This document shows, in pieces, positions 1 through 15,431 of a stretch of 15,431 bases of DNA (the first letter of the stretch is position 1; every line of letters begins with the position of its first letter). This stretch comes from Burkholderiales bacterium. GTDB lineage: Bacteria; Pseudomonadota; Gammaproteobacteria; Burkholderiales; Burkholderiaceae_D. Where the stretch lies: positions 1-15,431 of the forward strand of contig JACOUL010000008.1 in NCBI GenBank assembly GCA_016177875.1, in the 5' to 3' direction. The position numbers and the translations under genes were made by a program. The notes below the pieces were generated by a model, which did no database searches, was not told where the DNA came from, and worked only from the letters and a program-made list of their open reading frames with translations.

Positions 1-132
1 ATTGAAATTCTGTGGAAGCAGGCCAAATATTTCTGGCGCCGCTTCTGTGCATTGGCCGGTCACGAATTGCAGCAGGAAGTCGACGCCTTGATGCAGGGTT
101 TTGGTACAGATTACACAATTGCTTTTCAATGA
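1..132 (+). CDS. 3' end of an unidentified CDS (last 43 codons, ...GHELQQEVDALMQGFGTDYTIAFQ*), truncated by the window edge
   Basis: Frame 1 is open from base 1 to a TGA at 130-132. It is convergent with the minus-strand protease gene, leaving a 4-bp gap. I do not recognise the product. Confidence 0.3.
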   Translation: MEILWKQAKYFWRRFCALAGHELQQEVDALMQGFGTDYTIAFQ

Positions 133-136
133 TTAC

Positions 137-772
137 TTAGAATCGCTTGGTAAGCGTGAGGCGCACACCCTCACGCTTTAATTCCATTCGATTTAGGAAA
201 GAATTGCCGAGTAGCGTGAGCGACAGGCCGCCTTCTTGAATTGCCGCGTCGACCTGGCTGACTTCGATATCGCCAATTTTGAGAGTATCAATTTTGACTC
301 GGTAGATTGGTACCACGCCATTCGCGGTATTGGCATAACCTACCGAACCCTTTTTATAATTAATTCCCAAGCGTTGCGCTTCGCTTGCCGGCATGGCGAT
401 CATGCTTGCACCCGTGTCGACCATCATGCGCACTGTGCCGCCATTGATTTGTCCATTCACGAAATAATGGCCGTTGGAATCGGGGTCCAAAGAAACACTG
501 GCGCGTCCACTGGACGTTATTCGATTGTGATGAATACCGATCATCAGGGTTTCACGGCGGCCATTGTCTTCAATAACCGCTGTTGAAGCATCGACGCTGA
601 TCAGTTTCATGCCGTCGCCGATCGTGCCGCCGACCGCATAGGTCTTTGGCGACCCACCATCGATAACCAGTACGGCTTTTCCCGGAAACAGACCGATTAA
701 ATCGATACCGGCTGCTTCAGCCGAGCTTAGTGGTAGCAGACTTGCTATCAAGACGGCTGAAATCAAGCGCAT
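137..772 (-). CDS. Retropepsin-like (clan AA) aspartic protease, membrane-anchored or secreted (TIGR02281-like)
   Basis: The ORF 137..892 contains an internal Met at 772 followed by a signal-peptide-like segment (MRLISAVLIASLLPLSSAEAAG). The C-terminal half carries the retropepsin catalytic motif MVDTGAS followed by MIAMP. I place the start at 772; the upstream in-frame extension to 892 is less likely. Confidence 0.7.
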   Translation of the reverse strand: MRLISAVLIASLLPLSSAEAAGIDLIGLFPGKAVLVIDGGSPKTYAVGGTIGDGMKLISVDASTAVIEDNGRRETLMIGIHHNRITSSGRASVSLDPDSNGHYFVNGQINGGTVRMMVDTGASMIAMPASEAQRLGINYKKGSVGYANTANGVVPIYRVKIDTLKIGDIEVSQVDAAIQEGGLSLTLLGNSFLNRMELKREGVRLTLTKRF

Positions 773-1076
773 GGCGAGAGTCGTTATGTGCAAACAATGG
801 TTCCGGAACCAGCTCTTGGTGAATGCGCAGCAAGACATGGATTTCGTCCCATACTTCAGCGGGGAATCCTGCACGGTTACCGCGTTCGTCAAGAGTTAGC
901 TTGGTAAAGTACATGCCCAATTCGCGGAATCCCCACAGGGCCTGGATAGCCGAAAGAATGTGTGGAAACTGTGTTTCCAGCGCGGAGGGATATTGCTCTT
1001 GCGGAGGCGTTTCCTTTCCAGGCGCGCCGGTGCCGGAGGTTGCCGTGCTAGGTGCGGGGAAACGATAACGTGGCAT
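717..1076 (-). CDS. Hypothetical protein (119 aa) between yajQ and the protease gene
   Basis: ATG-initiated ORF 22 nt downstream of the yajQ stop on the same strand. It overlaps the protease start by 56 nt in another frame. The central segment (ILSAIQALWGFRELGMYFTKLTLDERGN...VWDEIHVLLRIHQEL) looks protein-like, but I do not recognise a family. The Shine-Dalgarno is weak. Confidence 0.4.
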   Translation of the reverse strand: MPRYRFPAPSTATSGTGAPGKETPPQEQYPSALETQFPHILSAIQALWGFRELGMYFTKLTLDERGNRAGFPAEVWDEIHVLLRIHQELVPEPLFAHNDSRHALDFSRLDSKSATTKLG

Positions 1077-1098
1077 GATGCATTCTCGGTAAATCAGG

Positions 1099-1584
1099 CT
1101 AATCGCGGAAATTGGTAAAGTCCAAAGGCAGCTCCGTCACATCCTTGCGCAGCAAGGCAATGGCCGCTTGCAAGTCATCGCGTTTGGCGCCGTTCACACG
1201 AATCGCGTCGCCTTGAATGCTGGCTTGAACCTTCATTTTGCTGTCTTTTATGAGGCGGACAATTTTCTTGGCTAATTCGACTTCAATACCATTCTTGATC
1301 TTGATGCCTTGCTTGACCTTGTCGCCGCCGATTTTTTCAATCTTCCCTAAGTCCATGAAGCGCACGTCGACATTGCGCTTAGTGAGTTTGGCCGTCAAAA
1401 CCTCGCGAACCTGATTCAGCTGAAATTCTGAGTCGGCGAATGCAGTCAACTCACGCTCTTTTTGTTCAATACGGGCATCACTTCCCTTGAAGTCAAAGCG
1501 CGTAGAAATTTCCTTGTTGGCCTGATCGACAGCATTCTTGACTTCAACCAGATTGGCCTCGGATACGACATCAAACGATGGCAT
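1099..1584 (-). CDS. yajQ: YajQ family (UPF0234) nucleotide/c-di-GMP-binding protein
   Basis: 161 aa. The N-terminus [40 protein letters not shown] is the characteristic YajQ signature, and the length is typical. Confidence 0.9.
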
Positions 1585-1598
1585 TGCTAGTCCCCTTA

Positions 1599-1619
1599 GG
1601 TGGACAAAACGTGTCCACC
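1599..1619. promoter_or_regulatory. 21-bp perfect palindrome GGTGGACA-aaacg-TGTCCACC in the yajQ/murB divergent intergenic region
   Basis: Read directly: 1599-1606 is the reverse complement of 1612-1619. It lies 15 nt upstream of the yajQ ATG. It is either an operator for a dimeric regulator or a 5'-UTR hairpin. Confidence 0.3.
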
Positions 1620-1688
1620 AGCCTCAATTGTTTTGTGTAAACGGCAATTCTATCGGACTATAAGCCGAGTGGCTATAATTTGCCAGCC

Positions 1689-2717
1689 ATGCCAGACGAT
1701 TTTCTCATCCATTCTGATTTTTCGCTACGCCAACTGAATACTTTTGGCATTGATGCGAAAGCCCATCGCTATGTGTCTATAGATTCGGTCAATACGCTGC
1801 TGAAAGTCGTCAAAACGACTGAATTTGCGCAATCGGAACGATTTGTTCTGGGCGGGGGAAGCAATATTCTTTTGACTGACGACTTCCCCGGGCTTGTATT
1901 GCACATAGGCATTAAGCAGATTGGGCTGATTGGAGACGATGAGGACACTACCTTCGTGCGCGCCGCTGCAGGAGAAAATTGGCATCAATTTGTCCAGTGG
2001 ACTTTAGCGCATGATTTGTCCGGCTTAGAAAACCTTTCCTTGATTCCGGGTAGCGTCGGTGCTGCACCCATTCAGAATATCGGTGCATACGGTGCGGAAG
2101 TAAAAGACTTTCTGCATAGCGTGACCGTTTTTGATTTGCTTAGCGGAGACATTCGCACCCTTAGTAATGCCGAATGCGGATTCGGCTATCGCGATAGTAT
2201 TTTCAAACGCGAGCTGAAAGGAAGGGCCGTAATTCTCGACGTGACGTTCGCCTTGCCTAAACGCTGGCAGCCCAACTTGCACTATGTGGAATTGGCGCAA
2301 GAGATGAAGGCGCGCGGATTGAATATGCCGACCGCAAGAGAAGTCAGCGATGCCGTCATTGCCATTCGTACTCGCAAGCTTCCCGACCCTGCCATCATCG
2401 GCAATGCCGGCAGCTTTTTTAAGAATCCTATCGTGTCGGCGGTCAAGCGTGAACAGTTGCTTGCGCAATTTCCCCAATTGGTCAGCCACCGTCAGGCTGA
2501 CGGCAGCTATAAATTGGCGGCCGGTTGGCTCATCGATCAGTGCGGCTGGAAAGGCAAGAGCATGGGCGCTGCCGGCGTATATGAGCGTCAGGCTCTGGTC
2601 TTAGTGAATCGAGGCGGCGCAAGCGGTAAAGAAATCGTCGATTTGGCGTGCGCTATCCAGAAGAGTGTGCTCGCGCGTTTCGACGTTTTGTTGGAAGCCG
2701 AGCCGATTATTCTTTAG
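1689..2717 (+). CDS. murB: UDP-N-acetylenolpyruvoylglucosamine reductase
   Basis: 342 aa from the ATG at 1689. The tracked 1680 start is a TTG. It has the FAD-binding MurB N-terminal region (LNTFGIDAKA...LGGGSNILL) and a MurB C-terminal domain. A TATAAT at 1674-1679 sits only about 10 nt before the ATG. Confidence 0.9.
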   Translation: MPDDFLIHSDFSLRQLNTFGIDAKAHRYVSIDSVNTLLKVVKTTEFAQSERFVLGGGSNILLTDDFPGLVLHIGIKQIGLIGDDEDTTFVRAAAGENWHQFVQWTLAHDLSGLENLSLIPGSVGAAPIQNIGAYGAEVKDFLHSVTVFDLLSGDIRTLSNAECGFGYRDSIFKRELKGRAVILDVTFALPKRWQPNLHYVELAQEMKARGLNMPTAREVSDAVIAIRTRKLPDPAIIGNAGSFFKNPIVSAVKREQLLAQFPQLVSHRQADGSYKLAAGWLIDQCGWKGKSMGAAGVYERQALVLVNRGGASGKEIVDLACAIQKSVLARFDVLLEAEPIIL

Positions 2718-2985
2718 AACTCATTTCATCAATACGAGGGCACGCGAAAGTGGTCTGGACGGATGCGGCGCTAGGCGTCATCGCGACGCAAAGGCTGATG
2801 CCTTTGCTAGCGGTGCAACAATGCGATGCGCCGCCCAGACCACTTTCCCGGAGGGTTCGCACCAGAATCGACGCTGGACAGCGTTGGGCTCCTTGCGAAT
2901 ATGCAACGGCTATTCGACGCGTCGCCCGCCTTGCCAGCCCCGATTCTGGAGCGAACGCGAGCCCTCCTATTGATGAAATGAGTTC
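2717..2985. repeat. 269-bp palindromic, highly structured element with perfect 18-bp terminal inverted repeats (MITE-like or structured-RNA leader)
   Basis: GAACTCATTTCATCAATA at 2717-2734 is the exact reverse complement of 2968-2985. The closing stem extends to about 30 bp with 2 mismatches. Inside are nested perfect stems: 2746-2758/2835-2847 (13 bp); 2765-2771/2828-2834; 2779-2784/2823-2828; the GCAAAGGC-UGAU-GCCUUUGC hairpin at 2788-2807; 2864-2872/2941-2949 (9 bp); the hairpins at 2873-2886 and 2899-2917; and a CGACGCGTCG palindrome. It has no coding capacity beyond symmetric shadow ORFs. Confidence 0.6.
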
Positions 2986-3064
2986 TGGTTGCACCACGTC
3001 CAGACATATCGAATCCATTTTGGTGCGAAATCTGGTTTTGCACTAAGGACGGGCATTTCACTTT

Positions 3065-3093
3065 TTACTTATTTTTATTAAAAATCATATAGT
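3065..3093 (+). promoter_or_regulatory. Candidate sigma70-type promoter for the amidase/ABC operon (-35 TTACTT, 17-bp spacer, -10 TATAGT)
   Basis: An AT-rich block at 3050-3125 precedes the operon. TATAGT lies at 3088-3093 and TTACTT at 3065-3070. This is inferred by eye only. Confidence 0.25.
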
Positions 3094-3129
3094 TAAGTAA
3101 AAATTCCAGCGGGCATGATATTCGCTTAA

Positions 3130-3166
3130 CTTGAACACATTCTTGTATTCAAGATCGTATTCAAGG
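3130..3166. promoter_or_regulatory. Candidate operator: three copies of an 8-9 bp half-site overlapping the Shine-Dalgarno/start of the first operon gene
   Basis: CTTGAACA at 3130-3137 is inverted relative to TATTCAAG at 3146-3153 (8-bp arms, 8-bp spacer). A direct repeat GTATTCAAG occurs at 3145-3153 and 3158-3166. The array ends 8 nt before the ATG at 3174. The only regulator in the operon is the GntR/FCD protein encoded at its end. Confidence 0.3.
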
Positions 3167-3173
3167 CGAATTC

Positions 3174-5030
3174 ATGGACGCAATTCCTTCCGTATTAACT
3201 ATTTCTGCTGTGCAAGGCAGCTATTTGAGCGGTAAATATTCGCCGGTCGAATTGCTGGCCAAAGTTTTCGAACGTATCAAGCACGAAAGTCCGGCGGAAA
3301 TTTGGATTGGCCATGCCGATCGTGCGAGTGCGTTGGCGCGTGCCAAGGAATTAGGATTGACGCTTGCCGCGGAAGGCGCCGCTGCGTTTAAGCGCTTTCC
3401 TCTACTCGGTATTCCGTTCGCGGTTAAAGACAATATCGATGTGGCAGGATTGCCCACCTCTGCAGCTTGTCCTGCGTTTGCTTATACGCCGAGTCGCTCG
3501 GCGGAAGCGGTTGATCGTCTGCAAAAAGCAGGGGCGATCGTCGTCGGCAAGACGAATCTCGATCAATTCGCCACCGGTTTAGTAGGCACGCGATCACCTT
3601 ATGGTGCAGTAAAAAATCCATTTAATGCCGACTATATTTCCGGTGGGTCGAGTTCCGGTTCAGCGGCAGCGGTTGCGCATGGCTTTGTCGCATTTTCATT
3701 AGGCACCGATACGGCGGGGTCGGGGCGCGTACCTGCAGGATTTTGCAACTTAGTCGGCATCAAGCCGACGCCAGGTTTGGTCAGTACCCGCGGCGTGGTG
3801 CCGGCTTGCCGCAGCCTGGACTGCATTTCGGTATTTGCGCACGGCGTAGAGGAGGGCTGGCGCGTATTGAGCGCAATGGTGGGGAAAGATCAAGAAGATC
3901 CGTATTCCTATTCGCCTCGCATGCTGCCGCCGCTTGTAAAAAAAGTGCGTATCGGTATTCCGGCGCAACCGGAATTTTTTGGAGATGACGAGGCTCGGAA
4001 GTTGTATGAACACGCAGTGGGCGTGTTGGAGGCTCTGCCTCAAGTGTCAATCGTCCCGTTTGATTTCTCGCCGCTGCACGAAGTCGCACAACTACTGTAT
4101 GACGGCCCTTGGGTGGCTGAACGGCGGGCTGCTTTGGGAACATTTTTTGAGACCAGCTGCACCGATATGGATGCGACGGTGCGTGAAGTGATTCGCCGCG
4201 CCGATGGACAAACCGCAGTTGACGCTTTCAATGGCATTTATCGTCTAGAAGCAGGCAAACGCTTGGCAGAGTCCTTGTTCGCGCAATTCGACATGCTGAC
4301 GGTGCCGACCGCGCCCACGCATTTCAGCATTGCGCAAATTGCAGAACAACCGGTGGCGCGCAACGCACAGCTCGGCCTCTACACCAATTTTGTCAATCTG
4401 CTCGGTATGTGCGCGCTGGCGCTTCCGACAGGTTTTCGCAGCGATGGATTGCCGGCCGGCGTCACGCTGATCGGCCCCGGTGGTGCGGATTATCGGCTTG
4501 CGGAATTTGCACGTGCACTTGAGCCCCTGCTGCACAAGCGCCTCGGCCGAAGTGAACAAGAGCCGCCGCGCAGCGGCAGTCTGACAGCATTGCCCGAAGA
4601 TGAGGCAACGATCGACGTCGCGGTCGTAGGTGCTCACCTGTCCGGTCAATCGCTGAATTGGCAATTGATCGAGCGTGGCGCGCGGCTGGTGCGCAGCGGG
4701 CGCACGGCGAGCCGTTATCGTTTGTACGCATTGCCCGGTACTACGCCGCCCAAACCGGGGTTGATCCGTAGCGACGACGGCGCCGCCGGATGCGCAATCG
4801 AAATCGAAGTATGGCAGATGCCGGTGCGTCAATACGGCAGCTTCGTTGCAGAAATTCCATCTCCCTTGGGCATCGGCAGTCTCGAGTTGGAAGATGGCAG
4901 CAGTGTGCAGGGCTTTCTGTGCGAGGCCTGGGCACTCAAGGATGCACAGGATATTTCCGCTTACGGCGGCTGGCGCGCATTCCGTGCCGACGCCGCCTTT
5001 TCAACTTCACTCAAGAAGGAGCTTTCATGA
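3174..5030 (+). CDS. Amidase-signature family hydrolase with a C-terminal extension domain; allophanate hydrolase (AtzF/DUR1,2-type)-like
   Basis: 618 aa. It has the amidase signature: the Lys in FAVKDNIDVAGLPT and the Gly/Ser-rich GGSSSGSAAAVA with the downstream GTDTAGSGR. An additional C-terminal domain of about 140 aa (VAVVGAHLSGQSLNWQLIERGA...) is typical of allophanate hydrolases rather than plain amidases. No urea carboxylase gene is adjacent. Confidence 0.75.
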   Translation: MDAIPSVLTISAVQGSYLSGKYSPVELLAKVFERIKHESPAEIWIGHADRASALARAKELGLTLAAEGAAAFKRFPLLGIPFAVKDNIDVAGLPTSAACPAFAYTPSRSAEAVDRLQKAGAIVVGKTNLDQFATGLVGTRSPYGAVKNPFNADYISGGSSSGSAAAVAHGFVAFSLGTDTAGSGRVPAGFCNLVGIKPTPGLVSTRGVVPACRSLDCISVFAHGVEEGWRVLSAMVGKDQEDPYSYSPRMLPPLVKKVRIGIPAQPEFFGDDEARKLYEHAVGVLEALPQVSIVPFDFSPLHEVAQLLYDGPWVAERRAALGTFFETSCTDMDATVREVIRRADGQTAVDAFNGIYRLEAGKRLAESLFAQFDMLTVPTAPTHFSIAQIAEQPVARNAQLGLYTNFVNLLGMCALALPTGFRSDGLPAGVTLIGPGGADYRLAEFARALEPLLHKRLGRSEQEPPRSGSLTALPEDEATIDVAVVGAHLSGQSLNWQLIERGARLVRSGRTASRYRLYALPGTTPPKPGLIRSDDGAAGCAIEIEVWQMPVRQYGSFVAEIPSPLGIGSLELEDGSSVQGFLCEAWALKDAQDISAYGGWRAFRADAAFSTSLKKELS

Positions 5031-6640
5031 TTAATTCGCTCTTCAAACGCGCGGCGCTTTGTTCGCTTTTCGGTGCATTGCTGGCAGTTTCCACGCTACC
5101 GGCAAGCGCACAGGATAAGCGCAAGGAGACGCTGATCGTCGCCAACGAAACCGGTCCCAACATGCTAGACGTGCAAGGCGTCGGCGCCAATCGCCCGGCA
5201 TACGCGGTGTCGTGGATGACTTACGACCGCTTAATGACCTTCGGCAAAAAGAAACTGGCCAACGGCATCGTCAGTTACGACTTTTCAAAGCTGGAACCTG
5301 AATTGGCGGAAAGCTGGGAATTCGCGAAGGATGGCATGTCGGTGACCTTCAAGCTGCGCAAAAATGCGAAGTTCCACGATGGCACGCCAGTGACTGCCAA
5401 GGATGTGAAATGGTCGTTCGAACGCGCACTGGCAATGGGCGGCTTTCCGACCTTCCAAATGAAAGCGGCGTCGATTGAAAAACCGGAACAGTTTGAAGTG
5501 GTCGACGCCAACACGTTCCGCGTCAAATTCCTGCGCAAGGATAAGATGACGATGCCGGATCTGGCGGTGCCGACGGCTTCCATTTACAACTCCGAGCTGG
5601 CTAAGAAAAACGCCACACCGGAAGATCCGTGGGCCGGCACTTGGCTGAAGAACAATACTGCAGGCGGCGGTGCATACAAGGTTGAGTCTTATAAGCCCGG
5701 CCAGGAAATCATTTACGTTCGCAACGACGATTGGAAGAGCGGTCCGCTGCCTAAGATCAAGCGCGTCATCCAGCGCGAAGTGCCGTCGGCGGGCAATCGC
5801 CGCGCATTGCTGACCAAAGGCGACATCGACATGAGCTATGACATGCCGCCGAAGGATTTCGCCGAGATGTCGCAAGAGAAGGGCAACGTCAAGGTTTCCA
5901 GCGTGCCGATTGAAAATTCGATGTTCTATCTCGGCATGAACGTGACCAAACCGCCGTTCGACAATATGAAGGTGCGCCAAGCGGTAGCCTATGCCGTGCC
6001 GTATGAGCGTCTCATGCAAAGTGCGGCGTATGGACGCGGCGTGCCTTTATTCGGCGCCAAAAATTCGGCGACCGGCGCCGAATGGCCGGCCGCCACCAAG
6101 TACACGACCGATCTTGCCAAGGCCAAGCAATTGATGAAAGAAGCCGGTTATGAAAACGGTTTCGAAACCACGTTATCGTTCGATCTCGGCCAGGGGACGG
6201 TGTCCGAACCGATCGCCATTCTGGTGCAGGAAGCGCTGGCGCAGTTGAACATCAAGAGCACCATCAATAAGGTGCCGGGTTCCAATTGGCGTGCCGCGAT
6301 GTTAAAGAAGGACATGCCGCTGATGATCAATCGTTTCGGCGGCTGGCTCAACTATCCGGAGTACTTCTTCTTCTGGACGTATCACGGCCAGAACGCGGTA
6401 TTCAACACCATGTCGTACAAGAATCCCGGCGTGGACAAGATGATCGATGCCGCTCGCTTCGAGACCGACAAGCTGTCGTATCAGAGTCAGGTGAAAACCT
6501 TCGTCAATATCGCCTACGAAGAAGTGCCGCGCGTGCCCTTGTTCCAGCCGATGGCCGACGTGGCGATGCAAAAGAATGTGCAAGGCTACACCTACTGGTT
6601 CCACTTGCAGCCCGACTATCGTCAGCTGTCCAAGAACTAA
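5027..6640 (+). CDS. ABC transporter periplasmic substrate-binding protein, family 5 (DppA/OppA/NikA-like)
   Basis: The start is reassigned to the ATG at 5027, with AAGGAG 6 nt upstream and an ATGA overlap with the amidase stop. The tracked 4790 start would lie inside the amidase gene. It has a signal peptide (MINSLFKRAALCSLFGALLAVSTLPASAQD) and a family-5 SBP size of 537 aa. Confidence 0.85.
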   Translation: MINSLFKRAALCSLFGALLAVSTLPASAQDKRKETLIVANETGPNMLDVQGVGANRPAYAVSWMTYDRLMTFGKKKLANGIVSYDFSKLEPELAESWEFAKDGMSVTFKLRKNAKFHDGTPVTAKDVKWSFERALAMGGFPTFQMKAASIEKPEQFEVVDANTFRVKFLRKDKMTMPDLAVPTASIYNSELAKKNATPEDPWAGTWLKNNTAGGGAYKVESYKPGQEIIYVRNDDWKSGPLPKIKRVIQREVPSAGNRRALLTKGDIDMSYDMPPKDFAEMSQEKGNVKVSSVPIENSMFYLGMNVTKPPFDNMKVRQAVAYAVPYERLMQSAAYGRGVPLFGAKNSATGAEWPAATKYTTDLAKAKQLMKEAGYENGFETTLSFDLGQGTVSEPIAILVQEALAQLNIKSTINKVPGSNWRAAMLKKDMPLMINRFGGWLNYPEYFFFWTYHGQNAVFNTMSYKNPGVDKMIDAARFETDKLSYQSQVKTFVNIAYEEVPRVPLFQPMADVAMQKNVQGYTYWFHLQPDYRQLSKN

Positions 6641-6652
6641 AGGAATGCGGCA

Positions 6653-7666
6653 ATGTTGACGACTATCCTCAAGCGGCTGTTGGGCGCGATCCCGAATATC
6701 ATCGGGGTGATCGTCGTCACCTTTCTTTTGACGCGTGCATTGCCCGGCGACCCGGCGGCATTTTTCGCCGGGCCGTCCGGCAGTGCGGAAGCAGTTGAGC
6801 AAATTCGTGAAAAGCTCGGGCTCAATCGCCCCTTGCCGGTGCAGTTCGGTTATTACGTACGCGACTTGGCGAAGGGCGATTGGGGTGTTTCGCTTTCCAC
6901 CGGCCAGCCGGTGCTGAGGGAACTTGCCACGCGCCTGCCGGCATCGCTTGAGTTAACGCTGGTTGGGCTCTTGCTCTCGGTAGTGATTGCGATCCCGCTC
7001 GGCGTGCTTGCGGCAACGCGTCCCGGCTCTTGGATAGACCACGCTTGCCGTGCCATCGCAACAGCCGGCGTTTCGCTGCCGACCTTCTTCACAGGTTTGT
7101 TGCTGGCCTACGTGTTTTACTTTTTGCTCGGTTGGGCACCGGCGCCGCTAGGGCGGCTCGACGCCTATCTGTCGGCGCCTCCAAGCGTGACGGGTTTTTA
7201 TTTGATCGATAGTTTGATCGCCCGCGACCTGGAAGTGTTTTGGGCCGCGCTACGTCAGCTGGCATTGCCGGCGATTACCCTCGGGCTGTTTGTTCTTGCG
7301 CCGCTCGCGCGTATGACACGCGCCGCCATGCTGGGCGTATTATCGGCGGATTTCATCCGCACTGCGCGGGCAAGCGGATTGTCTTCCCGCACCGTTATTT
7401 TTACCTATGCTTTTCGCAACGCCGTGCTGCCGGTGATGACGACGCTCGGCATGGTGTTTTCCTTTCTGCTCGGTTCCAACGTGCTGGTGGAGAAAGTATT
7501 CGCCTGGCCCGGTATCGGGTCGTTTGCCATTGAGGCGCTGGTGTCGTCCGACTACGCGCCGGTACAAGGTTTCGTGCTGGCCATGGCTCTTTTGTATGTG
7601 TTGCTGAACCTGACCATTGATATCGCTTATGGACTCATCGATCCCCGTGTCCGCGTTGAAGGCTGA
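6653..7666 (+). CDS. ABC transporter permease (DppB/OppB-like)
   Basis: 337 aa. The N-terminal LLGAIPNIIGVIVVTFLLTRALPGDP motif and multiple TM segments match a binding-protein-dependent permease. AAGGA lies 8 nt upstream of the ATG. Confidence 0.9.
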   Translation: MLTTILKRLLGAIPNIIGVIVVTFLLTRALPGDPAAFFAGPSGSAEAVEQIREKLGLNRPLPVQFGYYVRDLAKGDWGVSLSTGQPVLRELATRLPASLELTLVGLLLSVVIAIPLGVLAATRPGSWIDHACRAIATAGVSLPTFFTGLLLAYVFYFLLGWAPAPLGRLDAYLSAPPSVTGFYLIDSLIARDLEVFWAALRQLALPAITLGLFVLAPLARMTRAAMLGVLSADFIRTARASGLSSRTVIFTYAFRNAVLPVMTTLGMVFSFLLGSNVLVEKVFAWPGIGSFAIEALVSSDYAPVQGFVLAMALLYVLLNLTIDIAYGLIDPRVRVEG

Positions 7667-8525
7667 GCAGCCGTCGGCCTGGGCCAAACGCTGGAAGACG
7701 CTACGCTACGTGGTGGCGGAAAATCCGCTATCGCTGGTGGCGGCCGGCTTGTTTGCCGTATTCGTACTATTGGGATTGACCGGTGGCATGCTTGCACCTT
7801 TCGATCCGCTGGCCAGCAACGTCGGCCAGCCATTGTCTGCGCCCTCGTTTAAGCATTGGTTCGGTACCGATGCGCTTGGACGCGACATTCTCTCGCGGGT
7901 GCTGGTAGCGACGCGCCTGGATCTCGGCATCGCGGTTGCCGCCGTCAGCTTGTCGTGCGTGCTGGGCGGCTTGCTTGGCGCATTTGCGGGCTATTTCGGC
8001 GGCTGGACCGAGCGCCTGGTGGGCCGCTTATCGGACACCATCATGGCTTTCCCCTTGTTTGTACTCGCGATGGGGATTGTCGCGGCGATGGGCAATACCG
8101 TCGCCAACATTGTGCTGGCAACGGCGATCATCAATTTGCCGTTCTATATCCGCGTGGCGCGTGCCGAGAGCAGCGTACTCAAGAACGCCGGCTTCGTCGA
8201 AGCGGCGCGCCTGGCAGGCAACGGAGAGGTGCGGCTTCTATTTCATCATATTATTCCTAACATCCTGCCGCCGATGACGGTGCAAGTGTCGCTCAATATG
8301 GGGTGGGCAATTTTGAATGCCGCCGGTCTTTCATTCATCGGTTTGGGCGTGCGCCCGCCGGACGCAGAGTGGGGCATCATGGTGGCGGAAGGCGCGCAAT
8401 ACATCGTCTCCGGAGAATGGTGGATCGCATTGTTTCCGGGGGCGGTGCTGATGCTGGCAGTGTTCTGTTTTAATCTGCTCGGTGATTCGCTGCGTGATCT
8501 GGTCGATCCTCGGAGGCGCACATGA
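7629..8525 (+). CDS. ABC transporter permease (DppC/OppC-like)
   Basis: The tracked 7617 start is a TTG. The first ATG is at 7629 and overlaps the upstream permease end by 38 nt. The N-terminal cytoplasmic segment is followed by a TM (LSLVAAGLFAVFVLLGL) and a permease EAA-like region. The exact start is uncertain. Confidence 0.8.
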   Translation: MDSSIPVSALKAEQPSAWAKRWKTLRYVVAENPLSLVAAGLFAVFVLLGLTGGMLAPFDPLASNVGQPLSAPSFKHWFGTDALGRDILSRVLVATRLDLGIAVAAVSLSCVLGGLLGAFAGYFGGWTERLVGRLSDTIMAFPLFVLAMGIVAAMGNTVANIVLATAIINLPFYIRVARAESSVLKNAGFVEAARLAGNGEVRLLFHHIIPNILPPMTVQVSLNMGWAILNAAGLSFIGLGVRPPDAEWGIMVAEGAQYIVSGEWWIALFPGAVLMLAVFCFNLLGDSLRDLVDPRRRT

Positions 8526-9532
8526 GCACAGCTTCAACATCTTTGTTGGAAGTCGACAATCTCTCGTTGGAGTTTCGTACGCGCAGCGGCATCGTGCGCG
8601 CTCTTGAAAACGTCAGTTTGGAGTTGCCGGCCGGCGGATCCTTGGGTTTGGTCGGCGAAAGCGGTTCGGGCAAATCGGTGCTGTCCTTCGCTGTGCTCGG
8701 CATCCAAGATGCCGCAGCACGTGTCACCAACGGCACGATTCGCTTCGCGGGCCAGGACTTATTAGCCAACGATGGCGCCGCAATGAAAGCTTTGCGCGGG
8801 CGCGAATTGGCAATGATTTTCCAGAACCCGCGCGTGGCCTTGAATCCGATCCGCCAAGTCGGCAAGCAAATCGAAGATGTGCTTGCCCGCCACACGGATT
8901 TGCGCGGCAAGGCGCTTCGAGCGCGTGCCATCGAATGCCTGGCGGAAGTGCGTATTCCCGATCCGGAGCGCCGTTACATTGCGTATCCTTTCGAGCTGTC
9001 GGGCGGCATGTGCCAGCGCGTGATGATTGCGATCGCGCTTGCTTGCCGCCCGCGCTTGTTGATCGCCGACGAGCCCACGACCGGATTGGATGTCACTACC
9101 CAGGCTGCCATCATGCGCTTGATCCGCGATCTCGGTCATGAGAAAGGGATGGCAACCTTGTTGATCACGCATGACCTCGGCCTTGCACGCGAGTTTTGCG
9201 ATCGGATCGCCGTAATGCATGCCGGTCATATTGTCGAGACGGCGCCGACCGAAGACTTGTTCCTGGCGTCGGCGCATCCCTACACGGCGCAATTGATACG
9301 CGCGACGCCGGTCGGACAGGATAAGCTGGAAAATTTGGCGGCGATTCCCGGCAATTTGCCCGACTTGCGCCGCACCGATTTGCCGGCGTGCCGATTTTCC
9401 GAGCGTTGCGCGCGTCGGCAAGAACAATGCGGTCGGCCGCTTGTCTTGCGTGACCTCGCGGCGCAGCACCGCATCGCATGTCATTATCCTTTGTTGGAAA
9501 ATAAGGAGGCCTTCGATGCACCTGCTGCTTGA
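8522..9532 (+). CDS. ABC transporter ATP-binding protein (DppD/OppD-like) with a C-terminal 4-Cys oligopeptide-ABC domain
   Basis: Walker [12 protein letters not shown], the signature LSGGMCQR and Walker [13 protein letters not shown] are all present. ATGA overlap with the upstream stop, with GGAGG upstream. The C-terminus reads ...[16 protein letters not shown]...IACHYP. Confidence 0.9.
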
Positions 9533-10499
9533 GGCATTGGACTTGGTCAAGCACTTCCCGGTGAAAGTGCATCGCAAGCAAAAGCATTTGCATGCGGTCG
9601 ACGGCCTTAATTTCAAAATCGAGGCGGGCGAAACCGTGGGTTTGGTCGGCGAGTCCGGTTGCGGCAAATCGACCTTGGTGCGGCTGTTGACGCGAACGCT
9701 CGATCCCAGCGACGGCCAAGTGCGCTTCCACGGCAACAGCATCGGTTTGATTCCCGCGCGATCGATGGCGACGCATCCTTTGCGGCGCGAAATCCAGATG
9801 GTGTTTCAGGACCCGACCGATAGTCTGAATCCGCGCTATACGGCGCGTCAGACCATCGCCGAGTCGGTACGCCTTCTCAGCGAATTCCACAATGCCGAAA
9901 AAATCGATGCCGAAGTCGTGCGTGCCGCCGACATGGTCGGCTTGCCGCAGGAGTTGCTCGATCGTTATCCGCATCAATTGTCGGGCGGCCAGAAGGCGCG
10001 CGTCGGCATCGCGCGCGCGATCGTCACACGGCCGCGCTTGTTGATTCTGGATGAACCGACAGCGGCGCTGGATGTATCGGTGCAGGCAGTCATTTTGCAA
10101 TTGCTCGATCGCCTTAAAAAAGAACTCGGCATGAGTTTTCTTTTTGTTTCGCATGACTTGAATGTGGTGCGTTTATTGTGTGACCGCGTGATGGTGATGT
10201 ATCTCGGCCAAATCGTGGAAAGCGGCCCAGCGCAGGAAGTCTTTCATCGGCCTGCCCATCCCTACACCCGCGCATTGATTGCATCGCTGCCGGGCGGACT
10301 CACGCAAGGGGAGGCAAGCGACGCTGATTTGCTGGTTGGAGGCGATCCGCAAAGTCCGATCGATCCCGATCCACAGCGTTGCCGCTTGCTCGGCCGCTGC
10401 CCGCGCGGAGCCGAATTATGCGGAAAACAGTCCCCCGTTTTACAATCCATCGCTGCAGGTCGCGATGTCGCGTGCCACTTCCCGTCAATTCAAGGATGA
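9516..10499 (+). CDS. ABC transporter ATP-binding protein (DppF/OppF-like) with a C-terminal 4-Cys domain
   Basis: The start is reassigned to the ATG at 9516 ([14 protein letters not shown]) with AAGGAGG 7 nt upstream. Walker A GLVGESGCGKST, LSGGQKAR and LLILDEPTAALD are present. The C-terminus reads CRLLGRCPRGAELC...VACHFP. Confidence 0.9.
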   Translation: MHLLLEALDLVKHFPVKVHRKQKHLHAVDGLNFKIEAGETVGLVGESGCGKSTLVRLLTRTLDPSDGQVRFHGNSIGLIPARSMATHPLRREIQMVFQDPTDSLNPRYTARQTIAESVRLLSEFHNAEKIDAEVVRAADMVGLPQELLDRYPHQLSGGQKARVGIARAIVTRPRLLILDEPTAALDVSVQAVILQLLDRLKKELGMSFLFVSHDLNVVRLLCDRVMVMYLGQIVESGPAQEVFHRPAHPYTRALIASLPGGLTQGEASDADLLVGGDPQSPIDPDPQRCRLLGRCPRGAELCGKQSPVLQSIAAGRDVACHFPSIQG

Positions 10500-11197
10500 A
10501 TACCGTTTCCTCCAAGGCCAATATGCTGGCCGAACATCTTTACAGCCGTCTTAAAGATGACATTTTCAACTTTCGGCTTCTTGCCGGCGAACGCTTTACC
10601 GAAAGCGAAATGGCGCAACGTTATGGCGTCTCACGCACACCTTTGCGGGACGCACTGTATCGCCTGGAACGTGAAGGCTATTTAACCGTGGCATTTCGCA
10701 GCGGCTGGAGCGTGAGACCTTTTGACTTCGAACGTTTTGAGCAGCTCTACGACTTACGCGTGATTCTTGAGCAGGCCGCAGTGCACGCCATTTGCGATGC
10801 CGAACATCCGGTGGATTTGTCCGAACTGCAAGCCATATGGCTGGTTTCGCCGGAAGAGCGCTTGACCGATGGCGCGCAAGTGTCCATGCTCGATGAAGCC
10901 TTTCATCAAGCCTTGGTACAAGCGACCGGCAATGCCGAGATGGCGCGCGTCCATGCCGAAGTCACCGAAAAAATTCGCATCATCCGGCGTCTGGACTTTA
11001 CCAAGGAAGACCGCATTGCCGCGACGTATGAAGAGCATGGACGAATCTTGCGCAAGTTGATGGAACGTAAGGAGATCCAGGCAGGAATGCTATTGAAATC
11101 GCATATCGAAAGCAGCAAGGCCGAAGTGCGAAAAATCACCCTGCACATGTTGTATGCAGCGCGCCAGCGCCTTGGCGGCGCCGACGCGGCGGCATGA
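10496..11197 (+). CDS. GntR family transcriptional regulator, FadR/FCD subfamily
   Basis: The start is reassigned to the ATG at 10496 (MNTVSS...), which shares an ATGA overlap with the ATPase stop and has AAGGA upstream. The GntR-type N-terminal winged-HTH region includes ...ESEMAQRYGVSRTPLRDALYRLEREGYL, with a helical FCD-like C-terminal domain. It is the last gene of the operon. Confidence 0.85.
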   Translation: MNTVSSKANMLAEHLYSRLKDDIFNFRLLAGERFTESEMAQRYGVSRTPLRDALYRLEREGYLTVAFRSGWSVRPFDFERFEQLYDLRVILEQAAVHAICDAEHPVDLSELQAIWLVSPEERLTDGAQVSMLDEAFHQALVQATGNAEMARVHAEVTEKIRIIRRLDFTKEDRIAATYEEHGRILRKLMERKEIQAGMLLKSHIESSKAEVRKITLHMLYAARQRLGGADAAA

Positions 11198-11216
11198 TTA
11201 CGTGAAGGATGATGAC

Positions 11217-11492
11217 TTAGAACTCTTGGTCATCGCTTAGGGGTTCGCTGCCGGCAAGATAACGCAATTCGGCTGCCTGACTGGGCATGAGTTCATCGAA
11301 GTGGGTAGCCAGCGCATTGATCTCTTCAATGCCTTCTACCCTGTCGACATCGGCCGGATGCGTTGACTCGAACTCGTCAAGGTCTTGGGCCAACAGAGCA
11401 GCCAAGAATCCTTTCGTCGCCCGAGCCAAATTTTGGCCATAAGACGGGCCGTGGCTGATATACGGATAAGTAGCAAGATTCGATCGGAACAT
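11217..11492 (-). CDS. Hypothetical small acidic protein (about 91 aa)
   Basis: ORF 11217..11504. I prefer the second ATG at 11492, which has GGAGG 5 nt upstream (atGGAGGtttttATG). It is acidic with a C-terminal DDQEF tail. I do not recognise a family. Confidence 0.45.
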   Translation of the reverse strand: MFRSNLATYPYISHGPSYGQNLARATKGFLAALLAQDLDEFESTHPADVDRVEGIEEINALATHFDELMPSQAAELRYLAGSEPLSDDQEF

Positions 11493-11771
11493 AAAAACCT
11501 CCATCTGTGTTTGCGCACTTGTGTACGCAATTTCAGTATGAAGGCAATTTGTTATAAATCCAATTTGAAGTTGTTATAGTAGGCATTCACAAAACGAATA
11601 ACAAAAGATGGCCATTTACGCGTCATATTGAAAGTCAAATCTGCAGAGCACCGCTAAACTGTTGTTTTTAAGATGCTTTGTCTTCCCATTTCTGCGCAAT
11701 ATCATGCTTTCTCTAAGGTATCTTGATTAGAATGATCCTAGGCAACATCATTTTGTCCCAAGGAGATCATC

Positions 11772-11912
11772 ATGGGCCGATTAATTCAAAGCAAGATTCC
11801 TTTAGGCCGGCGTAATACGCTGTTCAACATCCGCCGCACCCAAAGTGGTGTATACGTGGGTGCGGCTGTCACGATTGCCCTTGTCCTGGGCGTGATTAAA
11901 GTAATCGGCTAG
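11772..11912 (+). CDS. Unannotated 46-aa small protein with a basic N-terminus and one C-terminal TM helix (MGRLIQSKIPLGRRNTLFNIRRTQSGVYVGAAVTIALVLGVIKVIG)
   Basis: It is below the ORF-track length cut-off. There is a strong AAGGAG 7 nt upstream of the ATG. A single hydrophobic helix lies at the C-terminus. The surrounding region is AT-rich. Confidence 0.4.
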   Translation: MGRLIQSKIPLGRRNTLFNIRRTQSGVYVGAAVTIALVLGVIKVIG

Positions 11913-11938
11913 AACTTCAGACAGGCTTTTAAGTCTGT

Positions 11939-12169
11939 TTAACACCGGCAGCCAAAAATCATGCGGCGCTTGCGTGCGGCTTCATTATCTTCGTAGATCG
12001 CTTCTTCACATTCTTTACTACAGAACCTGCGAAAGCCGCTTAGCGCTTTGTTGCAGTACCAGCAATGCGTGTGCGCCTGCGCGACCGCTCTTCTTGAGCC
12101 GGTTTCATTTAGCGGGGAAAAGAGATGAGGGTTTGCTTTTGTCGAACTGTTCGGTCTGAAATGTTCCAT
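11939..12169 (-). CDS. Small zinc-ribbon protein (about 76 aa) with a C-x2-C...F-C-S-K-x-C motif (YacG-like C4 arrangement)
   Basis: The tracked start at 12181 is a TTG. The ATG at 12169 has GGAG 6 nt upstream. The protein contains HCWYCNKALSGFRRFCSKECEE and a C-terminal GCRC. Confidence 0.45.
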   Translation of the reverse strand: MEHFRPNSSTKANPHLFSPLNETGSRRAVAQAHTHCWYCNKALSGFRRFCSKECEEAIYEDNEAARKRRMIFGCRC

Positions 12170-12495
12170 TGTCGTCTCCAAGAATTATTGTTAGGCAGTT
12201 GCAGGCTCAGCAACTGATTTACATAGGTTAATTCTTCGTAGGGGAACGGTGCTGAGCTATATCAAAGCTATCGTTAGCCGGCTTGCCGCCGGCGTTCAGG
12301 ATGGAGCAAAACTCGCAAGGCAACATGTAAATCCACATCGTGCCTGTTTAAGAATTCCGCTGCAATGCGCGTGCCGCGCGCATCCTTTAGCAAAATCGCG
12401 ATTTCAACCACACACAATCGCACTACGTCGCGGCGGGAGGAGACCAAGTCAAACGGCGGTCTTGCGGTGTTGGCGTAATGAGCCCCAGCTTCCAT

Positions 12496-14151
12496 CTACC
12501 AATACGACCACTGCTGAGTGCTCAATACATAAATTGCCAGCAAGCCATTGGTTACCATATGCGCTATAACGGCATCCCATACTTTGCCTCGAATAAAACG
12601 CGCAACGCCAAAAGCAAGCCCCGCCAGTGCTCCTGCTAGCCAGGCGCTGTGCAAAGCGCCAAAGGCCACAGAAGAAATTATCAGGGGCAACCAAGCCTTA
12701 TGAAATTTTTCTGTGCCGGAGGTTGCCTCGTTTTTTGACAGAACATTGATCAGATAGCCGCGAAAAGCCAGTTCTTCCGCGAGAGGAACGATTAAGGTAG
12801 CGCCAAGCGCACGAATTGCCAGCCATCCTGCGATCAGCAATGGGGAATTATTTTTTAAGTCGGTGGCGAATGCTTCGGTCGTCTCTCCGGACGCCGGCAC
12901 GATACTAATCCACAATAAAAATACGGCAATGCCGATCATCACGGGCGCAACAGCTACCGTCAAACTACCCAAGTTAAAACGCTTCCAGAAAACCCCCAGG
13001 GTTAGGCCGGCAACCGCTATACGCACTGGATAGAGCCAATCAAAGCTTGCAGTAAAGGCTAGGGTGATAAGCGTTGCACATAACAACACCAATTCCGGCA
13101 GCAGCAATACATTGAGCGAATCGATCTCCAGCATCGCGCCGCCTGACTTTCCGCTGAAAAATGGAATGCGTCGCGCCACCAAAATCATGCCGATTGAAAC
13201 GCACAAAAAATAAATCCATCCGGCATGGGAGTGGAATCCTTGAATGGCGATTTCAGGCGAAATAGCGTGCCCGATGCCGACCAGCGAAGCGATGCGAATG
13301 CAGTTGAATATCCACATGAGCAACAGGGCGGCAGGGTAAAGCAACAGGGCATTGGGATATTTCAAATCCTGTCGAAAGGTCAGCGAATACCAGGCAAGAA
13401 ACGCCGTAATCATCGCCATGCCTTCGTAGCCGGAACAGGTAGACGATATCAATACGATGAAATTGCCAATGCCGAGCTCCTTCGTCACCGCATTGGCGAC
13501 GACATCGGCATGAAAAAGCTCAAGAAAAAAACGGGCGACGGCGATCGTCGGTGTGCTGAGAAAATCGTCCCAAGTATTTTGGAAAATCCCATTGATGAAA
13601 TAAATGACGAGGGTAACGCCTAAGGCAAGGAGAAGAGGTATCTTTTCGGATGCGGCAAATTGTCTCCACCATGTTAACGGCGCAATCATGAATAAAGTCG
13701 CGCCGGCTGTCGCGGCCAAGGCAAGCAACAGGGCACCGCTCCAAAATGCTTCGCGATCCGGCGTCGCAAGAGGAAAATGCAATAAGTCATTGGGTAAAAC
13801 GGCGCCGATCACCAGGAGCAATGCAAAAAAGCACAGCAGTTGCGCAGTTAGGTAGCGCATGGCAGGGCGCGTTGCGTGCACTTCAGATAGGGAATGCCAA
13901 ATGTTATTTAGCCGGGCGGTTAGCGCCAATGCAAGCGCAACGCAGAAATAGATAAGATATTGCATGCTGGCGCCTAAATGCGGCGCGTACGCGAGAGAGC
14001 CGTCGTATTGCGCCGAGCGCGGATGTACGAAGAGTGCGACAAACGACGCTTGCATGAGGATAAGCAAAGCGAATAGCGGTAAGCGCAGCTGGAAGTGCCA
14101 TGGCGTCCAGTGCTGCAGCGGTGTGCCGACTTGGCCGTTTTGAGTAGTCAT
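12496..14151 (-). CDS. Exosortase fused to a CPBP (CAAX/Abi-type) intramembrane protease domain; XrtE-like (VPEID-CTERM system) fusion
   Basis: A polytopic N-terminal domain of about 330 aa has the exosortase-type motifs ...STCSGYEGMAM... (Cys) and ...IFNCIRIASL... (Asn-x-x-Arg). The C-terminal domain has all three CPBP motifs: EELAFR, FGALH and HMVTN. The tracked start at 14166 is a GTG inside a hairpin, so I prefer the ATG at 14151. Confidence 0.8.
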   Translation of the reverse strand: MTTQNGQVGTPLQHWTPWHFQLRLPLFALLILMQASFVALFVHPRSAQYDGSLAYAPHLGASMQYLIYFCVALALALTARLNNIWHSLSEVHATRPAMRYLTAQLLCFFALLLVIGAVLPNDLLHFPLATPDREAFWSGALLLALAATAGATLFMIAPLTWWRQFAASEKIPLLLALGVTLVIYFINGIFQNTWDDFLSTPTIAVARFFLELFHADVVANAVTKELGIGNFIVLISSTCSGYEGMAMITAFLAWYSLTFRQDLKYPNALLLYPAALLLMWIFNCIRIASLVGIGHAISPEIAIQGFHSHAGWIYFLCVSIGMILVARRIPFFSGKSGGAMLEIDSLNVLLLPELVLLCATLITLAFTASFDWLYPVRIAVAGLTLGVFWKRFNLGSLTVAVAPVMIGIAVFLLWISIVPASGETTEAFATDLKNNSPLLIAGWLAIRALGATLIVPLAEELAFRGYLINVLSKNEATSGTEKFHKAWLPLIISSVAFGALHSAWLAGALAGLAFGVARFIRGKVWDAVIAHMVTNGLLAIYVLSTQQWSYW

Positions 14152-14163
14152 CGTTGTGGCAAG

Positions 14164-14200
14164 CACAAAAAACAGGGAAGTTCCTTCCCTGTTTTTTGTG
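14164..14200 (-). terminator. Perfect 17-bp-stem hairpin with an internal U6 tract (bidirectional intrinsic-terminator-like) between the precursor gene and the exosortase gene
   Basis: CACAAAAAACAGGGAAG-ttc-CTTCCCTGTTTTTTGTG. The inner GC-rich 8-bp stem CAGGGAAG/CUUCCCUG is followed by UUUUUUGUG in either orientation. It lies 15 nt after the precursor stop and ends 12 nt before the exosortase ATG. Confidence 0.55.
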
Positions 14201-14215
14201 CAAAGCGCGGAAGCC

Positions 14216-14398
14216 TTAAGCTTTCTTTTTCATAAAGGCCAGAACCCCGCCGAGAATGGCGATGCCCAGGATGGCCACACCGCCGTCAATCTCGGGCGCG
14301 AACCAACGGCCATGGCCATGGAAGTGGAAGTGAGGGTGTGTTGCCAAAGCAAGGGTAGGGCTGAATGCCGCTGCGGAAATCAACATCTTTTTCAGCAT
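14216..14398 (-). CDS. 60-aa precursor: Sec signal peptide + His-rich HPHFHFHGHG motif + PEID-TM-KKK C-terminal sorting signal (VPEID-CTERM-like exosortase substrate)
   Basis: MLKKMLISAAAFSPTLALA | THPHFHFHGHGRWF | APEIDGG | VAILGIAILGGVLAF | MKKKA. AAGGAG lies 6 nt upstream of the ATG. It sits immediately upstream of the exosortase-CPBP gene on the same strand. Confidence 0.65.
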   Translation of the reverse strand: MLKKMLISAAAFSPTLALATHPHFHFHGHGRWFAPEIDGGVAILGIAILGGVLAFMKKKA

Positions 14399-14579
14399 AT
14401 GAATCTCCTTAAAAGTTGAGAACCGGAAGCTGAATTAACACAGCTGGTTCAACGGAACATTCTCGGGAGATGATCCGTTACAACTTTGAGACCCATCAAG
14501 AATAAGAAGATTGAGAGCCGATTTTTTTGTAACAGCGAATAAAGCTTTGCGTAGTGAAATGCTTTTGGCGAAATAATTT

Positions 14580-15374
14580 TTAAACCGCAACAGGCGCCTT
14601 GATCGCGGGATGCGATTCATATCCTACTATTTCGAAATCCTCGAAGCGATAGTCGAAAAGTGAATCGGGCTTGCGCTTGATTTGAAGCATCGGCAAACGC
14701 AGCGGGGTGCGGGATAGCTGTTCCTGTACTTGTTCCATATGATTGGAATAGAGATGACAATCGCCGCCTGTCCAAATAAATTCCCCGACTTGTAGATTCG
14801 CTTGCTGCGCCATCATATGCGTCAACAAGGCATAGGACGCAATATTGAACGGCACGCCCAGGAATATGTCGGCGCTTCGTTGATACAGTTGGCATGACAG
14901 TTTGCCGTCGGCGACATAGAACTGGAAAAAGGCGTGGCAAGGCGGCAGTTTCATACGCGGAATGTCGGCGACATTCCATGCAGAGACAATCAAACGGCGC
15001 GAGTCGGGATTGTTTTTAATTTGCTCCAGTACCTGCGCGATTTGGTCGATGTGTTCGCCGCTAGGTGCCGGCCACGAACGCCACTGATATCCATAAATCG
15101 GGCCGAGATTGCCTTGTTCGTCCGCCCATTCGTCCCAGATCGATACGCCGTTGTCCTTCAGGTATTTGATGTTGGTCGATCCGGCGAGGAACCACAGCAA
15201 TTCATGGATAATCGATTTGAGATGCAGCTTTTTGGTTGTAACCATGGGAAAGCCTTCACCCAAGTCAAACCGCATTTGATAACCGAATACGGAACGCGTG
15301 CCGGTACCGGTACGATCGGTCTTGAACGTGCCATTTTGCTGAACATGGCGCATGAAGTCGAGATATTGGCGCAT
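14580..15374 (-). CDS. thyA: Thymidylate synthase
   Basis: 264 aa. It begins [38 protein letters not shown] and contains ...[42 protein letters not shown]... These are classic ThyA motifs. Confidence 0.95.
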
Positions 15375-15431
15375 GAATGAGAATCCTATGGTCCGAAGCT
15401 AATCCAGCCGCTATTTTACTGTGAGCGCTTT

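Follow-up and report, generated by a model that had tools for sequence, protein, structure and literature searches.

A TA-flanked palindromic element flush with a murB stop codon probably belongs to a previously undescribed MITE family with a conserved fold

Introduction

What is the GC-rich palindrome that begins on the very last base of a murB gene, and why does its fold persist? The question is raised by a stretch of 15,431 nucleotides from a Burkholderiales bacterium (contig JACOUL010000008.1, positions 1 to 15,431), which was analysed as a whole and which we call the window. A first-pass annotation of this DNA had noticed a 269-bp unit with perfect ends at 2717-2985 and had hesitated between a MITE- or REP-like mobile element, a large structured RNA of the HEARO, GOLLD or OLE class and a leader of the amidase/ABC-transporter operon located downstream, with a preference for the structured RNA. 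Combining searches for other copies, the statistics of their flanks and comparative folding, we conclude with good confidence that the element is a non-autonomous, TA-targeting MITE of the Correia/ERIC/RUP kind that had not been described before. The unusual trait, in an otherwise ordinary kind of element, is a fold kept by compensatory changes.

The element and the murB gene

The 342-amino-acid MurB protein starting at the ATG in position 1689 is on record with its MurB Pfam domains; no exact record was returned by the protein look-up for a form with a TTG start. Nearly all homologues of this protein are 342 amino acids long and its C-terminus is level with theirs, in the same alignment column, from which it follows that the target was the native stop codon of murB. 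This stop codon is the TAG at 2715-2717 and, the murB reading frame ending at 2717, its G is base 1 of the left repeat, exactly as the first-pass annotation had described it. The protein with the ATG at 1689 is on record from two short contigs only, both of which end inside the element; two independent assemblies with this murB stop 157 nt into it, and such breaks are expected at a repeat. The next closest relative of the MurB of the source MAG (Burkholderiales bacterium) is only 72% identical, and no usable orthologous intergenic region was found that could represent the empty murB site. The downstream amidase, looked up for other upstream alleles, was not on record. The features of the locus are the following.

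1689..2717, + strand: murB coding sequence (UDP-N-acetylmuramate dehydrogenase), from the open reading frame and the MurB Pfam domains in its 342-aa product
2715..2716, no strand: putative left TA target-site copy, bases 1-2 of the murB stop codon, from the TA flank statistics of the family
2717..2985, + strand: body of the MITE, 269 bp, from A end to B end, by its end-to-end match to the 18-member profile and by alignment
2717..2746, + strand: left terminal inverted repeat, one half of the terminal stem, perfect over 18 nt (2717-2734) and then extended imperfectly
2743..2850, + strand: arm A, a long imperfect hairpin with apex stem 2788-2795 / 2800-2807 (inverted repeats I3, I15 and I18; predicted fold)
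2847..2855, + strand: central mini-hairpin CCC-GGA-GGG where the two arms meet, CCC and GGG being invariant in 18 copies
2855..2956, + strand: arm B, a long imperfect hairpin with apex stem at about 2896-2901 / 2911-2916 (inverted repeat I2; predicted fold)
2956..2985, - strand: right terminal inverted repeat, perfect over 18 nt (2968-2985)
2986..2987, no strand: putative right target-site copy, now TG (TA with one transition), from the sequence and from the CA/TG flanks in the family

The sequence GAACTCATTTCATCAATA occupies 2717-2734 and its exact reverse complement 2968-2985. These are its only two matches in the window, even when three mismatches are allowed, against 0.01 expected by chance and with two matches reached in none of 200 shuffles; the perfect 18-bp terminal repeats of the earlier description are therefore real. 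Beyond them, an imperfect inverted repeat extends to 31 nt at 94% (2716-2746 / 2956-2986). Inside, the perfect helices of 13, 9, 8 and 7 bp that had been listed were all recovered as inverted repeats, and fold prediction gives the 269-bp unit the shape of a terminal stem from which two long hairpin arms extend. The predicted folding energy is -161.7 kcal/mol for the + strand and -165.7 kcal/mol for the - strand, corresponding to z-scores of -12.2 and -12.8, and an equally stable fold was seen in none of 200 shuffles.

The interior is GC-rich and non-coding, as had been proposed: its GC content is 57-60%, against 36-45% just downstream, and the A+T-rich parts of the element are its termini and target sites only, so that it does not present the overall A+T richness of a MITE. 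Its open reading frames (2648-3046, 2665-2973, 2707-3018 and 2807-3061) are mirror images of each other on the two strands, the symmetric shadow frames of the first-pass annotation, and are by-products of the palindrome. Between 2500 and 3300 no intrinsic terminator was found, and the element itself has no U-tract. The sole promoter-like site, at 3064-3093, is located downstream of the element and outside its bounds. With the gathering threshold, Rfam gave nothing anywhere in the window, and a search of 2600-3180 at E values up to 10 returned matches at chance level, with E above 2.

A family dispersed in Oxalobacteraceae

Scanning one genome per species with the terminal 18-mer, we found at least 117 loci, most of which come, among the matches listed, from Oxalobacteraceae. 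The carriers are Undibacterium, Herbaspirillum, Herminiimonas, Collimonas, Keguizhuia, Noviherbaspirillum and related MAGs, with at least 12 loci in U. hunanense, at least 8 in U. luofuense and at least 7 in Herbaspirillum sp. RV1423. At 45 loci or more, the 18-mer occurs as an inverted pair, 34 to 422 bp apart, with a mode at 265-267 bp. A family profile built from 18 full-length copies confirmed the family, among the matches listed, only at loci of Oxalobacteraceae; 18-mer matches in Cyanobacteria, Bacteroidota and Firmicutes had no profile match and were set aside as chance or unrelated. In the 15-kb window the profile recognises a single copy, at 2717-2985, with a score of 216 bits on the + strand versus 50 bits on the - strand. 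The family thus has a clear polarity, with an A end (…AATAGGGATGAGTGCGAAC…) and a B end (…AATAGGGGTGAGATGCGTT…).

The copies stand at unrelated loci and have no coding capacity. The genes that flank them encode, for instance, a sulfate permease, a band-7 protein, an AMP-binding enzyme, Dus, histidine kinases and LysR regulators. We also scanned metagenomes with a 21-mer diagnostic of the window's own subfamily and obtained five contigs, which carry sibling copies 87-97% identical to that of the window in different, TA-bearing flanks; in viral contigs there were only two chance matches, in AT-rich DNA. These many dispersed copies, their TA flanks, the metagenome siblings and the near-identical copies found within one genome bear out the MITE-like alternative of the first-pass annotation. 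No description of the family was found in the literature when we looked for the terminal sequence, for MITEs of these genera or of Burkholderiales, or in the 2024 census of prokaryotic MITEs.

Mean identity between copies is about 94% within a genome and about 77% between genomes, and the copy of the window is 66-78% identical to all the other copies compared, which indicates that each lineage has recently amplified a subfamily of its own. Identity is 99.7% for two Keguizhuia copies located at different places in one genome. The 18-nt termini, on the other hand, are invariant in the 18 aligned copies and identical across genera. The family also has derivatives: half elements, forms of 139-232 bp and minis of 33-56 bp which keep both termini and the TA flanks, many of them consisting of the first 34 nt of the B end, where an inverted pseudo-terminus GAACGCATCTCA is present. 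Copies of 317-422 bp contain within their arms a separate double-hairpin module of 74-82 bp. One convergent intergenic region has a 33-nt mini copy in one genome (L011) and none in the orthologous region of another (L015), the two regions being only about 75% identical.

We also looked for an enzyme able to mobilise the family. Neither 126 loci nor a plasmid collection yielded a transposase or autonomous element with these termini; in the plasmids the element had no match and its 38-nt end gave chance matches only, and no pair of terminal repeats 423-3500 bp apart was present in the 18-mer loci examined. The open reading frames beside lone ends are host genes; clustering of 1020 flanking frames gave host paralogue families only, and no RAYT-like or other recurrent gene adjoining the copies was found among them.

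Insertion into TA and into stop codons

For 128 ends of the family, we examined the two bases just outside GAACTC. Among the matches listed, they were TA at 99 of these ends, versus a TA background of 3.3% in the same loci. Twenty of the 29 non-TA flanks are CA or TG, each one transition away from TA. Position -3 carries C or T at 80% of the ends, giving a symmetric YTA-element-TAR context in AT-rich surroundings, and this YTAR context corresponds to the NTAN-type target of IS630/Tc1-mariner MITEs. Duplications of 3 bp (CTA) or 4 bp (YTAR, as in IS5) were considered and rejected, the bases outside TA differing between the two sides and among copies. The target-site duplication is taken to be 2 bp, TA, on the strength of flank statistics rather than of an empty site. 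On its left side, at 2715-2716, the copy of the window has TA; on its right side, at 2986-2987, it has TG, which is read from these statistics as a TA decayed by one base. The first-pass annotation had seen no target-site duplication here; it becomes evident once other copies are compared.

Because the element starts with G, TA followed by it rebuilds TAG at either end in the corresponding frame, so that a TAA or TAG stop codon can receive the element without any change to the protein. Among the matches listed, 10 of 122 ends provide, exactly at TA+G, the stop codon of an open reading frame of at least 100 codons, and at 48 of the 122 such a frame ends within about 60-90 nt.

A fold kept by compensatory changes

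The consensus structure calculated by RNAalifold for 18 copies has 94 pairs, which fall into the terminal stem, the two arms A and B and, between these, a central hairpin of 3 bp (CCC-NNN-GGG). At 39 of these pairs, both partners vary among the 18 copies without loss of pairing. Arm A (helices 2-6) and arm B (helices 8-10) contribute 17 double-change pairs each, and positions 19-26 of the left terminal repeat covary with the right end. The loop of the central hairpin is GGA, GAA or TTC among the 18 copies. Overall, 97.6% of the cells are paired, versus 86.5% in column shuffles, and these shuffles give 24.2 ± 2.0 double-change pairs instead of 39; none of 500 shuffles reached any of the observed measures. 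When the partners were slid by 1-3 columns, pairing fell to 33-42% with at most 11 double-change pairs. The excess of paired cells and of double-change pairs over both the shuffled and the slid controls indicates that the fold is under constraint.

This constraint looks the same on both strands. The mean folding energy is -148.3 kcal/mol for the strand read from A to B and -149.6 kcal/mol for the opposite one, and in 18 of 42 copies it is the A-to-B strand that folds more stably. Save for one fixed U-G pair, G-U and A-C cells occur in about equal numbers. No orientation bias with respect to genes was found, genes running into the element at its A end in 12 cases and at its B end in 21. The compensation itself is unevenly distributed: private substitutions in single copies break a pair in six cases, leave a G-U in six and are compensated in none, whereas 13 differences between subfamily consensuses are compensated, two one-sided and two lost, both samples being small. 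This hints that the constraint may act on propagating lineages rather than on each inserted locus. Since compensatory changes between subfamilies preserve the fold, we infer that propagation of the element, or its tolerance by the host, depends on the folded shape.

Proposed mechanism

The main reading supposes a transposase acting in trans, which would recognise the conserved termini, excise the element and paste it into a TA that becomes duplicated. The mobilising enzyme would most likely be IS630/Tc1-mariner-like, since among bacterial families it is this one that duplicates TA. In the present case the target would have been the TA of the murB stop codon, in a pre-insertion sequence ...ATTCTT TAG TTGCACC, and the right TA would later have mutated to TG. 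With TAG recreated by TA+G, MurB would have remained unchanged and the insertion would have been tolerated. Presumably the inserted element is transcribed together with murB as its 3' UTR, where it would form a very stable four-way structure devoid of an intrinsic terminator. Such a structure, directly at the stop codon, might change the decay of the mRNA or the efficiency of termination at that codon; in a study attributed to Liang, Rudd and Deutscher (2015), a REP element close to a stop codon reportedly lowers expression or triggers tmRNA tagging.

Cut-and-paste transposition of a duplex does not explain why the whole fold is conserved symmetrically on the two strands. A more speculative reading, to which we give a limited probability, well short of even, is that the complete four-way-junction fold has been selected in a long-lived and largely vertically inherited population of repeats. 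An enzyme or host factor would then read the folded single strand, or an extruded cruciform, instead of the duplex end. This could take the form of a structure-specific transposition targeting TA, or of a domesticated partnership of the REPIN/RAYT type in Oxalobacteraceae. The double-hairpin module of the longest copies would be, in the same speculation, a second module inserting specifically into the arms of the element.

Alternative explanations

The closest rival to the MITE reading would treat the copies as REPIN-like repeats, mobile in a structure-dependent manner or domesticated, whose four-way folded single strand, as a DNA hairpin or cruciform, would be the substrate of a dedicated enzyme, possibly single-copy and vertically inherited, instead of the terminal sequence alone. 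It would explain in one stroke the compensatory upkeep of the fold and the identity of the termini across genera, and several observations agree with it: the 39 double-change pairs of 94, the 97.6% versus 86.5% of paired cells and the slid controls with at most 11; the compensation of differences between subfamilies (13 versus 2 + 2) and not of private ones, in a small sample; a structural signal equal on both strands, as expected for DNA; and genome-specific subfamilies with invariant 18-nt ends. However, TA flanks combined with long perfect terminal repeats are the signature of DDE cut-and-paste, while HUH/RAYT enzymes leave no duplication, no RAYT-like or recurrent gene adjoins the copies among the flanking frames, and ordinary MITEs often fold stably too (PMC10969869). 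We consider this explanation improbable. Still less probable is that the copies are structured non-coding RNAs, or else cis-acting RNA elements (3' UTR stabilisers or RNase III substrates, for example), maintained by host selection at each locus and for which mobility is only the means of spread. Strong covariation and very stable folds speak for such RNAs, as do the many copies lying just 3' of genes (48 of 122 ends) and the effects of Correia and ERIC elements on mRNA processing (PMC10969869). Against them stand the orientation counts (12 versus 21) without bias, the equal mean folding energies of the two strands, the near balance of G-U and A-C cells save for one fixed U-G pair, the uncompensated private mutations, and a search without any Rfam match, promoter or terminator belonging to the element. 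For the large RNA classes named by the first-pass annotation (HEARO, GOLLD, OLE), the multi-copy and non-syntenic distribution adds to the absence of an Rfam match, of orientation bias and of any difference in strand energy, and we do not retain them.

The idea that the element is a cis-acting leader, a riboswitch-like regulator of the amidase/ABC-transporter operon, draws on position: the start codon of the amidase is 188 nt downstream of the element. The other copies, however, lie beside unrelated genes, the only promoter-like site (3064-3093) follows the element instead of preceding it, and there is no Rfam match in the window. The distribution of the copies effectively refutes this proposal, and we give it practically no weight. 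The discrimination that had been suggested, namely dispersed copies for a MITE and compensatory changes for an RNA, does not separate the two, both being observed here; the covariation analysis it called for, with its double changes at 39 of 94 pairs, gave a positive result which is not specific to RNA.

Consequences

For annotation, the element and its shadow reading frames should be masked as a repeat and not listed as genes or as a novel RNA; more generally, covariation alone does not identify an RNA gene. The element accounts for the breaks that assemblies show just after murB. Elements that start with G and target TA rebuild TAG in TAA and TAG stop codons, which makes gene ends safe landing sites, and an element landing there joins the 3' UTR of the gene. 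Finally, the family offers a test case for why the folds of MITEs are conserved, whether for propagation, host tolerance or an RNA function.

Comparison with known systems

Several families of bacterial repeats resemble the element in part. Like REPs and REPINs, it forms a population of palindromic repeats with host-specific clusters, in which the fold is kept despite sequence change. REPINs differ in being shorter, made of palindromic units of about 20-40 nt that occur singly or in inverted pairs, in having neither long terminal repeats nor a TA duplication, and in being tied to a RAYT gene flanked by REPs, of which none was seen among the frames beside the copies described here. The long terminal repeats, the TA flanks and the flanking genes, among which no recurrent one was found, place the element outside the REP/REPIN definition.

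RUP of Streptococcus pneumoniae and other MITEs derived from IS630/Tc1-mariner share with it the terminal inverted repeats, the insertion into TA and a mobilisation in trans by an IS630-family transposase, deduced from ends and target (PMC2229807, PMC2170065), TA duplication being a mark of the IS630/Tc1-mariner superfamily (PMC2170065). RUP has a matching insertion sequence, IS630-Spn1, with similar terminal repeats, whereas in the loci and plasmids searched no insertion sequence with GAACTCATTTCATCAATA ends was found. ERIC (or IRU) elements of enterobacteria are likewise imperfect palindromes of transcribed intergenic regions, often at the 3' ends of genes (PMC10969869), but have a length of 127 bp, another sequence and another host range. 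When located at the 3' end of a gene, ERIC changes the stability of the mRNA, and RNase III acts on Correia elements (PMC10969869).

Most bacterial MITEs have terminal inverted repeats and a TA dinucleotide at both ends (Delihas 2008, PMC2229807), together with target-site duplications and stable stem-loops in their transcripts (PMC2229807, PMC10969869). They are typically shorter than 200 bp and AT-rich (PMC2229807), and compared with them our element is larger (269 bp), richer in GC and endowed with a conserved four-way fold. The closest likeness in design is with RUP, ERIC and the Correia elements of Neisseria (CREE/NEMIS), the last of which are also non-coding, with long perfect terminal repeats, TA at both ends and many dispersed betaproteobacterial copies, mostly intergenic. 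Correia elements are co-transcribed with their neighbours, fold into long hairpins and have no known cognate transposase (PMC2229807, PMC10969869). Their sequence is unrelated, and with about 100-155 bp they form a single hairpin, whereas the present element, with its 269 bp and its GC-rich interior, has two arms and a central mini-hairpin that are kept by compensatory changes.

Small repeats nested in the MITE arms

Long copies of the MITE from several genera harbour another small repeat, 74-82 bp in length, which is sited within arm A and/or arm B, the two hairpins found at 2743-2850 and 2855-2956 in the window. It runs from CCTTGCAGG through two short hairpins to GAATTCCCTGC and is bordered on both sides by CCTTG. 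Compensatory variation is also present in the hairpins of this repeat itself, and among the loci examined every occurrence lies within a MITE. The copy in the window does not carry it. Some copies contain an insert of 13-15 nt, CCTCGGCGGCCCC in one orientation or the other, which sits at varying sites in arm A and arm B and brings the length of these copies to 279-296 bp.

Loci with nested repeats, mini forms or assembly breaks (L numbers designate loci carrying the 18-nt MITE terminus or its relatives)
L048:4613-4687, 74-82-bp repeat
L062:6315-6388 and 6518-6591, 74-82-bp repeat, two copies
L066:1186-1267, 74-82-bp repeat
L125:157-230, minus strand, 74-82-bp repeat
L046, L122, L124, 74-82-bp repeat
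L003:4249-4543, L111:3136-3430, L037:4765-5060, L074:3409-3688, L079:1231-1509, MITE copies with the 13-15-nt insert
L013:6058-6091, L126:191-246, mini forms
L085, L088, L089, L091, L105, mini forms of about 34 nt each
L118:2606-2763, L119:1095-1252, copies within which the assembly stops, equivalent to window 2717-2874

Central hairpin, mini forms and assembly breaks

The central CCC-NNN-GGG hairpin (window 2847-2855; columns 136-142 of alignment A1, made of 18 full-length copies) presents a GGA or GAA loop in Undibacterium-type copies and a TTC loop in those of Herminiimonas, Herbaspirillum and locus L021. TTC is the reverse complement of GAA, and this could come from inversion of this tiny palindrome or could be a coincidence.

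The mini forms of 33-56 bp retain both termini and the TA flanks. The common 34-nt form matches the B (right) end as far as an internal inverted pseudo-terminus, GAACGCATCTCA, which suggests that the latter can act as an alternative end. In each of two independent read-set assemblies with this murB, the sequence breaks off after 157 nt of the element, close to where the arms join.

Other inverted repeats and look-alike termini

At 14163-14201 the window holds an inverted repeat, GCACAAAAAACAGGGAAG / CTTCCCTGTTTTTTGTGC, whose 18-nt halves match perfectly across a 3-nt loop; it is located at the upstream end of a 556-aa membrane-protein ORF (12496-14166, minus strand). With a run of A on one side of its GC core and a run of T on the other, it resembles a bidirectional terminator.

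Herbaspirillum sp. RV1423 has a sister repeat with the variant terminus GAACGCATTTCATCAACA (L064:3007, plus strand, and about 4790, minus strand), a mini copy being among its forms. In filamentous cyanobacteria, the identical 18-mer occurs in a conserved context, …TTTCTTTT GAACTCATTTCATCAATATCTAACAT… (L004, L058, L059, L070, L090, L093, L104, L107, L112 and L117). Since the MITE profile, built from 18 full-length copies, does not match these cyanobacterial loci, their 18-mer is probably either another kind of repeat or a gene that is conserved.

Follow-up and report, generated by a model that had tools for sequence, protein, structure and literature searches.

A 60-residue His-rich peptide gene beside an exosortase E–CPBP fusion gene in a Burkholderiales bacterium: a probable substrate–enzyme pair

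What is the role of a gene of only 60 codons that lies directly upstream of a gene for an exosortase fused to a CPBP protease? This question is raised by a locus in the window, the stretch of 15,431 nucleotides of Burkholderiales DNA that was analysed here, where GenBank lists the small product as a 'hypothetical protein' and already names the large one exosortase E (XrtE; Table 1). We consider it likely that the two genes form a dedicated enzyme–substrate pair of the exosortase E/VPEID-CTERM sorting system. This system was reportedly defined bioinformatically by Haft and colleagues, in a description of 2012. Within the literature that was searched, we found no paper mentioning VPEID-CTERM or exosortase E, and no experimental or biochemical work on any XrtE.

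Table 1. Features of the peptide–XrtE locus, with positions in the window
Feature	Position	Strand	Details
73-aa ORF	12274..12495	-	ATG directly abuts the XrtE stop (TAG ATG)
XrtE, exosortase E/CPBP protease fusion	12496..14151	-	551 aa; GenBank MBI1889339.1
CPBP domain (Rce1-like, glutamic-type intramembrane protease)	12499..13068	-	EExxxR, FxxxH, HxxxN
Exosortase (EpsH) domain	13171..13956	-	catalytic Cys239 codon 13435-13437; Asn283, Arg286, His307 invariant
Intrinsic-terminator-like hairpin, gap between peptide gene and XrtE	14163..14201	-	18-bp perfect stem GCACAAAAAACAGGGAAG / CUUCCCUGUUUUUUGUGC plus U-run
Precursor peptide gene	14216..14398	-	60 aa, MLKKMLISAAAFSPTLALATHPHFHFHGHGRWFAPEIDGGVAILGIAILGGVLAFMKKKA; GenBank HYS18_01700 'hypothetical protein'
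Sorting domain: APEID, hydrophobic helix GGVAILGIAILGGVLAFM, KKKA	14219-14299 (residues 34-60)	-	
Core THPHFHFHGHGRWF	14300-14341 (residues 20-33)	-	14 residues, His/aromatic
Tandem hexanucleotide duplications (CACTTC)2 and (CATGGC)2	14309..14332	-	read directly from sequence
Putative Sec-type signal peptide MLKKMLISAAAFSPTLALA with A-L-A site	14342-14398 (residues 1-19)	-	
Shine-Dalgarno AAGGAG	14405..14410	-	6 nt before the peptide ATG
thyA–peptide intergenic region	14399..14579	-	181 nt, GC 0.387 (38.7%); presumed promoter site

The large protein scores 235.7 bits against the XrtE model TIGR04162 (cutoff 150), aligning over model positions 44-514 of 516, and it matches both the Exosortase_EpsH and the Rce1-like families of Pfam. 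The motifs reported in the initial annotation (STCSGY, NCIR and the EExxxR, FxxxH and HxxxN signatures, here EELAFR, FGALH and HMVTN) are all in place, and an alignment of 31 XrtE proteins shows no variation at C239, N283, R286, H307, E459, E460, R464, F497, H501, H531 and N535. The protein is an exosortase E with an invariant Cys/Arg/His set and an intact CPBP domain, as had been proposed. Its reading frame (12496..14166, minus strand) gives 556 residues from a GTG or 551 from the ATG at 14151, with no obvious Shine-Dalgarno (SD) sequence at its own start. The ORF that abuts its stop codon may be co-transcribed with it; this ORF is 77% identical in the related locus L002, matches no family and is found only in the sub-clade of the window.

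The peptide gene was found where it had been placed, with the putative signal peptide, the His-rich core and the PEID-type tripartite tail that had been described for it. By inspection, its N-terminus combines an MLKK n-region, a 12-residue h-region and the A-L-A site, while at the other end an xPEID motif abuts a transmembrane (TM) helix that is followed by a basic cluster at the extreme C-terminus. Could such a short ORF be non-genic, with the substrate of XrtE encoded elsewhere? The peptide is missed by both curated models, TIGR04161 and TIGR02595, and in L002 the gene caller skipped the homologous ORF and called one on the opposite strand, both of which would fit a chance ORF. Against this, the ORF is kept upstream of XrtE in relatives, and the conservation of its frame, its SD site and its protein sequence extends over at least 40 homologues; a GGAG-containing site lies at the matching position upstream of the peptide gene in L001, L002 and L003, and the SD site is the only part of the intergenic region 14399-14579 that is conserved in relatives. 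Moreover, a profile built from 43 other, independent XrtE-adjacent sorting tails matches the peptide with 24.0 bits (E 6e-6), its sole match among 304 six-frame segments of the window, where the runner-up reaches 6.1 bits. Of the 25 tail codons compared with L001, 7 are identical, 14 differ synonymously and 4 non-synonymously, and comparisons between relatives give 11-14 synonymous against 4-6 non-synonymous changes in the same 25 codons, which shows that the tail is under purifying selection. The tail-profile match, the synonymous changes and the homologues effectively refute a chance ORF, which we regard as extremely improbable. The 60-codon ORF is a genuine coding gene under selection.

Among relatives, the signal and the tail are conserved and the core is hypervariable. 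A second, near-identical copy of the peptide comes from another sample and differs only by T20A. The window core contains 5 His among its 14 residues, and since (CACTTC)2 encodes HF-HF and (CATGGC)2 encodes HG-HG, it appears to grow by short-repeat slippage. A word-indexed search with the single peptide recovered only the peptide itself, an exhaustive phmmer search gave 12 matches at E <= 1e-3, several of them irrelevant long repeat proteins, and a profile of five relatives was needed to reach further. A match to DUF6732 (E 0.099) is weak and absent in the relatives, and it was taken as noise from the hydrophobic segment.

How, then, does the peptide relate to the VPEID-CTERM family, to which it had been assigned? 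The proposed HMM check did not bear the assignment out, as the peptide has no match at all to the curated TIGR04161 model (E <= 10); TIGR02595 (PEP_CTERM) gives no match and Pfam no usable one. The relatives score 8.8-20.6 bits against TIGR04161, whose NCBIfam cutoff is 33 bits, and only the peptide of L024 type passes, with 56.7 bits. PF27847 (VPEID-CTERM) has a precomputed match in P0124, a relative with 62% identity to the window peptide, and a faint one in the upstream peptide of L003. As these data show, an entire APEIDGG/KKK sub-family, with at least 40 peptides, escapes the curated VPEID-CTERM model. The likeness to the system extends to the locus as a whole, as an enzyme that passes the XrtE model as an exosortase–CPBP fusion lies beside a tiny, predictedly secreted target with xPEID, a TM helix and a basic tail. 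Even the canonical member L024 is small and His-rich (core ERGGENRPHIEAHGDRHGHGHWHGHVK). The window tail is divergent (APEIDGG...LG.AILGG.LAFMKKK), with a Lys cluster where seed-like members carry ER..RRR, and the window clade lacks the EPS-type neighbours of canonical members, lying instead between thyA and small ORFs without a known function. HYS18_01700 is the likely XrtE substrate, and the 60-aa peptide is probably the sole substrate of the adjoining enzyme.

The suggested co-occurrence of tiny PEID-type genes with the fusion gene holds widely: 69 of 88 XrtE loci carry at least one small peptide ORF of VPEID type, and about eight loci with long flanks are without an adjacent target. The homologous genes adjoin XrtE in related and distant genomes, across many lineages, and the peptide lies directly upstream of the enzyme in L001, L002, L003, L086 and L087 (Mariprofundus). 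The precursors mostly have 47-110 residues, with a median core of 12 residues, and 28 of 72 non-redundant precursors have cores of six residues or fewer. A minimal or almost absent cargo is thus the rule for XrtE neighbours, and the cargo of the window, presented as exceptionally small, is nothing unusual. Modules of one cargo and one sortase had been called essentially uncharacterised, but dedicated pairs such as JDVT-CTERM/MrtJ have already been described bioinformatically.

The His-rich core invites a metal-handling reading, in which the module would make a periplasmic or surface His-rich oligopeptide (candidate THPHFHFHGHGRWFAPE) whose binding of Ni, Cu or Zn would serve to buffer or scavenge the metals or confer resistance to them. 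Besides the five His of the window core, His makes up 12.1% and Gly 18.6% of the residues in the cores of the 72 non-redundant precursors, and 18 of the 44 cores with at least 7 residues contain three or more His, including independent clades with HGHGH or GGGGH repeats (L024, L039, L042, L054, L067 and L079). There is also a precedent in ZepA of Anabaena, a PEP-CTERM zinc-handling exoprotein whose flexible, terminal His-rich segment is implicated in zinc binding. ZepA resembles the window peptide as an exosortase-type substrate with a His-rich segment, but it is folded, has about 150 or more residues and a structural Zn site, is Zur-regulated and lies in a zinc-gene neighbourhood, none of which holds for the window peptide. 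Neither the window nor the recurrent neighbours of XrtE (FA_hydroxylase, Ugd, DAO oxidoreductase and Poly_export) include a metal transporter, chaperone or regulator. In a crude scan with the consensus sequences of Fur, Zur, NikR, RcnR and CueR, metalloregulator boxes were at background level only, and matches upstream of His-rich precursors were no better than upstream of His-free ones. Close paralogues and orthologues are nearly His-free (QGRWC, ANGQWC, AYGPWR), and many family members have no core. Because 28 of the 72 cores are so short, the general function of the XrtE system cannot depend on a His-rich cargo. The alternating His, read as one face of a beta-strand, fare no better, as the spacing changes from HxHxH in the window to HxxxHxxxH in L001 and P0125 and to H6 in L003b, and only His richness is conserved. 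We regard metal handling as rather unlikely.

The coreless members raise a further alternative, namely that the peptide stays uncleaved as a bitopic or hairpin membrane protein, with a signal-anchor and a C-terminal TM helix, and serves XrtE as partner, primer or regulator through the PEID loop as interaction site. In the 50-aa precursor of L062 (MKLLGMALMFVGVASFASAVSVPEIDPGS...RKK) there is indeed nothing between the two hydrophobic segments, and in the window clade the N-terminal segment and the TM residues, with their small-xxx-small pattern, are unusually conserved. However, a canonical A-x-A motif for signal peptidase is found in the window peptide, its tripartite tail resembles the PGF-CTERM and GlyGly-CTERM signals, which are experimentally cleaved, and every catalytic residue of XrtE is invariant. 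An uncleaved partner thus appears improbable, and a cleaved substrate remains our preferred reading.

The gap between the two genes has a new feature of its own. Only 64 nt separate the end of the peptide gene from the XrtE ATG, and they hold the terminator-like hairpin, with a folding energy of -31.1 kcal/mol (z = -5.6). L002 has an equivalent hairpin, in which one G:C pair is replaced by a compensatory C:G pair. The alternative GTG start of XrtE (14164-14166) falls within the 3' arm. A terminator scan did not pick up the hairpin; it was confirmed by folding. Upstream of the peptide gene, the noncoding region of about 180 bp that had been predicted is present, but the promoter assumed to lie in it did not appear, as a consensus scan found no sigma-70-like promoter in 14399-14579. 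Rfam searches of the leader, the intergenic regions and the whole window gave no match, indicating that there is no riboswitch.

A layout of precursor, terminator and enzyme is typical of lanthipeptide operons, and the locus could accordingly be read as RiPP- or bacteriocin-like, with a precursor whose conserved leader and follower flank a hypervariable core, XrtE as the maturation enzyme and the CPBP domain ('bacteriocin-processing') in processing or self-immunity. The conserved signal and tail around a variable core fit this idea, as do the tandem arrays of 3-5 precursor copies in some loci (L068, L053, L032 and L076) and the frequent position of CPBP proteins beside bacteriocin genes. With the variable core and the layout, however, the resemblance ends: no exporter, leader peptidase or other modification enzyme, nor any known RiPP enzyme, occurs in the window or among the recurrent neighbours. 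In addition, many precursors would be reduced by the two cleavages to 2-6 residues, which are too few for bioactivity, and the locus is syntenic and flanked by housekeeping genes rather than island-like. We find this reading very doubtful.

The same synteny bears on the origin of the module. It had been described as an AT-richer accessory stretch, probably acquired horizontally, but its GC content (0.516-0.546) equals that of its housekeeping neighbours (0.509-0.516 for thyA, murB and the aspartyl protease gene), and the order thyA–peptide–XrtE–small ORFs–murB–yajQ is collinear with L002, a relative at about 60% identity; thyA also adjoins in L003. Horizontal acquisition was rejected on these grounds. 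The compositionally deviant block of the window lies elsewhere, in the amidase/ABC/GntR genes (3174-11197, GC 0.575), which are absent from L002. As part of the explanation as an enzyme–substrate pair, the module is likely to be chromosomally stable in this Burkholderiales lineage.

Comparison with other sorting systems helps to place this pair. XrtA/PEP-CTERM systems of EPS loci share with it a homologous exosortase domain and the same tripartite logic of the sorting signal, and the C-terminal half of the window XrtE passes the model of their stand-alone CPBP protein (TIGR03008, 130.8 bits, cutoff 81). Such EpsH-CAAX fusions have been used as a 'Rosetta stone' argument that the two are functionally linked (Haft 2006). 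XrtA systems, however, serve many, mostly large cargos per genome through a P-E-P motif, whereas the window has one tiny target with P-E-I-D and a fused enzyme, which scores only 22.4 bits against the XrtA model TIGR03109 (cutoff 208). Archaeosortase A/PGF-CTERM and rhombosortase/GlyGly-CTERM also rely on an intramembrane enzyme that removes the C-terminal TM anchor of a Sec-exported protein, as would happen in the window. For these two, coupling of cleavage to lipid attachment is experimentally supported. They occur in other taxa, use other motifs, act on large surface proteins and lack a fused CPBP domain, and rhombosortase comes from another enzyme family. JDVT-CTERM/MrtJ is likewise a dedicated pair, with one target per genome in tandem with a CPBP-type intramembrane protease; the window CPBP domain has a weak match to MrtJ (32.7 bits). 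As in the window clade, the TM residues of the JDVT-CTERM signal are conserved, which suggests recognition inside the membrane. Unlike the window system, JDVT-CTERM/MrtJ lacks an exosortase domain, and its signal carries a Cys that never varies; some relatives of the window peptide do carry a Cys before APEID (RWC, HWC, QWC), where the window peptide has Phe. Overall, the locus is a genuine and fairly ordinary member of the known exosortase E/VPEID-CTERM sorting system.

We can propose how such a pair would work. The peptide gene would be translated efficiently from its strong SD, and the majority of transcripts would end at the hairpin, so that, in this proposal, the substrate is produced in excess over the enzyme. 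The precursor would be exported via Sec and cut after ALA by signal peptidase I. Its C-terminal helix would anchor it in the inner membrane such that KKK faces the cytoplasm and APEID lies at the periplasmic surface. The exosortase Cys, part of the Cys/Arg/His triad (Haft preprint), would then attack within or beside APEID and release the TM stub. A peptide of about 14-17 residues (THPHFHFHGHGRWF(APE)) would be set free or, by analogy, transferred to a lipid or polysaccharide acceptor; we infer this transfer step from archaeosortase A and rhombosortase, in which cleavage is coupled to lipid attachment (by ArtA and rhombosortase; Haft preprint). The fused CPBP domain may either trim the product or clear the membrane stub. 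As the weakest step, the His- and aromatic-rich product might plausibly bind divalent metals or interact with the envelope in a pH-dependent manner. We put forward the cleavage, a possible transfer to an acceptor and the binding of metals as inferred steps.

It is also tempting to speculate that XrtE systems sort no proteins. Their substrates consist of little more than a signal peptide and a sorting signal, and the linker between the two has 0-20 residues, with His and Gly often abundant. The enzyme may therefore make ultrashort peptides, or conjugates of peptides with lipids or polysaccharides. In the window clade, the product would then act as a natural 'His-tag' that is tethered to the envelope and captures metals, or as a peptide that primes or anchors an envelope polymer, with the CPBP domain making a second, obligatory cut. 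We consider this unlikely; if true, such ribosomally made envelope molecules would form a new class.

The significance of this single locus is modest. It mends an annotation gap, as the 'hypothetical protein' HYS18_01700 is the likely XrtE substrate, and it draws attention to a family whose substrates are almost cargo-less and whose existing cores are strongly enriched in His and Gly. With such substrates, the XrtE system offers a compact two-gene model for exosortase chemistry, that is, whether the enzyme hydrolyses its substrate or transfers it, and if so to which acceptor, and for the reason why it is coupled to a CPBP protease. The predicted product of 14-17 residues would be ideal for defining the cleavage site and any attached moiety by mass spectrometry.

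Both ORFs of the initial annotation, a small His-rich precursor and the exosortase E/CPBP protease fusion (XrtE), are present with their motifs where it had placed them, and comparison of the sequences indicates that the small ORF (HYS18_01700) is a real gene. A Shine-Dalgarno sequence, AAGGAG, lies 6 nt 5' of its ATG, and a GGAG-containing site occupies the equivalent position in three relatives. Moreover, in related genomes a tiny homologous ORF adjoins XrtE in L001 (a Paucimonas MAG locus), L002 and L003/L004, where XrtE identity is about 60%. These peptides share a conserved tail and predicted signal peptide, and the core, meaning the residues between the two, is hypervariable (THPHFHFHGHGRWF, APNSHANFHAFQHA, HSGHWC, QGRWC and FPHHHHHHFHFFRHA); of 25 tail codons compared between the window and L001, 7 are identical, 14 synonymous and 4 non-synonymous. 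Two tandem hexamer duplications in the window core, (CACTTC)2 and (CATGGC)2, suggest that it grew by slippage. Several relatives have a Cys directly before APEID (RWC, HWC, QWC), which recalls Cys-dependent CPBP sorting signals, whereas the window peptide has Phe there.

A search with a five-peptide profile retrieved about 40 more proteins of 52-76 aa that share this layout and whose cores include GNGHAYGHSKH, EHANGNASFxRxH and HDWPHWANIHHHHHLHWQ. Among those tested, the peptides of L086 and of L087, the latter from Mariprofundus, lie directly upstream of XrtE, and that of L085 has no adjacent XrtE. The L085 peptide, P0141 (core QSSSAWANANNNASFKRVH), is of the window type; its neighbours include a resolvase, an integrase, two PEP-CTERM proteins and several further ORFs of 63-76 aa, a set that may point to a mobile context. 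In L002, the public gene call missed the 52-aa precursor in favour of a 117-aa ORF that runs in the opposite direction. Databases thus probably lack annotation for many tiny XrtE substrates, and this would account for how few of them our first peptide search recovered.

Positions of the features discussed, in the window and in compared loci (L numbers)
Locus	Feature	Position	Strand	Details
Window	Variable block	3174-11197		allophanate-hydrolase-like amidase, SBP_bac_5 binding protein, two permeases, two oligopeptide-type ABC ATPases, GntR/FCD regulator
Window	Gap between 95-aa and DUF2116 ORFs	11505-11938		434 nt, AT-rich, GC 0.422
Window	73-aa ORF HYS18_01690 (hypothetical)	12274-12495	-	start codon abuts XrtE stop (TAG ATG)
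Window	XrtE	14166 (GTG, 556 aa) or 14151 (ATG, 551 aa, GenBank call) to 12496	-
Window	Hairpin with U-run	14163-14201		18-bp perfect stem, 14 nt past peptide stop codon
Window	Small peptide gene	14216..14398	-	predicted signal peptide MLKKMLISAAAFSPTLALA, core THPHFHFHGHGRWF, tail APEID-GGVAILGIAILGGVLAFM-KKKA
L002	117-aa ORF	2649-3002
L003	Upstream precursor	939-1097	+	core QGRWC
L003	Convergent downstream precursor	3238-3426	-	core FPHHHHHHFHFFRHA, natural His6
L032	Tandem precursor array	about 1370-2050		three copies
L053	Tandem precursor array	about 410-1300		four copies
L068	Tandem precursor array	about 2300-3280		five copies
L076	Tandem precursor array	about 2250-3160		three copies
L085	P0141 region	4103-10213
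L088	Ergothioneine-type genes	430-3402		EgtD-like Methyltransf_33, EgtB-like DinB_2+FGE-sulfatase, GST

The large protein (GenBank MBI1889339.1, 'exosortase E/protease, VPEID-CTERM system [Burkholderiales bacterium]') matches both exosortase E and CPBP-type (Rce1-like) models, as the initial annotation had anticipated: TIGR04162, the NCBIfam model of that name, scores 235.7 bits (curated cutoff 150), TIGR03008, the model for the CPBP protein that stands alone in PEP-CTERM loci, scores 130.8 bits on the C-terminal half (cutoff 81), and Pfam returns Exosortase_EpsH and Rce1-like. Its motifs are STCSGY, NCIR, EELAFR, FGALH and HMVTN, and C239, N283, R286, H307, E459, E460, R464, F497, H501, H531 and N535 do not vary across 31 aligned XrtE homologues. 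More than 400 homologues share the identical two-domain architecture, many already annotated as XrtE.

The curated VPEID-CTERM model, TIGR04161, does not match the peptide at E <= 10. This model is narrow, scoring only 8.8-20.6 bits on close relatives (cutoff 33) and passing, among eight XrtE-adjacent peptides, the L024 type alone (56.7 bits). We file the window peptide, unmatched as it is by the curated model, as a putative divergent VPEID-CTERM sub-type, APEIDGG...FMKKK; it is likely an XrtE substrate, previously unannotated. The curated model misses a sizeable APEIDGG/KKK sub-family.

The XrtE alignment, used as a query, recovered 80 loci from metagenome contigs. Together with others, 69 of 88 loci have at least one C-terminal tail match; of the remaining 19, about 11 have truncated flanks or no intact XrtE ORF and 8 have long flanks. 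With few exceptions the XrtE-adjacent targets are tiny, 47-110 aa in most cases, and as a rule they are immediate neighbours of XrtE, on either side of it and in the same orientation. Core length, taken from the predicted signal-peptidase site to the xPE motif in 72 non-redundant precursors, has a median of 12 aa and is at most 6 aa in 28 (for example MKLLGMALMFVGVASFASA-VS-VPEIDPGS...RKK in L062). The cores contain 18.6% Gly and 12.1% His, and among those of at least 7 aa, at least three His occur in 18 of 44 overall and in 9 of 23 that belong to clades independent of that of the window (L023, L024, L039, L042, L052, L054, L066, L067 and L079). Therefore, minimal cargo is the norm for XrtE rather than an exception, and a His-rich core is a recurring theme, not peculiar to the window. 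Conservation does not extend to the alternating HxHxH spacing.

Some loci carry tandem target arrays of near-identical precursors of about 53 aa, essentially coreless, in which the signal peptide is followed directly by xPEID, the TM helix and a basic tail. In L003, and likewise in L004, a single XrtE has a paralogous precursor on each side.

The window and L002 are collinear across thyA (88% aa identity), the peptide gene, XrtE (about 60%), the 73-aa ORF (77%), the DUF2116 ORF (71%), the 95-aa ORF (67%), murB (67%), yajQ/DUF520 (84%) and the aspartyl protease gene (74%); L003 too has thyA adjacent. The GC content of XrtE (0.516) and the peptide gene (0.546) is similar to that of thyA (0.509), murB (0.514) and the protease gene (0.516). 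Thus, the proposal that the module is AT-richer and horizontally acquired is unsupported. The inserted or lost segment looks instead like the variable block (GC 0.575), absent from L002, where murB comes immediately after the small ORFs. The 73-aa ORF, absent from L001 and L003 and without a Pfam match, may be a third, clade-specific operon gene. The AT-rich gap contains no convincing ORF or Rfam match; its L002 counterpart is about 120 nt. Beyond the thyA end of the window, the same organism (L088) carries ergothioneine-type genes divergent from thyA, a histidine-derived thiol pathway near a His-rich peptide; this proximity is probably coincidental, because L002 has ABC permeases at that position.

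Between the peptide gene and XrtE lies a hairpin with a folding energy of -31.1 kcal/mol (z -5.6 relative to shuffled sequences), with an equivalent in L002 that includes one G:C to C:G compensatory pair. The XrtE ATG is 12 nt 3' of it, with no obvious Shine-Dalgarno site, and the alternative GTG start lies inside the stem. This putative attenuator would, through limited readthrough, keep the substrate abundant and the enzyme scarce. No Rfam match was found. The 181-nt spacer 5' of the peptide gene is not conserved in relatives and yielded no sigma-70-like promoter; metalloregulator boxes matched at background level.

The sequences themselves show the features of the locus, its family membership, the adjacency of the two genes and the selection on them. 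The processing pathway we infer from what is established for related systems: exosortases and archaeosortases use a Cys/Arg/His triad; cleavage that depends on ArtA or rhombosortase is coupled to lipid attachment; CPBP enzymes are glutamic intramembrane endopeptidases. The precursor would be exported via Sec and cut after ALA by signal peptidase I, its C-terminal helix holding it in the membrane with KKK cytoplasmic. XrtE would then cut at or near APEID, releasing or transferring a product of about 14-17 residues, and the CPBP domain could trim the product or clear the stub.

The most recurrent XrtE neighbour is FA_hydroxylase (PF04116, membrane, sterol-desaturase-like), found in 9 loci (L007, L009, L010, L027, L032, L034, L064, L068 and L071) and directly downstream in most. 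In the canonical, His-rich L023/L024/L026/L044/L054 clade, UDP-glucose dehydrogenase (Ugd), a DAO-type oxidoreductase and a Wza-like Poly_export protein surround XrtE. These neighbourhoods, neither of which occurs in the window, hint at a lipid or polysaccharide envelope acceptor. That the His-rich core binds metal is plausible, and ZepA is a precedent for metal handling with a His-rich segment. Genomic context lends the idea no support, and a family with many coreless substrates cannot have metal binding as its general function.

Proteins that join EpsH-like to CAAX-protease-like domains were pointed out in 2006, curated models exist for the XrtE and VPEID-CTERM families, and JDVT-CTERM/MrtJ is an already described dedicated tandem target/enzyme sorting pair; the literature searched held no experimental work on any XrtE. 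The novelty of the locus is small, comprising the likely substrate assignment, the sub-family beyond the curated model, the hairpin and the substrate statistics. These last provide a quantitative picture of XrtE substrates as near cargo-less and His/Gly-enriched. It is tempting to speculate, although we consider it improbable, that XrtE makes ultrashort, possibly conjugated, envelope peptides instead of sorting proteins.
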